This document shows, piece after piece, positions 1-64,000 of a DNA stretch of 64,000 nt. Both the position numbers and the translations under genes were made by a program. The notes under the pieces were generated by a model. That model did no database searches, was not told the DNA's origin, and worked only from the letters and a program-made list of their open reading frames with translations. Every line of letters begins with the position of its first letter. Position 1 is the first letter of the stretch. This DNA comes from Gemmatimonadota bacterium (lineage in GTDB: Bacteria > Gemmatimonadota > Gemmatimonadetes > Palauibacterales > Palauibacteraceae): contig JAJCZV010000235.1 in the NCBI GenBank assembly GCA_029262175.1, positions 3,014 to 67,013 of the forward strand. The letters run 5' to 3'.

Positions 1-1467
1 CCGGCCGACATCAGCATGGATCTCAACTACAGCATCACGCCGAGTCTACGTGCCTCGGCAAGCATCAATACGGATTTCGCAGAGGTCGAGAGCGACCAAC
101 GTCGCGTGAACCTGACCCGTTTCCCGCTCTTCTTCCCGGAGCGTCGCGACTTCTTCCTGGAAGGATCCGGCGTGTTCACGTTCGCACCGCGAAGCGGCCC
201 GCGACCCTTCTTCTCCAGGCGCATCGGGATCAGCGGCGGCGAGCAGATTCCCATCAACTATGGCGCGCGGATCACCGGCCAGGTGGGACGTACCGAGCTC
301 GGCTTCTACCAGATGGGTACGGGGTCCCAAGAACTCTCGGACGATGACCGCACGGTGATCCCGCGCGAACAGTTCACCGTCGGCCGCGTTCGGATCCCCA
401 TCTTCGAGCAGTCCACGATCGGTGCGATCTACACGCGCCGCGCAACGTCCGCCGACACGAGCGGCTTCTCACCCGACGACCGACATACCGCCGGCGTCGA
501 CGTCGCTTACAACACACGCCGTTTTCTCGGTGACAAGAACTTCGACGCCGAGGCGTTCTTCGTCTGGAACTCGAACCCCGATCCCGCGATCGACCGCTCC
601 TTTGGAGATCTCAGCTCCCGAGGCTTCCGAATCAACTTTCCCAACGACGTGTGGACCGCGCACTTGTCCTACCGGGAGTTCGGCGACGACTACGACCCGG
701 CGGTGGGGTTCGTCACCAGAAACGATTTTCGGCGTGTCGAGCCTCGCATCGGATGGGCGCCACGCCCGGCGATCAGCTGGATCCGCCAGTTCGATTTCTC
801 GGCCCAGTTTCGGAACCAGACCCAACTCGGCACCGGCGTCCTAGAGGAACGCGAGTGGCAGTTCAACCTGCTTGGGATCGAGTTCGAGAGCGGCGACAAC
901 ATCGACATCCAGGCGACGCGCACGTTTGAATTCCTCGACGAGCCGTTCGAAGTCAGCGATGGGATCGAAATCGCGCAGGGAGACTACACCACCTGGCAGT
1001 ATGAACTTCGGGCCCGGACGTCGAGCAGACGGAGGGTATCGCTGCGCGGCGGCCTGACGTTGGCCGATTTTTGGAACGGCGATCGGACCGAGTACAACGC
1101 GAATGTCACGGTTCGGCCAAACCCGGGTGTGAGTTTGGAGACGAGTTTCGAGAGAAACGACGTCCGACTCCCGCAGGGTGACTTCACGACCAACCTCTAT
1201 CGACTCGAAGGCTCGTGGGATCCGAGTCCGTGGGTCAGCCTGACCAATCAGCTGCAGTACGATGACGTGAGTCGGGTCATGGGGCTATTCGCCCGCTTCC
1301 GCTGGATCCTCACGCCGGGCAATGACCTGTTCTTGGTATACACCCACAATTGGCAAAACTTCGACTCGGGACTGTTGCCAGACCCTTCGCCGGACCCGGA
1401 TGCGCTGGGCTTCACGACCCTCTCGCGCGGTGGGTCGATCAAACTAAACTACACCTACCGTTTTTGA
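1..1467 (+). CDS. Outer-membrane beta-barrel protein, C-terminal portion (DUF5916-like); the gene is truncated at the window 5' end
   Basis: The frame is open from nt 1. The C-terminus ...KLNYTYRF ends in an aromatic Phe, typical of outer-membrane beta-barrels, and beta-strand-like alternating hydrophobic stretches run throughout. There is no upstream stop, so the 5' end lies outside the window. Confidence 0.5.
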   Translation, partial: PADISMDLNYSITPSLRASASINTDFAEVESDQRRVNLTRFPLFFPERRDFFLEGSGVFTFAPRSGPRPFFSRRIGISGGEQIPINYGARITGQVGRTELGFYQMGTGSQELSDDDRTVIPREQFTVGRVRIPIFEQSTIGAIYTRRATSADTSGFSPDDRHTAGVDVAYNTRRFLGDKNFDAEAFFVWNSNPDPAIDRSFGDLSSRGFRINFPNDVWTAHLSYREFGDDYDPAVGFVTRNDFRRVEPRIGWAPRPAISWIRQFDFSAQFRNQTQLGTGVLEEREWQFNLLGIEFESGDNIDIQATRTFEFLDEPFEVSDGIEIAQGDYTTWQYELRARTSSRRRVSLRGGLTLADFWNGDRTEYNANVTVRPNPGVSLETSFERNDVRLPQGDFTTNLYRLEGSWDPSPWVSLTNQLQYDDVSRVMGLFARFRWILTPGNDLFLVYTHNWQNFDSGLLPDPSPDPDALGFTTLSRGGSIKLNYTYRF

Positions 1468-1513
1468 GAGCGGGGTCCGCCCCACCCTGAAGACACCCAC
1501 AGGAGACACCTAC

Positions 1514-2884
1514 GTGACCCATCTCCCTCGACTGCTTCGAACCCTCCTCATGGGAGTGGCCCTCGTCTCCTTTTCCGCGCCTACCGCCGCGTTCGGGCAG
1601 CAGCTGACCGACTTCGAGCAGTTGGCCCGCGACATTCTCGAGGAGCTCGTCGAGATCAACACGGCTCACTCTGCACAAGGGACTCTACAAGCGGCCGAAG
1701 CCATGGCGACGCGCCTCCGCGCGGCCGGCTTCGAAGAAGAAGATCTGGACATTTCGGTGGTCGCACCGGGCGAAGGCAACGTCGTCGCTCGCCTGCGCGG
1801 TCGCGACACGGGCCGAAAGCCGATCCTTCTACTCGCGCATATCGACGTGGTGGAAGCGGATCCGGCGGATTGGACCCTGCCGCCCTTCGAGTTCATCGAA
1901 CAAGACAGCACGTTCTATGGTCGTGGGGTCGCTGACGATAAGGACGAAGCCGCCATCTACACGGCGATCCTGATAAAGATGAAGCAGGAAGGGTTCGTCC
2001 CCGACCGCGACATCATCATGGCGCTGACCGCGGACGAAGAAGGCGGCGGACACAACGGGGTTGCTTGGCTCCTGGAGAACCGCCGCGAGTTGATCGACGC
2101 GGAGTTCGCCCTCAACGAGGGCGGCGGGGGAGTGGTGGTTGACGGACAGAAGGTGTCGAACGCCGTCCAAGCGAGCGAGAAAAAATTCCAAAACTTCACG
2201 CTCGAAGCGACGAATCCGGGTGGACACAGGACCGCCGTTGGCGCGTTCAAGCTTCCGGTCAACCTCAACGAAGTCACGACGGCGTTTTTCACGCGCTCGG
2301 CCGACATCGTCGACGACCCCGAAGTCGCTGATGCCATGCGCCGGATCGTAGCGGATCAAACCGATGCCGAGGCCGCCGCCGTCTTGTCGAAAGATCCACG
2401 CTACAATTCAATGATGCGCACAAGCTGCGTGGCCACGCTGCTCGACGGCGGCCATGCCTCCAACGCGCTTCCGCAGCGAGCGACGGCAAACGTCAACTGC
2501 CGCATCCTCCCCGACGAGTCCCCGGCCGACATTCGCGACGCCCTTCAGCGGGCCGTGGGCAATCCGAACGTCACCGTGACGGCGCAGGGTCAAGCGCGAA
2601 ACAGCGTGTCATCCCCGTTGACCCCGGAACTGCTCCAGACCATCGAGCGCGTCACCGACGAGATGTGGCCGGGACTCCCTGTGGTGCCGACCATGAGCAC
2701 AGGCGCGACGGACGGGCTCATGCTCCGAAACGCGGGCATTCCCGTCTACGGCGCGTCGGGCCTGTTCTACGGAGAGACGTTTCTTCACGGGATGAACGAG
2801 CGAATTCCGGTTCGGGCGTTCTACGAAGGACTCGAGTTTCTCGATCGACTGGTCAGGGCCCTGAGTACAGGCGAGATCAGCTAG
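1514..2884 (+). CDS. Secreted peptidase, M20 family (dipeptidase / carboxypeptidase G2-like)
   Basis: GTG start. An N-terminal signal peptide is present (LLMGVALVSFSAPTAAFG). The metal-binding block HIDVV...GRGVADDKDEAA and the ...DEEGGG segment fit M20/ArgE/DapE peptidases. Confidence 0.8.
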   Translation: MTHLPRLLRTLLMGVALVSFSAPTAAFGQQLTDFEQLARDILEELVEINTAHSAQGTLQAAEAMATRLRAAGFEEEDLDISVVAPGEGNVVARLRGRDTGRKPILLLAHIDVVEADPADWTLPPFEFIEQDSTFYGRGVADDKDEAAIYTAILIKMKQEGFVPDRDIIMALTADEEGGGHNGVAWLLENRRELIDAEFALNEGGGGVVVDGQKVSNAVQASEKKFQNFTLEATNPGGHRTAVGAFKLPVNLNEVTTAFFTRSADIVDDPEVADAMRRIVADQTDAEAAAVLSKDPRYNSMMRTSCVATLLDGGHASNALPQRATANVNCRILPDESPADIRDALQRAVGNPNVTVTAQGQARNSVSSPLTPELLQTIERVTDEMWPGLPVVPTMSTGATDGLMLRNAGIPVYGASGLFYGETFLHGMNERIPVRAFYEGLEFLDRLVRALSTGEIS

Positions 2885-3521
2885 CGACAGCTCGTTCATA
2901 CGCGCCGGCGAAGAAGTCGTACTCGCACTGCATCGCGTAGCTGTAGGCCGAGGAGATGAGTTCACCGGGCTCGGCCAGTCGATCGAGCATCGCCTCGAGT
3001 TCAGCGGCGAGATCATCGAAGTCGTCGCTGGCGTACGTGTCGATCCAGTCTCGATAGGGGTTGGCCGAGTGATCTCCGCCGGCCAGCTGGCGCCCAAGCC
3101 AAAGATACAGCTTCATGCACGGCGTCATCGCCGCCAAAATTTCGCCGGCGTCGCTTGTCCAGGCCGTACGCAGAAGGAAGTCCGTGTACGCGCGCGTCGC
3201 CGGGTCCGGGCTCACACGTTCCAGGTCGATGCCTAGTTCGGCTGCGTAGGACTTGTGAAGCTCGAGCTCGTCCAACACGCCCTTCATCAGCGAGTGGAGG
3301 AGTCGTGCCACATCTTCCTGCTCGGCCGAGCGGGCCGCTGCCAATGCGAACGCGCTAAAGAACGCGCGCAAGAAAAACGCGTCTTGACCGACGTAGTGTT
3401 TGAAGGTGTCGGCGGGCAGAGATCCGTCGGCGATCCCGCGGAGAAATGGGTGCGCGAGACAAGCCTCGGCCGTCGCCAGGTTCGTCCGCCACAACGTCTC
3501 GTGTAGCTTTTCCGAATTCAT
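2877..3521 (-). CDS. TenA family (thiaminase II / aminopyrimidine aminohydrolase-like)
   Basis: TenA_C-like sequence (FKHYVGQDAFFLRAFF...YLWLGRQLA...YRDWIDTYASDDF). The likely start is MNSEKL at 3521. The ORF-track extension to 3575 is probably upstream read-through. Confidence 0.7.
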   Translation of the reverse strand: MNSEKLHETLWRTNLATAEACLAHPFLRGIADGSLPADTFKHYVGQDAFFLRAFFSAFALAAARSAEQEDVARLLHSLMKGVLDELELHKSYAAELGIDLERVSPDPATRAYTDFLLRTAWTSDAGEILAAMTPCMKLYLWLGRQLAGGDHSANPYRDWIDTYASDDFDDLAAELEAMLDRLAEPGELISSAYSYAMQCEYDFFAGAYERAVAS

Positions 3522-3760
3522 TCCGGCTCCCCGGTCACGTTCGGTTCGGCGGCAGGGCCCAACCACCCCGTACATCGTGCCCTCGATCGGAAGTGCGCGG
3601 ACTGCGGGGCATTAGGCAAGAAACGAGGCTGTGTCTCGCGCCTCGGCCCGACCCTCAACGTTGCGCCGACCCAGTCTTGCAGCGCAAAGTTGACGGGAAC
3701 GTACGTTGCGTAGGTGCACTGCGCGGCGGCTGATGTCGGGTGACGACAACGGAGGCTGCG

Positions 3761-4942
3761 ATGATCTCGAAGCACAATGTTTCCCGCCGACGCTTTATGG
3801 GAGGAGCTGCGGCCGCGCTCGGATACCTGGGTCTTCGACCCGGTGCGGGGCTCGCCGCGACAAGTCCAGATCGTCGTCCGCGGTTCCCCTTCCTCGACGA
3901 CGAATACGACTCGCTCGCCAAGCTGTCATCCAACGAGAATCCTTACGGACCCTCGGAGTCGATGCTCGAGGCGATGAACGGCGCGTGGAAGTACTCCAAT
4001 CGCTACGGCTATCCCGATGGCGACATTCAGCAAATGATCGCGGATCACCATGGTGTCGACCCCGAAAACATTCTCATTGGCGCAGGCTCGGGCGAGACGC
4101 TCGAAGTCGCGGGGCTCGCGTTCCTCGGACATGACAAGAAGGTCATCGGAGTCGAGCCGACATTCACCACGGTCTATCGAACAGCCACCGGGATCGACGC
4201 CGATGTGATTGCCCTTCCGCTGACGTCTGACTATCGGCAGGACATCGCGGCGACCATCAAGGCGACCAAGCGAAACTACCGAGACGTCGGGATGGTGTAT
4301 CTCTGCAATCCGAACAACCCTACGGGTCGGATCGTCCCGTCCCGTGAGATTCGGCAGCTTTTGGATGGCATCCCCGAAGATGTTCCGGTGCTGATCGACG
4401 AGGCGTACCACCACTTCATCGAGGATCCCGAATACAGCACGTCAGTCCCCTACGTTCTCGAGGGACGGCAGGTGCTGGTGGCCCGCACGTTCTCCAAGAT
4501 CTATGGCATGGCAGGACTCCGACTCGGCTATGGCATCGCGCCGAAAGAGATGATCGACCGGATGCGCCCCTACAGCACCGGCAGCGTAAACGCGCTCGTC
4601 AAATGGGGCGGCGTCGCGGCGCTCAAAGACACCGAGTCCGAAGCCTGGGTCAAGAAGACGACGATCGCGCTCCGCAAAAAGACGGTCGCGGAAGTCGAGT
4701 CGATGGGGTACAGCGTGATTCCGTCGGAGACCAACTTCTTTATGGTTCAGACTGGCCGACCGGCATCCGAAGTCAGAGCGGAGTTTCGAAAACGAGACAT
4801 CGCCGTTGGCAGAGACTTCCCGCCGATGCTCGATCACCTGCGGGTTTCGATCGGAACGGAAGAAGAGATGGGCCGATTCATGACCGCGTGGAAAGAGATC
4901 TTCCCGGTGCGCAGTTCGGCGGGCGGCGCCAACGGTCGTTAG
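3761..4942 (+). CDS. TAT-exported class I/II PLP-dependent aminotransferase (HisC-like)
   Basis: Twin-arginine signal RRRFMGGAAAALGYLG. The aminotransferase core (NENPYGP...LCNPNNPTG...FSKIYGMAGLRLGY) shows HisC-like motifs. Confidence 0.75.
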   Translation: MISKHNVSRRRFMGGAAAALGYLGLRPGAGLAATSPDRRPRFPFLDDEYDSLAKLSSNENPYGPSESMLEAMNGAWKYSNRYGYPDGDIQQMIADHHGVDPENILIGAGSGETLEVAGLAFLGHDKKVIGVEPTFTTVYRTATGIDADVIALPLTSDYRQDIAATIKATKRNYRDVGMVYLCNPNNPTGRIVPSREIRQLLDGIPEDVPVLIDEAYHHFIEDPEYSTSVPYVLEGRQVLVARTFSKIYGMAGLRLGYGIAPKEMIDRMRPYSTGSVNALVKWGGVAALKDTESEAWVKKTTIALRKKTVAEVESMGYSVIPSETNFFMVQTGRPASEVRAEFRKRDIAVGRDFPPMLDHLRVSIGTEEEMGRFMTAWKEIFPVRSSAGGANGR

Positions 4943-6351
4943 TCGGTGTTTGGCCTGGGCTGGTCCCGGGCCGCCACAAAAGAGGCGACGGCGCGCTCGA
5001 TATCGTCGCGCGTCGTCGCCCACGAACAGACGCTGATGCGGATCACGGCTCTTCCCTTCCAGGTAGAGCCGCCGCACCAGCACTCGCCCTCCTCCTGTAT
5101 CCGATCCCGAACAGCAAGCGTGCGGTCGTCATCGCCGACAGACGCCAACACTTGGTTGAAGACCACATCGTTGTGAATCTCGAAGCCTTCTTCGAGCAGT
5201 CGCTTCGCAAACCACCGTGCATTGGCGCACAGTTGATCGACGAGCTGCTCGACTCCGGAACGCCCCAACGATTTCAGGACAGCCCATAGTTCGATCGAAC
5301 GGGCACGACGTGACATTGACGGCGTATAGCTCATACCGTCGCGATGCTCGCTCCACTGAAAATAGGATTCCCCGCCCGGATCCCCTCGGAACGTAGAAAC
5401 CAACGCCTCGCGGTCTCGACACAGAACGATCCCGCTGTCGTACGGCGCGTTCAACGTCTTGTGCGCATCGACCGCCCAAGAGTCGGCCGTTTCGATCCCG
5501 GCGAACTCGGACTCGAGTGCCTTCGATGCCCCGGCCCATAGACCGAATGCGCCATCGACGTGGACCCAACCATCTACGGCGTGAGCCCGCTCGCTAAGGG
5601 CACCAATGGGATCGAACGCGCCCGAATTCACGTTGCCGGCCTGTGCGATGACCAGCACTCCGGCTCTGAAGGGTGGGAGTTGATCCAGGGCAAGACGTCC
5701 TTGGTCATCGGTCGGCACCAACTCCACACACTCGGTCCCCAAACCGAGGAGCGAAACGACCCTGAACACGGACGCGTGCGCGTCTGCACCAGCCACCACT
5801 TGGATCGGGGGAGCGCCCCGTAGCCCCTGACGGGCGACATCCCACCCGCCCCGTCGCAGCAGCTCGTTTCGCGCGGCCGCAAGCCCGGACAAATTCGCCA
5901 ACGTCGTCCCGGTGACAAAGCCCGCGGCTGTCCCATCCGGCAGCCCGAGCAGATCGACCAACCATCGCTCGCACACCTCCTCGAGTCGAAGCGAGACCGG
6001 AGACATGACGTAGTGGGCGGTGTTTTGGTCCCACGTGTCGCCAAGCCAGCGGGCGGCCAAACCCACAGGTAACAGACCACCGTTCACGAAACCGAAGTAT
6101 CGCCCCCCCGTCTGAGCCATCGTGGCTGGCGATCCCACGCGATGGAGGAGATCGAGGACGTCGGTCGCAGCGCTACCTTCCTCGGGGAGCGGTTCGTCGA
6201 ACGCCTGCAGCGCCGCGATCGCATCGGGCGTAGGAGCCACCTGGCGTTCGTTCACCTCGGTGGCATACTCCTCTGCGAATCGATGCGCACGGTGGAGGAG
6301 CGAACCGAGTTCTGCCGCGCGCGGGGCGGCTTGATCGTCGAAGTTTCCCAT
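4939..6351 (-). CDS. PLP-dependent decarboxylase (group II, DHK motif)
   Basis: AVDAHKTLNAPYDSG carries the conserved PLP-lysine context of group II amino-acid decarboxylases. The start is uncertain: candidates are MGNFDD at 6351, MERPRH at 6405, or the ORF-track start at 6624. Confidence 0.65.
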   Translation of the reverse strand: MGNFDDQAAPRAAELGSLLHRAHRFAEEYATEVNERQVAPTPDAIAALQAFDEPLPEEGSAATDVLDLLHRVGSPATMAQTGGRYFGFVNGGLLPVGLAARWLGDTWDQNTAHYVMSPVSLRLEEVCERWLVDLLGLPDGTAAGFVTGTTLANLSGLAAARNELLRRGGWDVARQGLRGAPPIQVVAGADAHASVFRVVSLLGLGTECVELVPTDDQGRLALDQLPPFRAGVLVIAQAGNVNSGAFDPIGALSERAHAVDGWVHVDGAFGLWAGASKALESEFAGIETADSWAVDAHKTLNAPYDSGIVLCRDREALVSTFRGDPGGESYFQWSEHRDGMSYTPSMSRRARSIELWAVLKSLGRSGVEQLVDQLCANARWFAKRLLEEGFEIHNDVVFNQVLASVGDDDRTLAVRDRIQEEGECWCGGSTWKGRAVIRISVCSWATTRDDIERAVASFVAARDQPRPNTD

Positions 6352-6498
6352 CAAAGGGATCCGTGTTTCGAGTCGAAGCCCACCGTCATGGCGGGGCCGC
6401 TCCATCGCGAATCGGAAACATATCGAGCCGAGCGGCGTTTCATTAGCGGACGAGAATCTCGCTGTGGAGCCAACTCCTCCCTGATCTAGGGTGAACCA

Positions 6499-7197
6499 GT
6501 GACGAAAGCGCTCCATGGGATTCCTGACCGATCCCCCCCCGCTAAACAAAGGCGGCCTCCGACCGCACAACTCTTCGCGATTCTCTGCCTGATGCTGATC
6601 GCGACGTCGGGAATCGAGGCCCAAGTCGCCGTCGGTCTGCGGAGCGGTCTCAACTTCGCCAATGTGAGTTCGAGCGAGTTTGCGTTTGGGCGCTCGTCAG
6701 GGCGTACCGCCTTTACGGGCGGTGCTTTTCTCACGGTCGCGGGGTCCGGGAGTCTGGCGTTTCAAACCGAACTCCTCTATTCGCAGAAAGGGATTTCGAT
6801 CCTGGGCGAGGGCGGCAGTGCGGTGGCGAACATCGACTATGTCGAGGTGCCGGTGTTGCTCCGGCTGCGACTGAGCGATGAGGCGAACCGGCTCAGACCC
6901 CACTTGTTCGCGGGAATGTTCTTGTCGTTCGAAGCGAGCTGCGCGGCGGTGGGCACCATCGTCGGGCTCGACCCCGGCGGCGATTGCGTGAGCCTTCTGC
7001 CGGGGCGCGGTGAGACCGATGCCGGGGCCGTGATTGGCGGCCGCCTCGACTATGGCCTCGCCCGAAGATGGTTTCTCACACTCGACGCGCGGCTGAACCA
7101 AGGCTTTCTGAACCTCAATTGGGACGAGGACATCGACAGCGTGCGCTCCCACGTCTGGGCCGTCTCGGGCGGGGTCGGCCTATTGTTGGGGGCCTGA
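6499..7197 (+). CDS. Outer-membrane beta-barrel domain protein (OMP_b-brl/porin-like)
   Basis: A signal peptide (AILCLMLIATSGIEAQ) is followed by alternating beta-strand pattern and Gly-rich turns. The C-terminus is ...GVGLLLGA. Confidence 0.5.
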   Translation: MTKALHGIPDRSPPAKQRRPPTAQLFAILCLMLIATSGIEAQVAVGLRSGLNFANVSSSEFAFGRSSGRTAFTGGAFLTVAGSGSLAFQTELLYSQKGISILGEGGSAVANIDYVEVPVLLRLRLSDEANRLRPHLFAGMFLSFEASCAAVGTIVGLDPGGDCVSLLPGRGETDAGAVIGGRLDYGLARRWFLTLDARLNQGFLNLNWDEDIDSVRSHVWAVSGGVGLLLGA

Positions 7198-7269
7198 CCG
7201 GCTGAAAATCGCGGCGACCGAGCCGGCGAAGCCGACCCAGCCGGCGAAGCCGACCGAGCCGCCCGCTCC

Positions 7270-8601
7270 CTACGTCTTCGCGAGCGGGTTCACGCCCGCG
7301 AGCCACGCGCCGGCAAACGGGAGGGCGAGCACCCAGACCCGCAGACCGAGCCACCCCTCCCCCGCTACGCCAGATAGCGCGAGCAGTGCGAGCCCCCCGC
7401 ACGAGAGTAGACCCCCCGCGACCAGCCGCCACGCACCGATCGTCCTCGGCTTACTGCTCGCCCGCTCGAACCGCCCAAACCCGACCGCAAACGGGATCAA
7501 AGCCAGCGCGTAGAGGAGCATCCAGACGGGACGCACGGCCCACCAAGTCCCGCTCCCCGGCGGCACCGCGAGCCCGATGTCGCCGAGCAGGAGCGCGGCT
7601 CCGATGACGAGCGTCGAGGCGGTCAGGTGCCAGAGGAACACCGTCATGATCATCCCGTTGATCAGGACGGTTGCGGTCCAGGGCCGAGCGTGGGAAAGCC
7701 ACCGGCGCATCGGCACCTCGAGCGCGAGCAAGAGACCGCTCTGTACCAGGGCCAGCGCAAGCATCGGAAGCTTGGGTGGAAGCGTGTTACTCACCTCCTC
7801 GCCGGGAACGCTGACCATACTGACCGGATAGGGTCCGATCGCGACAAACCCGACCAGGGCGACCGCCCCGAGTAGGGCCCAGCCCAAGCCTTTGCGTGAT
7901 CCGGCCACGTGTCCATCTCGCCAGGCGTACCCGAGCTGATGGACGGCAAGCCAGATAAACGCGTAGTTGAGCCACCCCGCCGCCCTCAGGTCGGCCGCAA
8001 AAAAGAGAAGATCGTCGAGGATTGCGGCGAGCACGAGAATCCAAAACGAAGCGAGCCCGAAGCGCTTCCACCCCGCATACGTGACCGGCACCAACACGAC
8101 GACGACCAGATAGACGGCCAGGAACCAAATCGGAATGAGCGCCATCTGAGACGATGCGGCCACCAGCTCCGGCGCCATCCCGAGTTGACCGGCGAGCGCT
8201 CCGAGCAGAGCCCATAGAACGATCAACGGCAACACTGGACCAAGCAGACGCTGGAGCCTGCTTCCCAACCACACCGAATACGATCGACCAGCCTCGGTCG
8301 CCGAATTCCAGGAAACGCCGTTCGAATAACCGCCGACGAGGAAGAAGACGGGCATCACTTGAAAAACCCACGTGAGCCACCGAGTCCAGGGCTGGTGTTC
8401 CAGGAGGTTGCTGAGCCCGACCTCTCCCCCAGACACGTAGGGAGCCGCCATCATCCAATGTCCGATGACGACGGCACTGATGGAGAGCGCTCGCAAGAAA
8501 TCGACGTAGCGGTTTCGCGATTCGGGCGTGCGGGCGGCGAGTGCTGCGGCTTGTGACCAGATCCCCTTCGGACGCGGCTCGCGATCCTCCCTGTCGCTCA
8601 C
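7270..8601 (-). CDS. Acyltransferase family 3 (membrane O-acyltransferase)
   Basis: RNRYVDFLRALSISAVVIGHW is the characteristic N-terminus of Acyl_transf_3. About 10 predicted TM helices follow. Confidence 0.7.
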   Translation of the reverse strand: MSDREDREPRPKGIWSQAAALAARTPESRNRYVDFLRALSISAVVIGHWMMAAPYVSGGEVGLSNLLEHQPWTRWLTWVFQVMPVFFLVGGYSNGVSWNSATEAGRSYSVWLGSRLQRLLGPVLPLIVLWALLGALAGQLGMAPELVAASSQMALIPIWFLAVYLVVVVLVPVTYAGWKRFGLASFWILVLAAILDDLLFFAADLRAAGWLNYAFIWLAVHQLGYAWRDGHVAGSRKGLGWALLGAVALVGFVAIGPYPVSMVSVPGEEVSNTLPPKLPMLALALVQSGLLLALEVPMRRWLSHARPWTATVLINGMIMTVFLWHLTASTLVIGAALLLGDIGLAVPPGSGTWWAVRPVWMLLYALALIPFAVGFGRFERASSKPRTIGAWRLVAGGLLSCGGLALLALSGVAGEGWLGLRVWVLALPFAGAWLAGVNPLAKT

Positions 8602-8731
8602 GGCTTTCTCCCAGCAGTTGACCCGGTGGAACGACCCGTCACGACTTGAACGTCTCCAGATGACCGGCTCTAAGGTTCTGCCGCAATGGCTCCGTTACTC
8701 CTGAGTCGGAATGCTCTAACGGGACGGGCCG

Positions 8732-9427
8732 ATGGTCGAGAAGAACCGGCGCAACTTCTATCGTATCCTGCACGTCCAGCCGGACGCGCCGCAGCCCGTG
8801 ATCAAATCGTCCTACCGCGCGCTGATGTTGAGCCTCGAGATGCACCCGGACTTGGGCGGCGACCACTGGAACGCGGCGCTGATCAATGAGGCCTACTCGG
8901 TATTGTCGGATCGAACCCGTCGAGAACGGTACGATCGCGACAGGCTCGCGAGGGCCGGGCGCGGGCCGAAGCATCGACCCGAGCCAATGGGACCCGATGA
9001 CCGACTCCGATGCGTGTTCTGCGGCACCCGCGCCGAACCTGGGCTATCGCCCGCAGACCGCTGCAAACGCTGTCGAAGTCCCCTGGCCGAGTTGGACAAG
9101 CTCGAAACGGGAGGATCCGGCAAACGTTTGATCGATCGAGTGCCGCTGCGCGCGCGATTGGAGTACTTCACGACGTGGCCTCAACTGAAGCCGTTCGTGG
9201 GCACGCTCGAAGACCTGTCGCCAAACGGAATGCGGTTCGGCGGCGATACACCCGTCGGCGAACACACCATTCTCAAAATCGAGTCAGAGGTCATTTCGGC
9301 GACGGCCCGCGTGGCGTACTGCCGAACAGATGTCGGTGGAAGCGGGCCGGCGTGCGAGATCGGGGCGGAGTTTTTTACGCTCGAGTTCCCGAATCCAACC
9401 GGGACATTTCTGTCGACCCGCGCGTAA
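8732..9427 (+). CDS. J-domain (DnaJ-like) - CxxC zinc ribbon - PilZ domain fusion protein
   Basis: The J domain has the HPD motif (NFYRILHV...EMHPDLGG...YSVLSD). A 2xCxxC ribbon follows (CVFCG...CKRC). The C-terminus carries PilZ-like motifs RVPLRAR ... DLSPNGMRFGG (RxxxR / DxSxxG). Confidence 0.65.
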   Translation: MVEKNRRNFYRILHVQPDAPQPVIKSSYRALMLSLEMHPDLGGDHWNAALINEAYSVLSDRTRRERYDRDRLARAGRGPKHRPEPMGPDDRLRCVFCGTRAEPGLSPADRCKRCRSPLAELDKLETGGSGKRLIDRVPLRARLEYFTTWPQLKPFVGTLEDLSPNGMRFGGDTPVGEHTILKIESEVISATARVAYCRTDVGGSGPACEIGAEFFTLEFPNPTGTFLSTRA

Positions 9428-9439
9428 GAGAGCCTCGAG

Positions 9440-9625
9440 TCAGTCCTTCGTTTCTCCGACCAGCTTGTAGACGGCCGCCCAGCCGACGGCGAGGTAGACG
9501 ATGCGGGCGAGCGGACCAAACAGGCTCCCGACGAGGTTGAAACCGAACAGGCCGATCAGGCCCCAATTCAAACCGCCGGCCAGCAACAAGAACGCCGCCA
9601 GCCTACTCCATTCTTTGTTCTTCAC
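9440..9625 (-). CDS. DUF378 family small membrane protein
   Basis: GLNWGLIGLFGFNLVGSLFG is the canonical DUF378 core. GTG start with GGAG 7 nt upstream. Confidence 0.75.
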   Translation of the reverse strand: MKNKEWSRLAAFLLLAGGLNWGLIGLFGFNLVGSLFGPLARIVYLAVGWAAVYKLVGETKD

Positions 9626-9751
9626 TGCGTGCTCCGATTCTCAGTTCGTCAGGTTGGTAAGGCGCTCCGACAAGGGGCGGTCCGGTCCTTACGGCTCTCT
9701 CGACGTCAGGTTTCAACCTTCCGTAGGCGCCCCTAAGACGCTCCACCGGGC

Positions 9752-10657
9752 CTAATCGTTGGGACGGCCCACACGCTCGACGTATTTGGCGTAGAGCGCG
9801 CGAGCCACTGGGCCGGGCTGGCCCGACGCAATGCGGTCGCCGTCGACGGTGACGGTTGGACGCACCTCCGTCGTGGTGCCGGTAAAGAACACCTCATCGG
9901 CCGCGTAGAGTTCGGGAAGCGAGAACGGGCGTTCCTCGACGCCGATGTCCAACTCGGCTGCGAGTTCCAGGACGAAAGCACGTGTGACTCCGTGGAGTAT
10001 GCGGTGGGTCGCCGGGGCCGTAACCAACGTCCCCGCTATCACTGCGAAGACGTTGTTGTGCGTTCCTTCCAGCACCATTCCTTCGCGGACGAAGATCGCG
10101 TCCTCGACACCCGCTTCCACTGCGGCCTGCTGCGCCAGGACGTTGGGTAGCAATCCGGTCGTCTTGATATTGGCGCGCCCCCAGCGCTGGTCCGGGACGG
10201 TGATCGCGGCGAAACCACGGTCCCATTCGGTCGGCGTCATACGGCGGAGCGTCTTTGCGAACGCGTAGACGGTCGGAGCCACGGGGTCCTTTGGGAACGC
10301 GTGAGTCCGGGGGGCGGCACCTCGCGTGATCTGATAGTAGAAGACGGCGAACTCGGCTTCGACCAGGTCGTTTCGAGTGATCAGCTCGGCACAGACCGAC
10401 CGGAGCCCTTCGACATCGTATTCGATCGCGATGGCGTGGAGTCCGTCCGCCGTGCGAGCGAGATGTCGTTCGAGTAGAAAAGGGGTCCCGGCATAGATGG
10501 GCGTCGCTTCGTAGATCGCATCGGCGAACAGGAACCCTCGGTCGTTGACCGAGACCTTCGCCTCTTCGATCGGAACATAGTCTCCGTTTAGATAGACGGT
10601 ACTGATGGTTCTGCACCTTTTCGACGGGCCCGAGCCCTGGTGAGCTGGGAAGTTCAC
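9752..10657 (-). CDS. Class IV aminotransferase (branched-chain amino acid / D-amino acid aminotransferase)
   Basis: VYLNGDYVPIEEAKVSVNDRGFLFADAIYE and ...EVFFTGTTTEV are class IV (BCAT/DAAT) signatures. GTG start. Confidence 0.75.
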   Translation of the reverse strand: MNFPAHQGSGPSKRCRTISTVYLNGDYVPIEEAKVSVNDRGFLFADAIYEATPIYAGTPFLLERHLARTADGLHAIAIEYDVEGLRSVCAELITRNDLVEAEFAVFYYQITRGAAPRTHAFPKDPVAPTVYAFAKTLRRMTPTEWDRGFAAITVPDQRWGRANIKTTGLLPNVLAQQAAVEAGVEDAIFVREGMVLEGTHNNVFAVIAGTLVTAPATHRILHGVTRAFVLELAAELDIGVEERPFSLPELYAADEVFFTGTTTEVRPTVTVDGDRIASGQPGPVARALYAKYVERVGRPND

Positions 10658-10744
10658 GGGTTGTAAGACCGTCCGTCAATGCGGAGGTTAGATCGTCTGA
10701 GCTTTCGCGATCGCAGGCCACCGGCATAGAACCAAAGGACGACG

Positions 10745-12169
10745 ATGAACCGACCCCTCTGTCTTCTCGCACTCGGCCTCCTCGGCGTCATCGGGGCCGC
10801 GCCCGCGCATGCTCAAACGACCGCCCTGATCGGGGCCACCGTGATCGATGGAACCGGCGCGACGACCCCCAGGGGCGTAGTTCTGGTCGAGGGCGATCGT
10901 CTGACCTGCGTCGGTACGGCCGACGAATGTCACGTACCGTCAGGGGCGAATGAGATCGACCTCACCGGCCGTTTCATCACCCCGGGTCTCGTCGACGCGC
11001 ACGTCCATTTTAGCCAGACGGGTTGGGTCGACGGGCGACCCGATGGTCTGCTTGCACCGGAGATCTACCCTTACATCGAGACCTCGGAGTACAACCGGGA
11101 CCACCCCGAGCGCTGGCATCAATCCTATCTGTGCAGTGGGATCACGGCCGTCTTCGATGTTGGCGGTCACCCTTGGACGACGGGGCTCTCCTCCTCTTCG
11201 GAAGACGACGCCAATGCCGCGCATGTCCGCGCGGCCGGTCCCCTGATTACGCACGCCACACGCACCGCGCTCATGGCCAACGAGGATCTCTACACGTTTC
11301 TTCCAATGGATACGCGGGCGGAGGTCTCCGAGAGCGTGCGACAGTTGGCTGCCATGGGTTCGGGCGCGGTCAAGGTCTGGTACCTACGTCCACCGGCAGA
11401 CCGACGTGAGGAGTTGGACGCGCGTCTCATGCAGGTGGGAGAAGAGGCTCGATCCGCCGGGCTCGACCTGATCGTGCACGCAACGTCACTTCGCGAAGCA
11501 AAGATGGCGCTCCGGGCCGGCGCCAAGCTCCTCGTACACAGCGTCGAAGACCAACCGGTCGACGGAGAGTTTCTCGAACTCCTGCAGCGCAACGATGCCG
11601 TCTACGCCCCGACGCTTGTCGTCGGCGGGTTTTGGACGCGCGCGCGTGGATCGATCGCGATCAACCAGCCGCCTGAGATCGACGATCCAAACGGGTGTGT
11701 GGATCCCGGTACGCGCGCAAAGCTCCGTCAGACCGCGGAATTGCAGGCGTTGGTACCGGAAGCGGGCCGCTCGCCCGAGCGCTTCTACGCCGGGCTCGAA
11801 CGCGTCGGTCGCGCTCGCTCGGTCATGGCCGACAACATCCGGCGGGTGCACGAAGCGGGCGTGACGATCGCGACCGCGACCGACGCCGGCAATCCGCTCA
11901 CGCTCCACGGACCTTCGATCTACACCGAGATGGAAGCGATGCAGGCCGCGGGGCTCGAAGCCTCGGACATCGTCATCATGTCCACGCGCAACGGCGCAAT
12001 CGCGATGAATCGGCTCGACGATTTCGGCACGTTGGAAGCGGGCAAGCTCGCGGACCTCATCGTACTCGCAGAAAATCCCAACGATGACGTGCGCGCGTTT
12101 CGAAGCCTGACCCACGTGATGCGGGCGGGCCTGCTTCGCGAGCAGAAGGAGCTGGCGTTCCGCCAGTGA
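10745..12169 (+). CDS. Secreted amidohydrolase family protein
   Basis: Signal peptide, then the metal-dependent hydrolase motif (ITPGLVDAHVHF). Confidence 0.75.
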   Translation: MNRPLCLLALGLLGVIGAAPAHAQTTALIGATVIDGTGATTPRGVVLVEGDRLTCVGTADECHVPSGANEIDLTGRFITPGLVDAHVHFSQTGWVDGRPDGLLAPEIYPYIETSEYNRDHPERWHQSYLCSGITAVFDVGGHPWTTGLSSSSEDDANAAHVRAAGPLITHATRTALMANEDLYTFLPMDTRAEVSESVRQLAAMGSGAVKVWYLRPPADRREELDARLMQVGEEARSAGLDLIVHATSLREAKMALRAGAKLLVHSVEDQPVDGEFLELLQRNDAVYAPTLVVGGFWTRARGSIAINQPPEIDDPNGCVDPGTRAKLRQTAELQALVPEAGRSPERFYAGLERVGRARSVMADNIRRVHEAGVTIATATDAGNPLTLHGPSIYTEMEAMQAAGLEASDIVIMSTRNGAIAMNRLDDFGTLEAGKLADLIVLAENPNDDVRAFRSLTHVMRAGLLREQKELAFRQ

Positions 12170-12199
12170 CCCGCCCGCGAATGCCAGCCGGGGCACCGT

Positions 12200-12643
12200 C
12201 TAGGGGAAGATCTCGCGCAGGGCGTTTCGTCTGTACGAGAAGATCTTCTCGAGTTCACGACGAACGAATAATCGGTCTACCAGACGCCCGCCCGGGACGG
12301 CGTAGTCGACGTGATCCTCGACACGGGTGCCCCCGTCGACCGGTGTGAAGGTGTGCGTGTGAACCCACCGTCGATACGGTCCCTTTAGCTGTTCATCGAC
12401 AAAGCGGACGGACGGTTCCCAAGCCGTGATCTCGCTGCGCCAACTCATCGGCAACCCCCGCATCCGAAGCCGATAGTCGATGCGCGTGCCGACCGCCATC
12501 ACGATGGGCGTCGGCGAGGTGATCCGAAGCCGGAGCCAGGGCGGAGTCAGCGTCTCCAGGTTCTCCGCGTCGGCAAAGAACGAGAAGACTTCATCGATCG
12601 GATAGGCCAATCGTTGCTCGGTTACGAACTGTGCGCCGTTCAT
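12200..12643 (-). CDS. SRPBCC family protein (polyketide cyclase/dehydrase-like)
   Basis: A ~147 aa protein with a START/Bet v1-like pattern (YPIDEVFSFFADAENLETLTPPWL...). Transcribed divergently from the ECF sigma gene. Confidence 0.6.
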   Translation of the reverse strand: MNGAQFVTEQRLAYPIDEVFSFFADAENLETLTPPWLRLRITSPTPIVMAVGTRIDYRLRMRGLPMSWRSEITAWEPSVRFVDEQLKGPYRRWVHTHTFTPVDGGTRVEDHVDYAVPGGRLVDRLFVRRELEKIFSYRRNALREIFP

Positions 12644-12782
12644 ACCGGTGTGTTTCGTACGAACCGCCCAGGCGGATCCGTTTGAGACGGGGAGATCCGA
12701 ATAGCGCTCGCGCGCGAATACGGGATCAGAGCGAAATGCGGGGCCTCCCCACCGTGGGACTCAACGTCATATCTTCTGCCGC

Positions 12783-13367
12783 ATGCGAGATGAGAGCTTG
12801 GTCGTAAAGACCGAAGAGCGTCTTCTCGGAAGCGTCGCGCGCGGCGAACCGGGGGCAGTCAAGGCCTGCTTGGACCAATACGGGTCCTTGGTCTGGTCCT
12901 TGGCGTTGAGGAGGACCGCGTCTCGCGAGGAAGCTGAGGACGCCGTGCAAGAGATCTTCGTGGATATCTGGCGAAGTGCGGAGCGCTACGATCCGGCCAA
13001 GTCGTCCGAGGCCGGGTTCGTTGCGTTGATCGCGCGGCGACGTCTCATCGACCGCTCTCGCAAAGCCAGCCGTCGTCCGATCCTGACCCAGCTCCCCGAC
13101 GGCTTGCAAGCCGGTTCAGACGATCACGAAGCGCTCGAGCGCAGAGTCGAGGCGAGCCAGCTTCTGGAAATGGTCAATGAGTTGCCCGAGAAGCAGCGGG
13201 ACTTCATTCACCTGGCGATTGTCACCGGTCTTTCGCACACGCAGATCGCGGAGCGCACGGATACGCCCCTCGGCACGGTGAAGTCGAACATCAGACGTGG
13301 TCTGGCGGAGATCCGGCGACAGGTTACCGGGTCCGCCTCTCGAGACCAGACGGCGGGGGCATCGTGA
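12783..13367 (+). CDS. ECF (sigma-70 family) RNA polymerase sigma factor
   Basis: Region 2 (YGSLVWSLALRRTASREEAEDAVQEIFVDIW) and region 4 HTH (LPEKQRDFIHLAIVTGLSHTQIAERTDTPLGTVKSNIRRGL). Confidence 0.85.
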   Translation: MRDESLVVKTEERLLGSVARGEPGAVKACLDQYGSLVWSLALRRTASREEAEDAVQEIFVDIWRSAERYDPAKSSEAGFVALIARRRLIDRSRKASRRPILTQLPDGLQAGSDDHEALERRVEASQLLEMVNELPEKQRDFIHLAIVTGLSHTQIAERTDTPLGTVKSNIRRGLAEIRRQVTGSASRDQTAGAS

Positions 13368-14143
13368 ACGATCGACCGCTGCCGCAGCTCGAGGAGCTGC
13401 TGATCGATCGGGCAACCGGAGACCTCGATGCGGAGGGCGAGGCGCGATTCGCCGAGATGTTCGCGACGGAGCCGGGCGCCACTGATGACACCTACGAGCT
13501 GCTCGTCGCCGAGATGACTGCGGCGATGCTCGAACAGGATGGGCTCGAGTCCATGCCCGAATCTGTGGCCGCGGCGATCCTCGAAGGTGCCCAGGATCGC
13601 ACCGCGCCCGTCGATATTTCGCCCGCGACCCACCGCGCGCCACGGGCGTCTTGGCCCACGTGGTCGGGCTGGTTGCTCGCTGCAGCGGCGCTCATTGGCT
13701 GGTTGGTTTTACCCGGCCTGAGGACGCCCGCAGGCCCGCCGCCCGAACCCACGGTCGCGCAGATCAGAGACGCGCTCGTGAGTGGCGGCTCGGCGGTACA
13801 GCTCGCGTGGACCGCCACCGAGGATCCCGCCGCTGCCGGCGCTTCGGGAGAGGTGGTTTGGAGCACGGCAGAACAAGCCGGCGTCATGACGTTTTCCGGA
13901 CTCGAGGCGAATGATCCTTCGATCTCCCAGTACCAGTTATGGATCTTTGACGCGACACGCGACGATCGCTTTCCGGTCGATGGCGGTGTGTTCGATGTCG
14001 TGGCCGGTCAGGACGTATTGATCGAGATCCAGGCCAAGATCGGAGTGCGCGAACCCAGCCTGTTTGCCATCACCGTCGAGCAGCCCGGTGGGGTCGTGGT
14101 CTCGGATCGCGAGCGGATCGTCCTCGTGGCGCAGGCCGATTGA
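13364..14143 (+). CDS. Anti-sigma factor (RskA/anti-sigma-K-like, single-pass membrane)
   Basis: Its ATGA overlaps the sigma-factor stop. An N-terminal anti-sigma region and one TM helix (WSGWLLAAAALIGWLVLP) precede a periplasmic RskA-like C-terminal domain. Confidence 0.65.
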   Translation: MNDRPLPQLEELLIDRATGDLDAEGEARFAEMFATEPGATDDTYELLVAEMTAAMLEQDGLESMPESVAAAILEGAQDRTAPVDISPATHRAPRASWPTWSGWLLAAAALIGWLVLPGLRTPAGPPPEPTVAQIRDALVSGGSAVQLAWTATEDPAAAGASGEVVWSTAEQAGVMTFSGLEANDPSISQYQLWIFDATRDDRFPVDGGVFDVVAGQDVLIEIQAKIGVREPSLFAITVEQPGGVVVSDRERIVLVAQAD

Positions 14144-14544
14144 TGCTCCGATCGACGCTGCTCATGGTCGCGTTTGGGCTCTTCCCCGGAATCACCGACT
14201 CGCACCCCGCCGGGTCGACTGCACGGCCGGACCCGGAAGCATTGGTGGGGACGTGGGTGGTCGATCTTCGACCGACGCCCGACGCCGCGCCGTACCTCCA
14301 GGAGTTCGTCGTCACGTCGGTGGCGAACGGCCAACTCGAAGGAACGTTCTATGGGAGTTCGATCGAAGAAGGACGCATCAACACGGATTGGGGATTGGTC
14401 CGCTTTGCCTTCGTCACCACCGATGGGGCAGGCGTTTATCACACGTCCGGCAGGCTAGACGGGGGACGCCTCGAAGGACTCACGCATTCGCTCGGCCGCG
14501 ACTTCCTCAGTTATTGGACGGCCGAAGGGCCGGCCGCTCGGTAG
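14140..14544 (+). CDS. Small secreted protein of unknown function, co-transcribed with sigma/anti-sigma
   Basis: ATGA overlap with the anti-sigma stop. Signal peptide MMLRSTLLMVAFGLFPG. No recognisable domain. Confidence 0.45.
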   Translation: MMLRSTLLMVAFGLFPGITDSHPAGSTARPDPEALVGTWVVDLRPTPDAAPYLQEFVVTSVANGQLEGTFYGSSIEEGRINTDWGLVRFAFVTTDGAGVYHTSGRLDGGRLEGLTHSLGRDFLSYWTAEGPAAR

Positions 14545-14580
14545 GGTTCGCGAGACCTCCAAACCTCTACGATTGACCTC

Positions 14581-15093
14581 TTGACCTCACGAATCGAATC
14601 GCCGCCCCTTGGGCGGACGCTCATAGCTCTCGCCGTATGCTTGGTGGCCCCGCTCGCGGTTGGCGCGCTATCAGGGCTGGCCACTCAGGACGGCGTGCGG
14701 ACCTGGTATCAGCAAATCGTGAAGCCCGGGTTCACGCCTCCGGACTCCCTGTTCGGGCCGGTCTGGACCGCGCTCTATTTCGCCATGGGCTGTGCGGCGT
14801 TCCTGGTGTGGCGTGCCGGCAATGCTGGCGCCGACGCCCGCGGGGTCCGAGTGAGTCTCATTTGGTTCGTGATCCAATTGTTCGCGAACAGTCTGTGGTC
14901 CGTGATCTTCTTCGGGTTGCAGAACCCGGGGCTCGCGTTCGCCGAGATCCTAGTGCTGTTGGCCCTGATCGCGGTGACGACGAGAAGTTTCTGGGATCAC
15001 TCGCGCCTCGCCGCCGCGCTCATGGTGCCCTACCTGCTGTGGGTGAGCTTCGCGACCGCGCTGAATTTTTCCATTTGGCGTCTCAACGCGTGA
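14581..15093 (+). CDS. tspO: TspO/MBR family tryptophan-rich sensory protein
   Basis: Five TM helices with the conserved WYQQIVKPGFTPPDSLFGPVWTALY block and Trp-rich C-terminal helices. The start is TTG, or a nearby internal TTG/GTG. Confidence 0.8.
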   Translation: MTSRIESPPLGRTLIALAVCLVAPLAVGALSGLATQDGVRTWYQQIVKPGFTPPDSLFGPVWTALYFAMGCAAFLVWRAGNAGADARGVRVSLIWFVIQLFANSLWSVIFFGLQNPGLAFAEILVLLALIAVTTRSFWDHSRLAAALMVPYLLWVSFATALNFSIWRLNA

Positions 15094-15986
15094 GGCGTGA
15101 TCGGCCCTGGTTCGCTCGCCCAGCTCAGTTCGCTCGCTCGGGGACCCTAGCACTCTGCCTCGCGGCCTCAGGGTTTGTTCCCAGGGCCGGTTTCGCGCAG
15201 AGCCCCGAAGGGAGCGGCTGCCCTCCGAATCTCGAGGTACTCGTCGAAGCTCCGTTTGCGGCTTCGCGAGGGATCGAGCCAGGTCACGAGCTTCGCGTTC
15301 GTGCCAATCCCGACGGGGAAACGTGCCTGGCGCGCGTGGCCGGGCTTTTCACGCCGCCCGCCGATCCCTCCAAACTGGTCATCGAACGACCGCGCGTGCT
15401 CTTCCATCTCCCCCAACTGGCGACGCTGACGGGCAGAGCCGACGAAGTCGATCACTTCACGGTTCGGCTAACTCCGGGCCTGGACTTCCGAGCGATCGCG
15501 GAGCAGCTCGAGCCGCTGCTCCCTGGGACGCAGGTCTTGACCACGGCCGAGGTCGCCAATCAAAGTTCGACGACCTTCCTCGTGGTGAGCCGGTTTCATC
15601 GAGCGATCGGGATCATCACGCTGATCGCCGGAGGCGTCTTCCTCGCCTGCATCATGATTCTCAAAGTCCAGGAGCGGCGAGCCCCCATCGCGGCGGCTCG
15701 CTTGGTGGGAATCCCCCGAAGCATGCTGATGGGGTGGACGATCGCGGAGGCGGCCATGGTGTCCACGATCGGCGGGATCTTAGGGCTCGGACTCGGCATC
15801 GCCGCATCGCGGATCATCAACGTGTATTACCAACGCGTCTACGAAACCACGCTCGTATTCTCCCACGTGACGGTCGACATGATTCTGCAAGCGGTTGCGT
15901 TGGCGATCGTGTTGGGGATGGCTGCCGGCGTCTATGCGGCCCAGCGTCTGGTTTCCGCCGACGCTCTTCAAGAAGTGGGACGGTAG
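15090..15986 (+). CDS. FtsX-family ABC permease, short form lacking a canonical N-terminal TM1
   Basis: The C-terminal three-helix FtsX domain is clear (IITLIAGGVFLACIMIL...LVGIPRSMLMGW...AIVLGMAAGVYAAQ). The periplasmic part is only ~130 aa. The proposed GTG start overlaps the TspO stop (GTGA). The N-terminal hydrophobic stretch is short. Confidence 0.55.
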   Translation: MRRDRPWFARPAQFARSGTLALCLAASGFVPRAGFAQSPEGSGCPPNLEVLVEAPFAASRGIEPGHELRVRANPDGETCLARVAGLFTPPADPSKLVIERPRVLFHLPQLATLTGRADEVDHFTVRLTPGLDFRAIAEQLEPLLPGTQVLTTAEVANQSSTTFLVVSRFHRAIGIITLIAGGVFLACIMILKVQERRAPIAAARLVGIPRSMLMGWTIAEAAMVSTIGGILGLGLGIAASRIINVYYQRVYETTLVFSHVTVDMILQAVALAIVLGMAAGVYAAQRLVSADALQEVGR

Positions 15987-15989
15987 ACG

Positions 15990-17174
15990 GTGCTCGCCCG
16001 CTACTCGGTCCGCGAGCTCGTACACCGCCCGCTGCGAACGATCCTCGCCCTTCTCGGTGTGGCGGTCGCTACGGCGATGCTGGTCGACATGCTCATGCTG
16101 GCGGGCGGGATCCAGAGAAGCTTTGCCGAGTTACTCTCGGCCCGCGGCTATGAGCTTCGGATCTCCCCCAAGGGCACGTTGCCCTTCGACACGGAGGCCA
16201 CGATCCCGAACTTCGCCAGCCTGATGGACACCCTCGCGGCGACGAACGGCGTAGCAGGGGTCGGACCGGTGCTGGCGTCCGCGGTGATCCTGGCGCACGG
16301 TGACGGTGCGGCCCCCTCAGACCTTTCGGTGCGCGCGATCGCCCTCGGCATCGATCCAACCGAGCAGGGACTGTTTCGTTTGATCGACGGTGAGGATCCG
16401 GTCGAGAACGAAGTTCTTCTGGACCAACCGACCGCCGAAGCGTTCGGTGTCGCACTAGGCGACATGGTCGAGATGCGCGTCGCCGGCGGTCTCGACGTCG
16501 CGGGACGGTCTGCACAGATGCGGGTTTCGGGGATCGGCGAGTTTCTCTATGCCGCTCGCGGCGACGTCCCGATTGCGGTGCCCCTGGAGGAACTCCAGCT
16601 ACTCACGGGAAAGCTGGATCGGGTGTCGTTCGCGATGATACGTGTCGCGGAGGACGCCGAGGCGGAAGCGGTTCGAACCGAGCTAGCCGGCGCGGCGCGT
16701 GTCGAGGTCGTGACCTTGGCGGGCATCGTCGCGCAGGCCAATGAACGACTCTCGTACTTTCGTCAGCTGGCGCTCATCCTCGGGTCGGTAAGTCTCATCG
16801 TGACCTCGCTTCTGGTCGGCACGATCATGGCTGTGTCCGTCAGCGAACGGCTGGGGACCATCGCGGCGCTGCGGGCGATCGGAATTTCGCGTCGAAGCAT
16901 CGTCGGAAGCCTGACGGCGGAAAGCCTCATCCTTTGCGCACTCGCAGGCGCGGCCGGGCTCGGGCTCGGCGTGATCGTAGCCGAATACCTGGAGACGATC
17001 CTTTCCGACTTCCCGGGTCTCCCGCTCGCCGTCGAGTTCTTCGTTCTCCGACCCGAGAGTCTCGCGACCGCCTATGTGCTTCTCCTCGCGGTGGGGAGCG
17101 TCGCGGGCCTCGTTCCAGCTTGGCGGGCGACCCAGCTCGAGGTGGCCACGCTCCTCCACGCGGAGGAGCCATGA
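15990..17174 (+). CDS. FtsX-family ABC permease (MacB/LolCE-like, full architecture)
   Basis: TM1 (LRTILALLGVAVATAMLVDMLMLAGG), then a ~220 aa periplasmic domain, then three C-terminal TM helices. Confidence 0.75.
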   Translation: MLARYSVRELVHRPLRTILALLGVAVATAMLVDMLMLAGGIQRSFAELLSARGYELRISPKGTLPFDTEATIPNFASLMDTLAATNGVAGVGPVLASAVILAHGDGAAPSDLSVRAIALGIDPTEQGLFRLIDGEDPVENEVLLDQPTAEAFGVALGDMVEMRVAGGLDVAGRSAQMRVSGIGEFLYAARGDVPIAVPLEELQLLTGKLDRVSFAMIRVAEDAEAEAVRTELAGAARVEVVTLAGIVAQANERLSYFRQLALILGSVSLIVTSLLVGTIMAVSVSERLGTIAALRAIGISRRSIVGSLTAESLILCALAGAAGLGLGVIVAEYLETILSDFPGLPLAVEFFVLRPESLATAYVLLLAVGSVAGLVPAWRATQLEVATLLHAEEP

Positions 17175-17884
17175 CGGACACCGTCGGATCGGTGAACCTC
17201 GAGGCGGACAGCGACCGGACGATCGTTACGGCATCAGACGTCGTTCGCGAGTACCGCATGAGCGGCGTTCCCGTTCGCGCCCTCCGCGGCGTATCGCTCT
17301 CGGTCGCGGAGCGGGAGTTCATCGCGGTCATGGGGCCGAGCGGGTCCGGAAAGTCGACGCTGCTCCACCTGCTTGGCGGCGTGGACGTGGCGACATCTGG
17401 CAGGGTCGTTTTTCTCGGTCAGGACTTCGGGCGCATGTCCGTCGAAGCACGCGCACGACTTCGGCTTCGCAAAGTGGGACTCGTGTTTCAGCGTTTCCAT
17501 CTCCTGCCGATGTTGACCGCGCTCGAGAACGTCGAGCTCCCGATCGCAGCGCTCGGTGTCCGGCGAGCGGAGCGTCGCGACCGCGCCGCATCTTTGCTTG
17601 CGCGCGTGGGCTTGGACGACCGGCTGGGCCACCGGCCGGGAGAGCTTTCGGGAGGACAGCGACAGCGCGTCGCCATCGCACGCGCGCTGGCCAACGAGCC
17701 CGCCGTGCTGTTGGCGGACGAGCCGACCGGAGAGCTGGACCGCGCGACCTCTCACGGCGTGCTCGAGTTGTTCCAGCGGCTCAACAGCGAGGGCACCACC
17801 ATCGTCGTCGCCACCCACGACCCGGAACTGGCGGCGGGGGCAAGCCGACACGTTGAAGTCGTCGACGGCCGGATCGGATCATGA
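17171..17884 (+). CDS. ABC transporter ATP-binding protein (MacB/LolD family)
   Basis: Walker [10 protein letters not shown], signature LSGGQRQR, Walker [16 protein letters not shown] overlap with the permease stop. Confidence 0.85.
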
Positions 17885-19380
17885 TCTGGCGGCTCGTGCT
17901 GGCCTCGATTCGGCAGCGACCGGCGCGCAGCCTGCTCCTCCTCTTCGGCTATGCGCTCGGGGTCGGGGTGACGATCGCTCTGCTTTCAATCGGCGGCGCA
18001 CTCGTGACCCAGGCGCGCGATCAGACCTTGATCGGTGGCGGTGACCTCGTGGTGCTCCCGGCCGGTATCGATCTGGAGACGCTGAAGACCGGCGCCGTCA
18101 GCTCGATGTTCTTTTCGATCGAACCTGCCCCGTTCCTGTACCGCGAGGTTCTATCCGGTCCGCGGTTCGAAGATCGCGTGACGGCCGCCGCGCCCTGGAT
18201 CGACGACGAACTCCTATATCTCGAGATCGACGGCGATCTGATCCCGATCTCCGCGGGCGCGAACATCCCGAGCCTCGCGGCGGCGTTGGGCGTCGCACCT
18301 GACCTGGTCGCAGGGGACTGGAGGGACCTGCCGATCGATACTCGCTGGCGCGCCCCGACCGATGCCGAGCTCTACGCTTCCCTCGACAGGCTGCACGTTC
18401 CCGAGGGTGCGGCTGCCGGAGATTCGACCTGGGCCGAGTGGCACTATTTCAATGTGCTCCTGCCCGATGACGCCGGTTGGCTCTATCTGACCTACATGAT
18501 CGCGGGCGAAGTGCCGGACGGTCGATGGGGAGGTCGGCTTCTAGCTACGCTCGTCGAACCTGGAGTGGGGGAGCGTGCCTTCGTGTTCGAGGTCCCGGCC
18601 GACGAGGTCGTCTTCGTCGCTGGTCAGCCGGATCTTTCGATCGCCGGGTCCTCCGTCACGATTGGCTCCGACGGCGTGTACCATCTCGAGGCCCTGATTC
18701 CGAGCGAAGGAAGCGGCGACCCGCTCCGGGTGGACTTGTCGGTGGCGGCCGCTTCGCGCCGGTACTTGCCGCCGCTCGACATCGGCGGCGCGGCACTCAC
18801 ATCGGGGTACACCGTCCCAATGCTCGATGGCCGATCCACGGGCCAGATCTGCGTGGGCACGCGGTGCCGGAATCTGGAGGAGGCCGGCACGTACCACGAC
18901 CATAATTGGGGAACCTGGAGTGAGGTGACGTGGAACTGGGGGCAGGCGACGGTGGGCGAGTATTCCGTCTTGTACGGCGGGGTGGCCAAGTCCGGTCAAG
19001 CCGAGGGGGCCCACTTTCTGTACGTCGCCGACAGCGATGGGTTCGCGGGCGTGTACCCGATCCGCGCTATCCGAACCCAGTGGCGAGACGATCCCTTGAA
19101 AGCGAGCACACCGCATTCGATCTCGGTCATTGCCGGATCCGGGCGCGACTCGCTGGCGCTCGAGATCGATGTTCTTCACGCGCGGGCGACCGCGCTCCCG
19201 GCAGGGGCCGACACTTCGCCCGCGCTCTTCTATCAGATGCGCGGGCGTGCAACGCTGTCGGGGCGCCTGTCGGACACCCCAGCGAGTGGCATGGGATTGG
19301 GGTTCTTCGAGACGTGGGCGCAGGCACCCTCTTCGACGCGGGCTAGCGCCCCTCCGCCCGACCCTTCCCAGAGTCGCTGA
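17881..19380 (+). CDS. Membrane-anchored AttH/CrtC-like (hydroxyneurosporene-synthase-family lipocalin-like) protein with an FtsX-type TM1 N-terminus
   Basis: ATGA overlap with the ATPase stop. The first 45 aa (IRQRPARSLLLLFGYALGVGVTIALLSIGGA) look like a MacB/FtsX TM1. The ~450 aa soluble domain contains AEWHYFNVLL, resembling the (E)WWYF block of the CrtC/AttH family. Confidence 0.5.
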   Translation: MIWRLVLASIRQRPARSLLLLFGYALGVGVTIALLSIGGALVTQARDQTLIGGGDLVVLPAGIDLETLKTGAVSSMFFSIEPAPFLYREVLSGPRFEDRVTAAAPWIDDELLYLEIDGDLIPISAGANIPSLAAALGVAPDLVAGDWRDLPIDTRWRAPTDAELYASLDRLHVPEGAAAGDSTWAEWHYFNVLLPDDAGWLYLTYMIAGEVPDGRWGGRLLATLVEPGVGERAFVFEVPADEVVFVAGQPDLSIAGSSVTIGSDGVYHLEALIPSEGSGDPLRVDLSVAAASRRYLPPLDIGGAALTSGYTVPMLDGRSTGQICVGTRCRNLEEAGTYHDHNWGTWSEVTWNWGQATVGEYSVLYGGVAKSGQAEGAHFLYVADSDGFAGVYPIRAIRTQWRDDPLKASTPHSISVIAGSGRDSLALEIDVLHARATALPAGADTSPALFYQMRGRATLSGRLSDTPASGMGLGFFETWAQAPSSTRASAPPPDPSQSR

Positions 19381-19408
19381 CTCCGATCCACGCCTATTGA
19401 ACGCCGCT

Positions 19409-20389
19409 TCACTCGAGATGACGCTGCGTCGCCCGACCGAGTTCGGAGAGCAGGTCGCGCAGCTCGACGAGGTCATCCATATGTCGGAGCCCCGCTGCAT
19501 CCAGGGCGGAACGATAGCGCTGTGCTCCGGCCCCGCCGACGACGACGGGCACACTCGCGGGCAAACGCCCCCCGAGTCGCACCAGCTCCGCGGGCAGAGC
19601 CGGATCGTCAACGAGATGGACGATGCTCAACGCGACCAAGTCGACGGACGTCGCGCGCGCCGCGTCCGCGATATCATCGGCGGGTAGGTCGGCCCCCAAG
19701 AACGTGATGCGGCACCCCATCGCGGCTGCGGTCGTGGCGACCAATAGGGCACCGACGTCGTGATGCTGGCCCGCAGGCGTCGCGACCAGGACATGCGCGC
19801 CCCCGGACGGTTCGTCTTCCATCCTGCCGACGGCCTCCGTCAGCATGGCCCGCACGACCGCGGTCGCGGCGTGTTCTTGTGCGACAGTCAGTTGCCCGTC
19901 GGCCCAAGATTGCCCGACCTCGTTCATGAGCGGCACCACAACGCCCTCGATGAGTTCCCAGGGAGAGAGTAAGAGCATCGCGCGCCGTATCGTCGCTTTG
20001 AGGCGCGCGGTGTCCATCCCGATCACCGCTCGTCGCGACTCGGTGAGGTGGGTCTCGCAAGGGCCCCTCGATGCCGTGAGGCCGGACCCATGCTTGGGCG
20101 ATTGCGCTTCGTCCTCGCGGGTAAGCGACGCCAGCGCATCCGAGGAAAGCGCGGCCACCTGCCCGATCGTCCGTCCGGCGTCTGTAACCTGCTTGAGGAG
20201 CCGCAGCCTCTCGACGTCGGTGTCCGAATACAGGCGCCGGCCGCTCTCCGTCCGCGCCGGCTCCACGACCCGATAGCGTCGCTCCCAGGCTCGGAGCACG
20301 TCCTTGGAGAGCCCAGACCGCCGCGATGCGATCTGGATAGGGTGCCGTTTAGTCCCGTCGACCAGCGTGTTTGGCGTAGTTGAATCCAT
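19409..20389 (-). CDS. MerR-family regulator with C-terminal cobalamin (B12)-binding domain (CarH/LitR-like)
   Basis: N-terminal MerR HTH (IQIASRRSGLSKDVLRAWERRY...LYSDTDVERLRLL). The C-terminal Rossmann-like B12-binding domain has GQHHDVGALLVA (DxHxxG-type His ligand context). GGAGAC RBS. Confidence 0.75.
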   Translation of the reverse strand: MDSTTPNTLVDGTKRHPIQIASRRSGLSKDVLRAWERRYRVVEPARTESGRRLYSDTDVERLRLLKQVTDAGRTIGQVAALSSDALASLTREDEAQSPKHGSGLTASRGPCETHLTESRRAVIGMDTARLKATIRRAMLLLSPWELIEGVVVPLMNEVGQSWADGQLTVAQEHAATAVVRAMLTEAVGRMEDEPSGGAHVLVATPAGQHHDVGALLVATTAAAMGCRITFLGADLPADDIADAARATSVDLVALSIVHLVDDPALPAELVRLGGRLPASVPVVVGGAGAQRYRSALDAAGLRHMDDLVELRDLLSELGRATQRHLE

Positions 20390-20422
20390 TTCGGTCTCCC
20401 CGGCGAATCCTTGTTTTGAACC

Positions 20423-20506
20423 GAATGTACAGAGTTTGTCTACTCTCCATCAATAGAATATGTAGCATACTATTGATAAATTTCATAGACAAACCGTTTT
20501 ACATTC
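20423..20506. promoter_or_regulatory. AT-rich nested imperfect palindrome (candidate operator) in the divergent carH-like / fasciclin intergenic region
   Basis: Outer arms GAATGTACAGAGTTTGTCTA (20423-20442) and TAGACAAACCGTTTTACATTC (20486-20506). Inner perfect 8-bp IR ATCAATAG (20449-20456) / CTATTGAT (20470-20477). About 35 % GC in a ~67 % GC genome. Confidence 0.5.
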
Positions 20507-20582
20507 GACAAGACTTGGACCAACGGCTGGCCCGCGAGCGCGAGCGCGCCGGATCGGATCCAGAACTTTAAGGGGATAAAAA

Positions 20583-21098
20583 ATGAAGGTCTCAAAGCTC
20601 TTCGCACTCGCTTTGGCAGCCGGCGTCGCGGTATCGAGCCCGGTAGCCGCGCAGCACACGACAATGGCGGCGCAGCACCCGACCATGGATATCGTCGACA
20701 CGGCCGTATCCGCCGGCTCGTTTGAAACGCTCGTCGCCGCGTTGACGGCCGCCGGTCTGGTCGAGACGCTCAAGGGTGACGGTCCGTTCACCGTGTTCGC
20801 ACCCACGGACGAAGCGTTTGCGGCGCTCCCCGAGGGAACCGTTGCCAACCTGCTCAAGCCGGAGAACATCGATCAATTGGTCGCGGTGCTGACGTACCAC
20901 GTGGTTCCGGGTAAGGTTCTCAGCGCCGACGTGGTGGGCCTGTCGTCCGCGAAGACCGTTCAGGGCGAGAGCATCTCGATCGCCGTCAAGGACGGCAAGG
21001 TCATGATCGACGAGGCGCAGGTGGTCACCGCCGACATCGAGACGACCAACGGAGTCATCCACGTGATCAACCAGGTCATCCTTCCCGGGCAGAACTAA
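20583..21098 (+). CDS. Secreted fasciclin (FAS1) domain protein
   Basis: Signal peptide, then FAS1 motifs ([13 protein letters not shown]...[11 protein letters not shown]...TTNGVIHVI). Strong RBS AAGGGGA. Confidence 0.8.
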
Positions 21099-21120
21099 CC
21101 TTCCTGTCGGTTGCTTCCGC

Positions 21121-21157
21121 GGGACCCGACCGACGACGGTCGGGTCCCGTTCTTTTT
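21121..21157 (+). terminator. Rho-independent terminator after the fasciclin gene
   Basis: Stem GGGACCCGACCG / CGGTCGGGTCCC with loop ACGA, followed by GTTCTTTTT. Confidence 0.7.
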
Positions 21158-21189
21158 GCCACATCCCTACGCGTGGCTAGGGTTCGCAC

Positions 21190-21410
21190 AAGCGGCGACC
21201 CGCTCCGGGTCGACTTTTCGGTGGCGGCCGCCTCGCGCCGGTACTTGCCGCCGCTCGACATCGGCGGCGCGGCTCGATGGCCGATCCACCGGCCAGAACC
21301 CGTGCGAGTGGCATGGGATTGGGGTTCTTCGAGACGTGGGCGCAGGCACCCTCTTCGACGCAGGCTAGCGCCCCTCCGCCCGACCCTTCCCGGAATCGGT
21401 GACGCGGATC
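21190..21410 (+). repeat. Decayed partial duplicate of the 3' end of the AttH-like gene (segments of 18722-19373, collapsed)
   Basis: Three near-identical blocks: 21190-21285 matches 18712-18790; 21286-21305 matches 18820-18845; 21306-21391 matches 19276-19370. The copy has internal deletions, is not in one frame, and has no start, so it is a gene remnant. Confidence 0.7.
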
Positions 21411-21610
21411 AACACCTTCTGGATATGGATCGAAGAACGCTTGATCAAGCAGGTATTGGGTCTCGAATTCAAAACCGGAGCGATACTCGCGAACCACTTC
21501 CGCGAACGGACGCTTTGCGGTTCGCCACGATCGGGCCGAGGAGTCTGAAGTGCTTCTCGCTGTTTGGAGGGGTTGTCCATCACGGACGTGGATGATACCC
21601 TAAGGTTTCA

Positions 21611-21630
21611 TTATGTGTAGTATACTACTC
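21611..21630. promoter_or_regulatory. Perfect 12-bp palindrome GTAGTATACTAC in the AT-rich promoter region of the esterase gene
   Basis: The palindrome (21617-21628) sits ~45 bp upstream of the 21672 start. It shares TGTAG(C/T)ATACTA with 20461-20472 in the carH/fasciclin operator region. Confidence 0.45.
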
Positions 21631-21671
21631 GTAACGACACCTATAGCTCTCGACTAGAGTAGAGGTCATTC

Positions 21672-22844
21672 ATGAAGGAGTTCACGCTCAGGCTTGCGGC
21701 AACAACGCTCCTATTGGTTGGGGGACCGACTGCGGCATTGCAGGCTCAGGAGGGTCGCCAACATACGTTTTCGTCAGGGGTTCTGGGTGAGGAGAGATCA
21801 CTCACCGTCCACCTCCCGAGCTCTTACGACGAGCAGGGCGGCTACGCCTACCCGGTCCTCTATTTGTTGGACGGACATGCGAACGCCGGCTATGCACTCA
21901 CGGTCTCCGAGTTCTTGGCTGAGAGTGGCGTGGCCCCCGAACTGATCACCGTCGCGATACCGGCCGGGCCGACGCGCGGCCGCGACTATCTGCCACCGAA
22001 CCCGAGTGGCGACGCGAACTCGTCAGGTGAGGCGGATCGATTTCTAGATCATCTCGAGAAGGAGATCATCCCTTTCGTTGAATCCAACTACCGAGCGGCA
22101 CCTTTTCGGTTGGTTTCTGGCCACTCACTGGGCGGCGTCTTCGTGACCCACGCCATGATCACGCGCCCAGGACTCTTCCGCGTCCACCTTGCTCAGAGCC
22201 CCTATCTCATCGAGGCAATCGCTGCGCCTCTGCTCGAGCGCGTCGCGATGTCGCTCGGAGATCGCGCGGGCAGCTCCTTTTACTACATGAACCTCGGCGA
22301 GGAGCCGAACCTGTCAGAGAACTACGACCGGCTTCGCTCGCTACTCGCCACCCGAGCTCCTGGAGGCTTCGAGTGGGCAAGCGACCGTGAAGACGGCGTG
22401 GGCCATATGGGCACCCGCTTGATCGGTCACTATGCCGGCCTCAAGGGATTCTTCGCCGACCGATGGACGCTTCCTACCGCGACGTTGGAGAAAGATGGGG
22501 GCGACGCACTGGCCGCCTATGTCGACCGCCTCAACGCGGATTTTGGTTATCCGGTTCTGATCGGCGAGTCTTCCCTCCAACAGGCGACCCAGTTGTTCTT
22601 TTCCAAGCAAGACATAGCTGCGGCGGGAAGCTCCGCCGAACTCTACGCCAAATACTATCCGCGTTCCCCAATCGCGCACTTCCTTCGGGCAAATGCTCTG
22701 GCTGCTGGTGGTGCAAGAGAAGAGGCGCTCGAAGCGGTCGCGGCAGCAATTTCTTTGTACGAAGCAGAGCCAGATGAAAGCCTTGCGCCGCTCTACCAAG
22801 GGATGAAGCAACTTCGGGCAGGACTAGGCGGAGGTGATCGGTGA
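21672..22844 (+). CDS. Secreted alpha/beta-hydrolase, esterase family (enterochelin-esterase-like) with C-terminal helical/TPR-like tail
   Basis: Signal peptide, then the GHSLGG nucleophile elbow and an esterase-D-like layout (YPVLYLLDG...). Confidence 0.7.
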   Translation: MKEFTLRLAATTLLLVGGPTAALQAQEGRQHTFSSGVLGEERSLTVHLPSSYDEQGGYAYPVLYLLDGHANAGYALTVSEFLAESGVAPELITVAIPAGPTRGRDYLPPNPSGDANSSGEADRFLDHLEKEIIPFVESNYRAAPFRLVSGHSLGGVFVTHAMITRPGLFRVHLAQSPYLIEAIAAPLLERVAMSLGDRAGSSFYYMNLGEEPNLSENYDRLRSLLATRAPGGFEWASDREDGVGHMGTRLIGHYAGLKGFFADRWTLPTATLEKDGGDALAAYVDRLNADFGYPVLIGESSLQQATQLFFSKQDIAAAGSSAELYAKYYPRSPIAHFLRANALAAGGAREEALEAVAAAISLYEAEPDESLAPLYQGMKQLRAGLGGGDR

Positions 22845-23121
22845 AGATCAACAACCTGTCGGCCCCGCCGACCGAATCGGGAGTCTCGTCGCAAGCGTCG
22901 ACTTTGTCGCTTTCCCTGTCATCCGAGAAGTGGACAAGCTCGGCCTTCAAGCCTTGATGAACGCTGCTCCGTGCGGGCAGCAGGCTCCTCGGCAAGTCTC
23001 AGTAGGACGGCGATGAACCGGCGCAAACACGGAGACTACGTCCCAGATATCGCGGACCGACACCGTCGATACCGGTCAGCGAGCGATTGCGGAGTCACGT
23101 CTTCCCAACGAGGAGGCGCAC

Positions 23122-23586
23122 ATGTCTGACAAGGAACTCACGGGCATTCGCGTCCCACCTGTTCTTCATTTCCTATCGTTCCTCGTTGTCGGCATCCTCC
23201 TCGACCGACTTCGGCCCGCTCCATTCCTGCCAACGGCGGTCGCACGGTTGCTGGGAGCCGGTATCATGAGTCTGGCGTTCGCGACGCTCGCCTGGGCAGG
23301 CCTTCATCTCAGGCGTGCGAACACAACCCACGACCACCACGTGCACTCGACCGCCATGGTCTCGGAAGGCCCGTTTCGCATCTCGCGGAACCCCATCTAC
23401 CTGGGGCTTCTTGGTCTGATGATCGGGCTGGCGTTCCGGGGGAACAGCCTGTGGCTCCTAGCGATGGTCGTGCCCCCGTTCATAGTGCTCAATCGGTGGG
23501 TCGTTCCCCGAGAGGAGGCCTACCTGGAGCGCATGTTCGGCGATGCGTACCGTCGGTACCTACGAAACGTCCGCCGGTGGCTTTGA
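23122..23586 (+). CDS. ICMT/PEMT-like membrane methyltransferase family protein
   Basis: Four TM helices plus the C-terminal RNPIYLG...EE.YL...FG..Y..Y motif of isoprenylcysteine carboxyl / phospholipid methyltransferases. Confidence 0.7.
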   Translation: MSDKELTGIRVPPVLHFLSFLVVGILLDRLRPAPFLPTAVARLLGAGIMSLAFATLAWAGLHLRRANTTHDHHVHSTAMVSEGPFRISRNPIYLGLLGLMIGLAFRGNSLWLLAMVVPPFIVLNRWVVPREEAYLERMFGDAYRRYLRNVRRWL

Positions 23587-23648
23587 GCCGAACGTGACCA
23601 CTAACCGACGCGCAGAGAAGCGCCCGCGCGCTTACCACGGAGACGGAC

Positions 23649-24113
23649 ATGCGACTCGGTCTACTTCTAGTACTCTTGGTGTCGATGTCGGCGTGCGAAC
23701 CAATGAGCTCAGCAACGGACAGCACCACCGAGGCGAAAGCCGCGTTTCAGGCGTACGTAGACGCGATCAACAACGGCGATATCGAGTCCGCGTCTGTGAT
23801 GTACGATGTCGAGGAGGGATTCCATTGGGTCGAGCGCGGCGGCCTCCAATACGCCCGCGGCGAAGACGCTGCGGAGTCCTTGAGGACCCTGACGTCTAAT
23901 GGTGGCGTCCCCCGCATGTCGATCGATGACATACATGCTGCGCATCTCTCCAAAGGTGCCGCACTCGTGTCAGCACACTTCGACTTCTCCGTGCTTTCCG
24001 ATACCGGTGAGGAACGATTCAGCTTCGATGGGTGGATGACCGTCGGCATGGCTATGCGAAGCGGTGGATGGCGCATTGCAGGGGGCCAAAGCGGGCCAGG
24101 TGTTGCTCCCTAG
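23649..24113 (+). CDS. Lipoprotein with SnoaL/NTF2-like fold (DUF4440-like)
   Basis: Lipobox-like LVSMSAC, then a ~130 aa NTF2-like pattern (AFQAYVDAINNGDIESASVMY...). Confidence 0.5.
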   Translation: MRLGLLLVLLVSMSACEPMSSATDSTTEAKAAFQAYVDAINNGDIESASVMYDVEEGFHWVERGGLQYARGEDAAESLRTLTSNGGVPRMSIDDIHAAHLSKGAALVSAHFDFSVLSDTGEERFSFDGWMTVGMAMRSGGWRIAGGQSGPGVAP

Positions 24114-24119
24114 TGACTC

Positions 24120-24388
24120 GTCGGCCAACCGTTTTGGGGGACCGGATTGAACGAACATCTCACGCGGCTCGGAGCAACACGGCTCGTGGTTTGTGGCCTC
24201 CAATCGGAGTTCTGTGTCTCGCCTCCACGTGCCGCACGGACTACGCCCAGGGATACAGCGTCGTCCTAGTGACGGATGGACATACGACCGCCATCCGGCC
24301 TCCCGTAGATCCATTAGATCCGCCGACTTCCATAGATACCTCCACTGGCCGCCTACGAGGATCGGATCAACGCCTTCCTTCGGTCTAG
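24120..24388 (+). pseudogene. Isochorismatase-family (cysteine hydrolase) gene remnant: C-terminal third only, with a frameshift
   Basis: One frame reads ...FWGTGLNEHLTRLGATRLVVCGLQSEFCV. The next frame continues TDYAQGYSVVLVTDGHTTAI. Together these rebuild the isochorismatase C-terminal motif (...lvvcG...CV..TardA...Gy.vvlv.Da). The N-terminal ~110 aa are absent, because the upstream gene ends at 24113. Confidence 0.5.
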
Positions 24389-24498
24389 AACCCCAGAATA
24401 TCTTTTCCGCTTGACCGTGGGGATTCCACCGGGTGTGGCCCGATTCACGTCCGTCGACTAGCCTGAGGAAACCGCTAGTCAAAACGAGGGGAGCCGCT

Positions 24499-25698
24499 AT
24501 GCCGTTCGTCCGCCCGCGCCGTTTCGTCCACGCATCCGCTCTCGTGGCGCTCTTTCTTGTCGTCTTCGCTCCGTGGGTCGCCGCTCAACAAGCGCCGACG
24601 CTGTCCTCCGCGGATCCTGCCGATGTGGGGATGTCCGCAGCGGTGCTCCATGGAGCACTGGGCCTGTACGAGGAAGCGGTCGAGCGCGGAGATCTCGTCG
24701 GCGCGGTCGTGCTCGTCGCGCGCCACGGGAAGATCGTTCTTCACGAAGCCGTGGGTTGGAAGGACAGGGACCGAGATCTGCCGATGGAGCGGAACACGAT
24801 GTTCCGCATGGCGTCCAACACCAAGCCCGTCGTCGCCACAGGCATCGCGCAATTGGTGGAGGCCGGTAAGCTCGATTACGACGATGTCGTTCGCGCGTAC
24901 CTGCCCGAATGGGACAACTATCGATCGGGGTTCATCACGATCGGGCAGTTGCTCTCGCATAGCAGCGGCCTTCGGATCCCCACCCTGTTCCTACAGCCGC
25001 TGGGGGATTCACCGACGCTGCAAAGCGAAGCGGCGCGCTTTGGGGCGGTCGGCGCCGTGGTACCGCCGGGCGAGAGCTACAGCTACAACAACCCGGGCTT
25101 CAACACGCTCGGCGCGCTTGTGGAAATCGGTTCCGGACAACTCCTCGAGGATCGCCTACGAGCGACGCTCTATGAGCCACTCGGCATGGTCGACAGTTAC
25201 AACCACAAAGCCGCTCATGAACTCGATGGCAAGCTCGATCGGATGGGTGCCGTCTACTACGAACGCGGCCCCGACGGACAGTGGAAGCCCGACGGCACGC
25301 CAGGCGGTCCAGCGGCTTTCCCGTTTGCGCGCGCCTCCGGCGGAATGATCTCGACAACTTCGGACTACGCGATCTTCTGTCAGATGTTCTTGAATGGTGG
25401 CGTGTACGATGGCGTCCGCTACCTCGAGCGGGAGACCGTCGAACTCATGACGTCTCCAAAGATCCACATCGCCGGCGAGGGCGAAAGCGCTTCGTACTAC
25501 GGCTATGGCTGGCGCATCGCTGACGGCACCTATGGTCACGGGGGCTCTGACGGGACCAACGCCTGGATCGATCCGGAGCGCGGAATCATTGGACTCGTTT
25601 TTACGCAGACGCCGCGCGGTGAGAACCCGCTGGATCGGTTCCGCGAACTCGTAAACCTCTCCATCGCGGATCGCGACCTGTCTACTGACGACCGATAA
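24499..25698 (+). CDS. Secreted serine hydrolase, beta-lactamase/PBP-like (class C/esterase family)
   Basis: RBS GAGGGGAG. Signal peptide, then the SxxK motif in FRMASNTKPV. The overall length fits beta-lactamase-fold esterases. Confidence 0.75.
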   Translation: MPFVRPRRFVHASALVALFLVVFAPWVAAQQAPTLSSADPADVGMSAAVLHGALGLYEEAVERGDLVGAVVLVARHGKIVLHEAVGWKDRDRDLPMERNTMFRMASNTKPVVATGIAQLVEAGKLDYDDVVRAYLPEWDNYRSGFITIGQLLSHSSGLRIPTLFLQPLGDSPTLQSEAARFGAVGAVVPPGESYSYNNPGFNTLGALVEIGSGQLLEDRLRATLYEPLGMVDSYNHKAAHELDGKLDRMGAVYYERGPDGQWKPDGTPGGPAAFPFARASGGMISTTSDYAIFCQMFLNGGVYDGVRYLERETVELMTSPKIHIAGEGESASYYGYGWRIADGTYGHGGSDGTNAWIDPERGIIGLVFTQTPRGENPLDRFRELVNLSIADRDLSTDDR

Positions 25699-25731
25699 CC
25701 GGGTGACTCGAGAGGGGCTCGGCAGACTTCG

Positions 25732-26325
25732 ATGAGATCGAATCGCCGCACGTTCGTCAGGGGCCTGGCGGCCGCGTTTTCGGCGATCGCCCTGGCCGGT
25801 CGTTCCAGACTCGCGGGTCTTTGGCCTCAGATATCGTCATCGGCCCCGAATGCGCTCGACGGTGAAATCCTACGCGCGGTGGGCGGGGCCGTCTTACCCG
25901 AGGAGTTGTCCGAGGCGGACAGAGAGCGTGCGATCGGAGCGTTCGAAGTGTGGTTGCGGGGCTTCCGCCCGAACGCGGAGCAGCGGCACCCCTACGGCGG
26001 TTGGATCATCCCCTACGGCCCTGGAGACCCGGAACCCAGGTGGGCTGGACAATTGAGCGCGCTCCAAACAGACGCGAGTCGGAGCGGGGGCTCCTTCGCG
26101 GACCTCTCGATCGGCGATCGGCGCGCGCTGCTCGAAGCCGCCATCGAAGACGCCGGCGAGCGGTTCCCCGCTCCCGCAGATGCAGATCACATAGCCGTCG
26201 CACTGATGGCGCACTACTTCGCATCACCAGAAGCGAACGACCGCGCTCACGGCGTCGTGATCGACAAGATGAGTTGTCGTTCGATCTTCACGGCCGGCGA
26301 TTCCCCGCCGCCTCTTCCGGATTGA
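25732..26325 (+). CDS. TAT-signal small subunit, gluconate 2-dehydrogenase subunit 3 family (partner of a GMC oxidoreductase)
   Basis: Twin-arginine signal RRTFVRGLAAAFSAIALAG. About 190 aa, located directly upstream of the GMC oxidoreductase. Confidence 0.6.
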   Translation: MRSNRRTFVRGLAAAFSAIALAGRSRLAGLWPQISSSAPNALDGEILRAVGGAVLPEELSEADRERAIGAFEVWLRGFRPNAEQRHPYGGWIIPYGPGDPEPRWAGQLSALQTDASRSGGSFADLSIGDRRALLEAAIEDAGERFPAPADADHIAVALMAHYFASPEANDRAHGVVIDKMSCRSIFTAGDSPPPLPD

Positions 26326-26333
26326 GCCGCGTC

Positions 26334-27926
26334 ATGCCCAGACGAATCGACAGCGACATCTGTATCATCGGCTCCGGCATCACCGCGATCCTGACGGCGC
26401 AGCGACTGACCGAGTTGGTCGATTCGCACATTGTCATGATCGAAGCCGGTGGCCGCACCACGCCGTTCCGCGAACGAAATCAGCAACGCCGCCGCATGCT
26501 GGACTACGACGAAAACCCGTGGCGCGACGATCACATCGAAGACCAGACCGGCGAGGGACTCATGTACCGGTCGATGGTGGTCGGCGGGTGCGCGATGCAT
26601 TGGGATGGCGCCACGCCTCGGTTTTCGCCGGAAGATTTTCGGCAGCAATCCATGTATGGGGTCGGTACGGATTGGCCCATCTCGTACGACGACCTCGAAC
26701 CCTACTACGCGGACTTCGAACGTCGGGTCGGCGTCGCCGGCGAACCAGGGCCGCCGGAGTACGACCCCCGGTCGGGGCCGTACCCGATGCCGCCACTTCC
26801 ACTCTCCTACAATCTCGAGCTCTTGAAGAAGTGGGGCGAGAACGCCGGTTACCCGTTTTGGACGCAACCCTGGGCCAAAGCCACCACCGAGGAGCACGGT
26901 CGGGCGGTCTGTCGCCGTTGCGATACCTGTCATGTTTGCCCAACCGGCGCCAAGTACACACCGGACGTGACGCTCGACGCGCTGATTGAAGCGGGGCGCG
27001 TCACGCTCTACGACGAAACGTTGGTTCGACGTTTGGAGTTGGCCGACGGATCGGATCGAATCGCACGCGCGATCGCGGTCGATCGAAACGATCCATCGGA
27101 ACCGTTAGAGTTTCGAGCCACCACCTTTATCCTGGCTGCGGGGCACGCGTGGAGCCCGCACCTTCTCTTACTCTCTGCGAACAGCCGGTATCCGGCCGGG
27201 CTCGCGAACACGACCGGTATGGTTGGAAAGTACATGACCGGTCATCCGTACATGGCCGGGGTCATCGATCTTCCCCTAAAACTCTACCCCGGGATGTTCG
27301 AGACCAACTCGCTTCTGTCTCGAATGCACGCGCGGCCTGGCCCGCTCGATCGATACGTGCGACACGATCTCCGTATCTGGGATGTCGCTACAAGCCGCGG
27401 GGCGAGGCTCCGAGACGACGCCGGACGCATCCAGTTTGGAGACGACGTGATGAAGGACTGGCGGTCGCCGGCGCGACAGGGCACGGCCCGAGTGCGCGGC
27501 TACTACGACGTCGTCCCGGACAAAGAGAGCCGGCTCACACTCGACGCGACCCGGTCCAACCGTTGGGGAGACCCTCTCCCGAAGGTCGAGTTCTTGGATG
27601 CCCCGGAATCGCAGGCACTCCGTCAGCACACGCACGACACCATGTCCGGAATCTTCGAACACATGGCGCGAGTCGGCGATGGGCGGGTGCTCTCTACCAA
27701 CGTCAGCTACACCATGGAGCACCCGGGCGGCGGGTGTCGCATGGGCGATGATCCAAACACCAGCGTCACGGATTCGTTCGGGAGGACACACGACCACGAC
27801 AACCTCTTCGTCATCGGCGCTCCGACGCTGGTCTCGGGCGGCTGCGCCAACGGCACGCCGACCTTCAGCGCGCTATCGTTACGGTCCGCCGAAGAGATCG
27901 CCGCCGGATTCTCCACTCGCGGCTAG
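26334..27926 (+). CDS. GMC family FAD-dependent oxidoreductase
   Basis: N-terminal Rossmann DICIIGSGITAILTAQRL and the GMC C-terminal domain. The real start is MPRRIDSD at 26334; the ORF-track extension to 25950 overlaps the upstream gene. Confidence 0.75.
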   Translation: MPRRIDSDICIIGSGITAILTAQRLTELVDSHIVMIEAGGRTTPFRERNQQRRRMLDYDENPWRDDHIEDQTGEGLMYRSMVVGGCAMHWDGATPRFSPEDFRQQSMYGVGTDWPISYDDLEPYYADFERRVGVAGEPGPPEYDPRSGPYPMPPLPLSYNLELLKKWGENAGYPFWTQPWAKATTEEHGRAVCRRCDTCHVCPTGAKYTPDVTLDALIEAGRVTLYDETLVRRLELADGSDRIARAIAVDRNDPSEPLEFRATTFILAAGHAWSPHLLLLSANSRYPAGLANTTGMVGKYMTGHPYMAGVIDLPLKLYPGMFETNSLLSRMHARPGPLDRYVRHDLRIWDVATSRGARLRDDAGRIQFGDDVMKDWRSPARQGTARVRGYYDVVPDKESRLTLDATRSNRWGDPLPKVEFLDAPESQALRQHTHDTMSGIFEHMARVGDGRVLSTNVSYTMEHPGGGCRMGDDPNTSVTDSFGRTHDHDNLFVIGAPTLVSGGCANGTPTFSALSLRSAEEIAAGFSTRG

Positions 27927-27933
27927 ATCGACC

Positions 27934-30564
27934 CTAGTCCGCGCGAAGCGCGCGCATCGGATCGATTTTTGTCGCTCTGTGCGCCGGCACGTAACAGGCG
28001 ATGCCTGCGATCAGGACCAGACCCGCGACGGCGACCGCTAGCGCGAGAGGGTCCGTCGCCGAGACGTCGAACAGCAAGCTTTCGAGCCACTGCGTTCCAA
28101 GCAGCGCGAGCGTGAGGCCGATCGCGATACCGATCCCAACGCGGGCCATCCCGCCGAGGACAACCGACCGACGAACCGCGGCCGGATGAGCACCGAGGGC
28201 GATTCGAATCGCGATCTCGCGACTCTGACGGCTAACGGTGTAGGACAGCACGCCGTACACGCCGATGGCGGCGAGGACGAGTCCGAGCCCGGCGAACAAA
28301 CTGAACAGGGTGGTCCAGTAGCGCGGCCCCGCCACCTCTGCGGATAACCGCGCGTCCATGGTCTCGACGTTGGAGAGGGGCAGCGCCGGATCGAGTTCCT
28401 GAAACACGGCACGCAAGCGGCCGACGATGCCGGCCACGGGTCCCTCGCTTCGAACCAGTAGACTCACGCTTCGAAACCCGGCCTGCGCGAACGGTTCGTG
28501 TACGGCGACGTCCCCGGCCGTATCGAGACCTTCGAACTTCACGTTCGCCAAGACCCCCACGACAGTCATCGGGTTGTCTCGGTCACCGCCCGAGTAGAGC
28601 TGCTTGCCCAACACGTCGCCGTCCGGGTAGTAGCGACTTGCCCAGGCCTCGCTGACCATGACGACGGGGAGTGAATCCCGCCCGTCCCGCTCTTCGAACA
28701 TCCGTCCTCGCTGGAGCGGCACCCCGAGCGCGCCCCAAAACCCAGGACTGGCCCAGCTCCACGGCACGGATGGTTCGCTCGACCCCTCGGGAACCGGCTT
28801 ATCCACCAGATCGAAGTTGTTTGTCTCGCCTTGCAGATTCGGGGGCAACCCGGTGCCGATGCCCGCGGCGCGCACGCCGGGGATCTCACGGACGCGTCGC
28901 AGCGCCTCATCCCAGAACGCGACGACTTCGCTGTACCCTTCGTACTCGGCGGGAGGCAGAGAAACATCGGCCGAAACGAGATTCGTCGGATCGTAACCGG
29001 GATCTACGTTCTGGAGACGAACAAAGCTTGATACGAGCAGCGCCGCCCCGGCCAAGAGCGGGAGGGCGATGGCGAACTCGGCCGCGACCAGTGCCGAGCG
29101 CAGTCGACGCCCCCGCGACCCGGATGCGTCAGCTCGATCTCCGCCGCGAAGATTCTGCATGAGACTCGGGGCGGTCTGCAGCAAAGGCGCCAAACCGAAC
29201 AACACGCCCGAGCCTAGCGTGACCGCCGCCGCGAACGCGAGTACTCCGCCGTCCAGCGAGATCTCGTCGAGCCTCGGAAGGTTGGGGCTCGTGCCCACGA
29301 AGGTCTCCAAACAAAGAAACGCCAGCGCGACGCCGACCGCTCCTCCGATCGCGGCCAGCAACAGACTCTCCGTGAGAAGCAGCCGCACCAGCCGCCTCTT
29401 TGTCCCGCCGAGCGAAGTTCGCAGCGCCATCTCGTGCTCTCTGCCACTGGCGCGAACCATCAACAAGTTCGCGACGTTCGCGGTCGCGATCAGGAGGACC
29501 CCGAGGACGGCACCGAACAGCAGCCACACTCCGGTACCGACGCCCCCGAGAATGGTCTCGCGCAGCGAGTACGGCGTGATCAACGCCTTTTCATCGCGAA
29601 ATCCTTCGGCCCAGATCGGGTAGATGCGGCGAGTGATGTCTGCCAGATCGGCCTCTGCTCCCGCCACCGAGACGCCGCCCGAGAGCCGACCAAACCCGCG
29701 GAGGAAGAACGGGCCGCGACGCGTGGGCGGCTCGAGCTGGAGGATCGGCCAAACGTCCGCCCGCAGCCCGGCGAGCGACGCTCGGTCTCGACCAAGGACG
29801 CCCACCACGGTGTGGGGGACGCCGTCGAGGGTCAGCACTTCATCGATCCCGCGGGCGCCCTCCCCGAACATCCGGTCGCGAAGGCCCGCGCTGATCACGA
29901 CGACCGGCGACGACCCGGGCTGGTCCTCGTCCGTTGCGAAGCCACGCCCCTCGAGCGGGTGGACCCCGAGAACCCGAAACCAATCGGCGGTGACTCGGCC
30001 CGCGACGAACCGTTCGGGGCGGCCCCGCCCGGTGAGCGTCACGCGAGCGGCTTGCAGGGCCGCGACATGCTCGAAAGAGCGTTGTTGTTCCTTCACCGCT
30101 TGAAAGTCGACAACGGAGAGACTCCACCGATTGGTCGGAGCGTTCTGCTCGAACATTCGCACCAAACGATCGGGCTCTGGATAGGGAAGATCGTCGAGCA
30201 AGACGGCGTCGACGATGCTGTAGATCGCCGTAGTCGCACCAATCGCAAGGCCCAGTGTGAGGACCGCGGCGACCGTGAACGTCGGGCTCCGGCGCAACCC
30301 GCGAGCCGCATATTTCAGATCCCGGAGTGTATCCTCGACCCACCGGAGCCTCCACTCCTCGCGGGCCTGCTCGCGAACGGTTGAAGCCCGTCCAAACGCC
30401 TTCTGTGCGATTCGCTTGGCTTCAGCGGGGTCGGCTCCCGCGCCGATCAGGCGATCCGTCTCTCGCCCGAGGTGATAGGCGATTTCCTCGTCGAGCTCGC
30501 GCTCGGCGCGCGGGCGATTCAAGAGTTCGGAGAACCGGCTCTTTAGACGCGCAAACCAGGACAT
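27934..30564 (-). CDS. ADOP-family duplicated FtsX permease (MacB-like, 876 aa) with N-terminal permease-prefix domain
   Basis: Two FtsX repeats and an N-terminal cytoplasmic prefix (MSWFARLKSRFSELLNRPRAERELDEEIAYHL). It lies immediately downstream of a PadR gene, the classic ADOP arrangement. Confidence 0.75.
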   Translation of the reverse strand: MSWFARLKSRFSELLNRPRAERELDEEIAYHLGRETDRLIGAGADPAEAKRIAQKAFGRASTVREQAREEWRLRWVEDTLRDLKYAARGLRRSPTFTVAAVLTLGLAIGATTAIYSIVDAVLLDDLPYPEPDRLVRMFEQNAPTNRWSLSVVDFQAVKEQQRSFEHVAALQAARVTLTGRGRPERFVAGRVTADWFRVLGVHPLEGRGFATDEDQPGSSPVVVISAGLRDRMFGEGARGIDEVLTLDGVPHTVVGVLGRDRASLAGLRADVWPILQLEPPTRRGPFFLRGFGRLSGGVSVAGAEADLADITRRIYPIWAEGFRDEKALITPYSLRETILGGVGTGVWLLFGAVLGVLLIATANVANLLMVRASGREHEMALRTSLGGTKRRLVRLLLTESLLLAAIGGAVGVALAFLCLETFVGTSPNLPRLDEISLDGGVLAFAAAVTLGSGVLFGLAPLLQTAPSLMQNLRGGDRADASGSRGRRLRSALVAAEFAIALPLLAGAALLVSSFVRLQNVDPGYDPTNLVSADVSLPPAEYEGYSEVVAFWDEALRRVREIPGVRAAGIGTGLPPNLQGETNNFDLVDKPVPEGSSEPSVPWSWASPGFWGALGVPLQRGRMFEERDGRDSLPVVMVSEAWASRYYPDGDVLGKQLYSGGDRDNPMTVVGVLANVKFEGLDTAGDVAVHEPFAQAGFRSVSLLVRSEGPVAGIVGRLRAVFQELDPALPLSNVETMDARLSAEVAGPRYWTTLFSLFAGLGLVLAAIGVYGVLSYTVSRQSREIAIRIALGAHPAAVRRSVVLGGMARVGIGIAIGLTLALLGTQWLESLLFDVSATDPLALAVAVAGLVLIAGIACYVPAHRATKIDPMRALRAD

Positions 30565-30567
30565 CGC

Positions 30568-30912
30568 TCAAACACCTTCCAAAGCGAGACGGAGAACGCG
30601 ATCTACGGCCGCGGAGGACTGACCCCAGTGGGCCTCCTCAGCTTCGAGCTGTTTCCAACCTGCTTTCGTCAGCGTGTAGTACCGCGCGCGTCGGTTGTTG
30701 TCCGTGATCCGCCAATCGGAGAGCACCCACCCCTTCCGCTGGAGCCGACGGAGCGCCGGATACAAGGAGCCCTGGTTGAGTTCGAACACGTCCTTGGACA
30801 GGTGCCGGATCCGCTGAGCGATCCCCCAGCCGTGCATCGGCTCCAGGGTGAGGGTCTTCAGGATCAGCAGATCGAGCGTTCCGCGAAGCAGATCGGATCG
30901 GATGAGTGACAC
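30568..30912 (-). CDS. PadR family transcriptional regulator
   Basis: LILKTLTLEPMHGWGIAQRIRHLSKDVFELNQGSLYPALRRLQRKGWV is the PadR winged-helix core. Confidence 0.85.
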   Translation of the reverse strand: MSLIRSDLLRGTLDLLILKTLTLEPMHGWGIAQRIRHLSKDVFELNQGSLYPALRRLQRKGWVLSDWRITDNNRRARYYTLTKAGWKQLEAEEAHWGQSSAAVDRVLRLALEGV

Positions 30913-30937
30913 GCGTGCCTCCGTTGCTGTTGAAACC

Positions 30938-30960
30938 CTACTGTAGCATTTCTACTGTAG
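30938..30960. promoter_or_regulatory. Tandem CTACTGTAG repeats (candidate PadR operator) upstream of the padR-ADOP operon
   Basis: CTACTGTAG-cattt-CTACTGTAG, 26-48 bp upstream of the PadR start codon. Each 9-mer is a near-palindrome (CTAC-T-GTAG). Confidence 0.45.
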
Positions 30961-31019
30961 AATAACAACAGGAGTGGCCCGGATCGCTCGCCGCCGTGGG
31001 CTATCGCTTCGTGCGGTGT

Positions 31020-32876
31020 CTAGCGGCGCCCGATGAGGCGGAGGAAGTCGGGATCGTTGTGGATCGCCTCGAAGTCTTGGTCCGCAGGCAGCGTTCGCGC
31101 ACGACTCGGGTTGAGCTCGAGGGCGCGTTCGAGAGCGGAAAACGCGTCGGCCTTTCGATTCAGTTCGACATAGATTTCCGCTAGAGCGACCCACGCGTTG
31201 TCATTGCCCGGCGACCGATCGCGCGCGGCGAGGGCGATCTCCAGCGCGCCATCGACGTCGCCGTCTTCCCGCTTCTGACCCGCCTCACGGATCATCTGAC
31301 CCGATCTAAAGACGTCCATGACCCGGCGCATCTCTTCCAATGGCTTTGTGTGGTCATCGACGCGGATGTCGACGGCGCGGTCACTGTAGCCGCCGCCGGC
31401 TCGCGGGCTCACGACCAGAAGGGCGCCGGACTGCATGCCGCGCGCGTCGCCGCCCGCGGCCTGTGCCGCATCAAGGGCATCCATGAGTCGCTCCACCAAC
31501 GGACCGCTGGAATTCTCGAACGAGCGCGACATGGCGGCGACGACCTCCGGCCCAGTCAGGATGTTTCCCTGCGCGCAGTAGTTCGTGCCGCAGGTGTGCC
31601 CTTTCCAGTCGTTGGCACCTTGGCCGGTGAAGGCGGCCGTTCGCCCTTGGCTATCGAGGATGGAAACCTGTCGTCGATCTCGACCCTCGTCGCTGGCCAC
31701 CATGATGTCGAGCGCTTCTTGAGGTGAGTAGCCGGCCTGCAGGAGTTCGATTCCGATCGCCCCATACATCGGGTTCGCCGCGGCCTGGTGCGCGACGATG
31801 ACGAGGCCGCCCTTGGCGTGCATCGCACGGTTGCCGGCGCCGAACGCCTTGGACTGGACGCCCATCCCGAGTTCGCCCGTGGCAGGATCGCGAGCAATGA
31901 TGGAGAACGTACCGAGATAGTTCGGATCGTCCTCGGGATCCTCGTATTGCGAGGTTGGTGACGCGATCAACTCTTCCGTCAGCCTCCGCAGACGCGCGCG
32001 CGCGGACTCGTCATAAGCCTGGTCGTTTGCTCGCGCCGGCTTCAACCCGTTGAAGAACTGCCCTCCCTCGATCTCGTTCGATGACACGAGCTGCATGACC
32101 GCATCGGCGCCCTCGGCGATGGTGGCCCGCGGTTCGACTCCCAGGCGTTGGACCATCCCGGTCGGCATGTAGGTCGCCGGATGCAGTGCGTTCACCATCA
32201 CGTCTCGACCGCGCAACTCTTCGGCGAGATCGAACGTGAACATGATTTGGGCGAGCTTACTCTGTGCGTACGCGCGACCGCCGCTGAAATTATTTGCGAT
32301 CATGACATCGTCGAAATCGATCGGGGTCTGCGCCAGCGATGACACATTTACGATCCGCGACGGCGTGCTCTCCAGCAGGAGCGGGAGCAGCATCTGGGTG
32401 AGCAACACGCTCGAAAGATAGTTGACCTGGAAACGAAACTCGTGCCCATCCTCCGACAGCAGTCGCTCATCGGGGGCGGAGCCGAACCCGGCATTGTTGA
32501 CGAGGACGTCCAACCGCTCGTAGTCACGCAGGATCGCTTCACCAAAAGCCCGGACCTGGTCGAAAGAGGCCAGGTCGGCCGCGTAGAAGCGCGCGCTGCC
32601 TTTTCCGTCCCTTTCGATCTCCTCGACGAGCGCCATCCCGCGCTCCCGGTTGCGACCGTGCACGATGACGTGCGCGCCTGAGGTAGCGATGCGGCGGGCG
32701 ACTTCGCGACCGAGCCCGCTGGTCGAACCGGTAACCAACACGACGGGTCGATCCTGCCCCGCCAGAGAGAACGCGGAGACGGCGCTCTCGCTGGCCGCGG
32801 GTAATACGGCAGCCAGGGCGAGCACAAAGAGGGCACCCCGAGAGCCGGCGCGACGGATCATTCGGTACTTGTCCAT
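31020..32876 (-). CDS. Secreted fusion protein: short-chain dehydrogenase/reductase (SDR) - DUF1028 (Ntn-hydrolase-like) - TPR-like tail
   Basis: Signal peptide. SDR motifs are VLVTGSTSGLGREVA, NNAG and the YAQSKLAQ Tyr-Lys. DUF1028 begins at GTFSIIARDPATGELGMGVQSKAFGAG. The C-terminus has helical repeats. Confidence 0.6.
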   Translation of the reverse strand: MDKYRMIRRAGSRGALFVLALAAVLPAASESAVSAFSLAGQDRPVVLVTGSTSGLGREVARRIATSGAHVIVHGRNRERGMALVEEIERDGKGSARFYAADLASFDQVRAFGEAILRDYERLDVLVNNAGFGSAPDERLLSEDGHEFRFQVNYLSSVLLTQMLLPLLLESTPSRIVNVSSLAQTPIDFDDVMIANNFSGGRAYAQSKLAQIMFTFDLAEELRGRDVMVNALHPATYMPTGMVQRLGVEPRATIAEGADAVMQLVSSNEIEGGQFFNGLKPARANDQAYDESARARLRRLTEELIASPTSQYEDPEDDPNYLGTFSIIARDPATGELGMGVQSKAFGAGNRAMHAKGGLVIVAHQAAANPMYGAIGIELLQAGYSPQEALDIMVASDEGRDRRQVSILDSQGRTAAFTGQGANDWKGHTCGTNYCAQGNILTGPEVVAAMSRSFENSSGPLVERLMDALDAAQAAGGDARGMQSGALLVVSPRAGGGYSDRAVDIRVDDHTKPLEEMRRVMDVFRSGQMIREAGQKREDGDVDGALEIALAARDRSPGNDNAWVALAEIYVELNRKADAFSALERALELNPSRARTLPADQDFEAIHNDPDFLRLIGRR

Positions 32877-32893
32877 TGGATCTTCAACCTCGT

Positions 32894-34495
32894 TTATTGC
32901 GGTCGGCGGCCACCCATGAGGGGCGGCGCAGTCGATGGTGGACTCCGGTGGCCGGTCGCCTGTTCGTACGCGTAGCCAAAGCGGAGCAACATCTCTTCGG
33001 TAAACGCTCGTCCCAAGAACTCCAGACCGACGGGCAGTCCCTGGGGAGTGAATCCTGCTGGGACGGTAAGAGCCGGGAACCCGAGAACGGGACTAAGGGC
33101 CCGGTTGTCTCCCAATCCATAGTGATCTTCCGGACTCGGGTTGGTCTCGGCGTCGAGGGCGATCAGACTCGGCGGATGATCGAATGTCGCGTAGACGACG
33201 GCGTCCAGATTCAGTTCCGCCATCGCTTTCATGAAACTCGTCCTGAGCTTCGCGCGCGAAACGAGATACTGGGCGTAACCGGCTTCATCCGTGGTTCGCC
33301 CGATGAGACCCGCCATGCCGGCGGCTCGCCACGGTGTGACGGTTCCGCTCAACAAGATCGACTTCAACGTCTTGAACGGGGCGCCCGCATGTTCTCCCAA
33401 ATAATCGTCGGTGGCCTGCTCGGTCTCGAAGGTGTTACTCGCGAGGAGCGCGTTGACCGTTTCCACTCCGGAGATGGTCACGGAATCGATGACCTCGGCG
33501 CCCAAGCGGGTCAGCTCATCGATGGCCCGATCGATCAACGCTCGAACGCTCTGATAGTCTGCGGAAGCAGGATCGGTGTTGGGGTCCATCGGATCTCGAA
33601 TCACACCGATGCGGGCGCCTTCGAGCGCCTCGGGATCCAGATTCGACGCATACGAGTTTTGAACCCTGCGAAAGGAGTAGGCCGTCACAGGGTCGTTTGG
33701 ATCGTACCCGGCGATCACGTCGAGCAAGATCGCGGCATCCGTCACGGTGCGCGTCATCGGGCCCATCGTGTCCGTCGTCGGGTTGGCCGGCATCATCCCA
33801 TAGCGACTGACCAGCGGAACCGTCGGACGAAGGCCCACCAAGTTTTGCACCGCGGCAGGCCCGCGAACCGACCCGCCGGTGTCCTCTCCAATCCCGACCA
33901 TGCCCAGATTCGCAGCCACCCCAGATCCAGTACCCCCGGAGGAGCCGCTCGGATTGCGGCGAGTATCGTACGTGTTGCGGATCACGCCGTAGGCCGACCC
34001 GACGTACCGCGAAGCGAACTCGCCCATGTTGGTCTTGGCGAGAATGATGGCTCCTGCCTCTTTCATACGGACGACGATCGTGGCGTCGCGGGTCGGAACG
34101 AAGTCTGCGAACAATGCGGACCCATAGGTCGTCGGCATATCGCGCGTCTCGACCTGATCTTTCAACAGGACCGGGACGCAGTGGAGCGGACCGACGGGAC
34201 CGCTCGCGGCAAAGGCTCGATCCAACCCATCGGCCTCTTCCAAGGCCCTCGGATTGATCGTCTGGATGGCGTTGAACGCGGGGCCGATCTTGTCGTAAGC
34301 CTCGATGCGCGCGAGGTAGCCCTCGACGAGCTGGCGGCACGTGAGATCCCCCGACGCAAACGCTTCGTGCGCCTCCCCGATCGTCGCTTCGCCCAGTTGG
34401 AAGTCCTGTGCCTCGAGCGAGACCGCAGACCAGAAAACGAAGACATAGAGGAGAGAACGGAGCGGGACGGGGAGAGACGGTTTGTGATGCATCAT
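32894..34495 (-). CDS. Secreted amidase (amidase-signature family)
   Basis: Signal peptide, then the AS sequence GGSSGGTGSGVAANLGMVGIGEDTGGSVRGPA. The catalytic Lys context is VLLKDQ. Confidence 0.8.
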   Translation of the reverse strand: MMHHKPSLPVPLRSLLYVFVFWSAVSLEAQDFQLGEATIGEAHEAFASGDLTCRQLVEGYLARIEAYDKIGPAFNAIQTINPRALEEADGLDRAFAASGPVGPLHCVPVLLKDQVETRDMPTTYGSALFADFVPTRDATIVVRMKEAGAIILAKTNMGEFASRYVGSAYGVIRNTYDTRRNPSGSSGGTGSGVAANLGMVGIGEDTGGSVRGPAAVQNLVGLRPTVPLVSRYGMMPANPTTDTMGPMTRTVTDAAILLDVIAGYDPNDPVTAYSFRRVQNSYASNLDPEALEGARIGVIRDPMDPNTDPASADYQSVRALIDRAIDELTRLGAEVIDSVTISGVETVNALLASNTFETEQATDDYLGEHAGAPFKTLKSILLSGTVTPWRAAGMAGLIGRTTDEAGYAQYLVSRAKLRTSFMKAMAELNLDAVVYATFDHPPSLIALDAETNPSPEDHYGLGDNRALSPVLGFPALTVPAGFTPQGLPVGLEFLGRAFTEEMLLRFGYAYEQATGHRSPPSTAPPLMGGRRPQ

Positions 34496-34513
34496 CGACC
34501 CCCGAGAATGAAA

Positions 34514-34541
34514 ACGGGCCCGAGCCGTGGAAGGCTCGGGC
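34514..34541 (-). terminator. Rho-independent terminator of the small histone-fold gene
   Basis: Perfect stem GGGCCCGAGCC / GGCTCGGGCCC with a GTGGAA loop (+ strand coordinates). On the minus strand a U-rich GUUUUCAUUCUC follows. Confidence 0.6.
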
Positions 34542-34558
34542 CCGAGTACAGCGGCTGC

Positions 34559-34738
34559 CTAAAAGTCGCTCGCGCGAACGGTCTTGCGGCCGTTGGCCGT
34601 GCAGCGCTTCTGAGCATCTTTGATAAGAGCGTGGACATTATTGTTGAGAGCGTCGAGTGCGTCGCCGCTCACGTTGAGGCCCGTCGACTTGAGGGCATCC
34701 TTGGTTTTGGATCCTACCAGAAGCATTTCTTTGGCCAT
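34559..34738 (-). CDS. 59-aa singlet histone-fold protein (bacterial histone HBb / DUF1931-like), absent from the ORF track
   Basis: Translation: MAKEMLLVGSKTKDALKSTGLNVSGDALDALNNNVHALIKDAQKRCTANGRKTVRASDF. The C-terminal ...A..GRKTV...D is the histone-fold alpha3/L2 signature shared with archaeal histones and Bdellovibrio Bd0055-type bacterial histones. GGAG RBS 8 nt upstream. Its own terminator follows. Confidence 0.6.
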   Translation of the reverse strand: MAKEMLLVGSKTKDALKSTGLNVSGDALDALNNNVHALIKDAQKRCTANGRKTVRASDF

Positions 34739-34803
34739 TGAGGCGCTCCAAATTGGCGTGGAACAGCATTACAGGTTCACGGAAGCTAACCCCAACCATG
34801 GGA

Positions 34804-35694
34804 TTAGCGTAGGTGCTGGTTGAAAAAGGCCATCGTCCGCTCCTGGGCCAGCGTCGCGGCAGCTTCGTCGTACCGGGGGGTCGTGTCGTTGTGGAACCCG
34901 TGATTCGACCCGTCGTACATGTGCATCGTGTAGGTCTTCCCGTTCGCCTTCAGAGCCTCTTCGAAGGCCGGCCAGCCGGCGTTTACGCGCTCATCCAGCC
35001 CCCCGTAGTGGATCAGCAGCGGCGCCTGAATCGCCGGAACATCCTCGGCGGCGGGCTGTCGCCCGTAGAACGGGACCCCGGCGCCAAGCCCGGGAAGTCG
35101 GACAGCGAGGGTTGCGACCATCCCACCGCCAAAACAGAACCCGACCGCGCCGACCCGACCGGTGGACTCCTCGTGGGACATGAGAAACTCGGCGGCCGCA
35201 ACGAAATCCTCGGTAATCTTGGCTCGGTCGAGCTGGCTCTGCATCTGCCGGCCTTCATCGTCGTTCCCGGGATAGCCGCCCAAGGGCGTAAGAGCATCCG
35301 GACCAAAGGCCAGGAAATCAGCCGCCCCGAACCGTCGGACGACGTCTTCGACGTACGGATTCAGACCGCGATTCTCATGAATGACGAGGACGGCCGCTTT
35401 GGGCGGGCCCTCGGCGGGACTCGCCATGTAGCCCCGCATGGTCCCATGTCCGTTGGGAGACTCGTACTCCTCGTAGCGGGCCTGGATACGCGGATCCGAA
35501 GGATCCACCTGACGGGCCCAGGAGTAGCGAGGCTTGAGAGCCTCGAGCATGCCGACGGCCGTCATCCCTGCGAACGCGAACTTCGCCGCCCCCTCCAGAA
35601 AGGCCCGACGGTCGATCATCCCGTGGACGTATCTGTCGAACAACCCGAGCACCTCGGGTGGAAAGTCGTTTGCTTGCATGCGCTCGTCGGACAT
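34804..35694 (-). CDS. Dienelactone hydrolase family protein with TAT-like signal
   Basis: Start MSDERM with an AAGGAG RBS. DRRAFLEGAAKFAFAGMTAVGM looks like a TAT signal. DLH-fold motifs follow (GFCFGG). Confidence 0.75.
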   Translation of the reverse strand: MSDERMQANDFPPEVLGLFDRYVHGMIDRRAFLEGAAKFAFAGMTAVGMLEALKPRYSWARQVDPSDPRIQARYEEYESPNGHGTMRGYMASPAEGPPKAAVLVIHENRGLNPYVEDVVRRFGAADFLAFGPDALTPLGGYPGNDDEGRQMQSQLDRAKITEDFVAAAEFLMSHEESTGRVGAVGFCFGGGMVATLAVRLPGLGAGVPFYGRQPAAEDVPAIQAPLLIHYGGLDERVNAGWPAFEEALKANGKTYTMHMYDGSNHGFHNDTTPRYDEAAATLAQERTMAFFNQHLR

Positions 35695-35854
35695 CACCAG
35701 TCTCCTTGCGTGGACAGACGTGGGGCGAGGAGTCAACGTGGTCCCGCGCGTCCGAGCCATCAAGGCGGGAGGAGACGGCGGGTGGCGCCGCCCATGGACG
35801 AAACCGTCAGAATCCGCGAGTTTCAGGGCGCCTAAGACCCCCAGTGGAGGAACA

Positions 35855-37501
35855 ATGAGCATGATCCCGACGACGCGTCGAACCCTTTTGGCCAGCCTCG
35901 CCATGCTGGTCCTGGCCACTCAAGCCTGGGCCCAGATGGAAACGACGACGCCCCGTGGCGCGGACGAGGGCGATGGTCCCTACGACCGCTTGATCCTTCG
36001 CGGAGTAACGATCATCGATGGCACCGGCGCGCCCCCGATGGGGCCCGTGGATATCGTCATCGAGGGCGACCGGATCGTGGGGGTCGAGGGGGTTGGTTTT
36101 CCGGGGATCCCCATCGATGAAGACGGGCGGCCCAAGCTCGCGGTCGAAGAAAACCCTGATGCGAGCGTCCACGAAATGGATCTCTCCGGGCACTTCGTGA
36201 TGCCCGGGTTTATCGACATGCACGCGCACACGGGTGGCGACCCGAAAGCGCCGCAGGCGGAGTACGTCTACAAGCTCTGGATGGGTCACGGCGTAACCAC
36301 CTCGCGAGGTGTCGGACACGGGCCGATGATGTGGGCGCTCGAAGAGAAGGCGAAGGCCGCGCGGAACGAGATCGTTGCCCCGCGGATGTACACCTACGCG
36401 CGGCCGGGTGAGGCCTGGGACGAAGGCGGAATCGACACGCCCGAGAAGGCGCGACAATGGGTCCAGTGGGCGGCCCTCCAAGAAGTGGACGGACAGAAGA
36501 TCGACGGTCTCAAGCTCGGATCCTTCGATCCTCCGATCATGGAAGCGTTGATCGATGAGGCGCACAAGTTCGGTCTCGGCACCGTCGCTCATCTGGGCCA
36601 AATGGGTGTGGGGCGGATGACCGCCCTCGATGCGGCAGAGCTCGGACTCGACATGATGACCCACTACTACGGTCTCTTCGAGTCGATGCTGTCGGACTAC
36701 AGCATTCAGGACTGGCCGCTCGACTACAACTACGGAAACGAGCAACACCGGTTCGGTGGCGTCGCGCGTCTGTGGGACCAGATCGATGGACCCGGGTCGG
36801 ATTCGTGGAACGCGCTGCTGGATCGTTTTCTGGAGCTGGGCTTCGGTCTCGACCCCACGATGACCATCTACGAGGCGAGTCGAGACGCCATGGCCGCGCG
36901 CAACGCAGATTGGCACGATGAGTACACGCTTCCGAGCCAGGAGGAGTACTACCAGCCAAGCCGCGCTGCGCACGGCTCGTATTGGTTCGATTGGACGACC
37001 GAAGATGAGGTCGCCTGGCGAAACTTCTACCACGTCTGGATGCAGTTCTTGAACGAGTACAAGAACCGCGGCGGAATCGTGACCACGGGCTCGGACTCCG
37101 GGTTCATCTACAAGCTGTACGGCTTCGACTACATCAAGGAATTCGAGTTGCTTCGCGAAGCCGGTTTTCACCCCATCGAGGTCATCCGATCCGCGACGAT
37201 GTATGGCGCGCAAGAACTCAGCGACCCCAAGGGCGTGGCCCCCGACTTCGGGATCATCCGAGAAGGCATGAAGGCCGACTTCGTGGTCGTCGACGAGAAT
37301 CCGCTACAGAACCTGAAGGTGCTCTATGGCACCGGCGCGGTAAGACTCAACGATGAGACGGGTGAGACCGACCGCGTTGGCGGGATCAAGTACACGATCA
37401 AAGACGGCATCGTGTACGACGCGAAACAGCTTCTGGCCGACGTTCGTGAGATGGTTCGCCAGGCCAAAGCCGCTATGACGACGGACGACGCAGACAACTA
37501 G
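35855..37501 (+). CDS. Secreted amidohydrolase family protein
   Basis: GGAGG RBS. Signal peptide MSMIPTTRRTLLASLAMLVLATQAWA. The HxH context is PGFIDMHAHTGG. Confidence 0.75.
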   Translation: MSMIPTTRRTLLASLAMLVLATQAWAQMETTTPRGADEGDGPYDRLILRGVTIIDGTGAPPMGPVDIVIEGDRIVGVEGVGFPGIPIDEDGRPKLAVEENPDASVHEMDLSGHFVMPGFIDMHAHTGGDPKAPQAEYVYKLWMGHGVTTSRGVGHGPMMWALEEKAKAARNEIVAPRMYTYARPGEAWDEGGIDTPEKARQWVQWAALQEVDGQKIDGLKLGSFDPPIMEALIDEAHKFGLGTVAHLGQMGVGRMTALDAAELGLDMMTHYYGLFESMLSDYSIQDWPLDYNYGNEQHRFGGVARLWDQIDGPGSDSWNALLDRFLELGFGLDPTMTIYEASRDAMAARNADWHDEYTLPSQEEYYQPSRAAHGSYWFDWTTEDEVAWRNFYHVWMQFLNEYKNRGGIVTTGSDSGFIYKLYGFDYIKEFELLREAGFHPIEVIRSATMYGAQELSDPKGVAPDFGIIREGMKADFVVVDENPLQNLKVLYGTGAVRLNDETGETDRVGGIKYTIKDGIVYDAKQLLADVREMVRQAKAAMTTDDADN

Positions 37502-37509
37502 CCCCGACA

Positions 37510-38496
37510 TTGAAGGCCAACAACGAACGCGCCGGCGCCCGCCGGCGCGTTTCTTTTGGTGGGATGGCAGCGGCGACGGGGTGGGTCATGCTTTTCCTCG
37601 GCGCTGCCAGCGCGATCGGTCAGCGTTGGTGGCCGGCGTCCTTGCTCGTGCATTTCTGGCCGCATCTCGTCGTCATCCTCATCATCACCGGTGCGGCTTC
37701 CCTGCTGACGGGCTCGAGAGTGAGCGCGGCGGCGCACGCGGTCGGGGGCGTGACCTTGATGGCCGCCATCGCCTCGAATCTGGGAGGCGCGCCTTCTGGC
37801 CTGGCCGGCGACGCGGGTGTGGGCGGCGAGCCAGAGGTCCGGGCGCTGTTCGCCAACGTGGGCCGCTGGAACGTCGACCACGACCGTTTGGTCGCGTTGA
37901 TCCGCTGGATCCAGCCCGACATCATCGCCTTGGCCGAGGTCGACGACCCTTGGATAGAATCTCTGGCAACGATCTCGGACGACTATCCACACCGCGTGCT
38001 CGCGACGCGGGAAGACAATTTCGGAACCGCGCTCCTTAGCCGATTTCCGCTCGCCTCAGGCTCGATAGAGTCGATCGGTCGATTGAGGCTCCCCTCCATC
38101 GTCGCGACGGTCGAGACGTCGGGTGGGTCGTGGAGGATCCTGGTCACGCACCCGGTCCCGCCGTTTCACGCATCCGCCTACGGGTCGCGAAACAGTCAGA
38201 TTGCCGGGCTGGCGGCATATGTGGGCGACGATACGATCCCGACGCTCGTCCTCGGGGATCTCAACGCCTCCCCCTGGTCTCCCTACGTCCGAGATCTGAG
38301 AGCGCGGGCGGGTCTGACCTCGGCCGCCACCGGCCTCCGCGCCCTATACACGTGGCCGGTGGGCATCCCGCTCTTCGCACTCGCTCTGGATCATTGTCTT
38401 TACTCCACAGCGGCGGTCGCCGTGGGATATCGTGTGCTTGAGAACATCGGATCGGACCACTACCCCATCCTGTGCGAGCTTTCCCGACGCGAGTAG
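37510..38496 (+). CDS. Endonuclease/exonuclease/phosphatase (EEP) family protein with N-terminal TM helices
   Basis: Two or three N-terminal TM helices, then an EEP domain (...LVLGDLNASPWSPY...GSDHYPILCEL). The true start may be the internal MAAATGW at 37564. Confidence 0.6.
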   Translation: MKANNERAGARRRVSFGGMAAATGWVMLFLGAASAIGQRWWPASLLVHFWPHLVVILIITGAASLLTGSRVSAAAHAVGGVTLMAAIASNLGGAPSGLAGDAGVGGEPEVRALFANVGRWNVDHDRLVALIRWIQPDIIALAEVDDPWIESLATISDDYPHRVLATREDNFGTALLSRFPLASGSIESIGRLRLPSIVATVETSGGSWRILVTHPVPPFHASAYGSRNSQIAGLAAYVGDDTIPTLVLGDLNASPWSPYVRDLRARAGLTSAATGLRALYTWPVGIPLFALALDHCLYSTAAVAVGYRVLENIGSDHYPILCELSRRE

Positions 38497-38522
38497 TGCC
38501 CCCAGAGTAGTGCCCGGGGCCT

Positions 38523-38909
38523 CTACCGGGCTCCGCTCGGCGGGACCATCTCGATCTGACCCGGCGAGCTGCCGTCCGTGCATTCACCGGACAAGGTGCC
38601 GTCCTCGCCACTTGTCAGCGTGCAGGTCACCCCGGCGGGTTCGCCCCACTCGAACGTGAGGGTCTCTCCGTCGAACACCGCGTCCTCCATCTGGAAGGGA
38701 CCGACCCCGACGCTGGCCGGCGGTACGATCGCGATCTCGAGCTCGCTATCGACGTAGCTCACCTCATACGTCACGTCGAGACCGGCGCCGCCAGGCGGGG
38801 TGACGACTCCCGTCCACGTGCCTTCTGCCAACTTCTCCTGTGCCCAAAGCGGGGATGCGAACAGCGCGCAACAAGCGACAGTCGACAACACGAACACGAG
38901 CCTACGCAT
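38523..38909 (-). CDS. Small secreted protein, unknown function
   Basis: Signal peptide MRRLVFVLSTVACCALFASPLWA. No recognisable domain. Confidence 0.4.
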   Translation of the reverse strand: MRRLVFVLSTVACCALFASPLWAQEKLAEGTWTGVVTPPGGAGLDVTYEVSYVDSELEIAIVPPASVGVGPFQMEDAVFDGETLTFEWGEPAGVTCTLTSGEDGTLSGECTDGSSPGQIEMVPPSGAR

Positions 38910-39047
38910 AGGGTGGCCTCCTGGGTGGCAGAGCGGGAATACGAGTTACCACAAGTTGGGGAGGCCGGGCTGGGCGGCGACAGCAGGGGGCCGTGTGGCC
39001 CCGAAGATAGTATCTTAGGAGACTTCGTCGTCTTGGAGGAAACCAAC

Positions 39048-39713
39048 GTGCAAGCTTCAACTCGGATCTGCGTTGCGGGTCGCATCTGCGCCGCGCTCTT
39101 GATCGCCGTCTCCGGCGCTTCGTGCGCCTCTGGCAGCGGCGAATCCACAAGTCGGGTGGTCCAGCCCGGGGCGCCCGGTCAGGCCAGCCGTGTTCTCGCC
39201 GCCAATGAAGCCGCCGACATGGAGCGACCACAACACGGCGCGGCGGACGTTCGCTTTATGCAGGGGATGATTCCGCACCACGCCCAAGCCATTGAAATGT
39301 CGGACCTCGTAGCAAGCCGAACGGATAACGAGAGCATCCGACTGCTCGCGCGCCGCATCGACATCTCACAGAAGGATGAAATCCGGCTCATGGAGCGGTG
39401 GCTCGAGCGGCGCGGGGAGACCGCCCCGGACGCGGCCGATCACATGCACGCCGGTGACGGTGCCCTCATGCCAGGGATGCTTACGGCGGAGGAGATGGCC
39501 CGGCTCGCGGCTGCTCGCGGCGCAGACTTCGACCGCTTGTTCCTCGAGGGGATGATCGCCCACCATCAGGGCGCACTTACGATGGTCGGGGAGTTGTTCT
39601 CGACGGTCGGCGGCGGACAGGAGACCGAGGTGCATCGCTTCGCATCGGATGTCGATGCCGACCAAGACATGGAGATCCAACGCATGCGGAGCATGCTAAA
39701 CGCAGTTCCTTAG
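39048..39713 (+). CDS. DUF305 family (ferritin-like, periplasmic/lipoprotein) protein
   Basis: GTG start after GGAGGA. Signal with Cys (LIAVSGASCAS). Duplicated histidine motifs MIPHHAQAIEMS ... MIAHHQGALTMV are typical of DUF305. Confidence 0.65.
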   Translation: MQASTRICVAGRICAALLIAVSGASCASGSGESTSRVVQPGAPGQASRVLAANEAADMERPQHGAADVRFMQGMIPHHAQAIEMSDLVASRTDNESIRLLARRIDISQKDEIRLMERWLERRGETAPDAADHMHAGDGALMPGMLTAEEMARLAAARGADFDRLFLEGMIAHHQGALTMVGELFSTVGGGQETEVHRFASDVDADQDMEIQRMRSMLNAVP

Positions 39714-39736
39714 GACTCACGAGCGAGAGGGTAAAG

Positions 39737-41590
39737 ATGCGAGGTAGAAAAGAGACTTTGAACGCAGGTTGGCGAGTGCTGGCTTCGGCCTGCCTCCTCG
39801 CCTCGACGATGACGTTGCTTGGCGGACCGCGAGAGGCAACGGCTCAGGCGTCTGAGGAACCACCGCCTCCACCGGCGTGGGAGTGGGACGAGAACGATCC
39901 TCGCATCGGCCTCGGGGCGGGCATCATGGATGCCGAGACCGCGATCTCGAACATGGATCGTCTCGTGAGTCTTCCCAAACCTGAGGCGTTTCTGACGTCC
40001 GAGGCCGGGGGACGCGGGCCGACCAACTCCGATTTGACGTTCCGTGGCGACTACGTTTTTCAGGGGAGCTATTGGGGCTTCCAGGTATACGATGCCTCGA
40101 ACCCGAGCGCCCCGGAGTTGGTTGTCGGAGTCGTGTGCCCCGGCGGTCAGGGGGACCTGTCCGTACACGGCGACCTCTTGTTCATGTCGGTCGAGCAGAC
40201 TGCGGGTCGGCTCGATTGTGGGACGGCGGGCGTACAAGACACGGTCAGTACCGAACGACTCCGTGGCGTGCGCATCTTCGATATTTCCGACATGCAGAAC
40301 CCGCGGCAAGTAAAGACGATTCAAACGTGCCGCGGCTCGCACACCCATACGCTCGTGACCGACCCGACGGATGACTCTCACGTCTACGTCTACGTGTCGG
40401 GGACCGGACGAGTTCGATCTCCCAACGAGCTGGCGGGCTGCTCGGGTCTTGACCCGGATGAGGATCAGAACACGTCGTTGTTCCGCATCGAGATCATCGA
40501 GGTGCCTTTGGCCAACCCCGAGAACGCACGGATCGTGAACATGCCGCGAATCTTTGCTGACGAAGAGACGGGCGATGTCGCGGGTCTCTGGCAGGGTGGC
40601 GACCACGGAGAAGGAACCCAGGATTCGCGACGCACCAATCAATGTCACGACATCACCGTGCGCGCAGACCTCGGTCTTGCGGCCGGAGCGTGTTCAGGGA
40701 ACGGGATTCTCCTCGACATCTCCGATCCGGTGAACCCGGTGCGAATCGACCAGGTGACCGATCCCAACTTCGCCTACTGGCATTCGGCGACATTCAACAA
40801 CGATGGGACCGCCGTCATCTTCACCGATGAGTGGGGCGGCGGCGGTGCGCCGCGCTGCCGCGGATCGGATCCGGAGACGTGGGGTGCCGACGCCATTTTC
40901 CGCATCCGCGATCGGAAGCTCGAACTGGCAGGCTATTACAAGCTCCCCGTGCCGCAGACGGAGCAAGAAAACTGTGTCGCGCACAATGGTTCTCTGATCC
41001 CGGTCCCGGGTCGAGACATCATGGTCCAGGCGTGGTATCAGGGCGGACTGTCGATCTTCGATTTCACCGACCCGGCGAACCCGTTCGAGATCGCCTATTT
41101 CGACCGTGGTCCGCTCGACGAAGTCGAGATGTTGAGCGGCGGATACTGGTCGACGTATTGGCACAATGGCGCGATCTACGGCGCGGAGATGGCGCGTGGA
41201 GTGGATGTGTTCAAGCTCACGCCGAGCGAACACCTTTCTCAGGCGGAAATCGACGCAGCCAACTCGGTACGACGCGGCAAGTTCAACGTGCAGGATCAGC
41301 CTCGCCTGCGTTGGCCAGCGAGCTTTGCCCTTGCTCGATCGTATCTGATCCAACTCCAGCGCAACGACGCCATCGGCGATCAGTCGGCCAGCAGCCTGGA
41401 AGCACTGTTGGGTCGTGCCGAAGTTCTCGCGCCGGGCGCGGAGCGGAACTCCGTCTTGGATGAGCTCGAGGCGATGGCCGCAACGCTACAGGAGGAATCT
41501 CGGGGGACCGGAACGACCCGTCCCCGCGATCCGCGCCGAACGCGACTCTTGGCCGGAGCCATTAGCGACCTGGCGCGCTCGCTACGATAG
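39737..41590 (+). CDS. Secreted LVIVD-repeat beta-propeller protein
   Basis: Signal peptide. Repeated L(V/I)(I/V)xD-type strands (GDLLFMSVEQ, HVYVYVSG, NGILLDISDP, AIFRIRD). Confidence 0.6.
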   Translation: MRGRKETLNAGWRVLASACLLASTMTLLGGPREATAQASEEPPPPPAWEWDENDPRIGLGAGIMDAETAISNMDRLVSLPKPEAFLTSEAGGRGPTNSDLTFRGDYVFQGSYWGFQVYDASNPSAPELVVGVVCPGGQGDLSVHGDLLFMSVEQTAGRLDCGTAGVQDTVSTERLRGVRIFDISDMQNPRQVKTIQTCRGSHTHTLVTDPTDDSHVYVYVSGTGRVRSPNELAGCSGLDPDEDQNTSLFRIEIIEVPLANPENARIVNMPRIFADEETGDVAGLWQGGDHGEGTQDSRRTNQCHDITVRADLGLAAGACSGNGILLDISDPVNPVRIDQVTDPNFAYWHSATFNNDGTAVIFTDEWGGGGAPRCRGSDPETWGADAIFRIRDRKLELAGYYKLPVPQTEQENCVAHNGSLIPVPGRDIMVQAWYQGGLSIFDFTDPANPFEIAYFDRGPLDEVEMLSGGYWSTYWHNGAIYGAEMARGVDVFKLTPSEHLSQAEIDAANSVRRGKFNVQDQPRLRWPASFALARSYLIQLQRNDAIGDQSASSLEALLGRAEVLAPGAERNSVLDELEAMAATLQEESRGTGTTRPRDPRRTRLLAGAISDLARSLR

Positions 41591-41654
41591 CACCGGGGAC
41601 CATGGGCCAGCCGTCACCTCGAGTGACGGCTGGCCGCCCTGAAGACGGAGGTGC

Positions 41655-43886
41655 GTGATGCAGGACGAGCGGCACCTGGGTCTTTTTGGGGCTACGGCGA
41701 TCGGCGTAGGTGCGATCGTCGGCGGCGGCGTCCTCGCCTTAGCCGGCGTCGCGTTCGCGACGACCGGTCCCAGCGCCATCCTCGCGTTCGCTCTCAACGG
41801 CGGCATCGCGCTTCTCACCGCCATCAGCTTTGCCAGTCTCGCTCGACGATTCCCGGAATCGGGCGGCACTTACACATACGCAAAGAAAGTCCTCTCGATC
41901 GAAGTGGCGTTTGTGGTCGGGTGGGTGGTTTGGTTTGCGTCGATCGTGGCGGGCGTGTTGTACGCGCTTGGTTTTTCCGCCTTCATGGTCGAGGGGATCG
42001 AGCGGGCCTTGGCTGTGGGCGGGTTCTCGATCGACTGGCTGGACACGACCGTGATGCGTGCCGGCTTGGCCTTCTTGGCGGTCGGCTTTTACACCGTCAT
42101 GCTGGTTCGACGGTCAGCGGGAGGCGGCAATGCGGCGACCATCGGCAAGGTCATCGTTTTCGCGCTTCTGCTCCTCGGCGGTGCCTGGGCTTGGCTGGGA
42201 CCGTCGCCGTCGGAGGTCATGGGCCGGCTTACGCCGTTCTTTTCCAGGGGCCCCATCGGCCTCGTCCAGTCGATGGGTTACACGTTCATAGCGCTACAGG
42301 GCTTCGACCTCATCGCAGCCGTGGGCGGGGAAGTTCGCGACCCTTCCCGAAACATCCCCAGGGCGATGTACCTCTCTTTGGCGATCGCACTGGTCATCTA
42401 TCTACCGCTTCTCTTTTTCATGGCGACGGTGGGCGCACCTGCGGAGGGTCTTACAGCGACCGCCCAGGAGAATCCGGAGAGCTTGGTCGCTGCGGCCGCT
42501 GGCCGCTTCATGGGCCCGGTCGGCTACTGGCTGGTCATCGGAGCCGGGATCCTGTCGATGCTCTCCGCCCTACAGGCGAACCTCTACGGCGCGTCACGGG
42601 TCGCTTTCGCCATGGCCCGCGATCGCACGCTTCCCCGCAAGCTCGGCCAAATGCGGGGAGCCAGCGGGACGCCAGCAGTCGCCATCTTGGTGACAGGCGC
42701 GATGATCGCAACGATCGCGGTGGCGGTCGGAGACGTCGCGGCTGCGGGCGCCGCGTCGAGTCTCATCTTCTTGATTTCGTTCGCGATGGTTCATTGGTCG
42801 GCAGGCTTGGCCACCCGTCGCTCGGGTGGAGAACGCCTGCCTGTCGTTCCCATCGTGGGCGCCGCGCTGTGCCTCGGCCTGGCCGTCTTTCAGGCCTTTG
42901 CGGTTCGAGAGGCCGGAGTGGTCGCCGTTTCGTGGCTGGGCATCGGCGTCGTGCTGTATCTGACGTTGCTCGCGCCTGGGGCTCAACTCGCGGATGTGAG
43001 CGCGGAGGCTCGGGACCCCAACCTCGCGCGTCTTCGAGGACGAAGCCCGCTCGTCCTCGTCCCGATCGCGAATCCGGACAGTGCGGCGAGCCTCGTCGAT
43101 GTGGCGGCCACCGTTCGCACGCCGGGGGCCGGACGGATCCTCCTGCTTTCGGTCGTGCGCACGCCCAGCGACCCGCTGCAGCTCGAAGAACTGTTGTTGC
43201 CGGATGCTCAGAAGATCCTCGGCGAGTCCTTGCAGCGCAGTCTCGAGAGCTCTCTCATCGCCGAGACCTTGTTTACGATCGCGACCGATGTGTGGGGAGA
43301 GATCGCTCGCGTGGCCCAGGGGCACGGGTGTGAAACCGTGCTGCTCGGATTCCCAAAACTGACGACCCCCGGCCTCGAGGCGAAGCTCGAGAGCCTGGTC
43401 GCGTCGGTGGATGCCGACGCGGTCGTGGTGAGCGCACCTCCACGTTGGCGGATGTCGGAAGCCAAGCACGTCCTGGTTCCGCTCGGGGGGCGACGCGACC
43501 AGAGCCGACTACGCGCTCGCCTTTTGTCGAGCCTGTCCCGTTCACAGGAGCGGTCGGTCACGTTTCTTCGCACACTGCCAACGGCAACGGCACCGGAGAC
43601 CCGAGTACGACTCGAACGCTTCGCCCACGATCTCGCGCGCGACGAGGCAGCCGGCCCGTACAACGTCGAGATCGTCTACACCGACGAAGCCGAGAAGACG
43701 ATCATCGAGCACGCCTCCAGAGCGGACTTGGTGGTGATGGGAATGAGGGGACGCAACCAAGGGAAACCCGGTCTAGGCGGACTATCCAAGGCCATCGCGC
43801 GCGAAACTGACGTCCCCCTGATCCTGATCGGACGCCGACCTACCCGCACGCTCAGCATGCCGACCCTGACATTCCGCGGACGATAG
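41655..43886 (+). CDS. APC-family amino acid/polyamine permease fused to C-terminal tandem universal-stress-protein (UspA) domains
   Basis: Twelve TM helices in the APC layout (GATAIGVGAIVGGGVLALAG...). The ~300 aa C-terminus carries two Usp-like alpha/beta domains (…VLVPIANPDSAASL… / …HVLVPLGGRRDQ…VVMGMRGR). Confidence 0.75.
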   Translation: MMQDERHLGLFGATAIGVGAIVGGGVLALAGVAFATTGPSAILAFALNGGIALLTAISFASLARRFPESGGTYTYAKKVLSIEVAFVVGWVVWFASIVAGVLYALGFSAFMVEGIERALAVGGFSIDWLDTTVMRAGLAFLAVGFYTVMLVRRSAGGGNAATIGKVIVFALLLLGGAWAWLGPSPSEVMGRLTPFFSRGPIGLVQSMGYTFIALQGFDLIAAVGGEVRDPSRNIPRAMYLSLAIALVIYLPLLFFMATVGAPAEGLTATAQENPESLVAAAAGRFMGPVGYWLVIGAGILSMLSALQANLYGASRVAFAMARDRTLPRKLGQMRGASGTPAVAILVTGAMIATIAVAVGDVAAAGAASSLIFLISFAMVHWSAGLATRRSGGERLPVVPIVGAALCLGLAVFQAFAVREAGVVAVSWLGIGVVLYLTLLAPGAQLADVSAEARDPNLARLRGRSPLVLVPIANPDSAASLVDVAATVRTPGAGRILLLSVVRTPSDPLQLEELLLPDAQKILGESLQRSLESSLIAETLFTIATDVWGEIARVAQGHGCETVLLGFPKLTTPGLEAKLESLVASVDADAVVVSAPPRWRMSEAKHVLVPLGGRRDQSRLRARLLSSLSRSQERSVTFLRTLPTATAPETRVRLERFAHDLARDEAAGPYNVEIVYTDEAEKTIIEHASRADLVVMGMRGRNQGKPGLGGLSKAIARETDVPLILIGRRPTRTLSMPTLTFRGR

Positions 43887-44002
43887 CTAGCGACCCAGCG
43901 AATCGCGCGGTCCGGGTGTTCTCCGGTAGCGTTGCCCCGTTGAGGAGACCGTTCTGAGTCGACCGACGTTCGGCGAAATCCCATTGCGACAGAGGAAAAC
44001 CT

Positions 44003-46930
<2,928 letters not shown>

Positions 46931-47017
46931 CCATCGGTGGCCGGTTGCCTGGCGGGGAACCTCGGATCGGCGCGCGGTTACCTCGAAGGACACGACCGTT
47001 GTAAGAAGGATGCGACA

Positions 47018-47464
47018 ATGACAAGCCACGAAGTCGCCGAAGGGACGCTCCCGGGCGCATCCGCGCTCGGGGAGTTTCTGTATCCGATGCCGGCGGAGAG
47101 ACGCGCGGTCCCGATCATTCGCTGGTGGGAATCTCGCCGAGTTCATTTCAACCTCGTTCTCGGCGGGTCGGGCGCCGTGTCGCTTGGCGTGATCGCCCTT
47201 TTTCAGTCGCTTCCGCCGTTCGCCGAGAGCTTCGCGTTCCCGCTGTTCGGAATCGGCATGTACACGCTACTCGCGAACTTCTGTTATAGCCTTGGGCCGG
47301 CGACCGAAATCCTGCTCGAAAAGATGGGGCGTGGACGGCTGCTTCCGACGGGGCCGCTGCTGTTCCGGGCAGGCCTGACGTTCACCATCGGATTGACGTT
47401 GGTGCTACCCGCCATTCTCATGACGATGGAATACGTGTTCCGCATCCTCAACTGGATCTCGTAG
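47018..47464 (+). CDS. Small integral membrane protein, unknown function
   Basis: AAGGA RBS. Three or four predicted TM helices. No recognisable domain. Confidence 0.4.
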   Translation: MTSHEVAEGTLPGASALGEFLYPMPAERRAVPIIRWWESRRVHFNLVLGGSGAVSLGVIALFQSLPPFAESFAFPLFGIGMYTLLANFCYSLGPATEILLEKMGRGRLLPTGPLLFRAGLTFTIGLTLVLPAILMTMEYVFRILNWIS

Positions 47465-47503
47465 CGTCGAACGCGGATCTCTCTTGGCGTCGGACGCGGA
47501 CCG

Positions 47504-48748
47504 CTAGTCCGTCGTGATCGAGTGGGGGCCGATGTCGCTCAAGGCGGGAGTGCCGACCGCACGCATCGTGAGCGCGAGTTCGTCGGTCAGGATCTCGAGC
47601 GCACGTTCCACGCCTTCTTGACCAAACGCGCCGAGCCCCCAAAGATAAGGGCGCCCGATCGCCACGGCTGTGGCACCGCGCGCGATCCCTTTGAAGAGGT
47701 CGCTTCCGCGGCGAAAACCACTGTCGACGATGATCGGGATCCGACCCGACACCGCGTCAGCGATCTCCGGCAACGCGTCGATGGTCGCGCGACCGTCTCC
47801 CTCGGCCCGTCCACCGTGGTTCGAGACCCAGACCGCGTCGATGCCGTGTTGAACCGCGAGCGCCGCGTCTTCCCGTGTGACGATTCCTTTGACGATGATC
47901 TTCTGGTCGGTGATGTCGCGCAGACGTTGGATGTATTCCCACGTCATGGTGCGGCCGCCACTGTCCGCAGCGCCTTGGGGAAGGCCGCGAAGCATGGGTT
48001 TCACCGGATCGGCTCGTCCACCGCTCCGATGGCAGGTGTCGCAATTCCGATCATCGATCCGGGCGTACCGTTCCACGGTGAGGCGGTTGCTCCCGCCATT
48101 GAGGTCGACGGTCAGCACGATGACCGGGCAACCGGCGGCTCGCACTCGGTTCACCAGCGCCACGTTGGCCTCCCAGTTTTGCGGCGCATAGAGCTGATAC
48201 CAGACCGGCTCGCCTCGAGCCTCGTTCACCTCTTCGACGGCGGTCGAGCTGACGGTGGAAAGTGTCTGGAGATGCGTGCGCGCGGCTGCGGCGCGCGCGG
48301 TCGCGAGTTCGCCATCGGGGTGAAACGCCTTCTGACTCCCGGCCGGAGCAACCATCAGCGGCGTCGGCCATTCGCGACCGAACAGATTGACCCGCATGTC
48401 GATGTTGGAGACATCGATCAACCGTCGGGCCCGCAGGTTGATCCGTTCGAGCCCGGCTCGATTGTTCGCCTGGGTCTCTTCCCCGTCGACGCCCGTCTTG
48501 ATATAGCCCCAATGAGCCGTCGGGACCGTAGCCGCCGCGACCTTTTCCAGATCGAATACGTCGAGCGCTTCTTGAGCCGAGGCCACGATCGCGTCGAGTG
48601 CACGCTTCGGAGGTTCCTGAGCGATCAACTCCTCGAGCAGCCCGCCATCCCACGTACCGAGGGCGCCGAGCAGCGGTGTGGCCGCGAGCCAGCGAAGGAA
48701 TTCCCTGCGTTGCACATCCCGCACGTCCGGTCGATCCCGCATGCTCAA
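47504..48748 (-). CDS. TAT-exported FMN-dependent alpha-hydroxy acid dehydrogenase/oxidase (LldD/glycolate oxidase family)
   Basis: TAT signal RREFLRWLAATPLLGALG. FMN_dh motifs include VSNHGGR and the TIM-barrel pattern. Confidence 0.75.
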   Translation of the reverse strand: MSMRDRPDVRDVQRREFLRWLAATPLLGALGTWDGGLLEELIAQEPPKRALDAIVASAQEALDVFDLEKVAAATVPTAHWGYIKTGVDGEETQANNRAGLERINLRARRLIDVSNIDMRVNLFGREWPTPLMVAPAGSQKAFHPDGELATARAAAARTHLQTLSTVSSTAVEEVNEARGEPVWYQLYAPQNWEANVALVNRVRAAGCPVIVLTVDLNGGSNRLTVERYARIDDRNCDTCHRSGGRADPVKPMLRGLPQGAADSGGRTMTWEYIQRLRDITDQKIIVKGIVTREDAALAVQHGIDAVWVSNHGGRAEGDGRATIDALPEIADAVSGRIPIIVDSGFRRGSDLFKGIARGATAVAIGRPYLWGLGAFGQEGVERALEILTDELALTMRAVGTPALSDIGPHSITTD

Positions 48749-48843
48749 CTCCTAACGAGAGGATTCGCAGCCAGGGTGCACTCACCGAGTCCGTGCGTCA
48801 AACGCGAGGCAGGCGTCGCCCCGCCATCGCCCCGACGAATCTC

Positions 48844-50295
48844 TTACGGGTTGAAGGGGCGTCGACGAACTTGATCCAGACAGGTCACGTCCGGGTGACG
48901 TCCTGGTTCGGCAAGAAAGGCCGCCTGAATCCTATTCACGCAATCGGAGTTCTCCAGACTCCCCCAACCATGATGACCGTGGGGTACCGTCACGTGGAGA
49001 GCATTGGGGAGCGTGCGCGCGGCGTCCTCACCCCAGTGAGGTGGGGTCACGGGATCATGGCTTCCGTTGATGATCAAGACGGGAGCCTCCGAAGCCACGG
49101 CGTCGTGAAAATCTGGATCGACCGAGCCCGCCGGCCAGCGGCGACACGCCTCGAAGTGTGAACGCGCCCGCGCGTCGCCCAGAAACGTACCGGCGGCTTG
49201 CTCGTATTCGCCTGGTTCGTTCGCGAACGGAATGTCCTCGGCGCAGGTCACCGATAGATACATCCCCGTCGCCGCCAAGAGGCCGATCGCGTGCGCTCGG
49301 GCTGCGCCGAACTGTCCGAACCCGTCGTAGTTTCCGTCGGTCGCCGCCAAATGGAGCAGGCGAGGGATGTCCCGGGTCGCGCCCGGATCGTACATCATCG
49401 CGCGAAGCGACTCAGCAAAGCCGGCCCGCGTCATGGTGGCATCGACCGGCGCATCCGTGCGAGGGTCTCTAATCGTGACTCCGACGGATTCCCAATCCGC
49501 TTCGACGACCGCGCGGTAGTCAGCTTGCACCGTCGGGAAAGCCGCTGCACAATCGGGCATCTCCGAACAATCTTTGAGGACGCCCCGCAACGCCGCTTCC
49601 GCGTCGAGCGCCATTCCATCGGGCATCACCTGACCCAAGGACATCGAGCCGTTGAGTACCGCAGAGCGAACGTGTGTTCCGTGACGCCGCAAGTAGACGA
49701 GCGATGCGCGCGTTCCGTAGGACGTTCCCCAGAGGTTGATCTGATCGTGACCGAGCGCTTGGCGGAGATCCTCCACGTCGTCGAGGGAGAATGGCGACGT
49801 GTACTTCGTGAGGTCGGCGTGTTTGGAGAGGTCTTCGACACAGTCGGCGATATGATCCGGATCGAAAATCTGCCCAAGATACACCTCGACCGGCGCATCT
49901 TCGTCGAAGAGGCATTTCAATCCGTTGGAACGACCCGTGCCCCGTTGGTCCATCATCACGATCGTTCGGTGCTCTCGGTGCTCCGATCCGATCCAACCGC
50001 CCGCGGTACCGGTGGCGGCCGACCCCGGCCCCCCCGTCAGAACGTAGATGGGATCAGGCTCCGGGTTCGGGCCCGTCGCGGGCAGGATCATGTAGAAGAG
50101 ATCCAGAGTGCGACCCGATCGCGCATCCCGATCTTCCCAAACGGTCAGCTTCCCGCAGACCGCATCACTTTCGCTCGTGGCGCCTTCGCATGAGGCGACG
50201 TTGGATCGCGGCACCGCCTGCGCGGCCAACGAGGTTGCCAAAAGGCACGAGGGTATCAAGAGGGCGAGGCATCGTGTGGCGGATGAGGATGGCAC
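48844..50295 (-). CDS. Secreted alpha/beta hydrolase (S33 prolyl aminopeptidase / TAP-like family)
   Basis: GTGSYGT... context GTSYGT is the nucleophile elbow. The proposed GTG/TTG start after a GGGAGAG RBS gives a signal peptide PSSSATRCLALLIPSCLLATSLAAQA. The ORF-track extension to 50526 is unlikely. Confidence 0.6.
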   Translation of the reverse strand: MPSSSATRCLALLIPSCLLATSLAAQAVPRSNVASCEGATSESDAVCGKLTVWEDRDARSGRTLDLFYMILPATGPNPEPDPIYVLTGGPGSAATGTAGGWIGSEHREHRTIVMMDQRGTGRSNGLKCLFDEDAPVEVYLGQIFDPDHIADCVEDLSKHADLTKYTSPFSLDDVEDLRQALGHDQINLWGTSYGTRASLVYLRRHGTHVRSAVLNGSMSLGQVMPDGMALDAEAALRGVLKDCSEMPDCAAAFPTVQADYRAVVEADWESVGVTIRDPRTDAPVDATMTRAGFAESLRAMMYDPGATRDIPRLLHLAATDGNYDGFGQFGAARAHAIGLLAATGMYLSVTCAEDIPFANEPGEYEQAAGTFLGDARARSHFEACRRWPAGSVDPDFHDAVASEAPVLIINGSHDPVTPPHWGEDAARTLPNALHVTVPHGHHGWGSLENSDCVNRIQAAFLAEPGRHPDVTCLDQVRRRPFNP

Positions 50296-50459
50296 CAAGA
50301 TCTCTCCCGTTTGAGTTGAGCTAGACTCTACGCTTCGGCCCCGCTCGAAGATTCCAGGCGTCGTGTTCCCAAGGTAATGGCCGTCGTCCGCCGCCGGCGC
50401 CATTCTTCGTCTTGGTCGACGTCGACAGATCTCCCGGTTCACTCGATCTAGGAGGCGGC

Positions 50460-50891
50460 ATGAGCACATCGGTTTCCCTCCGGGTGGGGCTGATGACCGC
50501 GATGCTGGCAGCTGCGTGCACCGCATCCTTTGGCGGCCTCGGCGGCCCGGACGCGGGGATCTCCGGCGCGATTGCCGAGCGGGACCCCGATCCGAGTGCC
50601 GAAGGTCAACGACAGCAGACCCTTAGAGACGAACTCCGGCGTTTGTTTCTTGCAGAGGAACGGTACTACGCCGACCAAGGCACCTACACGGATGAGATCT
50701 TTCATCTGATCGGCGACTCCGGTTCCGGGTTCAGGACCGATGGACGCGTCCGCTTTTCGATCCCGGAGGCCCATACGGAAGGCTTCTCGGCGATCGCCGG
50801 TCACGCCCCATTCGAATGCGCCCTTTTCGTGGGCGAAGCGAACCCACCTCGCGGGTATGTTTCCATCCCTGGAGTTATCGAGTGTCGCTAG
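50460..50891 (+). CDS. Lipoprotein, unknown function
   Basis: GGAGG RBS. Lipobox LAAAC in MSTSVSLRVGLMTAMLAAACTAS. Confidence 0.4.
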   Translation: MSTSVSLRVGLMTAMLAAACTASFGGLGGPDAGISGAIAERDPDPSAEGQRQQTLRDELRRLFLAEERYYADQGTYTDEIFHLIGDSGSGFRTDGRVRFSIPEAHTEGFSAIAGHAPFECALFVGEANPPRGYVSIPGVIECR

Positions 50892-50929
50892 ACGAAAAGT
50901 GACTCCGGGTGAACGCGCCCAACCTCGAT

Positions 50930-51682
50930 TCAGATATCGCACGCAGCCGACATGGAAGCGATCGTCGCTGGAGGACTCGCGTCAGTAAAGATGGAGTAGC
51001 GAAGCGCGCAACAAGCCTCTTCACAGACCCGATCGGGCGCCCACCGAACGAGGATGTGATCCACCGCTTGTCCCTCGAACCGAAATGCGTACTTCTCATC
51101 GATCGCCCACAGGGCTCGCGCGCCAGGTGACAGCGCTTCCCAGCTACTCCGGACGGTCTGCGGCAAGAATTCACGGTCCAGGCGCGCAGTTTGGGCCACT
51201 CGAACCGCTCGCGGGTTTTCAAAGACCACGACGAATCCCGCCGAGCCCAGGGAGGAGGGTTCGAGCGGAATGCCGACGACCGAGCCGTATGAAATGCGAT
51301 CGACAAGTTCGCCATTCCGAGCGAAGCTGAACCGCACCGCGCCTTTCAGGTGGTCCGCGCGTACCTCTTGAACACCATCATCGGAGATGTAATAGAAGTG
51401 CTGCTCCCGCAGCGACTCGGGTACGGGAGCTTCAAACACCAACTCCGCGTCGTCGAACATGTTCTGTTGTTCACGAAGCATCGTAAGAAATTCGGGCGTC
51501 GCATCGGAGAGTTCAAAGTTGGTCCACTCCTTCGGCGCCACAATGCCCCAATCGATGGGTTCCGCGGCGTCGAACTCGACTTCGCCGGCCACGAGAAGCG
51601 CGTTGGCGAACACGAGCTCTTGGCGTTCGTGCGCTTGGGCCGTCACGGCGATCAATAGTGCCGCAATGAGTATGGTCACCAA
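50930..51682 (-). CDS. Secreted protein, unknown function
   Basis: Signal peptide MVTILIAALLIAVTAQA. No recognisable domain. Confidence 0.4.
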   Translation of the reverse strand: MVTILIAALLIAVTAQAHERQELVFANALLVAGEVEFDAAEPIDWGIVAPKEWTNFELSDATPEFLTMLREQQNMFDDAELVFEAPVPESLREQHFYYISDDGVQEVRADHLKGAVRFSFARNGELVDRISYGSVVGIPLEPSSLGSAGFVVVFENPRAVRVAQTARLDREFLPQTVRSSWEALSPGARALWAIDEKYAFRFEGQAVDHILVRWAPDRVCEEACCALRYSIFTDASPPATIASMSAACDI

Positions 51683-51868
51683 CCGAATTCTCCCGTGCCT
51701 CTCGAGCGAGCCCTGTGGGGCGGGTTCACGAAGTTAGCACATACCCGAACAGGCGCCTTGTGTGCGCAGCCCACGCGGCACCCGTCCAGGGCGTGGCGAT
51801 CACGCCGATCGGCGCACAACTTCGAAGCGCCGTCCCACGAAACCATGGCCTTCTCTTGGAGATCGCAT

Positions 51869-54800
51869 ATGTATCGGCTGCTCAGGATCGTCGCCCTCGG
51901 CGTTCTCGCCACCACAAGCTCGCTGGATGCCCAGGCCACTCGGCTACTGAGACAGCCGAGCGCGAGCGCGAGCCACGTCGCCTTCACGTACGGCGGCGAC
52001 CTGTGGACGGCGCCGATTTCGGGCGGGCGGGCACTCCGCATCACGAGCACGGCGGCGGTCGAATCGGGGCCGTACTTCTCGCCTGACGGCGAATCGATCG
52101 CGTTCACTTCAAACCGATCGGGAGTGGATGCGGTCTATGTGGTATCGGCCGATGGGGGCACACCGCGACGTTTGACCTGGTATCCGGCCGATTCGTTTGC
52201 GCGCGGATGGTCACCGGACGGATCGCAGGTGCTCTACGCCTCCACGCGCGAGACGGCACCCACGGGTTACGAGCGACTCTGGACGGTCTCCTCCGACGGT
52301 GGGCCGAGCACCCTGCTTCCCGCTCCGTGGGCGCACTCGGGCTCGTTCTCGCCCGACGGCCGCCAATTGGTCCTGGATCGCATGTCGCGCTGGGATGTCG
52401 AGTGGCGCGACTACCGTGGCGGACAAAACACGCCCTTGGTGATTCTCGACCTCGCATCGCTCGAGGAGACGCGCCTGCCGAACGAGCGCACCACCGACAC
52501 ACAGCCGGTGTGGCTCGGGGGTCGAATCTTCTTCGTCTCCGACCGCGACTGGGCATACAACGTTTGGTCGTTTGACCCATCCTCGGGCGCCACCGCACAG
52601 CTGACGGAATTCGAGGGAATGGAAGTCAAGCATCTCTCCGGTAACGGGCAGATGCTGGTGTTCGAGCAGGGCGGTTGGATCCATACGCTCGACCCCGCGA
52701 CGGGCACGAGCCGACAGCTCGATATCGAGGTTGTGGGAGATTTTCCGTGGGCCGAAACGCGTTGGGAGGATGTCAGCAATCGAGCCACGAGCGCGTCGCT
52801 TTCGGCGACCGGTCAACGAGCCCTGTTCGAGGCCCGCGGCGAGATCTTCACCGTACCCGTCGAGCACGGCGACGCCCGTAACCTGTCGCAATCTTCCGCT
52901 GCTCACGACAAGTCCCCCATCTGGTCGCCCGATGGCAGCCAGGTCGCCTGGTTCCGCGATGCGGGAGATGGCTACTCGCTCGTCGTCTCACCTCAGGAGG
53001 GCATGGGCGAGCTCCGCACCATCTCTCTCGGCGAGTCGAAGCTCGGCTGGGAGGCCACCTGGTCGCCCGATGGTGCGCGCATCGCGTTCGTGGATGATGA
53101 CGTTCGCGTGCGCGTGATGGACGTCGAGTCTGGAGAGATCCTGACCGCTGACGCAGGGGGGACCAATCTCGAGCGGGGCGGGATGGGGCTCTCCTGGTCG
53201 CCCGATTCGAAATGGCTCGCCTATTCGAAGTCCTTCGCCAACGGGTTCCGTCGGATCGTGGCGTGGAATGTCGATACGAACCGCGCCACACCGCTGACCG
53301 ATGTGATGGCGGATGCGGGCGAGCCCGCGTGGGATCGCGATGGGCGACACCTCTACTTCGTGGCCAGCACCGACCTCGCACTCGGGTCGGGTTGGGCCAA
53401 CACCAGTTCGATTCGATCGAGCCCCACCTATGCCGCGTATGTGATGGTGCTACGGGACGATGATCCGACCCCCTTCCCCCTCCGCAGCGATGAGGAACCG
53501 GCGGAGACGAACGAAGAGGGGGAGTCAGAAGCGGGCGACGACGATAGTGGTGGTGGAGACGCCGCTGGCGACGACGCCGAGTCGGAAGACGGAGACGCCG
53601 TCGAGGTGAGGATCGACCTAGACGGAATCGATCGACGCGTGATCGCGCTTCCGCTGCCGGTTCGCCGGTACGTGTCGGTGACCGCCGGCCCCACCGGCTC
53701 GGTGTTCATCGGTGAGGCTGTTCCGAATCAGCCTGGTTTGACGCTTCACAAGTTCGAACTGGAAGAGCGCGAGGCATCGGAGTTCGCGAGCCGAGCGGCT
53801 TCCGTTTCGGTATCGGCCGATGGTAAGAAACTGCTGTATCGCTCGGGCCAATCCTGGCACGTCGTCGACACGGCGCGACCACCTGAGTCCGGCTCCGGCA
53901 CCCTCGAAGTCAACTTACGCATGCAACTCGATCGGACGGCCGAGTGGGGCCAGATGTTCGACGAGGCTTGGCGCTACGAGCAGGAGTATTTCTACGATCC
54001 GGGCATGCATGGCAACGATTGGGAGGCGGTCCGGAATCGCTATCGTCCGCTCGTGTCATCCGTCCGGCACCGTAGCGACTTGAGCTATCTGATGGACCAG
54101 ATGAACGGGGAGCTCTCGGTGGGGCATTCGTTCGTCTTTGGCGGCGACTTCCCGGCGGTCGACACGGTTCGCGTCGGGCTGCTCGGGGCAGATTTTGTCG
54201 CGAATCAAGGCCGATGGCAGATCCGACGCATATACACGTTCGAGAGCTGGAACCCGGGTTTGTCGGCCCCTCTGGATCAGCCTGGAGTGCGCGCCGAACA
54301 GGGCCACTATCTGGTGGGCGTGAACGGTCGCGAACTGACCGACGCCTCCGACCCCTATCAATTTCTCGATGGGACCGGTGGCGTCCAAACGGTGCTCCAC
54401 CTAAACGATCGTCCCTCGATGGAGGGTCACTGGACGGTCACCGTCGAACCCATCGGGTCGGAGTCTCAGCTTCGTCAACGTGCATGGGTAGAGGACAACC
54501 GGCGGCGGGTCGACGAACTGTCCGGCGGCCGCCTCGCGTACGGGTGGATCCCCAACACCGGCGGATCGGGTGTGGTCTCGTTCGATCGCTATTACTTCGC
54601 GCAGCAAGATCGCGAAGGCGCGGTGATCGATGAGCGGTTCAATGGTGGAGGCAACCTCGATGACTACATGGTGGACTACATGACGCGCGACCTGCGTGCC
54701 GCCATCACGAATGAGGTGCCGAACGGTCGACCGCTGAGAATTCCCCAAGGCGTTCATGGCCCCAAGGCGCTCCTCATCAATGAACTCGCCGGTTCGGGCG

Positions 54801-55156
54801 GCGACTACTTTCCGTGGGCGTTTCGCCAACAACAGGTTGGCCCGCTCATCGGCGCGCGAACCTGGGGCGGCCTCGTGAAGTCATCTGTTCACTACTCGCT
54901 GATCGACGGCGGCGCTTTGACCGCGCCGGATAACGCGGTGTTCGACCCGGCGAACAACGTTTGGGTCGCCGAGAACGAAGGGGTGCCACCGGACATCGAA
55001 GTGTTGCTCGATGCGCGTTCGGCCGCCGAGGGACGAGACCCGCAACTCGAGCGAGCGGTTGAAGAGCTGCTGAGGATGCTCGAAGCCGCCCCCGCACAAA
55101 CCGTCACCCCGCCGCCATTCTCGCGACCATCTCGGCGGCGGTCGGGCGGCAGATAG
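51869..55156 (+). CDS. Tricorn protease homolog (S41 family; TolB-like beta-propellers + PDZ + C-terminal peptidase)
   Basis: Signal peptide MYRLLRIVALGVLATTSSLDAQA. Repeated WSPDG/FSPDG propeller blades. The C-terminal S41 domain has ELAGSGGDYF and TWGG contexts. An internal acidic low-complexity insert is present. Confidence 0.75.
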   Translation: MYRLLRIVALGVLATTSSLDAQATRLLRQPSASASHVAFTYGGDLWTAPISGGRALRITSTAAVESGPYFSPDGESIAFTSNRSGVDAVYVVSADGGTPRRLTWYPADSFARGWSPDGSQVLYASTRETAPTGYERLWTVSSDGGPSTLLPAPWAHSGSFSPDGRQLVLDRMSRWDVEWRDYRGGQNTPLVILDLASLEETRLPNERTTDTQPVWLGGRIFFVSDRDWAYNVWSFDPSSGATAQLTEFEGMEVKHLSGNGQMLVFEQGGWIHTLDPATGTSRQLDIEVVGDFPWAETRWEDVSNRATSASLSATGQRALFEARGEIFTVPVEHGDARNLSQSSAAHDKSPIWSPDGSQVAWFRDAGDGYSLVVSPQEGMGELRTISLGESKLGWEATWSPDGARIAFVDDDVRVRVMDVESGEILTADAGGTNLERGGMGLSWSPDSKWLAYSKSFANGFRRIVAWNVDTNRATPLTDVMADAGEPAWDRDGRHLYFVASTDLALGSGWANTSSIRSSPTYAAYVMVLRDDDPTPFPLRSDEEPAETNEEGESEAGDDDSGGGDAAGDDAESEDGDAVEVRIDLDGIDRRVIALPLPVRRYVSVTAGPTGSVFIGEAVPNQPGLTLHKFELEEREASEFASRAASVSVSADGKKLLYRSGQSWHVVDTARPPESGSGTLEVNLRMQLDRTAEWGQMFDEAWRYEQEYFYDPGMHGNDWEAVRNRYRPLVSSVRHRSDLSYLMDQMNGELSVGHSFVFGGDFPAVDTVRVGLLGADFVANQGRWQIRRIYTFESWNPGLSAPLDQPGVRAEQGHYLVGVNGRELTDASDPYQFLDGTGGVQTVLHLNDRPSMEGHWTVTVEPIGSESQLRQRAWVEDNRRRVDELSGGRLAYGWIPNTGGSGVVSFDRYYFAQQDREGAVIDERFNGGGNLDDYMVDYMTRDLRAAITNEVPNGRPLRIPQGVHGPKALLINELAGSGGDYFPWAFRQQQVGPLIGARTWGGLVKSSVHYSLIDGGALTAPDNAVFDPANNVWVAENEGVPPDIEVLLDARSAAEGRDPQLERAVEELLRMLEAAPAQTVTPPPFSRPSRRRSGGR

Positions 55157-55164
55157 GTGGTCGT

Positions 55165-56793
55165 TTGAAGACTCTCAGGGATCTGCGAAACTACCTTCGG
55201 TTCTTGGCGGGGTTGCCGCGGTTTCTACACCGAAGCATGACGATCGAGGAGGCCCGCGAGGTGCTCCATCGACGCATGGCCGAGCGCGAGAAGACGTTTT
55301 TGTCGACGCTCGAACAGTGTGTGCTGAACAATCGACATAGCCCCTACCCTGCCCTGTTCGAACATGCGGGCTGCGAGCTCGGCGACGTGGTCGAGGGGGT
55401 CGGCCAAGACGGCATCGAGCACACGCTGGAGACGCTTCGAGACGCCGGCGTCTACGTCACCTTCGAGGAGTTCAAAGGCCGGGCCCCCATCATCCGTTCC
55501 GGGCGGGAGATACCGGTCACGGCCGAATCGTTCGACAACCGTTCACTGAGTCGCTACTACCAGATGTCGACGGGCGGGTCCACGGGCGCGGGACGCGCGG
55601 TCGCCGTCGATCTGGATCACATGTGGGCGAGGGTCCCAGACCACATCGTCGCGGACACGATCCAGGGCTTCTACGGGAACCCGCAGGCGATTTGGTTCGA
55701 CGGGCTCCCGGGAAACGGTCTGAACTCCATGCTCATGCGGATCCCTTCGGGGACCGCGGCCGAGCGATGGTTTTCGCCCACCATGGGTCGCGACTCGCGA
55801 CCGGCACTCAAGTTTCAACTGGCCCAGGCGGGAATCCTCGCTGTGGCGCGACTCTCCTCGAAGGCTCCAGCGCCAGAGCCGGTGCGGCTGGATGAGGCGG
55901 AGATCATTGCCCGATGGGCCGCCGACGCCCTTGAACGCGCCGGGGCGTGTGGGATCCGAACCATGATGAGTCGGGCGCTTCGGATTTGTTTGGCGGCTCA
56001 AGAGCTCGGAATCGATCTCACCGGGGTCACGCTCTCCGGCGGCGGAGAACCGCCGACCGACGCAAAGGTCGCCGCAGTAAGAAAGACCGGCGCGCGCTTG
56101 ATGTCGAACTACAATTTCCAGGAGGCCGGACCGATCGGCCACATGTGCATGAACGGGGTGGAGACCAACGATCAGCACCTCATGCAGCATCACCTGGCGA
56201 TGATCACGCGCCCTCGGATGGTCCCGGGCTTTGATCGAGAGGTCGATGCCCTTTGCTACACGACGCTCCTACCCAGCGCGCGCAAGCTGATGTTCAACGT
56301 CGAAACCGATGACTACGGCCTGGTCGAAACCCGGGATTGCGGGTGTCCCTGGGAGGAGTTCGGCTTCACGACCCATATTCGTGGCATCCGAAGTTTTCAG
56401 AAGCTGACCGGCGAAGGCGTCACGCTGGTCGGAAACGAGATGGTGCATATACTCGAGGACGTGTTACCGACTCGGTTCGGAGGGACGCCGCTCGACTATC
56501 AACTCCACGAGGAAGAAGACGAGCGTGGCTTCACACGGCTTACGGTCGTGGTGAGCCCCAGGGTCGGCGAACTCGATGAGAGCGCGGTCGTAGAGACCGT
56601 TCTCGCCAGCCTGGGGGAAGCCAGCCACGCGGGTGACATCTCTCGCGCGATCTGGGGGCAAGCCGGGTCGCTGCGAGTTCGCAGAGCGGAGCCGACCTGG
56701 ACCACGCGCGGCAAATTGATGCCGCTCCACCTCGAACGGCGGACGCGACCTTCTCGTCCTTCAAGCGAGACTTCCCGAAGCACCTCGAATTGA
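55165..56793 (+). CDS. PaaK / coenzyme-F390-synthetase-like adenylate-forming enzyme (ANL superfamily)
   Basis: ~540 aa with the P-loop-like YYQMSTGGSTGAGRAV (the [ST]xGxTG motif of adenylating enzymes). The start is 9 bp after the tricorn stop. The family assignment is by motif only. Confidence 0.5.
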   Translation: MKTLRDLRNYLRFLAGLPRFLHRSMTIEEAREVLHRRMAEREKTFLSTLEQCVLNNRHSPYPALFEHAGCELGDVVEGVGQDGIEHTLETLRDAGVYVTFEEFKGRAPIIRSGREIPVTAESFDNRSLSRYYQMSTGGSTGAGRAVAVDLDHMWARVPDHIVADTIQGFYGNPQAIWFDGLPGNGLNSMLMRIPSGTAAERWFSPTMGRDSRPALKFQLAQAGILAVARLSSKAPAPEPVRLDEAEIIARWAADALERAGACGIRTMMSRALRICLAAQELGIDLTGVTLSGGGEPPTDAKVAAVRKTGARLMSNYNFQEAGPIGHMCMNGVETNDQHLMQHHLAMITRPRMVPGFDREVDALCYTTLLPSARKLMFNVETDDYGLVETRDCGCPWEEFGFTTHIRGIRSFQKLTGEGVTLVGNEMVHILEDVLPTRFGGTPLDYQLHEEEDERGFTRLTVVVSPRVGELDESAVVETVLASLGEASHAGDISRAIWGQAGSLRVRRAEPTWTTRGKLMPLHLERRTRPSRPSSETSRSTSN

Positions 56794-56806
56794 TGCTCGA
56801 CCAGCA

Positions 56807-57814
56807 GTGCGCCTCCACCCGGATCGCGGCGCCTTGAAGCCGGCGGTCGCGCTCGCCGTTCTGTCCGTGACCTTTGCCGCGTGCGGCCATCGCGATCTTG
56901 AGCAGGACAGACCTCGAATCCGGATCGGGTACACGCGGTACCTGACCATGGCACCCATGTTCGTTGCGGACGCGGCGGGCTTTTTCGAAGAACAAGGCCT
57001 CGACGTCGAGCTCGTTCCCATGCGTAGCGCCGCGACATCGATCCCGGCGCTGACACAAGGCCAGCTCGACGTGGTTCCCGGCCCGATGAGCCCATCATTC
57101 TTTAACGCGATCTACCGCGGCGCGGGAATCCGTCTTGTAGGCGACAAGGGGTCCTACTCGGTCGACAGCTGCTCTCCCACAGCTTTCGTGGTGTCACCCG
57201 CTCTCGGAGCTCAGACCGAGAAAGTGCTCCCGAAACGGGCGAGTTGGGGTCGAGAGCCCTTCTCCGAGTTCAGGGTCGAGCGCGTACTCGCGCACTTCGG
57301 GTTCGACATCGCCGATGTGGAGCCGCACCACGTCCCGCTGGCCACGAGATACGAGGCGGTGGTGGCCGGACGTCTCGATGGCGCGCACTTGAGCGAGCCC
57401 TTCCTGGGTCGGTTCCGCAGCGAAGGCGGACACGTCTGGATCGATCTCAACGAGGTCGTTCCCGGACATCAGTTTTCGGTCTTCGCGTTTGGACCGCGAC
57501 TTCTGGAAGAGGATCGTGAACTCGGACGTCGCGTCGCGATCGCACTTCTAAAAGGCCTGCGTCGCTTCAATCTCGGCAAGACGCCCGAAAACGTAGAGAT
57601 CCTATCCGAAGCACTCGGGTGGGAACGCGAGCTACTCGAGGGTGCGTGTTGGCCAACGATGCGCGACGATGGACGCATCAACTTCGAGAGCATCGACGAG
57701 TTTCAGCGTTGGTCGCTGGAGAAGGGGGATCTCGACGCGCTGCTACAGCCCGCCGAGTACGCGGATTCGACGTTTATGGCTCACGCGAGACGAACGCTGG
57801 ACGGTGCACCTTGA
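56807..57814 (+). CDS. ABC transporter substrate-binding lipoprotein, NitT/TauT (SsuA/NMT1-like) family, copy 1
   Basis: RIGYTRYLTMAPMFVADAAGFFEEQGLDVELVP... is typical of NMT1/SsuA binding proteins. An in-frame TTG at 56834 gives the classic lipoprotein signal MKPAVALAVLSVTFAAC. Confidence 0.7.
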   Translation: MRLHPDRGALKPAVALAVLSVTFAACGHRDLEQDRPRIRIGYTRYLTMAPMFVADAAGFFEEQGLDVELVPMRSAATSIPALTQGQLDVVPGPMSPSFFNAIYRGAGIRLVGDKGSYSVDSCSPTAFVVSPALGAQTEKVLPKRASWGREPFSEFRVERVLAHFGFDIADVEPHHVPLATRYEAVVAGRLDGAHLSEPFLGRFRSEGGHVWIDLNEVVPGHQFSVFAFGPRLLEEDRELGRRVAIALLKGLRRFNLGKTPENVEILSEALGWERELLEGACWPTMRDDGRINFESIDEFQRWSLEKGDLDALLQPAEYADSTFMAHARRTLDGAP

Positions 57815-58791
57815 TCAGGACGACCGTCGTACTGGGGATCGCGGCTTTGATCGGGGCATGTGGAGGTCCGTCAGGAGAGGGAGACAGACCCCAACTCCGT
57901 GTCGGTTTTACCCGGCACCTCACGATGGCGGCGGTGTTCATCACGCACGCGCAGGGGTACTTCGAGGAGCAGGGCCTCGATGTCGAGCTCGTGCCGCTGC
58001 ACGCCACGGCGACCTCGATCCCCGCCTTGGCGCGGGGTCAGCTCGATGTCCTGCCGGGCCCGATGAGCCCGTCGCTGTTCAACGCGATACACCGCGGCGC
58101 TCCGATCCGTATCGTCAGTGACAAGGGCTCGTTCACCAAAGACGGCTGCTCCCACAACGCGTTCATCGTTTCACCTGAAGTCGCGCGCGCCGAAGGCAAG
58201 ATTGCCCTGAAACGAGCGAGTTGGGGTCGCGAGCCTTTCATGCAATTCGCGGCCGAGCGTGCGGTGGAGTACCTGGGGTACGATCTGGACGAGATCGATC
58301 TCACGTTTGTCCCGAACGCCGCGCGGTATGACGCGGTCGTAAGCGGACGGCTGGACGGGGGGCTAATCGGTGAACCGCGGCTCACGCACTTCCGCCGTCA
58401 GGGCGGTGCCGTGTGGGCCGAGACCAATGAAGTACTTCCAGGGCACCAGATCTCGGTCTATGCGTTTGGACCCCGCCTGCTCGAGGAAGACCCGGAGCTA
58501 GGCCGACGCGTATCCATCGCGCTACTGAAGGGAGTCCGACAGTACAACCGAGGAAAAACACCGGAGAATCTGCGGATTCTCGCCGAGGCGTTAGACTGGG
58601 ATCTCGCGCTGCTCCAGGACGTCTGTTGGCCCCCGATGCGAGACGACGGCCTCATCAACGCCGAGAGCATCCGCGAGTTCCAAGAGTGGGCGCTCGAGCG
58701 CGGGGACCTCGACGCGGTCCTCCCCGCGGAGCGCTACTGGGCTCCCTCTTTCGCCGAGCATGCCCGCTCGGTCTTGGACGCGGGCAGGTGA
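57811..58791 (+). CDS. ABC transporter substrate-binding lipoprotein, NitT/TauT family, copy 2 (paralog of copy 1)
   Basis: TTG start overlapping the copy-1 stop (TTGA). Lipoprotein signal MIRTTVVLGIAALIGAC. About 60 % identity to copy 1 over the full length. Confidence 0.7.
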   Translation: MIRTTVVLGIAALIGACGGPSGEGDRPQLRVGFTRHLTMAAVFITHAQGYFEEQGLDVELVPLHATATSIPALARGQLDVLPGPMSPSLFNAIHRGAPIRIVSDKGSFTKDGCSHNAFIVSPEVARAEGKIALKRASWGREPFMQFAAERAVEYLGYDLDEIDLTFVPNAARYDAVVSGRLDGGLIGEPRLTHFRRQGGAVWAETNEVLPGHQISVYAFGPRLLEEDPELGRRVSIALLKGVRQYNRGKTPENLRILAEALDWDLALLQDVCWPPMRDDGLINAESIREFQEWALERGDLDAVLPAERYWAPSFAEHARSVLDAGR

Positions 58792-59027
58792 CCGAAGCGG
58801 GCCGTGAGGTTCGTCGAGCGAGCGTCTTGCGGGTCCCGGGGGTCGCCTGCGCGACCGTGTGCTGGCCGCCGATGCGGAGTGACGGACAGATCAACAGCGC
58901 GAGCATCCTCGAGTTTCAGGAGTGGTCATTCGATCGCGGGCTCCTCGACGCGATCGTCCCGGTGCAGGACTATTGGGCCCCCATCTTCATGGAACACGCT
59001 CGACGCGTCGTCGGGTCGGCACGATGA
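58788..59027 (+). pseudogene. Third substrate-binding-protein copy reduced to its last ~58 codons (remnant), still in-frame and coupled to both neighbours
   Basis: ...CATVCWPPMRSDGQINSASILEFQEWSFDRGLLDAIVPVQDYWAPIFMEHARRVVGSAR aligns with the C-termini of copies 1 and 2. A GTG at 58788 overlaps the upstream stop (GTGA), and the stop overlaps the ATPase start (ATGA). Confidence 0.5.
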
Positions 59028-59833
59028 GCGGCACCCCGCCAGCCACCGCAGGAACGCAAGGCGCACTCGTCTGCGAAGCGGTCTCTCACAAGTACGACAA
59101 AGACGACGGAGAACTCGCAGCGCTCGCGGACGTGGATCTTCAAGTGCAGCCTGGGGAATTCGTCAGCATCGTCGGTCCAAGCGGCTGTGGTAAGACGACG
59201 CTCCTAAAGATCATCGCGGGCCTCATGACGCCTTCGTCGGGCAACGTGAGCTTCCCGGGTCATGCCCAAGATGATCCGCCGCGCAACGGACTGGTGTTTC
59301 AGGAGCACGGCGTCTTCCCCTGGATGACGGTCTTGGACAACGTCGCCTTCGGTCTGGAGATGCGTCAGGTTCCGCGGGTCGAGCGTCAGCAGCGGGCCGC
59401 CGAGTTTATCGAGCGGGTCGGGCTCCAGGAGTTTGGGAGCAGTTATCCGCATCAACTCTCCGTGGGCATGCGTCAGCGCGTGGGAATCGCGCGCGCTTTC
59501 GTGGCAGACGTTCCGATCCTGCTCATGGACGAGCCTTTCGGATCGCTCGACGCGCAGACCAAGATCGTGCTCCAAGAAGAGCTCCTCCGTCTCTGGAGCC
59601 ACGATCGCAAACTCGTCGTGTATGTCACACACGACATCGAGGAGGCCGTGCGACTCGGCGACCGGGTGCTCGTCATGAGTGGCCGGCCCGGACGCATCCG
59701 AGAGGACATCACCGTTCCGTTCGAAAGACCGCGACAGCTGGGGCGCGGCGACCCCGCCGTGTCCGAGCTGGTGTGGCATATCTGGGATCTCCTGCGCGAC
59801 GACGTCCGCAGCGGTCTTTCCTTGCGAGACTGA
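59024..59833 (+). CDS. ABC transporter ATP-binding protein, NitT/TauT (SsuB/TauB-like) family
   Basis: Walker A GPSGCGKTT, signature QLSVGMRQR, Walker B LLMDEPFGSLD. Confidence 0.85.
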   Translation: MSGTPPATAGTQGALVCEAVSHKYDKDDGELAALADVDLQVQPGEFVSIVGPSGCGKTTLLKIIAGLMTPSSGNVSFPGHAQDDPPRNGLVFQEHGVFPWMTVLDNVAFGLEMRQVPRVERQQRAAEFIERVGLQEFGSSYPHQLSVGMRQRVGIARAFVADVPILLMDEPFGSLDAQTKIVLQEELLRLWSHDRKLVVYVTHDIEEAVRLGDRVLVMSGRPGRIREDITVPFERPRQLGRGDPAVSELVWHIWDLLRDDVRSGLSLRD

Positions 59834-60621
59834 TGTCGCGCCGAGAGTCGAATCGTCAAGTGGTCGATTCACGCTGGATACCGGCGATCGTCGTCTCGAT
59901 CGCCCTGGTATCCTGGGAGGGTTCTGCTCGGCTCGGCGCTCTACCAGGCTTTCTGTTCTCCTCTCCGACCATCGTGATCAGCACGCTGGTCCAATCATTG
60001 GCGAGCGGAGAGATGTTCCGGCACATCGCGGCCACGCTCCTTCGAGTGATTCCGGGACTGCTGCTCGGCGCGATCCCAGGGTTCGCGCTCGGGATCGGCA
60101 TGGGGCTCTCGCCGCAGCTTCGTCGGGGGCTGGATCCGCTGCTCGCCGCAGTGCACCCTATCCCGAAGATCGCGATCCTCCCGTTGGTCATGATTTTTCT
60201 GGGGGTCGGCGAGGCGTCGAGGATCGCCGTGGCATCGGTTGCCGCGTTCTTCCCCATGTTGATCAACACGATGGCCGGCATCCGACAGATCGATCCCATC
60301 TATTTTCAGGTCGCCGAAAACTACGGCGCCAGCCGTCTCAAGTTGCTCACGCGCGTGGTTCTGCCAGGCAGCTTGCCGCTGGTACTGAGCGGACTTCGAC
60401 TCGCCGCGAACGTGACGCTGCTGGTGACGATCTCGGCGGAGATCGTGATGGCGGATGTGGGTCTCGGATCGTTCGTTTGGCTTGCCTGGGAGACCCTTCG
60501 CGTCGAACTGCTCTACGCCACGTTGATCGTAATCTCGACGCTGGGGATCACGCTGACCGCGAGTCTTCGGTTCCTACAGAGCGCCCTGGCTCCCTGGGAG
60601 GTCGCTGAGCCACGGAGGTAG
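59833..60621 (+). CDS. ABC transporter permease, SsuC/TauC-like (BPD_transp_1)
   Basis: Six TM helices and the EAA-like loop region. The start overlaps the ATPase stop (TGATG). Confidence 0.8.
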   Translation: MSRRESNRQVVDSRWIPAIVVSIALVSWEGSARLGALPGFLFSSPTIVISTLVQSLASGEMFRHIAATLLRVIPGLLLGAIPGFALGIGMGLSPQLRRGLDPLLAAVHPIPKIAILPLVMIFLGVGEASRIAVASVAAFFPMLINTMAGIRQIDPIYFQVAENYGASRLKLLTRVVLPGSLPLVLSGLRLAANVTLLVTISAEIVMADVGLGSFVWLAWETLRVELLYATLIVISTLGITLTASLRFLQSALAPWEVAEPRR

Positions 60622-60627
60622 TCCCGT

Positions 60628-60643
60628 CCCGACGGTGGTCGGG
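60628..60643. terminator. Short GC hairpin between convergent permease and doxX genes (possible bidirectional terminator)
   Basis: CCCGAC-GGTG-GTCGGG. The stem is only 6 bp and there is no clear U-tract. Confidence 0.3.
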
Positions 60644-60646
60644 CGG

Positions 60647-61318
60647 CTAGGACCGTCCAGGTCTTCGGCGCGCCTCGAGAATCGATCCGACGAGCACCAG
60701 CAGGATCGCGATCAAACCCGCGGCGAGCAAAGGAAGGAGTGCTGCGCCGGGCATGAAGCCGCGGGTGTCCAAGAGCACGCCCATCCCGGCCAGCCCCCCG
60801 AGCACCCACCCCGTGATCTCGACTCCACCCATGCCGTCCAGGAGCCGCGGGCCGCCTCGCCCGAGCACGTGCGATCCGGCCGACCAGATTCGGTCGGCAT
60901 CCCAACACACCAAGTAGGTGACCGCCAACACGAGCAGACCAGTGACGTACACCGTACCGGTGAACCCAACGCCCCAGGTGATGAAGAAGATACTGACGGC
61001 GATCGGCAAGAAGAGCAGCGCGCCGAGCGCGGCTGTCGCGGGGATTAGGAGACAAACGCCCGCGACGATTTGCATGACCCCGATGAAATTCCAGTACGGA
61101 CCCGTTCGGTACATGGCTTCGAAGAAGAAGCCGACGGGATTGTCCACTCCGAGTAGGGTGAAACGCTGACCCGTGGCCTTTACCAAACCCGTGGGGATAA
61201 AGGCCATCGCCAGGAGTAGCCGCGTCATCAACGTGAAGCGTCGCAGCCAGGGCTGAGCGTGCGCCCAACCCTGGGCCCTGGAAAACGACGCGGGAAACGC
61301 GTTGCGAGGCTTGTCCAT
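60647..61318 (-). CDS. DoxX family membrane protein
   Basis: Four TM helices with a DoxX-like pattern (LLLAMAFIPTGLVKATG...IVAGVCLLIP). Confidence 0.7.
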   Translation of the reverse strand: MDKPRNAFPASFSRAQGWAHAQPWLRRFTLMTRLLLAMAFIPTGLVKATGQRFTLLGVDNPVGFFFEAMYRTGPYWNFIGVMQIVAGVCLLIPATAALGALLFLPIAVSIFFITWGVGFTGTVYVTGLLVLAVTYLVCWDADRIWSAGSHVLGRGGPRLLDGMGGVEITGWVLGGLAGMGVLLDTRGFMPGAALLPLLAAGLIAILLVLVGSILEARRRPGRS

Positions 61319-61431
61319 TGGTCATGATCGTCGGAAGAAGTGGCCAACACCGTGCGCGTGCTCCACGCAAATCAACCTCTGAAGAACCTACGCGAGCGGG
61401 GTATGAAAGGAGTCAGCGGTGGCCCGCTCCA

Positions 61432-62379
61432 CTACGACGACGTTTGGCCCTCGTCCAAACTGCGCCACACCATCGCGACCCACTCCGCCGTCGGAACCAA
61501 CCTCGAACTCCACGAAGCCCACTGCTCGTCCAGCCCGTCCCGCTGCGCGTCCTCGAGCGAGACGCCACGACTCTTGAGGTCACGAATCGCGTGAACGGTC
61601 TCGTTGACCATTGTGGCGTAGGACGCCAACTGAGTCGACGTCATCGGCGCGCCATGTCCGGGGACGACGGTCGTGGTCGCGGGCAGTCCGGCCGAGATCT
61701 CCGTAAGAGCTGCCGCAAGTCCCAGGGCGCTGCCGCCATTGTAGGTATCGACGAAGGGAAAGCTCTCGGGCCACACGAGATCCCCTACGACCAGCACGCC
61801 CGAGTCGGGAGCGTAGACCACCAGATCGCCGTCGGTGTGCGCGTGTGGGTAGTGCGCGACCCGGAGCGCTCCGTTTCCGATCGACAGCGTCAGCGTGTCC
61901 GAGACCAGCCGAGTGGGAAGCGCCTCGGCGGCTCGCGGCGGGAAGACGTGGTGCGAGCCGGGCTTCGTGAGACCAAACCCTTCCTGTGGAGAACTCAGTC
62001 GCTCGCGCGTCGAGGCGTGCGCGACAATCATCGCTCCGGCGGCCAAGGCCTGGTTTCCGCCGCTGTGATCCGGGTGCCAATGCGTGTTGACCACCGCGGT
62101 TGTGGACGCGCCCCACCTGCGATCGAGCAGCCGCCCGATCCGGCGGGACAAGGGTCCGAGCTGCGCATCCACGAGCAGCAGCCCGAGGTTCCCCGAGAAG
62201 ACCGTCACGTTGGCGCCGATGTCGTTCAGGCCGTTTCCGGTCCGCAACACGTGCACACCTTCCGCCACTTCGACGACCTTCGTCCGACCGAGCAAGAAGA
62301 ACTGCGCGCCGAACGCGAGGGCCACCGCGACGCCGACCAACCAGAGCGCGATCCGCAGTTTTCTACCAGGCTTACGCAT
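61432..62379 (-). CDS. MBL-fold metallo-hydrolase
   Basis: HxHxDH motif THWHPDHSGG, with downstream His/Asp ligands (HTDGD, PGHG). Confidence 0.75.
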   Translation of the reverse strand: MRKPGRKLRIALWLVGVAVALAFGAQFFLLGRTKVVEVAEGVHVLRTGNGLNDIGANVTVFSGNLGLLLVDAQLGPLSRRIGRLLDRRWGASTTAVVNTHWHPDHSGGNQALAAGAMIVAHASTRERLSSPQEGFGLTKPGSHHVFPPRAAEALPTRLVSDTLTLSIGNGALRVAHYPHAHTDGDLVVYAPDSGVLVVGDLVWPESFPFVDTYNGGSALGLAAALTEISAGLPATTTVVPGHGAPMTSTQLASYATMVNETVHAIRDLKSRGVSLEDAQRDGLDEQWASWSSRLVPTAEWVAMVWRSLDEGQTSS

Positions 62380-63013
62380 CGGCGCACGCCAGATAGCGAT
62401 AGATGACGTCCGTCGTCTCCCGCACGAGTCCGCGATTGCTTACGGGTCGGGGCAAGAGCCCGGGCGAACCGAAGACCACCGTCTCCCTCAAGGTCGACAC
62501 CAGCACGGTGACGGCGAATTGGACGGCCTGCTTCGGGCGAGGATGTCGGATGTCGGCGCCTCTGGCGAGGAGAATCCTACCGACCTCGCTTACGAGGGCC
62601 CGATTCACCTTTTTCGATCGCGCGACGAACGGGTCGGAAGGGTTGATCCGAGTGTGATAGAAGACGGCCTTCAGTAGTCCGCCATGCGTTCGATAGAGCT
62701 CGAGCGTATGCGTGACCAGGCGTTCGATCAGACTCCTGAGCGTGTCGTCGGCCAACCGCGCCGGTCCGAAGCTCTCTTCGATCGAGTTTTTGGCGTCGGC
62801 GAGAAACTGCTCGTGAAGCGCGTGAAACAGCGCCTCCTTGTTGTCGAACCGAGCGTAGAAAGCGCCGGTTGAAGTGTTCGCGCGCTTGACGATCTCGTTG
62901 ATCGAAGCGCTGTCGTATCCGCCTTCGGCCATCAGGTCTTCTGTCACGCGATAAATCCGCGACAGCGTGTCGCGGCTCCGCGCCTGCGTCGGCGTACGTA
63001 CCCATTGCGTCAT
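62372..63013 (-). CDS. TetR/AcrR family transcriptional regulator
   Basis: N-terminal HTH (TQARSRDTLSRIYRVTEDLMAEGGYDSASINEIVKRANTSTGAFYARF). Overlaps the downstream MBL gene start by 8 bp, consistent with one operon. Confidence 0.8.
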   Translation of the reverse strand: MTQWVRTPTQARSRDTLSRIYRVTEDLMAEGGYDSASINEIVKRANTSTGAFYARFDNKEALFHALHEQFLADAKNSIEESFGPARLADDTLRSLIERLVTHTLELYRTHGGLLKAVFYHTRINPSDPFVARSKKVNRALVSEVGRILLARGADIRHPRPKQAVQFAVTVLVSTLRETVVFGSPGLLPRPVSNRGLVRETTDVIYRYLACADA

Positions 63014-63177
63014 CCGAGCCCCAAACCATAAATAGAATTCTGTTTCTGTTTCAAACACTAGTCGCCTCGCCTCGGTTCGTCAAACACCCGGGGAAGCGCG
63101 AGGACGTGGCGCGGGCCGACGACCCGCGGCAACTTCTCAGCTTCCTACATTCCGCGAAACGATGCCCGGAGAGCCCA

Positions 63178-64000
63178 GGTGACTACCCGTCGCACCCCAT
63201 CTCTTGCAGTGCTGCTGCCCCTGCTGACGCTGCTGACGCTGCTCGCAGCCGACGTCGCGGCCCAGGGTATTCCCACCCCGGAGTCCGTGCTCGGCTTTCA
63301 GCCGGGCGCCGATTTCGAGCTCGCTACTTATGAGGAGTCCATCGAGTATTTCGAGCGCCTCGATGAGGCGAGCGAGCGTGTCCGTCTCGTGAAGGTCGGT
63401 CGCACTTCGGAAGGACGGGATTGGTACGTCGCGATCATCTCATCTGCGGCAAACCTCCGGGATATCGATCGGTATCGTCAGATCGCCGACCAGGTCGCGC
63501 ATCCAAACGACCTCACGGACGACGCGGCTCGCTCGCTCGCGACGAGCGGTCTTCCGATCGTGGACATCAGTGGCGGCCTGCACGCATCCGAGGTCGCTGG
63601 AGCCCAACACACGATCGTGCTGGCCCACGAGCTCGTCAGCAGCGAAGAACCCCGGATCGCCGACATCCGAGAACACGTCATCACCGTCTTGTGGCCCTCG
63701 CTCAACCCCGACGGTCAGACGATGATCGGCGAATGGTATCGATCCAACGTCGGGACGCCATACGAAGTCGCACCGATGCCGTGGCTATACCAAAAATACA
63801 TCGGGCACGACAACAACCGCGACGGATATATGCTCAACATGATCGAGTCGCGCGTGCTTGCTCGGACCTGGCAGGCCTGGGATCCGCAGATCATCTACGT
63901 ACACCATCAAAGCTCACCCTTCCCTACCCGAATCTGGCTGCCCCCGTTTGCGGAGCCGATCGCCACGTATGTGCCACCGCTCATGTCGCGTACCGTGAAC
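63178..64000 (+). CDS. Secreted M14 family carboxypeptidase (paralog of 44003..46930), 3' truncated by the window end
   Basis: GTG start with signal peptide (LAVLLPLLTLLTLLAADVAAQG). The HxxE motif is in ISGGLHASEVAG. The KYIGHDNNRDGYM block matches the KYVAHDNNRDGMG block of the first M14 paralog. Confidence 0.65.

Follow-up and report, generated by a model that had tools for sequence, protein, structure and literature searches.

A MacB/LolCDE-type permease half apparently built from two polypeptides, one of them fused to an AttH-fold barrel, in a conserved Gemmatimonadota gene cassette

The order of the permease fold of type VII ABC systems is defined by MacB, in which TM1 is followed by the first Porter half, the Sabre subdomain, the second Porter half and TM2 to TM4, and the published architectural permutations are fused, homodimeric and heterodimeric, a 1 + 3 helix split not being among them (PMC5985334). 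MacB itself, in MacAB-TolC, carries a fused NBD and is accompanied by a MacA-type adaptor and an outer-membrane duct. LolCDE is a heterodimer of different four-helix permeases with two LolD and no fused NBD, and brings a lipidic substrate from the outer leaflet to a beta-barrel-type acceptor on the periplasmic domain, the LolA chaperone docking on the LolC hook. AttH-type proteins have been known beside LolD/FtsX transporters since the 1990s, and to our knowledge their function is still undefined. Their genes adjoin those of LolD/FtsX-type transporters (PMC2954199, PMC3982062), as in AttEFGH of Agrobacterium tumefaciens and Rv0986-Rv0988 of Mycobacterium tuberculosis, where the division of the permease varies, AttF and AttG being separate and Rv0987 fusing both (PMC3982062, PMC2954199); in these systems the permease units are complete and AttH is a separate exported product (PMC3982062). 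There is also precedent for a type VII ABC transporter serving a periplasmic lipid enzyme (PMC12646458). The closest mechanistic precedent for the locus described here is YbbAP-TesA of E. coli, in which YbbAP, with YbbP a fused double permease, presents substrates to TesA, a separate, non-covalently docking SGNH hydrolase; the other closest functional precedent is LolCDE handing lipoproteins to LolA.

The locus lies in the window, the whole stretch of 64,000 nucleotides of Gemmatimonadota DNA that was analysed, and forms a cassette of four genes. Like AttEFGH and Rv0986-Rv0988, it co-encodes a LolD-like ATPase, FtsX-type permease units and an AttH-fold protein (PMC3982062, PMC2954199); it differs from them in gene order and in that one permease unit appears to be cut, with its front fused to the AttH fold. 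No adaptor gene (MacA-type or other), LolA-like gene, outer-membrane duct gene or fused NBD was found in the cassette. Gene 1 (permease 1; 15090-15986, 298 aa, with a GTG start at 15090 that shares GTGA with the tspO stop) and gene 4 (17881-19380, 499 aa) have the boundaries that a sequence-only reading of the window had given them, and the ATPase gene, read from the sequence, has ATGA overlaps at both ends with its two neighbours. A decayed gene 4 fragment is present 2 kb downstream. The features are:

14581..15093, forward strand: tspO (Pfam TspO_MBR, E 3.7e-50), its stop overlapping the permease 1 start; outside the conserved cassette
15090..15197, forward strand: gene 1 (permease 1) leader, aa 1-36, signal-peptide-like by hydropathy
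15198..15569, forward strand: permease 1 periplasmic part, aa 37-160 (hhalign onto permease 2; weak MacB_PCD match)
15570..15986, forward strand: permease 1 FtsX domain, equivalent to TM2-TM4, and stop (Pfam, AF2, Foldseek)
15990..17174, forward strand: permease 2 (gene 2), intact four-TM MacB/LolC-type permease (Pfam MacB_PCD and FtsX)
17171..17884, forward strand: LolD/MacB-type ABC ATPase (Pfam ABC_tran, E 4.4e-34)
17881..18024, forward strand: gene 4 aa 1-48, predicted basic elbow helix and MacB-type TM1/stalk helix (AF2, conservation)
18025..18273, forward strand: gene 4 aa 49-131, incomplete periplasmic domain with the first Porter beta-alpha-beta and the first Sabre hairpin (hhalign, Pfam)
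18274..18405, forward strand: gene 4 aa 132-175, helical linker with conserved Trp/Asp/His (conservation, AF2)
18406..19335, forward strand: gene 4 aa 176-485, AttH/CrtC-fold double beta-barrel (AF2, Foldseek)

Permease 2 matches the same Pfam families as MacB, MacB_PCD at aa 17-233 and FtsX at aa 263-384 (FtsX E 2.4e-14), contains four hydrophobic helices by hydropathy, and is presumed to be the partner half of the split unit. The ATPase sequence shows Walker A, signature and Walker B motifs, and its top NCBIfam families were LolD, MacB, YbbA and FtsE (E 1e-60 to 1e-70), with LolD the best match (E 1.7e-70). The Lol scores were far under the family cut-offs, at 237 bits against 307.75 for LolD and, for permease 2, 40.9 bits against 362 for lolCE. 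An ATPase of the LolD/MacB/FtsE type and the FtsX three-helix domain, the latter in both permeases, are traits of type VII systems.

Permease 1 ends in the three-helix FtsX domain that had been recognised from the sequence. A weak match to MacB_PCD positions 127-206 aside, its Pfam match is to the FtsX C-terminal domain only (aa 172-289, E 8.8e-13), the AF2 model contains three long TM helices (161-195, 210-251 and 262-289), and the best Foldseek matches were LolE/LolC, YtrF, FtsX, HrtB and MacB. Its periplasmic part, by hhalign, consists of the rest of the Sabre and the second Porter beta-alpha-beta, so that all but the front third of a MacB-type periplasmic domain is present; two cysteines in this part, C44 and C79, are invariant. 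The FtsX TM1 is absent from permease 1 by hydropathy, Pfam and AF2, and no upstream start supplying one was found, as the in-frame extension is an Arg-rich, out-of-frame reading of tspO without a hydrophobic segment. All 120 permease-1 homologues among the matches listed are 249-338 aa long and have the FtsX domain only.

Homology of the gene 4 N-terminus to the front of a MacB/FtsX permease is supported by its sequence and predicted helices. Hydropathy and AF2 agree with the sequence-only reading in placing a MacB/FtsX-type TM1 at the start of the protein, its sole strong TM segment (aa 17-42, preceded by four arginines), and in finding no membrane helices beyond it. The AF2 helices of this region run from 2 to 12 and from 14 to 48, the second being 35 residues long, and the elbow helix and TM1 make up the most conserved segment of gene 4, with a consensus frequency of 0.74 as against 0.76 for the TM1 of permease 2. 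Many residues of the TM1 helix are invariant in the homologue alignment; with conservation like that of a true TM1, these and the length of the helix suggest that it behaves like a packed helix. The N-terminus is predicted to be a long, invariant-rich helix rather than a signal peptide, which contradicts cleavage. The first ~115 residues match Pfam MacB_PCD positions 1-82 (1-78 in another Pfam scan), and 55 of the 68 gene 4 homologues have such an N-terminal match, mostly below the Pfam gathering score.

The homology of the two pieces is complementary. In hhalign, gene 4 aa 1-131 align to permease 2 aa 1-124 (E 1.3e-5, probability 81%), a significant but modest sequence match, and permease 1 aa 44-291 align to permease 2 aa 136-384 (E 1.3e-25); BLAST reproduces the register of both pieces. 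Pfam likewise divides MacB_PCD without overlap, gene 4 matching positions 1-78 and permease 1 positions 127-206, and the gene 4 N-terminal part had no match to permease 1 itself (hhalign, E 0.3), a control for transmembrane composition. Since the pieces do not overlap on permease 2, the front of gene 4 and gene 1 would together make one permease, and the spread of one permease half over two genes is supported by these alignments. A periplasmic domain and four helices in one polypeptide are found in permease 2 and, judging from the alignments, not in the split unit, which lacks the type VII trait of a Porter domain between TM1 and TM2 of the same polypeptide. Published layouts of the four-helix unit lack a 1 + 3 split with the cut inside the periplasmic domain, and the split proposed here would be a new permutation.

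It is likely, with a probability of about 0.68, that the cassette encodes a type VII (MacB/LolCDE-type) ABC system with one permease half built from two polypeptides. Gene 4 would contribute everything up to the break point, from the cytoplasmic elbow helix and TM1 (stalk helix 1) to the beta-alpha-beta of the first Porter half and the opening hairpin of the Sabre, and would continue from there as the AttH-fold double barrel. A Sec signal peptide would export the N-terminus of gene 1, which would supply what remains, namely the other part of the Sabre, the beta-alpha-beta of the second Porter half, stalk helix TM2, and TM3 and TM4. The two pieces would reconstitute one four-helix permease unit in the membrane, the TM1 of gene 4 packing against permease 1 as their complementarity and conservation suggest, and this unit, together with permease 2 and two LolD-like ATPases, would have eight TM helices, as in LolCDE. 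Both polypeptides would have to contribute strands to the Porter subdomain, and the barrel would accordingly be attached to the mechanotransmission apparatus at its moving tip.

Alternatively, the N-terminal module of gene 4 could be a relic membrane anchor that tethers the AttH-like protein nearby without completing the permease, permease 1 working together with permease 2 as an FtsX unit of three helices. Such a relic would suit the low AF2 confidence at gene 4 aa 44-130 and the gene order, in which the C-terminal piece comes first and the N-terminal piece last, unlike the product of simple fission. This stub is, however, highly conserved, yet reaches an AF2 pLDDT of only 30-50 when folded alone, as expected of an incomplete domain needing a partner. 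Were it a mere anchor, this module would not be expected to show the highest conservation in gene 4, with many helix positions invariant and the periplasmic stub conserved as well; by hhalign the stub is exactly what permease 1 is missing, with zero overlap. The Porter is moreover regarded as universal in type VII systems and intrinsic to mechanotransmission (PMC5985334), and permease 1 has half of it. A relic anchor is considered unlikely.

The claim that permease 1 has no convincing N-terminal TM1 stands with the qualification that a hydrophobic segment does exist there. This leader consists of a basic n-region and a 13-residue h-region followed by GFA↓Q, its 19-residue hydropathy maximum is 1.26 as compared with 2.24-2.34 in the TM1 helices of gene 4 and gene 2, its AF2 pLDDT is below 50, and it resembles a cleavable Sec signal peptide. 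The leaders of orthologues in both clades described below are short and variable, many of them only 12-16 residues long, and the conserved domain follows immediately on a site of the AxA↓Q type. If the leader were uncleaved, it could be a non-homologous replacement TM1 that makes permease 1 a four-helix protein, gene 4 then adding a ninth helix. In 17 of 61 leaders the 19-residue hydropathy is at least 1.9, the hydrophobic stretch being long enough for retention as an anchor, and the signal-peptide call is one of hydropathy and motif heuristics and not of a trained predictor. The variation of the leaders in sequence and length, the shortness of many of them, the AxA↓Q/E/D sites just ahead of the conserved domain and the low value for the window's own leader speak against retention, and a retained leader would still leave permease 1 without the first Porter half; we judge this reading quite improbable.

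In describing a domain redistribution, the sequence-only reading was borne out as to a permease half lying over two genes, but not as to TM1 alone having moved, since hhalign places the break ~90 residues into the periplasmic domain, past TM1, and gene 4 carries these ~90 residues as well. A break right after TM1, leaving the rest of gene 4 as a purely AttH-like accessory, would agree with TM1 being the most obvious MacB-like trait of the protein. Permease homology nevertheless extends to about residue 131 of gene 4, where a weak but position-consistent LolE match also covers aa 80-153, and the match of permease 1 does not begin until the position equivalent to permease 2 residue 136, so that this reading can be given very little weight. 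That TM1 was transplanted would imply an evolutionary direction, and no unsplit relative that could show one was found among the searched relatives.

The barrel domain of gene 4 is all-beta, ~310 aa long and modelled mostly at pLDDT >90, with two orthogonally packed lipocalin-like barrels as in NE1406 'putative AttH' (2ICH) and the CrtC, kievitone hydratase and fungal Diels-Alderase group. AttH (PDB 2ICH) was its best Foldseek match (E 5.6e-12), followed among the top matches by kievitone hydratase, Fsa2/Phm7/CghA and 25-phosphosteroid lyase (E 1e-11 to 1e-9), and matches to the fold group as a whole ranged from E 5.6e-12 to 4e-9 at probability 1.0; sequence identity to 2ICH and its fold relatives is 11-14% only. 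The domain contains the motifs WAEWHYFN, YHDHNWG (including the invariant Asp340) and GFFETW, among which are the EWxY-type and D-x-x-WG-type signatures of the superfamily, and a conserved pair, Cys324/Cys329. The AttH/CrtC-like assignment made from the sequence thus survived for the fold and not for Pfam membership: CrtC (PF07143) and Lipocalin_9 (PF17186) were unmatched by the window protein at E up to 10 and in 68 gene 4 homologues at E up to 0.01, and Pfam gave weak Tocopherol_cycl and AsqO_C matches only. 'AttH-like' is a valid description at the level of the modelled fold only, and unlike members of the NE1406/CrtC group the barrel follows a permease fragment where those members have a signal peptide. 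The charge distribution of gene 4 follows the positive-inside pattern and some homologues carry C-terminal class A beta-lactamase fusions; these features and the conserved cysteine pairs all fit a periplasmic barrel. The known members of the AttH/CrtC fold take prenyl, carotenoid, steroid or polyketide compounds as their substrates (PMC6013536; PMC2954199), and the substrate here would probably be an isoprenoid or other lipid.

The four-gene cassette with the split was found at ~60 Gemmatimonadota genome loci, and a second clade, ~35% identical, at ~25 loci from soil metagenomes. Wherever a related locus included enough flanking sequence, a short permease 1 was in essentially all cases accompanied by a gene 4 with TM1, and orthologous operons from genomes and metagenomes alike have the split, a check that the sequence-only reading had proposed. 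The genes flanking the cassette vary among loci, tspO was beside it in none of the 83 related loci, and the tspO/regulator surroundings seen in the window are not conserved. An artefact (a wrong start, a frameshift, a pseudogene or a plain cleavable signal peptide on gene 4), which might be suspected because the window DNA is probably from a metagenome-assembled genome and a decayed gene 4 copy lies downstream, is effectively refuted by the recurrence of the same architecture in both clades, in hundreds of assemblies independent of one another, by intact frames with overlapping stop and start codons, and by a gene 4 helix of 24-35 residues rich in invariant positions. The original observation is confirmed, the feature being larger and more widespread than described, and its interpretation is partly supported.

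Under the two-polypeptide reading, the fusion in gene 4 probably wires a periplasmic barrel into an ATP-driven machine. With less confidence, ATP-driven motion might pull a hydrophobic molecule from the outer leaflet of the inner membrane and deliver it to the tethered barrel, which would bind it or convert it chemically. The proposed complex and function resemble those of LolCDE, which is the best structural match for permease 1 and the best family match for the ATPase, but one permease comes in two pieces, the acceptor-like domain is covalently joined to one of them, and a LolA-type partner is missing from the cassette. Compared with YbbAP-TesA, the AttH-fold partner would be part of the permease fragment itself.

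If the split is natural and conserved, the type VII fold can assemble from fragments, and the Sabre subdomain would mark a permissive site for attaching a large functional domain. In hundreds of database entries, the two halves of one subunit would stand under the labels 'hypothetical protein' for gene 4 and 'FtsX-like permease' for gene 1. More tentatively, the cassette may represent a phylum-wide two-piece permease with a built-in AttH-fold enzyme or lipid-binding domain, in which ATP hydrolysis directly loads or actuates an isoprenoid- or lipid-processing barrel as part of a core Gemmatimonadota envelope-lipid pathway. The gene 4 family occurs in Gemmatimonadaceae and in Gemmatimonas MAGs, which suggests cultured Gemmatimonas strains as hosts. 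A covalent tie between an AttH-fold domain and a transporter implies direct hand-off, offers a testable route to the function of AttH and, if true, would be the first mechanistic clue to the role of AttH-type proteins.

The tspO gene and the four cassette genes are arranged in tandem on the + strand of the window, with the following coordinates, junctions and Pfam matches:

14581-15093, + strand: tspO; TspO
15090-15986, + strand: permease 1, GTG start within the tspO stop (GTGA); FtsX C-terminal domain only, aa 172-289
15990-17174, + strand: permease 2; MacB_PCD at aa 17-233 and FtsX at aa 263-384
17171-17884, + strand: ABC ATPase, ATGA overlap; ABC_tran
17881-19380, + strand: gene 4, ATGA overlap; weak MacB_PCD match, aa 17-115 on profile positions 1-82, and weak Tocopherol_cycl match

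In NCBIfam the ATPase is closest to LolD, MacB, YbbA and FtsE, all well under the equivalog cut-offs, permease 2 is closest to LolC/E with a score well under the equivalog cut-off, and gene 4 has no match. Hydropathy analysis finds four TM-like segments in permease 2, one strong segment in gene 4 (aa 17-42) and only three in permease 1, all inside its FtsX domain. An upstream start that might supply permease 1 with TM1 was looked for and none was found, the in-frame extension being an out-of-frame reading of tspO that contains no hydrophobic stretch. The observation made in the sequence-only reading, that permease 1 lacks TM1, is therefore confirmed, with the refinement that the protein begins with a different kind of leader.

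For each of the three membrane proteins, sequences from related loci were aligned, and the resulting profiles were compared using hhalign. Residues 1-131 of gene 4 are collinear with residues 1-124 of permease 2 (E 1.3e-5, probability 81%), and residues 44-291 of permease 1 align to residues 136-384 of permease 2 (E 1.3e-25, probability 99.7%). The N-terminal part of gene 4 does not match permease 1 (E 0.3), so helix composition alone is not the source of these matches. BLAST likewise places permease 1 aa 45-232 on approximately aa 137-323 of permease 2. On the MacB_PCD profile of Pfam the gene 4 fragment covers positions 1-78 (E 8.7e-4) and the periplasmic part of permease 1 covers positions 127-206 (weak, E 0.16), and the N-terminal MacB_PCD match is found in 55 of 68 gene 4 homologues (best E 2.2e-5). 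A profile sequence search of solved structures gave only insignificant matches to LolE (E ~2). As judged from these alignments, permease 1 and gene 4 complement each other and together correspond to one permease. In the periplasmic domain of MacB the first Porter beta-alpha-beta is followed by the contiguous Sabre and then by the second Porter beta-alpha-beta (PMC5985334), and collinearity puts the break roughly a third of the way through the Sabre; gene 4 therefore carries TM1, the first half of the Porter and the first Sabre hairpin, and permease 1 the rest. The earlier proposal that gene 4 bears the TM1 was correct as to the helix and too narrow in its extent, since the hhalign and Pfam matches run on over the half Porter and the Sabre hairpin.

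The N-terminus of permease 1, MRRDRPWFARPAQFARSGTLALCLAASGFVPRAGFA/Q (the slash marks the end of the leader), opens with basic residues, followed by a hydrophobic core of 13 residues and a small-x-small site, with a 19-residue hydropathy maximum of 1.26; by these features it has the anatomy of a Sec signal peptide and not of TM1. The leaders vary in sequence and length between genomes and typically end in AxA/Q, AxA/E or AxA/D a few residues ahead of the conserved domain, as in ...GAGPAWA/QVSE... and MILRRIVIALAAVVTAAATLHA/ADD.... Their median 19-residue hydropathy is 1.69, compared with 2.43 for gene 4. This reading was made by heuristics (hydropathy and motif) and not with a trained predictor, and 17 of the 61 leaders have a hydrophobic stretch long enough for possible retention as an anchor.

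The N-terminus of gene 4, by comparison with a cleavable signal peptide, is better explained as the stable TM helix of the sequence-only reading. Its hydrophobic run is 22-26 residues long with four arginines just before it, and structure prediction places the TM1 region in a 35-residue helix. Residues L20, L21, G23, G27, V28, V30, T31, L34, L35, S36 and A40 are invariant, and among 54 orthologues the consensus frequency is 0.74 for this helix, 0.76 for the genuine TM1 of permease 2 and 0.59 for the gene 4 barrel, a behaviour unlike that of signal peptides.

Structures were predicted from alignments of 68 sequences for gene 4 and 62 for permease 1. In the gene 4 model (mean pLDDT 79.6) residues 2-12 and 14-48 are helical, and aa ~184-481 form an all-beta domain, mostly with pLDDT above 90. 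Residues 44-130 reach a pLDDT of only 30-50, yet are among the most conserved of the family, as would be expected of an incomplete domain. The permease 1 model has a disordered leader, a small beta-rich domain predicted with confidence from residue 44 onward, and three long helices (161-195, 210-251 and 262-289), and its closest PDB structures are LolE/LolC, YtrF, FtsX, HrtB and MacB. The top structural match of the gene 4 barrel is the 'putative AttH' NE1406 (2ICH; E 5.6e-12, TM-score 0.62 on the target), followed by kievitone hydratase, the fungal decalin-forming cyclases Fsa2, Phm7 and CghA, and a 25-phosphosteroid lyase, all at probability 1.0 and 11-14% identity. The label 'AttH/CrtC-like' given to gene 4 from its sequence thus holds at the level of fold, through the 2ICH match, and fails as a sequence family because neither the protein nor any of 68 homologues matches CrtC or Lipocalin_9 in Pfam.

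More than 500 gene 4 homologues were found, and the best 120 all exceed 50% identity and mostly have lengths of 480-500 aa; those with names are all 'hypothetical protein' of Gemmatimonadota. A scan of one genome per species gave at least 340 loci, of which the best 80 comprise 79 titled Gemmatimonadota and one titled just 'bacterium'. The split recurs in orthologous operons: in 61 of the 63 loci with sufficient upstream DNA, a short permease 1 is followed by permease 2, the ATPase and gene 4 in intact order. The permease genes were not cleanly recovered in the other two, L012 and L069; loss of permease 1 was considered for L012 and rejected, as a run of masked bases lies exactly at its position. 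There are at least 120 permease 1 homologues, and all those listed are 249-338 aa long with the FtsX domain only. A second clade, abundant in soil metagenomes and with gene 4 N-termini just 34-38% identical, has the same four genes and the same split; its arrangement was read from the metagenome scan, three representative contigs being too short for the operon. On one second-clade metagenome contig (L113, 2241-4382) permease 1 and permease 2 are read as one 713-aa frame, which is due either to a fusion like that of YbbP or Rv0987 or to a frameshift in sequencing, and the permease 1 part still begins with a signal peptide and lacks TM1.

With gene 4 aa 1-175 as query, phmmer yielded only 242 matches from 1.84 billion representatives. 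The top 150 are proteins of gene 4 architecture, fragments or ATPase read-through fusions, and no protein uniting both permease pieces was seen among them or among the listed permease 1 relatives, all of which are short. A 1667-aa protein with 18 short matches (P0223) was dismissed as a spurious, repeat-rich T9SS protein. Several database proteins (P0237, P0191 and P0245) run the ATPase and gene 4 together as a single chain, probably through mis-calling of the ATGA overlap and not true fusion; the P0237 translation is visibly frameshifted.

Other features of the window near or related to the cassette are:

12200-12643, - strand: SRPBCC/polyketide-cyclase-type lipid-binding protein, flanking the region
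12783-15093, + strand: ECF sigma factor, RskA-type anti-sigma factor, 134-aa protein without family match, and tspO, with stop/start overlaps
19409-20389, - strand: convergent downstream MerR and B12-binding (CarH/LitR-like) regulator
20583-21098, + strand: secreted fasciclin-domain protein, flanking the region
21190-21417: decayed gene 4 copy of 228 nt, in the spacer that follows the fasciclin gene
27937-28320, - strand: second FtsX-type permease fragment match
59120-59692, + strand: second ABC ATPase, 40% identical to that of the cassette

The neighbourhood is light- or oxidative-stress-flavoured, but it is peculiar to this genome and does not accompany the cassette elsewhere. None of the related loci examined has an adjoining tspO and their flanks vary, so the cassette is self-contained, and tspO, the ECF sigma/anti-sigma pair and the B12-binding MerR were rejected as general clues to function. 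The second FtsX match and the second ATPase indicate that the genome has other type VII-like systems. The 228-nt relic consists of three joined pieces matching 18711-18794, 18822-18847 and 19276-19395 at 92-96% identity, including the gene 4 stop codon and 15 nt past it, and looks like what is left of a second gene 4 copy after internal deletions, though it may be an artefact of assembly.

From the complementary homology, topology-type features, fold and conservation we infer an assembly and a function. Gene 4 would insert with its N-terminus cytoplasmic and the remainder periplasmic, and the mature N-terminus of permease 1 would be exported. Together the two chains would build the stalk (TM1 and TM2), the Porter sheet and the Sabre of a normal four-helix unit, which would pair with permease 2 and two ATPases in a LolCDE-like manner. 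A periplasmic barrel is supported by the positive-inside charge pattern, by conserved cysteine pairs (C324/C329 in gene 4, C44/C79 in permease 1) and by homologues with a C-terminally fused class A beta-lactamase domain, a fusion that fits this location. Five such homologues (P0095, P0102, P0103, P0114 and P0116) are ~760-772 aa long, and the beta-lactamase-family domain of P0114 spans aa 513-739. The Porter is considered the mechanotransmission core (PMC5985334), so the barrel would sit on the moving part. Known members of the barrel fold act on prenyl, carotenoid, steroid and polyketide substrates and use an acidic residue (PMC6013536). NE1406, which is linked to a LolD-like transporter, has been proposed to function in the metabolism of lipids or isoprenoids (PMC2954199), and in E. 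coli the periplasmic enzyme TesA is served by YbbAP, which extracts hydrophobic molecules for it (PMC12646458). On these grounds the cassette may use ATP to extract a lipid or isoprenoid from the inner membrane and deliver it into the tethered barrel, a tentative function to which we give about one chance in three. The invariant barrel motifs YHDHNWG, WAEWHYFN and GFFETW suggest a defined, possibly catalytic site.

The nearest known system is AttEFGH / Rv0986-0988, in which an ATPase and FtsX-type permease units occur together with an AttH-type protein; Agrobacterium has AttF and AttG as two proteins, and Rv0987 is a fusion of both (PMC3982062). The cassette shares this parts list and differs in that one permease unit is cut internally, its front piece is fused to the barrel and its back piece bears a signal peptide. 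By the curated NCBIfam models the cassette is not LolCDE, and, unlike the MacB system, it lacks MacA/TolC-type partners. The split-unit permutation is absent from the published catalogue of MacB-family layouts (PMC5985334), and full-text literature searches returned no description of this architecture. The split between the permease and the AttH-fold protein is real, undescribed and conserved across the phylum, and the cassette is a new architectural variant within a known transporter class rather than a new kind of system.

Follow-up and report, generated by a model that had tools for sequence, protein, structure and literature searches.

A probable bidirectional promoter-operator of a CarH/LitR-type B12 photoreceptor module between carH and a divergent fasciclin gene in a Gemmatimonadota bacterium

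What is the role of a short spacer with an AT-rich palindrome that separates the gene of a CarH-like regulator from a divergently oriented fasciclin gene? The spacer (20390-20582) is a 193-bp gap between the regulator ORF and the fasciclin ORF in a 64-kb stretch of Gemmatimonadota DNA, which was analysed as a whole and is hereafter called the window. A sequence-only reading of the locus had interpreted the spacer as a nested palindromic operator, through which a B12-dependent repressor would regulate its own gene and, in response to light, the fasciclin gene. We therefore asked which parts of the spacer resemble the operators of known photoreceptors of this type, and which of them are conserved in related loci. 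The coordinates of all features are collected in Table 1.

The palindrome was present where it had been described, as a repeat finder recovered all three nested inverted repeats, and the distances given to the start codons (34-117 bp for carH and 77-160 bp for the fasciclin gene) were correct. The three repeats are roughly concentric, with centres 0.5-1.5 bp apart, and the dyad is therefore imperfect, with small indels. The segment 20415-20515 folded as single-stranded DNA to -15.8 kcal/mol, compared with -5.7 ± 2.1 kcal/mol for 200 dinucleotide shuffles, none of which was as good (z = -4.8); the dyad is far beyond chance. Counting the motifs across the 64-kb window gave the same picture, with one occurrence of ATCAATAG-N5-20-CTATTGAT against 0.00 expected and no further copy of the exact outer-arm words. 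The proposed GC content of about 35% holds for the 84-bp palindrome (31%) and a 109-bp core (20414-20522; 34%) but not for the full 193-bp spacer (46%), and the surrounding GC content, put at about 67% for the genome, computes to 63.5% for the window. An independent assembly from a public read set (L095, a contig of 1,953 bp) showed 100% identity over 19310-21262, so the spacer sequence is not an assembly artefact. A scan of 20300-21750 against Rfam (E <= 1) returned a single chance sRNA match (E = 0.86) and no riboswitch or known leader RNA.

Table 1. Features of the carH-fasciclin region in the window, and the operator layout of related loci. Offsets are counted in the carH direction from site 1.
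Feature	Position	Strand	Remarks
carH/litR-type regulator gene, 326 aa	19409..20389	-	MerR-type HTH, B12-binding_2 four-helix bundle, B12-binding Rossmann domain
carH-side array, four hexamers at exact 11-bp phase	20415..20453	-	pseudo-repeat, repeat, repeat, pseudo-repeat
TTCAAA	20420-15	-	pseudo-repeat
TACATT	20424..20429	-	putative carH -10 box; 18-nt spacer from TTGATG; offset 92 from site 1
TGTACA	20431-26	-	full repeat; overlaps putative carH -10 TACATT
TAGACA	20442-37	-	full repeat; family offset 80
TTGATG	20453-48	-	pseudo-repeat and putative carH -35 box
Inverted repeat CGAATGTA	20422-29 and 20500-07		outer; repeat finder
Inverted repeat GTTTGTCTA	20434-42 and 20486-94		repeat finder
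Inverted repeat ATCAATAG(AAT), = ATCAATAGAAT/ATACTATTGAT	20449-59 and 20467-77		inner; repeat finder
Inner inverted repeat ATCAATAG-N13-CTATTGAT	20449..20477	none	holds two back-to-back -35-like hexamers
Whole imperfect dyad, 86 bp	20422..20507	none	31% GC over 20423-20506
TTGATA	20473-78	+	-35-like toward fasciclin; within/at inner repeat
TAGACA (20486-91) and TTTACA (20498-503), 12 bp apart	20486..20503	+	fasciclin-side pair, right outer arm
Site 1, TCGACA-N5-TGGACC, 11-bp spacing	20505..20521	+	adjoins fasciclin side, outside palindrome
Fasciclin leader	20523..20582	+	GC-rich (62%); Shine-Dalgarno-like AAGGGG 7 nt before ATG
Fasciclin (FAS1) gene, 171 aa	20583..21098	+	single FAS1 domain; signal-peptide-like N-terminus
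Window hexamers read in carH direction	offsets 0, 11, 43, 54		GGTCCA, TGTCGA, TATCAA, TGCTAC
Window hexamers read in carH direction, continued	offsets 68, 79, 92		TTGATG, TAGACA, TACATT
Family site 1	offsets 0/11	leftward pair	at fasciclin transcription start region (predicted)
Family site 2 left	offsets 42/53	leftward pair	42 = TTGACA reversed, predicted fasciclin -35
Family site 2 right	offsets 69/80	rightward pair	69 = TTGACr, predicted carH -35; 80 = TrGACA
Family carH -10 box (predicted)	offset 92		TAnnnT (TATCCT, TATTCT, TATGTT etc.), 17 nt after TTGACr

Studies of CarH/LitR photoreceptors cover Thermus, Bacillus, Streptomyces and myxobacteria, where the proteins almost always switch carotenoid genes; these photoreceptors also serve as optogenetic parts. 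The 326-aa regulator of the window matched Pfam MerR_1 (E = 4e-15), B12-binding_2 and B12-binding above cutoff (MerR, E = 6e-9), and it was assigned to class I because both B12 domains are present. Its closest solved relatives were T. thermophilus LitR/CarH (3WHP and 5C8D-F; E about 1e-29). The sequence carries the Wx9EH signature (SWADGQLTVAQEH; W162-x9-E172-H173) and the axial-His loop QHHDVG (H210-x-x-G213). In an alignment with about 15-16 relatives, W162, E172, H210 and G213 were invariant, as was the LRxWERRY helix that is shared with TtCarH. Directly after the signature Trp, the window regulator has Ala instead of the His of TtCarH, which forms the bis-His adduct of the light state. The best NCBIfam match was TransRegCarH, over the full length and at 133 bits, which is under the 400-bit equivalog cutoff. 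Identity to the relatives used was 42-61%, no homologue closer than 61% was present in a large protein collection, its own protein aside, and the nearest genomes with a homologue were Gemmatimonadota MAGs at 42-46%. The label of a CarH-like regulator is thus borne out by domain content and signature residues, which place the protein, as judged from its sequence, as a distant class-I CarH/LitR B12 photoreceptor and not as an equivalog of the characterised proteins.

The gene on the other side of the spacer encodes a 171-aa protein with a Pfam Fasciclin match (E = 3e-41); it shares 65-80% identity with the fasciclins that lie divergent from carH in related loci. These loci, 94 in number and mostly from Gemmatimonadota, were obtained from context look-ups and one metagenome scan. 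The fasciclin gene was divergent from carH in 22 of the 60 loci with enough flank, and in every relative of at least 54% identity for which the upstream flank was recovered. Other neighbours of carH in these loci were RudS (2-thiouracil desulfurase with DUF1722), NAD-binding/DUF2867 proteins, DUF1295 and a weak photolyase-like protein. LitR-controlled operons are known to include RudS (PMC11417400). The 499-aa ORF upstream of carH in the window showed no correspondence to the gene after carH in one of these loci (L010), which gave a weak match to the photolyase FAD domain, below cutoff.

The upstream regions of the related loci revealed a shared operator composed of TnGACA hexamers (TGTCnA/TnGACA) at 11-bp spacing, with the G of TnGACA at 93%. 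Both the hexamer and its phasing agree with the published CarH repeat nnnnTnnACAn (PMC9304148). The strict pair TnnACA-N5-TnnACA was found in 47 of the 74 unique 200-bp regions upstream of carH and in none of the 287 control pieces of carH coding sequence. Where the fasciclin gene is divergent, the layout of the hexamers is fixed (Table 1). In this layout, TTGACr at offset 69 and TAnnnT at offset 92 make up the predicted carH promoter of the family. The hexamer at offset 42, TTGACA as its reverse complement, lies 17-18 nt from a TAnnnT-type box on the opposite strand (TACTGT, TATTGT, CATAAT, TAGAAT), and the two together form the predicted fasciclin promoter, with site 1 directly downstream of its -10. 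The back-to-back element TGTCAA-N20/21-TTGACr occurred at 37 distinct sites among the relatives. The operator was also seen away from the carH-fasciclin arrangement: one locus has the three-part operator before an unlinked fasciclin gene, including the downstream pair TCGACA-N5-TAGACC (L020), another has a back-to-back site that precedes a fasciclin gene by about 400 bp (L059), a third has a copy between divergent RudS and flavin amine oxidase genes (L017), and in a fourth the copy adjoins RudS (L079). Genes of these kinds are typical of light responses (PMC11417400).

The spacer of the window contains the same type of repeat. TAGACA-N5-TGTACA (20442-20426, reverse strand) is the only exact TnnACA-N5-TnnACA in 64 kb, with 0.25 expected; the repeat next to it in the carH-side array and site 1 (13.8 bits) each match the pattern TnnACA-N5-TnnACA with one mismatch. 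When repeat pairs were scored with the family matrix, three of the four best in the window lay within the spacer. The carH-side site ranked third, and the pair on the right outer arm (20486..20503), which mirrors it, ranked second with 16.5 bits. The relatives have no counterpart of this right-arm pair at the same offset; it is therefore lineage-specific and looks like a gain that mirrors the left arm. The outer arms hold CarH-type repeat pairs, and the conserved pair of site 1 lies outside the palindrome. In DNA as GC-rich as this, a lone hexamer such as TCGACA turns up often. Outside the spacer, the highest-scoring pair or triple of repeats (34616-34650) falls within a short coding ORF of the reverse strand and was taken as chance, and matches at 12302-12374 within an SRPBCC gene were likewise judged to be chance. 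CarH-type repeats were not seen upstream of the ECF sigma/anti-sigma/TspO cluster or in the 15.1-16.0 kb region.

The hexamers of the window follow the family layout with positional shifts of at most 1 nt, and three of the six are degenerate: ACA is changed to ATA or ATG at offsets 43 and 68, and TGCTAC stands at offset 54. In a MAFFT alignment, the window hexamers fell under the family columns with only 4 gap columns. A family profile searched with nhmmer found site 1 only, as its top match, at a non-significant E of 0.35, and a positional block test that allowed shifts of up to 2 nt was used in its place. The window scored 17.4 bits in this test, compared with -12.6 ± 7.7 bits for shuffles of the same AT-rich segment, of which 3 in 20,000 reached that value. 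The homology proposed for the central part rests on position and on the block test rather than on a significant profile match.

Given this correspondence, the inner inverted repeat aligns with the pair of back-to-back -35-type hexamers of the two predicted divergent promoters, which read TGTCAA-N21-TTGACr in the relatives and TATCAA-N19-TTGATG in the window. Both inner hexamers have changed from GAC to GAT; the match to the CarH half-site is therefore lost, while the resemblance to a -35 box is kept. This bears on the possibility that the nested palindrome is itself the recognition unit, with ATCAATAG/CTATTGAT as the primary operator for symmetric CarH dimers or a tetramer and the outer arms as auxiliary half-sites. 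In its favour, the inner repeat runs over 8 bp without a mismatch and occurs once in the window, the dyad as a whole departs strongly from randomness, and both arms share the same change relative to the family consensus, so that symmetry has been maintained; moreover, the CarA/CarH operator of M. xanthus was first described as palindromes (PMC9304148). However, the altered inner hexamers lack the ACA that defines the CarH/LitR half-site, and with the family matrix they score 4-5 bits, whereas the outer TAGACA/TCGACA reach 10-12 bits. In the relatives, the -35 boxes stand where the arms are, which by itself explains a back-to-back inverted repeat, and the words ATCAATAG/CTATTGAT are conserved in no relative (two stray matches in 423 kb). 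We consider a palindromic recognition unit unlikely. The functional units are probably the 11-bp-phased TnnACA/TnGACA hexamers in two opposed arrays, and the palindromic look probably stems from these mirrored direct-repeat arrays together with the back-to-back -35 boxes rather than from a symmetric operator of the classical kind. The operator interpretation of the sequence-only reading therefore stands as regards CarH-type repeats in a layout conserved upstream of carH and divergent fasciclins, but its nested-palindrome anatomy is better replaced by mirrored direct-repeat arrays.

A consensus scan of 20250-20750 for sigma-70 promoters and terminators called no promoter on either strand and no terminator, and the promoters were therefore positioned from the relatives. 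The candidate carH -10 box, TACATT, has 8 of 12 sigma-70 consensus matches, one below the threshold of 9, and was left uncalled by the scan. On the fasciclin side, the hexamers are irregularly spaced (13, 12, 7 and 11 bp), and no -10 box of the TAnnnT type was found 16-19 nt from TTGATA. Of the alternatives, TACATT (20500-05) could serve only with a 21-nt spacer, and TAGACA-N18-AAGACT is a weak candidate; the model is at its weakest here. The overlap of the operator with -35 and -10 boxes applies only to promoters placed by position.

The unrecognisable fasciclin -10 box would also suit a spacer without a regulatory role, in which the AT-rich palindrome is a scar or by-product of the insertion of a carH-fasciclin cassette, for example an inverted duplication, the relic of a MITE-like element or a spacer prone to cruciform formation. 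The cassette is indeed bracketed by direct repeats of 84 bp and 120 bp (92-96% identity), which suggests an insertion, and the relatives show nothing equivalent to the outer-arm repeats at those offsets. Against this, the window holds no other copy of the arms, and the spacer aligns collinearly with the regulatory region of the relatives; a mobile-element or MITE origin of the palindrome was rejected on these two grounds. The arms are alike only in the segments that bear hexamers, whereas the intervening segments are unlike, a pattern that fits selection on binding sites better than recent duplication. We give very little credence to an insertion scar as the explanation of the palindrome.

The centre of the dyad was considered separately, as the sequence-only reading had flagged its 12-mer TGTAGCATACTA. 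The dyad centre ATGTAGCATACTAT (20460-73) might be the site of a second regulator that also binds GTGTAGTATACTAC (21615-28) upstream of an esterase gene. The 12-mer does recur upstream of that next gene, with one mismatch and 1.15 kb away in another AT-rich upstream region, where the copy is a perfect 12-bp palindrome, and no shuffle of the whole window yielded three matches at two or fewer mismatches. The best local alignment of both AT-rich regions, however, scored 20, compared with 17.5 ± 2.4 (maximum 31) for mononucleotide shuffles of the second region; this lies within the shuffle range, and the 12-mer match is therefore within noise given the local AT-richness. The motif was absent from all 94 related loci, in which the esterase and the 499-aa ORF upstream of carH are also without homologue, and no candidate protein was found. 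The recurrence at 21616-27 was rejected as evidence on account of the local shuffles and the absence in relatives, and a second regulator at the dyad centre appears highly improbable.

The spacer thus probably serves as promoter and operator in both directions for a B12 photoreceptor module of the CarH/LitR type, which would control both carH and the fasciclin gene. Given a class-I regulator, CarH-type repeats and a layout conserved in many relatives, autoregulation together with light control of the fasciclin gene is the best-supported interpretation. In the dark, oligomers of CarH bound to adenosylcobalamin would occupy the 11-bp-phased TnnACA arrays. The carH-facing array TTGATG, TAGACA, TGTACA, TTCAAA (20453-20415) would cover the -35 box, spacer and -10 box of TTGATG-N18-TACATT, while the fasciclin-facing set TTGATA, TAGACA, TTTACA, TCGACA-N5-TGGACC (20473-20521) would cover the fasciclin promoter and start region, and carH and the fasciclin gene would both be off as long as CarH is bound. 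Light would cleave the Co-C bond, the oligomer would dissociate, and both promoters would be freed. The sequences themselves show the anatomy, its departure from randomness, the family signatures of the regulator, and the conservation of the layout and the fasciclin linkage. From the signatures and the operator anatomy, by analogy with the characterised systems, we infer that CarH binds, in what oligomeric form, where the promoters lie and how they respond to light; the fasciclin gene would accordingly be a light-derepressed target of CarH, as its linkage to the conserved operator suggests.

CarH operators consist of three or four tandem 11-bp repeats nnnnTnnACAn that overlap the -35 or -10 box; they tolerate pseudo-repeats, and divergent promoters can be controlled in this manner (PMC9304148). 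The CarH proteins of T. thermophilus (LitR, carH/crtB divergent region) and B. megaterium have the same domains and B12 signature residues as the window regulator, and they likewise use 11-bp-phased TnnACA over -35/-10 with the regulator divergent from its target (PMC9304148). Their operators, however, comprise three or four repeats in one orientation for one tetramer, whereas the window and the other Gemmatimonadota loci have opposed pairs with a third pair 42 bp off. A one-orientation arrangement is not found in the window as a whole or in the family, although the carH-side array alone, with its four phased repeats, fits it. The target also differs, being carotenoid genes in those two species and a fasciclin gene here. 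Of the CarH operators known from myxobacteria (Cystobacter, Sorangium, Haliangium), that of H. ochraceum, made up of two repeats and two pseudo-repeats, resembles the carH-side array. The present locus differs from these in phylum, in the more specific TnGACA hexamer of its family, in its opposed arrays at fixed 27-bp and 42-bp offsets, and in having no carotenoid genes adjoining.

The fasciclin side of the family has a parallel in class II LitR, whose site TGTACA-N12-TGTACA is bound both at the -35 box and beyond the transcription start (PMC9758184). In Pseudomonas (PplR1/PmlR2), one site with TGTACA-type hexamers covers the -35 box and a second lies in the stretch from the transcription start to the start codon, as on the family fasciclin side (PMC9758184), and the class II regulon includes genes of the RudS and photolyase type (PMC11417400). 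Class II LitR nevertheless lacks the Rossmann B12-binding domain and relies on a LOV partner, whereas the window regulator has both B12 domains, and the hexamers are separated by N12 in Pseudomonas compared with N5 here.

An operator of the CarH/LitR type is a known kind of element; what is new is the phylum, the three-site geometry in two orientations, the symmetric remodelling and the fasciclin target. Among the papers of the library searched, none links Gemmatimonadota, CarH/LitR and fasciclin. The layout provides a testable operator model for a whole phylum rich in uncultured members, its conserved geometry could inform how CarH oligomers engage DNA, and it ties to a light regulon a bacterial protein of the fasciclin-domain family, about whose function in bacteria little is known. 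Current understanding is extended by this, and none of it is overturned. A more far-reaching proposal joins three elements, namely that the fasciclin is a dedicated photoprotective effector of a Gemmatimonadota B12 photoreceptor regulon, that CarH clamps both promoters, and that the operator has undergone turnover; as a joint claim, we hold it to be unlikely. If it were true, the mirrored arrays, with their fixed helical offsets, would allow both divergent promoters to be clamped at once by a single CarH oligomer or by two that cooperate, a geometry that to our knowledge is undescribed for CarH. The inner repeats would have decayed symmetrically to plain -35 boxes, with new repeats arising one or two helical turns outward on both sides. 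The fasciclin, in turn, might be a periplasmic or outer-envelope binder of carotenoids or other lipophilic pigments, similar to AstaP.

Fasciclin genes are induced by light in the transcriptome of Mycobacterium kansasii (PMC9861118), and the algal FAS1 protein AstaP binds carotenoids, whereas a cyanobacterial FAS1 homologue does not (PMC10147662). The light-induced fasciclins and the carotenoid-binding algal protein make a photoprotective role a reasonable but speculative lead, and carotenoid binding by the window fasciclin is pure speculation. AstaP of green algae is a secreted single-FAS1 protein expressed under photo-oxidative conditions (PMC10147662), and the window fasciclin is likewise a single-FAS1 protein with a predicted secreted form. 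In structural searches, the window fasciclin was much nearer to generic bacterial FAS1 than to AstaP (8C18, E = 4e-15). The closest single-domain solved structure was 1W7D (entry name beta-Ig-H3/fasciclin; E = 3.5e-44), which we take to be the R. sphaeroides Fdp protein.

A segment carrying carH, the gene of the predicted CarH/LitR-type B12 photoreceptor, and the divergent fasciclin gene (~19396-21189) is enclosed by two pairs of direct repeats, which are listed with the other features in the table below. Downstream of fasciclin, the 3' end of the 499-aa ORF (17881-19380) recurs in degraded form, lacking 481 internal bp. Judging by the bracketing repeats and this partial ORF copy, the cassette appears to have been inserted by a single crossover (Campbell-type insertion). 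Both repeats contain an end of L095, a contig assembled independently from another read set, which is expected if the repeats are real.

Features of the window and of related loci (L-numbers; positions within each locus)
Feature	Location	Coordinates	Strand	Remarks
Direct repeat, 96% identity	window	18711-18794 and 21190-21273		flanks carH-fasciclin cassette
Direct repeat, 92% identity	window	19276-19395 and 21298-21417		flanks carH-fasciclin cassette
Gene cluster	window	12200-15093		SRPBCC/polyketide-cyclase-like gene, ECF sigma factor, RskA-type anti-sigma factor, small unknown ORF, TspO
Promoter-like pair TTGTCC-N17-TACCCT	window	21573-21601		upstream of esterase gene (21672 +)
Perfect 12-bp palindrome GTAGTATACTAC	window	within 21615-21628		upstream of esterase gene (21672 +)
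Small ORF, ~59 aa by eye (MAKEMLLVGSKTKDALKSTGLNVSGDALDALNNNVHALIKDAQKRCTANGRKTVRASDF)	window	34560-34741	-	
488-aa gene after carH	L010	1658-3124	same as carH	relative 54% identical
488-aa gene after carH	L011	1224-2690	same as carH	relative 54% identical
Predicted operator copy	L017	4509		distant from carH
Predicted operator copy	L079	4479		distant from carH
Predicted operator copy	L056	4486		distant from carH
Predicted operator copy	L020	5021		distant from carH
Predicted operator copy	L059	1555		distant from carH

The two genes of the cassette differed in their conservation, with fasciclin being much more conserved among the relatives (65-80% identity) than the CarH regulator (42-61%). Directly after its signal peptide, fasciclin carries an in-frame tandem duplication of 21 nt (20646-20687, 86% identical) encoding 14 residues. 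In CarH, residue 163, which follows the signature Trp, is Ala (SWADG), as opposed to the His of Thermus thermophilus CarH (AWHRG), and His was also absent from this position in all 15 aligned relatives. In the Thermus protein, the light-state adduct has this His as its upper-axial ligand. Given its absence from the aligned sequences, the photoproduct state may be different in this clade.

Additional copies of the predicted operator were observed away from carH in five related loci. The L017 copy separates a RudS gene (2-thiouracil desulfurase + DUF1722) from a divergently oriented flavin amine-oxidase gene, the L020 copy precedes an additional fasciclin gene, and in L059 a fasciclin gene is located ~400 bp downstream. 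In several of these copies, a -35 box lies within a repeat, next comes a -10 box resembling TATATA, and the start site is occupied by a repeat pair. The 488-aa gene following carH in L010 and L011 gave a single Pfam signal, a match to the FAD-binding domain of photolyases that, at 19.8 bits, stayed below the cutoff of 27. This gene is unrelated to the 499-aa ORF of the window.

In Streptomyces and Myxococcus, LitR/CarH pathways are partnered by ECF sigma factors. The window holds an SRPBCC-ECF sigma-RskA-TspO cluster 5 kb away from carH; the region upstream of the cluster showed no CarH-type repeats. In M. kansasii, tspO is induced by light (PMC9861118). The highest-scoring CarH-like repeat pair or triple of the window (34616-34650) falls in coding sequence inside the small ORF and was judged to be a chance occurrence. 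Upstream of the esterase gene, GTAGTATACTAC is almost identical to TGTAGCATACTA, the centre of the AT-rich palindrome in the carH-fasciclin spacer; this likeness was not significant against shuffles of local composition. The promoter-like pair in the same region includes one CarH-type hexamer (TTGTCCA).

Follow-up and report, generated by a model that had tools for sequence, protein, structure and literature searches.

The window, that is, the whole stretch of 64,000 nucleotides that was analysed, contains an FtsX-FtsX-ABC operon with a gene of the AttH fold as its last member. Downstream of this operon follow a divergent carH/fasciclin gene pair, a short stretch in which parts of the AttH-fold gene recur beside remains of a ybgA-like gene, and a second group of acquired genes. 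The positions of these features are summarized in Table 1. The gene order FtsX-FtsX-ABC-AttH-fold is kept in 83 related loci, which comprise 80 genome loci and the loci L081-L083. The operon neighbourhood, with ECF sigma/anti-sigma genes, TspO, the ABC transporter and the AttH-fold gene, is termed the photoprotection neighbourhood.

Table 1. Features between the AttH-fold gene and the second acquired island, numbered from the first letter of the window
Feature	Position	Strand	Description
AttH-fold gene, intact, 499 aa	17881..19380	+	From the ORF list; final gene of the FtsX-FtsX-ABC operon; the repeated blocks stem from it
Block A in resident gene	18711..18794	+	Codons 278-305; repeat search and blastn
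Block B in resident gene	18822..18847	+	LDGRSTGQ; repeat search and blastn
Block C in resident gene	19276..19395	+	Last ~35 codons, stop 19378-19380, 15 nt of flank
ybgA-like stub	19343..19393	-	...VSDSGKGRAEGR and stop; 17 codons, antisense to the AttH-fold C-terminal extension; cut at J1 19395|19396
carH-like gene	19409..20389	-	MerR HTH, B12-binding_2 and B12-binding domains (Pfam, all above cut-off)
Nested palindrome, candidate CarH operator	20422..20507	.	Three nested inverted repeats in the AT-rich carH/fasciclin spacer
Fasciclin-domain gene	20583..21098	+	Pfam E 3e-41
Fasciclin intrinsic terminator	21119..21160	+	14-bp stem and T run
Relic block A'	21190..21273	+	96 % to A; 21190-21262 with relic-specific variants reproduced in Logan contig L084
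Relic block B'	21272..21297	+	96 % to B; frame-shifted by 29-nt deletion
Relic block C'	21298..21417	+	92 % to C; follows 428-nt deletion; old stop 21400-21402 and 15 nt of flank
ybgA relic block 1	21365..21455	-	Stop and last ~29 codons: EFETQYLLDQAFFDPYPE..., frameshift, DSGKGRAEGR, stop
ybgA relic block 2	21472..21563	-	~codons 97-128 counted from the gene end; collinear DNA alignments to L003, L007 and L011
Second acquired island	21592..24119	+	Promoter palindrome, esterase, PEMT and SnoaL-like genes; cuts the ybgA relic on the right

The AttH-fold protein aligns end to end with its orthologues, the best of which are 70-71 % identical in protein searches, and it carries a C-terminal extension of ~16 residues relative to them, as the orthologues end in ...FFETWTRGR/DR. 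Pfam gives a sub-threshold match to Tocopherol_cycl alone (16 bits vs a cut-off of 26.6), and no match was found in NCBIfam or PDB sequence searches. The AlphaFold prediction, for which 30 orthologues were used (pLDDT 71.6), matches the putative AttH 2ich with an E value of 2e-10 and a TM score of 0.62-0.64 on the target, and also kievitone hydratase and related two-barrel enzymes. The label “AttH-like”, which an earlier note had given to the gene from its sequence, is therefore supported at the level of the fold; at the level of the sequence family, where no Pfam, NCBIfam or PDB match exceeds its threshold, it has no support.

Comparison of the window with itself by repeat search and blastn returns three matches between the AttH-fold gene and the stretch beyond the fasciclin gene. 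Blocks A and A' share 81 of 84 nt (E 6e-35), blocks B and B' 25 of 26 nt (E 3e-6), and blocks C and C' 110 of 120 nt (E 3e-45), which corresponds to identities of 96, 96 and 92 % and to a total of 216/230 (93.9 %). The blocks are in direct orientation and collinear, with resident-to-copy offsets of 2479, 2450 and 2022 nt, and no other blastn match of 21100-21500 within the 64-kb window rises above chance. The repeat at 21190-21417 is genuine and beyond chance, and the three re-joined blocks reported in the earlier note at 21190-21410 are thereby borne out. The encoded peptides, GDPLRVD(L/F)SVAAASRRYLPPLDIGGAA, LDGRSTGQ and the last ~33 codons with the stop (TGA, 21400-21402), are also as described there, and the shared 3' flank amounts to 15 nt instead of the 20 nt claimed.

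The original repeat measured 685 bp (18711-19395), and its distal copy is now 228 nt long. The distal copy lacks 29 nt, at a join with a 2-nt GC microhomology, and a further 428 nt of the AttH-fold gene. Each of these losses shifts the frame, so that A', B' and C' stand in three different frames. Tracts of 58 nt (19282-19339 = 21304-21361) and 41 nt (18754-18794 = 21233-21273) have remained identical between the copies and could plausibly make the repeat a source of recombination instability.

The DNA between the copies, 1794 bp in length (19396-21189), is bounded by two junctions, J1 (19395|19396) and J2 (21189|21190), at both of which microhomology is absent. In agreement with the earlier note, this interval consists exactly of the carH gene, the palindromic AT-rich spacer, the fasciclin gene and its terminator, and the copy begins directly after the terminator, where the module ends at J2. 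The carH-like protein has the NCBIfam CarH equivalog as its best match, below the cut-off (133 vs 400 bits), and its closest homologues, which are 59-61 % identical, adjoin fasciclin genes. The regulator fits the domain set of the CarH/LitR B12-dependent photoreceptor repressors, and light sensing is predicted for it. The motif TGTnnA-N5-TGTnnA has a single match in the window, at 20426-20442, inside the palindrome that is the candidate CarH operator; the Thermus-type CarH operator, with three 11-bp repeats nAnnTnnACAn, has no match in either intergenic region.

Neither carH nor fasciclin is located downstream of the operon in any of the related loci (0/83), and the divergent pair is conserved elsewhere, in L087 and L088. 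Judged by this synteny, the pair is evidently foreign to the present site, and the earlier suggestion that the rearrangement could have carried both genes into the locus gains support. L083 has a fasciclin gene on the upstream side of its operon. The genes from 5.6 to 28 kb include none with an integrase or transposase domain, the insert holds carH and fasciclin alone, and a plasmid search yielded generic fasciclin similarity (~70 %) and nothing more; a mobile-element origin of the inserts was rejected on these grounds. A site-specific integrative element was dismissed for lack of an integrase or recombinase in or next to the insert. A transposon with target-site duplication was dismissed as well, as the duplication is 685 bp long, terminal inverted repeats are absent at 19396 and 21189, and a transposase is missing.

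The earlier note had asked for a mis-assembly to be excluded. The contig belongs to a metagenome-assembled genome (MAG) of a Longimicrobiales-like member of the Gemmatimonadota, and strain variants occur in the same project (L090, 98.8 % identical), which would allow for a chimeric or mis-collapsed contig mixing two strain alleles. The Logan contig L084 (SRR15505518), which like the other Logan contigs comes from sequencing runs of the same project and possibly from the same reads as the MAG, equals 19310-21262 at 100 %, crosses J1 as well as J2, and includes the private variants of A'. On the right side, L085 starts at 21332 and L086 (SRR15505519) covers 21395-23056, so that block C' is reproduced from 21332 and from 21395 onward, respectively, and the right flank agrees at 100 %. 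J1 is also present in SRR15505515, the run of the sister strain L090. The contigs begin or stop, at 19310, 21262 and 21332, precisely where k=31 unitigs have to break if the reads continue the identical tracts in two ways, which is direct evidence for two copies. For 21263-21331, which includes both internal joins, no second contig was recovered; these joins have 0-2 nt of homology, whereas a de Bruijn mis-join needs k-1 shared bases and cannot produce them. Furthermore, the presence of ybgA remains beside the copy has a sensible biological explanation only in a genuine sequence. An assembly artefact is consequently extremely unlikely.

The scar extends ~175 bp beyond the blocks, to ~21591, and its minus strand holds two eroded ybgA-like blocks. 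Beyond the right end of the copy, translation of the minus strand gives ...RPFAEVVREYRSGFEFETQYLLDQAFFDPYPEGV, and past a frameshift it continues as ...VTDSGKGRAEGR up to a stop. In tblastn, this peptide matches the C-terminus of the gene that is convergent to, and immediately downstream of, the AttH-fold orthologue in L003 and L011. At the DNA level, 21367-21455 aligns with the ybgA 3' ends of L003 (69 %, E 2e-6), L011 (E 5e-5) and L007 (E 0.05), and these are its sole matches in ~1.3 Mb of fetched loci. The second block, ~200 nt further into the gene, scores 22 against L003 compared with 10.6 +/- 1.4 for shuffles and also gives weak collinear tblastn blocks; a deletion of ~186 nt is implied between the two. 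A ybgA HMM run against the six-frame translation of the whole window has its best three matches at 21599-21180, 19393-19346 and 21607-21368, and the second of them is the stub at the end of the intact AttH-fold gene, the tail of which fits ADSGKGR(A/S)AGR of L003, L007 and L011. The rightward extension of the scar and the second gene are absent from the earlier note.

In Pfam, the sole match of the relic peptide is DUF1722 at profile positions 101-117, the C-terminal end, with E 0.043 and 14.5 bits vs a cut-off of 22.5. The relic thus scores below the gathering thresholds of PF08349/PF04463, and its orthologues from L003 and L011 qualify as full members. Single protein matches to ybgA are weak (E 0.002-0.3), and the strength of the assignment comes from collinearity, position and the DNA-level matches. 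About 60 of ~320 codons are recognisable. Taken together, these features identify the minus-strand relic, as far as its eroded sequence can be read, as a fragment of a former YbgA-like DUF523-DUF1722 member.

A gene pair ybgA-phr (DUF523/DUF1722 and photolyase) is known from E. coli. The same pair is seen in L003, L007, L011 and L089, and in the first three the neighbour of the AttH-fold orthologue is of this YbgA type, with DUF523 (2-thiouracil desulfurase) and DUF1722 and the photolyase gene next to it. It is convergent to the AttH-fold orthologue at a distance of 7 nt in L011, 30 nt in L003 and ~0.9 kb in L007. The minus strand of the relic keeps the DUF1722 end and the lineage-specific tail at the position that these genes occupy in the relatives. 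In contrast to the intact pair, its ybgA is frameshifted and interrupted, and the photolyase gene is missing. The tail DSGKGRAxGR is specific to the AttH-adjacent type of ybgA, and the CarH-linked ybgA genes of L087-L089 end otherwise. As the ybgA tail and stop lie antisense within the extension of the intact gene, the ancestral convergent genes overlapped by 38 nt, and this overlap is carried by both copies of block C. Because ybgA stands beside the distal copy as it does beside the orthologue in three relatives, it is the distal “copy” that retains the ancestral right-hand neighbour. The comparison with these relatives clearly points to an ancestor in which the AttH-fold gene and ybgA, the latter followed by phr, faced each other tail to tail with gene ends overlapping by 38 nt.

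In the present order, the intact gene with the 17-codon ybgA stub is followed by J1, the carH/operator/fasciclin/terminator module, J2, the eroded copy with ybgA, and the island from 21592. ybgA itself has shrunk through the ~186-nt deletion and frameshifts, and its 5' two-thirds as well as the photolyase gene were replaced by the island. The segment 21190-21591 is very probably a non-coding fossil of the ancestral AttH-fold/ybgA tail-to-tail junction, left by an insertion-duplication with displacement of the 3' end. Three observations agree with such an event. A direct repeat of the 3' part of the gene flanks heterologous DNA, the proximal copy completes the intact ORF while the distal blocks lie in different frames, and the ybgA remains at 21365-21563 (minus strand) keep the distal copy attached to its ancestral neighbour. 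The incoming DNA would have brought carH/fasciclin plus a functional 3' end to replace that of the AttH-fold gene. This DNA may have been anchored by homology in the gene and joined at 21189|21190 either illegitimately or via single crossover of a circularised fragment. With the replacement end supplied, the AttH-fold gene would have stayed intact, and the old end would have been displaced downstream and decayed. The earlier note had seen the footprint of an old tandem duplication or recombination event here. A duplication/recombination scar it is, but a plain tandem duplication does not by itself explain foreign DNA between the copies; simple tandem duplication was rejected, as the copies are separated by the non-native carH/fasciclin DNA, which does not recur beyond the relic.

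The sister strain provided a view of the divergence at this site. Its contig L090 (SRR15505515, 3200 bp) aligns to 16392-19590 at 98.8 %, shares J1 and ends before the relic. L090 agrees with the relic at 19280, 19281 and 19340, which means that three of the 14 resident-vs-relic differences are private to the gene in the window; leaving these aside, relic and resident gene diverge at 11/230 positions (4.8 %). The window and L090 differ at 24/2884 positions (0.83 %) up to 19275 and at 13/315 (4.1 %) from block C into carH. Divided at J1, the counts are 29/3004 before vs 8/195 after the junction (Fisher p = 0.0014), and 5/7 differences in carH are synonymous. The step from 0.83 to 4.1 % indicates that recombination with ~4 %-diverged DNA occurred at this spot.

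The incoming DNA could have come from a relative diverged by ~5 %, or the duplication could have arisen in place. We favour the diverged donor, at about even chances, over duplication in place, to which we give a somewhat lower probability. The preference is based on the differences in blocks A and B, which all fall on third codon positions of the AttH-fold gene (4/4), on those in the ybgA tail, which are synonymous in the ybgA frame at two of three sites, and on the relic-to-resident divergence, which equals the inter-strain level at carH. The codon-position argument draws on 7 sites and is post hoc. The donor route also requires that J1, the junction of ybgA stub and carH, had formed earlier in the donor, and hence two events.

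Duplication in place followed by neutral decay is a serious rival. By this route, the 3' part of the gene and its neighbours would have been duplicated in tandem, or a replication template switch would have copied carH/fasciclin from another place in the same genome and resumed 685 bp upstream, and no second lineage would be involved. The direct repeat around the insert is compatible with it, several deletions fit a long neutral decay, and L286F in the relic is derived and non-synonymous (orthologues have L), which is the type of change that relaxed constraint should permit. Searches for a donor lineage were negative: protein searches gave nothing between 72 % and 98 % identity for a pre-insertion or donor locus, and neither an exact nor a codon-degenerate DNA scan of metagenomes gave a pre-insertion or donor allele. 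As the collections searched contain no such genome above 72 % protein identity, the order of events is deduced from relatives of 60-71 %. On the other side, tandem duplication by itself leaves no foreign genes between copies, and 21418-21680 compared with 19396-21189 stays at shuffle level, which leaves no second trace of carH/fasciclin right of the relic. The same comparison disposed of the idea that the palindrome at 21603-21642 is a duplicate of the carH operator. The lack of microhomology at J1 and J2 is a further difficulty for duplication in place, as is the prevalence of synonymous differences in the AttH-fold gene and the ybgA tail, since a dead copy would not favour such sites.

A near-identical partial copy of a gene 3' end a few kb downstream is also what a programmed diversification pair would present, either as template and variable repeat of a diversity-generating retroelement (DGR) or through cassette-type gene conversion at the C-terminus. 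The three block-C differences from the resident gene that the relic has in common with the sister-strain gene could likewise be read as gene conversion. Against this reading, the mismatches are not adenine-specific (A at 4/14 relic and 2/14 resident bases), the copy is broken by deletions and corresponds to strands of the conserved core, not to a variable surface, and no reverse transcriptase is annotated among the genes at 5.6-28 kb. A programmed pair is next to impossible, and the retroelement in particular was rejected, since the pattern of mismatches does not fit and the genes in that range include no reverse transcriptase.

The scar is of a known kind, and the feature is not a new kind of system. 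The prophages e14 and phage 21 insert in the 3' end of E. coli icd and supply a replacement end, and the displaced end stays as a pseudo-copy. As in icd, the target gene is intact here by virtue of a near-identical supplied 3' end, and the pseudo-copy on the far side differs mainly at silent sites. Unlike these phages, the 1794-bp insert has no integrase, excisionase or phage genes, and the 685-bp duplication far exceeds an att core. A Campbell-type single crossover of a circular molecule places the homologous segment as direct repeats around heterologous DNA. The geometry predicted for such an insertion-duplication is identical to that observed; however, no vector-like or replicon sequence is present here, and the circular intermediate is hypothetical. 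Orphaned 3' ends are found at rhs loci and in the T6SS effector-immunity arrays of Vibrio cholerae, where homology-facilitated illegitimate recombination is held responsible for them (Kirchberger et al. 2017, PMC5361080, with reference to Jackson et al. 2009, de Vries & Wackernagel 2002 and Prudhomme et al. 2002). The present locus resembles these displacements in its homology anchor in a conserved gene, in the survival of the resident 3' end downstream as an orphan and in the absence of an integrase. It differs from them in that the incoming 3' end is of the same allele type (~95 % identical) and not a new toxin tip, that the payload is a regulator/fasciclin pair and not an immunity gene, and that the orphan is heavily eroded, with no plausible function.

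The relic appears to be non-functional, and nothing points to a function. It has no Rfam match, neither its 140-aa plus-strand ORF nor its 72-aa minus-strand ORF belongs to an NCBIfam or Pfam family, and its plus strand shows no excess structure vs shuffles (z = -0.4). It could in principle act as a back-up terminator, as an antisense or sponge RNA against the AttH-fold mRNA from the palindromic promoter at ~21600, or as a recombination substrate for reversible loss of carH/fasciclin. A hairpin of 7 bp followed by TTTT at 21196-21220, which two of the three A'-specific substitutions create, might be taken as a terminator; it is at chance level, and terminator-like elements number 3 vs a shuffle expectation of 1.6 +/- 1.1. 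A sigma-70-like match on the minus strand (21619-21592) is directed into the relic, again at chance level. For 21160-21620, folding of the minus strand is somewhat more stable than that of shuffles (z = -2.4), for which the palindromes alone can account. The long identical tracts could support RecA recombination. Set against all of these, frameshifts and deletions across two adjacent genes are a pattern of decay, no relative carries the stretch, and a functional element is very unlikely. It is hardly credible that the relic is kept as a recombination handle, its identical tracts serving precise loss, or regain by transformation, of carH/fasciclin, or that it yields a light-controlled antisense RNA to the 3' end of the AttH-fold mRNA from the promoter at ~21600. 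If it were such a handle, population heterogeneity in photoprotection would result.

The island that truncates ybgA on the right is 82-85 % identical at the nucleotide level to L091 (GCA_025491055.1), where it stands in an unrelated gene context, and its G+C content is 0.53-0.62 vs 0.64-0.69 for the backbone. In L081, the closest long relative, an aldo-keto reductase gene alone separates the AttH-fold gene from a beta-lactamase gene that is 77 % identical to 24433-25698 of the window, and the esterase island is absent. Other relatives have either ybgA, phr and an amidase gene or the amidase gene alone after the operon. This varied gene content across the relatives shows the slot to be a hotspot of gene flux.

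ORFs called across 21173-21595 are not genes, which may serve as a warning for annotation. The locus would represent a clean natural case of gene gain that is anchored by homology and free of an integrase, and it illustrates that a gene can survive such an insertion intact where the incoming DNA supplies a replacement 3' end. For these uncultured Gemmatimonadota, the relic would be a dated layer in the history of the photoprotection neighbourhood, in which a ybgA-photolyase pair was replaced stepwise, by the B12-photoreceptor/fasciclin module and then by the esterase island.

The AttH-fold protein carries a C-terminal extension of ~16 aa (APSSTRASAPPPDPSQSR) that its orthologues do not have. 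The extension is an antisense-strand reading of the former ybgA tail, which means that the ancestral convergent genes shared a 38-nt overlap. Comparison with L090, the sister-strain contig that corresponds to window 16392-19590, reveals that divergence from the window jumps from 0.8 % to 4.1 % around 19276, a step that indicates an inter-strain recombination breakpoint at the 3' end of the AttH-fold gene. The carH differences between L090 and the window fall mostly at synonymous sites. L090 also agrees with the relic, the eroded second copy of this 3' end, at three sites of block C (19276-19395 in the resident gene), an agreement that could also stem from gene conversion by the relic. Within the relic, the specific changes G21211C and G21217T convert CGACCCGCTCCGGGTGGACTTGT into a hairpin with a perfect 7-bp stem and TTTT directly after it; it lies ~45 nt past the real fasciclin terminator and is probably a chance product.

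The spacer between carH and the fasciclin gene is a nested palindrome, composed of CGAATGTA...TACATTCG, GTTTGTCTA...TAGACAAAC, and ATCAATAGAAT...ATACTATTGAT, with TGTnnA half-sites at a spacing of 11-12 bp, and is a candidate CarH operator. Its form differs from the three-repeat CarH operator of Thermus. In L087 and L088, loci with a conserved divergent carH/fasciclin pair, TTGTC(C/A)A repeats spaced 11 bp apart take the place of the TGTnnA form. The esterase gene is closely preceded by another AT-rich palindrome (AGGTTTCATTATGTGTAGTA/TACTACTCGTAACGACACCT), whose similarity to the carH spacer is confined to a TGTAGnATACTA-like core and of which GACACCTATAGCTC is conserved in L091, a contig of GCA_025491055.1. 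Through this palindrome, the regulator of the carH spacer might also control the esterase island.

The esterase-PEMT-SnoaL-like trio, which cuts off the ybgA relic, has a G+C content of 0.53-0.62, below that of the backbone. It shares 82-85 % DNA identity with L091 of GCA_025491055.1 (G+C 59.7 %), where its neighbours are HTH_36, XRE, and CdiI-like genes, and it appears to be a second island gained by horizontal transfer, and a more recent one. A PadR-family gene ~9 kb downstream is 75 % identical in DNA to a segment of L091; a common origin with that organism of lower G+C may therefore apply to more than one window segment.

Coordinates of the features discussed
Feature	Window	Related contig
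ECF sigma factor to TspO	12783-15093	
AttH-fold C-terminal extension	19323-19380	
Former ybgA tail	19343-19393	
Nested palindrome, carH/fasciclin spacer	20422-20507	
21-nt tandem duplication	20646-20687	
Relic hairpin and TTTT	21196-21220	
Esterase-PEMT-SnoaL-like trio	21592-24119	L091 4251-7496
Second palindrome	21603-21642	
PadR-family gene	30667-30882	L091 8300-8515
L083 fasciclin gene		L083 477-1226

The N-terminal linker of the fasciclin gene contains a tandem duplication coding for AAQHTTM and then AAQHPTM. In L083, a 70 %-identical relative (JGI 3300041024), the same FtsX-FtsX-ABC-AttH-fold operon is immediately preceded by a fasciclin gene of 249 aa that has 60 % identity to that of the window. 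This arrangement suggests that fasciclin and the transporter are functionally linked independently of carH. Upstream of the operon, the window encodes an ECF sigma factor, an RskA-type anti-sigma factor, a small unknown ORF, and TspO. If carH, fasciclin, and the photolyase gene that was lost are counted in, the set has the look of a neighbourhood for light or singlet-oxygen stress.

Follow-up and report, generated by a model that had tools for sequence, protein, structure and literature searches.

A short histone-fold gene, probably of the face-to-face subfamily, in a Gemmatimonadota genome

The DNA considered here is a stretch of 64,000 nucleotides (hereafter, the window) with 63.5% GC, which comes from a genome of the Gemmatimonadota lineage. 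On its minus strand, among the genes for an amidohydrolase, a dienelactone hydrolase, an amidase and an SDR-DUF1028-TPR protein, lies a 59-codon open reading frame that a first-pass annotation, made from the letters of the sequence, had taken for an unannotated bacterial histone gene with its own ribosome-binding site and terminator. The frame reads from 34738 to 34559, and its translation is exactly the peptide quoted in that annotation, a protein of 59 amino acids and 6.3 kDa with a pI of 9.65 and a net charge of about +3.6 at pH 7. The word "unannotated" holds inasmuch as the frame is missing from the ORF track of that first stage, but NCBI and two Logan assemblies already contain the exact protein sequence, the latter including a 110-kb contig with the same gene neighbours as in the window; the orthologues are named "hypothetical protein" in NCBI and "histone H3/H4" in JGI. 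Scanning the entire window for tRNA genes and Rfam families gave no match, and neither HU nor a second histone was found within its 64 kb. In the direction of transcription, the gene and the signals around it are as follows:

34759..34790, minus strand: candidate promoter or regulatory region, consisting of GTTAGCTTC (34790..34782), 17 nt and GTTCCA (34764..34759)
34746..34749, minus strand: Shine-Dalgarno-like GGAG, read from the sequence, followed by the 7-nt spacer CGCCTCA and the ATG
34559..34738, minus strand: coding sequence of the putative histone, with the ATG start at 34738 and the TAG stop at 34561..34559, 59 codons
34505..34544, minus strand: intrinsic-terminator-like element, from a terminator scan and fold energy, 14 nt past the TAG stop

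The GGAG that had been proposed as the ribosome-binding site is, indeed, present at 34749..34746, 7 nt 5' of the ATG, and each of the five orthologous loci has GGAG, GGGAGG or GGGGGG a short distance 5' of its start codon. On the other side of the gene, the sequence CGGGCCCGAGCC-TTCCAC-GGCTCGGGCCCG at 34544..34515 can form a hairpin of 12 pairs (11 of them G-C) with a 6-nt loop, followed at 34514..34505 by TTTTCATTCT, that is, by a short U-tract of four U and then CAUUCU. The terminator scan returned this hairpin, which is on the gene's own strand, as the sole site in the scanned region, and folding of the 61-nt 3' region yields -32.2 kcal/mol (z = -4.05 versus shuffles). The "perfect 11-bp-stem terminator" of the first reading thus survives as a hairpin, but the stem has 12 bp, not 11, and the U-tract is short. 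A GC-rich inverted repeat 3' of the stop codon, as judged by eye from the sequences, is also seen in each of the five orthologues. The terminator-like element ends about 10 nt ahead of the downstream amidase gene, which starts at 34495, and the hairpin probably marks the end of the histone transcript and parts the histone gene from the amidase gene.

As to the beginning of the transcript, the upstream dienelactone-hydrolase gene of the window is co-directional with the histone gene, with a gap of 65 bp between them. In four of the six orthologous loci, the upstream gene is divergent and, therefore, the histone gene needs a promoter of its own there. It appears probable, judging from this gene order, that the histone gene is transcribed from its own promoter. 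A candidate for such a gene-specific promoter or regulatory element is the combination of GTTAGCTTC with the GTTCCA box, which is located about 20 nt 5' of the ATG. In particular, TTAGCTTC is found exactly in the window and in the loci L004 and L005 and with one mismatch in L006, and in all four it is followed, after 15-17 nt, by GT(A/T)C(C/A)(A/C), despite the differing upstream genes. The possibility that GTTAGCTTC is a window-wide motif was ruled out, as the exact 9-mer occurs in a single copy in the 64-kb window and its one-mismatch copies are at chance frequency. A sigma-70 promoter scan of 34300-35000 found no promoter. Hence, of the earlier description of a "real, independently expressed gene", the first half is well supported by the dN/dS values and the conservation described below, while the independence is indirectly supported by the four divergent loci, with the sigma-70 scan empty.

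For a frame of this length, a reality check is important. High-GC genomes contain many spurious ORFs, and the window itself provides an example of this type in the form of a 621-aa antisense ORF at 32876..34741, so that the short frame could be envisaged as a chance ORF in high-GC DNA, with no gene behind it. This reading is contradicted by 198 homologues that were retrieved at E<=1e-3 from a collection of 5.8 billion proteins, as well as by the pattern of substitutions: between the window gene and its five orthologues from Gemmatimonadota metagenome-assembled genomes (MAGs), the proteins of which are 85-92% identical to the window protein, pairwise dN/dS is 0.04-0.15 at a near-saturated dS (0.4-2.6). 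Furthermore, the position of the start codon (ATG or GTG), a GGAG-type ribosome-binding site and a GC-rich 3' hairpin are all kept in six of the six loci, and the fold of the product is predicted with confidence (see below). The conservation pattern already refutes the chance origin of the frame, the probability of which we consider to be practically nil; the 59-codon ORF is a real gene that is under strong purifying selection.

The monomer model that AlphaFold2 produced from a 55-sequence alignment has a mean pLDDT of 88.3 and consists of alpha1 (residues 9-17), alpha2 (25-48, 24 residues) and a one-turn alpha3 (56-58). Foldseek comparison of this model with the PDB showed that the nine best matches are all prokaryotic alpha3 histones, with TM-scores of 0.82-0.92. 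Specifically, HLp (9qt0/9qt1) is matched with TM 0.86-0.92, an rmsd of 1.0-1.1 A and 52-53% identity, HBb/Bd0055 with TM 0.82-0.87 and 37-39% identity, and HTkC with TM 0.83-0.86 and 42-43% identity; for the nucleosomal histones, TM normalised to the query is about 0.5-0.7. The alpha3 histones are defined by an alpha3 of 3-4 residues and by an alpha2 that is shorter than that of nucleosomal histones (Schwab et al. 2024, PMC11390915). The histone fold of the model, its one-turn alpha3 and the identity of its nine top matches all point to an alpha3-truncated histone. The first-pass annotation had called the protein a singlet histone, a call to be withdrawn should the profile matches or a three-helix fold fail to appear; the AlphaFold2 model, the Foldseek comparison and the profile matches (see below) all bear it out, and the expected helix-loop-helix-loop-helix arrangement is seen, albeit with an alpha3 of one turn only.

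Sequence searches against the PDB point to the same proteins. With the single sequence, phmmer gave E-values of 2.1e-12 for HLp, 1.5e-5 for HTkC and 1.2e-4 for Bd0055/HBb; with the family profile, these became 7.8e-18 for HLp, 1.3e-10 for HBb and 2.1e-9 for HTkC, with remoter matches to HmvA and the Asgard HHoB (about 1e-5) and to NF-YB (about 7e-3). The matches to the designed "Pizza" beta-propellers in the PDB (E 1e-9 to 1e-6) were dismissed as artefacts, being the sum of six repeats of a 25-residue match with 5 bits per repeat and no single stretch passing alone. The public profile libraries were less responsive: the match to Pfam CBFD_NFYB_HMF (PF00808) is sub-threshold (E = 0.037, 14.8 bits versus a cut-off of 21.4), as is that to archaea_histone of NCBIfam (NF043032; E = 0.0012, 19.2 bits versus a cut-off of 50). 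To calibrate the Pfam scores, known proteins were considered: the crystallised face-to-face (FtF) histone HLp has no match in the histone clan at all, HTkC obtains E = 0.055, and HBb passes. Since HLp and HTkC also remain below threshold, the weak Pfam scores are a property of the models, and we rejected the sub-threshold Pfam and NCBIfam scores as evidence against a histone, given that verified FtF histones fail Pfam, too. Among the 55 family members, 43 have sub-threshold CBFD_NFYB_HMF matches.

Taken as a whole, the archaeal nucleosomal histones (HMfB, HHoB) share with the window protein the histone fold, the RD clamp and the RxTxxxxD motif, but their alpha2 is longer, their alpha3 has 10 residues and they form open hypernucleosomes, and the TM-scores are only 0.5-0.6. 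With scores below the PF00808 and NF043032 cut-offs, a truncated alpha3 and TM of about 0.6 to HPhA and HHoB, the window protein does not belong to this group.

The subfamily can be judged from the residues that distinguish the FtF histones, which form a toroidal tetramer and conserve R48, N52, R54, T56 and D61 in the numbering of the FtF-HMM, whereas the sequence logo of the "bacterial dimer" histones is without R48 and N52 (Schwab et al. 2024, PMC11390915). The window protein has R45, N49, R51, T53 and D58 in spacing identical to that of the FtF signature, and its K13 corresponds to K16 in alpha1 of the FtF histones, so that the complete pattern (R45, N49, R51-x-T53-xxxx-D58 plus K13) is present. 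Among 184 distinct members of the family, the R45 column holds R in 88% and K in 12%, the N49 column N in 99%, the R51 column R in 100%, the T53 column T in 99%, the D58 column D in 99% and the K13 column K in 100%; an Asp-Phe C-terminus, as in HLp, is found in 122 of these 184 relatives. In terms of overall closeness, HLp is far ahead of the other structures in E-value and has the highest identity and TM-score, with the profile E-value of HTkC slightly worse than that of HBb.

The histone call of the first reading was, therefore, right, but its Bd0055/HBb subfamily label calls for separate consideration. Under this label, the protein would be obligately dimeric and would bend DNA or attach to it end-on, without wrapping by a tetramer. 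HBb of Bdellovibrio bacteriovorus (PDB 8FVX, 8CMP, 9EZZ) is, after all, a significant relative of the same alpha3-truncated family and of similar length (phmmer 1.2e-4, profile 1.3e-10, TM 0.82-0.87), with the GRKT motif (GRKT-x4-D) and the conserved alpha1 lysines in common, and a long N-terminal tail is absent from both proteins. However, HLp is much closer (2e-12, 52% identity), the match to HBb being 8 orders of magnitude weaker in E-value at 37-39% identity. HBb, which is strictly dimeric and bends DNA, lacks the tetramerisation Arg and Asn, with S and D in the R45 and N49 columns that are occupied by R or K in 100% and by N in 99% of the 184 family members; the window chain, in contrast, ends at an HLp-like Asp-Phe, the docking place of the partner Arg; and HBb passes Pfam CBFD_NFYB_HMF whereas the window protein does not. 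Because R45 and N49 are kept where HBb has S and D, we assign the protein to the FtF histones and not to the HBb dimer type, with HLp as the nearest structure, and the obligate-dimer reading appears unlikely.

The other label proposed at first, DUF1931, did not hold either. A search of the window protein against Pfam PF09123 (DUF1931) gave no match at E<=10, and the protein is a 59-aa singlet with DNA-contact residues present. The DUF1931 histones proper (Aquifex Aq_328, 1R4V; Thermus, 1WWI) belong to the same histone-fold superfamily, but these are pseudodimers without the DNA-binding residues; as a singlet of 59 aa without a PF09123 match, the window protein is, accordingly, not a DUF1931 pseudodimer. 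The name "DUF1931" has, incidentally, been given to FtF histones by NCBI and in the PDB entry 9QT0, and also to relatives on haloarchaeal plasmids. The question of function is wider than that of the label, inasmuch as a histone-fold protein could lack any role in chromatin and serve, for example, as a protein-protein scaffold in the manner of the DUF1931 pseudodimers. Such a role might be read into the weak sub-threshold PF09123 matches of 17 of the 55 family members (best E = 0.007), the naming of relatives as "DUF1931 domain-containing protein" by NCBI and the metabolic hydrolases encoded by the neighbouring genes. Against it stand the singlet architecture, as opposed to the pseudodimeric DUF1931 structures named in the literature, the lack of any PF09123 match of the window protein itself at the above threshold, the basic character of the protein (pI 9.65), and the retention of the HLp DNA-contact residues together with the RxTxxxxD motif, so that we consider a non-chromatin function highly improbable. 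Thus, it appears quite likely that the window protein is a bacterial FtF, alpha3-truncated histone of the HLp/HTkC subfamily that would, by homology, share the tetramer mechanism of these proteins.

The best point of reference is HLp, the FtF histone of Leptospira perolatii (PDB 9QT0/9QT1/9QT2), a homologue of which is essential and abundant in L. interrogans (Hu et al. 2025, PMC12701072). The dimer-dimer interface of HLp is built by bonds from R49, N53 and R55 in one monomer to F63, T61 and R55 in the dimer facing it, and the RD clamp consists of R55 and D62 (PMC12701072). With an offset of 4 residues, R49, N53, R55, D62 and F63 of HLp correspond to R45, N49, R51, D58 and F59 of the window protein, F59 being its last residue; the two proteins, in addition, have equal helix lengths, a one-turn alpha3 and a C-terminal ...R-x-(T/S)-D-F end. 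In HTkC of Thermococcus kodakarensis (PDB 9F2C), R45, which falls in the same alignment column as R45 of the window protein, makes a salt bridge to the C-terminal carboxylate of the opposing dimer, and the R45A replacement converts the tetramer into a dimer, as determined by SEC-MALS (bioRxiv 10.64898/2025.12.06.692711). HTkC belongs to the toroidal-tetramer family and shares with the window protein the GRKT motif and the alpha1 lysines, but it is only 42% identical, has E at the position of N49, and is an archaeal protein that coexists with nucleosomal histones. For HLp, the wrapping of about 60 bp of DNA round the continuous basic rim of the tetramer is documented by SEC-MALS, crystal structures, MD, MNase digestion, TPM and the reorganisation of the nucleoid in E. 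coli, and the behaviour of HTkC is similar. The nine DNA-contacting residues of HLp, A13, S14, K15, K17, K21, T27, G29, T56 and T57, correspond to G9, S10, K11, K13, K17, V23, G25, K52 and T53 of the window protein, with 6 of the 9 identical; in the 184 family members, K11, K13, K52 and T53 show little or no variation.

By analogy with these proteins, the mode of action can be envisaged as follows. Two chains would associate, as their homologues do, into a head-to-tail histone-fold dimer, and two such dimers would close into a rigid toroidal homotetramer, with contacts made by loop 2, the single turn of alpha3 and the C-terminal part of alpha2. Across this interface, Arg45 would meet the last residue of the opposing dimer, Phe59, or the carboxylate of that residue, with Asn49 contributing, while an Arg51-Asp58 "RD clamp" would hold loop 2 in place. 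The ring's basic rim (Ser10, Lys11, Lys13, Lys17, Lys52, Thr53) would touch the phosphates without sequence specificity, and about 60 bp of DNA would be wound round each tetramer, so that the nucleoid would be compacted and organised. The tetrameric state is suggested by the conserved interface residues of HLp (R49/N53/R55/F63) and by R45 of HTkC, and the non-specific binding with wrapping of about 60 bp by the identical HLp contact residues and the pI; from these, we infer tetramerisation and DNA wrapping, and any abundance of the protein or role as a main nucleoid protein is conjectural.

Some differences from HLp may be of consequence. The window protein has K52, as in the canonical RKT motif, where HLp has T56, and C46 where HLp has T50, and the interface may differ from that of HLp owing to A48 for S52, S57 for T61, Q43 for L47 (in the dimer core) and T12 for V16. 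Cys46, which lies beside the tetramerisation Arg45, is a Cys in 88% of the family members. HLp is longer by about 8 residues, and the window protein has no N-terminal tail; a basic tail at the N-terminus is usual in bacterial FtF histones and constant in those of the Leptospirales (Schwab et al. 2024, PMC11390915). The hosts, too, belong to different phyla, Gemmatimonadota versus Spirochaetota, and the window protein is known from its sequence and a model. At the window locus, the SMC/MAP neighbourhood of the Leptospira gene is lacking, with no chromatin-related neighbours such as SMC and with hydrolase genes in their place.

To follow the distribution of these proteins, one genome per species was surveyed for a subfamily-specific pattern across 185,579 species, yielding 123 loci that carry the pattern. 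Among the best 80 of these 123 loci, five belong to Gemmatimonadota (85-92% identity), and the remainder come from Bacteriovoracia, Halobacteriovorax, Oligoflexia and Bdellovibrionota (62-82%) or from Omnitrophota (65-72%); the non-Gemmatimonadota loci are all low-GC, with a median of 0.38 and a maximum of 0.56. The nearest relatives outside Gemmatimonadota are the tail-less FtF paralogues of Bacteriovoracia (Halobacteriovorax, MAGs of Bacteriovoracaceae), which are 62-82% identical, fall in the same length class and have the same ...NGRKTV(R/K)xxDF end, but reside in low-GC predators, with a locus GC of 0.28-0.43 and a GC3 of 0.21-0.25 as compared to 0.70 in the window gene. Many of these genomes contain, in addition, a second, Lys-tailed paralogue that ends in YDILA. 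In a neighbour-joining tree of low resolution, built from 59 columns, all Gemmatimonadota copies form one clade beside the tail-less, DF-ending paralogues of Bacteriovoracia. The GC3 of the window gene is close to that of its neighbours (0.74-0.79) and of the other Gemmatimonadota copies (0.78-0.86), and a recent horizontal transfer was rejected because the gene matches its host in this respect. Proteins encoded next to the window gene are 74-85% identical to the products of genes that lie beside the histone gene, or within a few kb of it, in several Gemmatimonadota MAGs, which identifies the host as a member of this phylum. These data fit one ancient transfer, after which the gene was ameliorated and passed on vertically in a small clade: that the acquisition was old and occurred once is argued by the grouping of the copies in one clade, by their ameliorated codon usage and by the conservation of the neighbourhood.

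Relatives of the protein are also encoded on six contigs of IMG/VR, one of them 68% identical and located beside a Toprim-DnaB primase-helicase and a ResIII helicase, so that phage-like contigs are a possible vehicle for the transfer. A more radical view of these contigs is that the histone is cargo of a mobile element, a phage-type protein in a prophage or island that serves the element and not the host chromosome. The association of the 68%-identical relative with phage-type replication genes, the presence of FtF histones on haloarchaeal plasmids and the patchy phyletic distribution would be in line with this view. It is opposed by the host-like GC3 of the gene, by the hydrolase neighbourhood common to several Gemmatimonadota MAGs and by the single clade of the Gemmatimonadota copies, and also by the Pfam matches within 6 kb of the gene, which include no phage-like genes, and by a search of the GenBank phage collection, in which the window protein had no match; a gene serving a mobile element is, accordingly, very improbable. 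For the chromosomal histone that we prefer, a bolder proposition can be formulated, namely, that a small, high-GC clade of Gemmatimonadota obtained its FtF histone in the distant past, with low-GC Bacteriovoracia-like bacteria or phages of theirs as the source, and now employs it as a major, possibly the principal, nucleoid-organising protein. We offer this only tentatively and consider it rather doubtful. If it is true, it would have no precedent in a presumably free-living, non-predatory lineage, and the variant involved would be a bacterial FtF histone without a tail, in which the Cys beside the tetramerisation Arg is nearly invariant.

With regard to novelty, a literature search yielded no paper that substantively links Gemmatimonadota with bacterial histones, and "Gemmatimonad" is not mentioned in the main texts of the histone censuses searched or in eight supplementary files of Schwab et al. 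2024, the supplementary figures of which might still name the phylum; Gemmatimonadota are not among the phyla named for FtF histones in the main texts searched. The family, the fold and the probable mechanism are already known, and orthologues have been deposited, some of them labelled as histones. Hence, the locus is a further member of a rare but known histone family in a new host lineage and not a new kind of protein, and it leaves the current picture of bacterial histones unchanged. It does provide a clean case in which to study how a chromatin protein passes from one bacterial phylum to another and becomes domesticated, and the minimal, tail-less FtF histone of 59 aa would be convenient for testing, outside Leptospira, whether tetramers and DNA wrapping can be predicted from the Arg/Asn interface signature.

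Upstream of the histone gene, a short element is kept in orthologous loci whose upstream genes differ, and downstream the gene is separated from its neighbour by a terminator-like hairpin; the features of this region are as follows:
34759-34790, minus strand: upstream element, GTTAGCTTC, 17 nt, GTTCCA, 5' of the histone gene
34601-34603, minus strand: codon of Cys46, the residue directly following the tetramerisation Arg45
34495-34544, minus strand: histone terminator hairpin and U-tract, to the amidase start
32894-34495, minus strand: amidase gene, downstream of the histone gene
32876-34741, plus strand: antisense ORF of 621 aa, spanning the entire amidase gene and the histone gene
31020-32876, minus strand: 618-aa protein with short-chain dehydrogenase, DUF1028 and TPR repeats (Pfam matches of the identical gene at locus L001)

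The upstream element bears no likeness to the sigma-70 consensus, and its exact 9-mer, GTTAGCTTC, occurs only once within the 64-kb window; the element may act as a promoter or an operator specific to this gene. At the other end of the gene, the U-tract of the terminator ends only about 10 nt before the amidase ATG, so that transcription of the amidase must either run through the hairpin or start at a promoter within the histone gene. The hairpin may serve to keep the ratio of histone to amidase high, or it may make the histone mRNA more stable.

The 621-aa ORF on the opposite strand is a typical high-GC antisense artefact, one that could mislead annotation of the histone locus by ORF length. 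The fusion of short-chain dehydrogenase, DUF1028 and TPR repeats recurs at two loci of Gemmatimonadota MAGs (77% identity); to our knowledge, no function has been assigned to this combination. Across positions 1-64000, no tRNA genes, no Rfam families at the gathering threshold, and neither an HU homologue nor a second histone gene were found.

Within the protein, Cys46 is kept in 162 of the 184 distinct family members (88%), whereas the position is occupied by Thr in the face-to-face (FtF) histone HLp of Leptospira perolatii and by Ala in both the Bdellovibrio dimer histone HBb and the FtF histone HTkC of Thermococcus kodakarensis. A conserved cysteine close to a dimer-dimer interface is reminiscent of Cys110 of histone H3, and any redox role for Cys46 is pure speculation.

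Many Bacteriovoracia MAGs carry two classes of histone paralogues together (same-MAG pairs of surveyed loci: L007/L074, L008/L049, L011/L054, L024/L058 and L028/L076). The first class, nearest to the window protein, has no tail, is about 60 aa long and ends in ...DF; in the second, 5-40 residues form a Lys-rich N-terminal tail, and the C-terminus is lengthened to ...YDILA. The Omnitrophota copies belong to the tailed, ...YDILA class, and the tail-less class is the only one at Gemmatimonadota loci among the best 80 of 123 loci. Both Bacteriovoracia-type paralogues were found in a MAG titled 'MAG: Sulfitobacter sp.', on the Mb-size contigs JBLHVN010000002.1 (L028) and JBLHVN010000001.1 (L076). 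The GC content of these loci is 0.37-0.39, far below the approximately 60% of Sulfitobacter, and the label of this MAG is probably wrong.

Relatives are also encoded on mobile elements, namely, FtF-type proteins on 53 PLSDB plasmids (about 48-50% identity), with haloarchaeal plasmids among the matches listed, and histones on six IMG/VR viral contigs (L083-L088):
NC_013966.1 (Haloferax volcanii), 24695-24850: example of a plasmid relative, PLSDB match
L083 (IMGVR_UViG_3300037755_000497, 108,875 bp), 5001-5171: closest viral relative, 68% identity to the window protein

The haloarchaeal matches agree with the plasmid-borne FtF histones of Halobacteria noted by Schwab et al. (PMC11390915). The NCBI names of the plasmid relatives vary between 'DUF1931 domain-containing protein', 'DNA-binding protein' and 'hypothetical protein', which shows that annotation of the family is inconsistent. 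The L083 histone contains ...GSKTKEALKSTGLNVS...NNNRKTVKATDF and lies at a locus of 34% GC; the gene context is phage-like, since a ResIII helicase and a Toprim-DnaB_C primase-helicase adjoin the histone gene among ORFans. These viral contigs are a possible vehicle behind the patchy distribution across phyla. In L085-L087, the N-terminal tails of the histones are long and rich in Lys and Arg.
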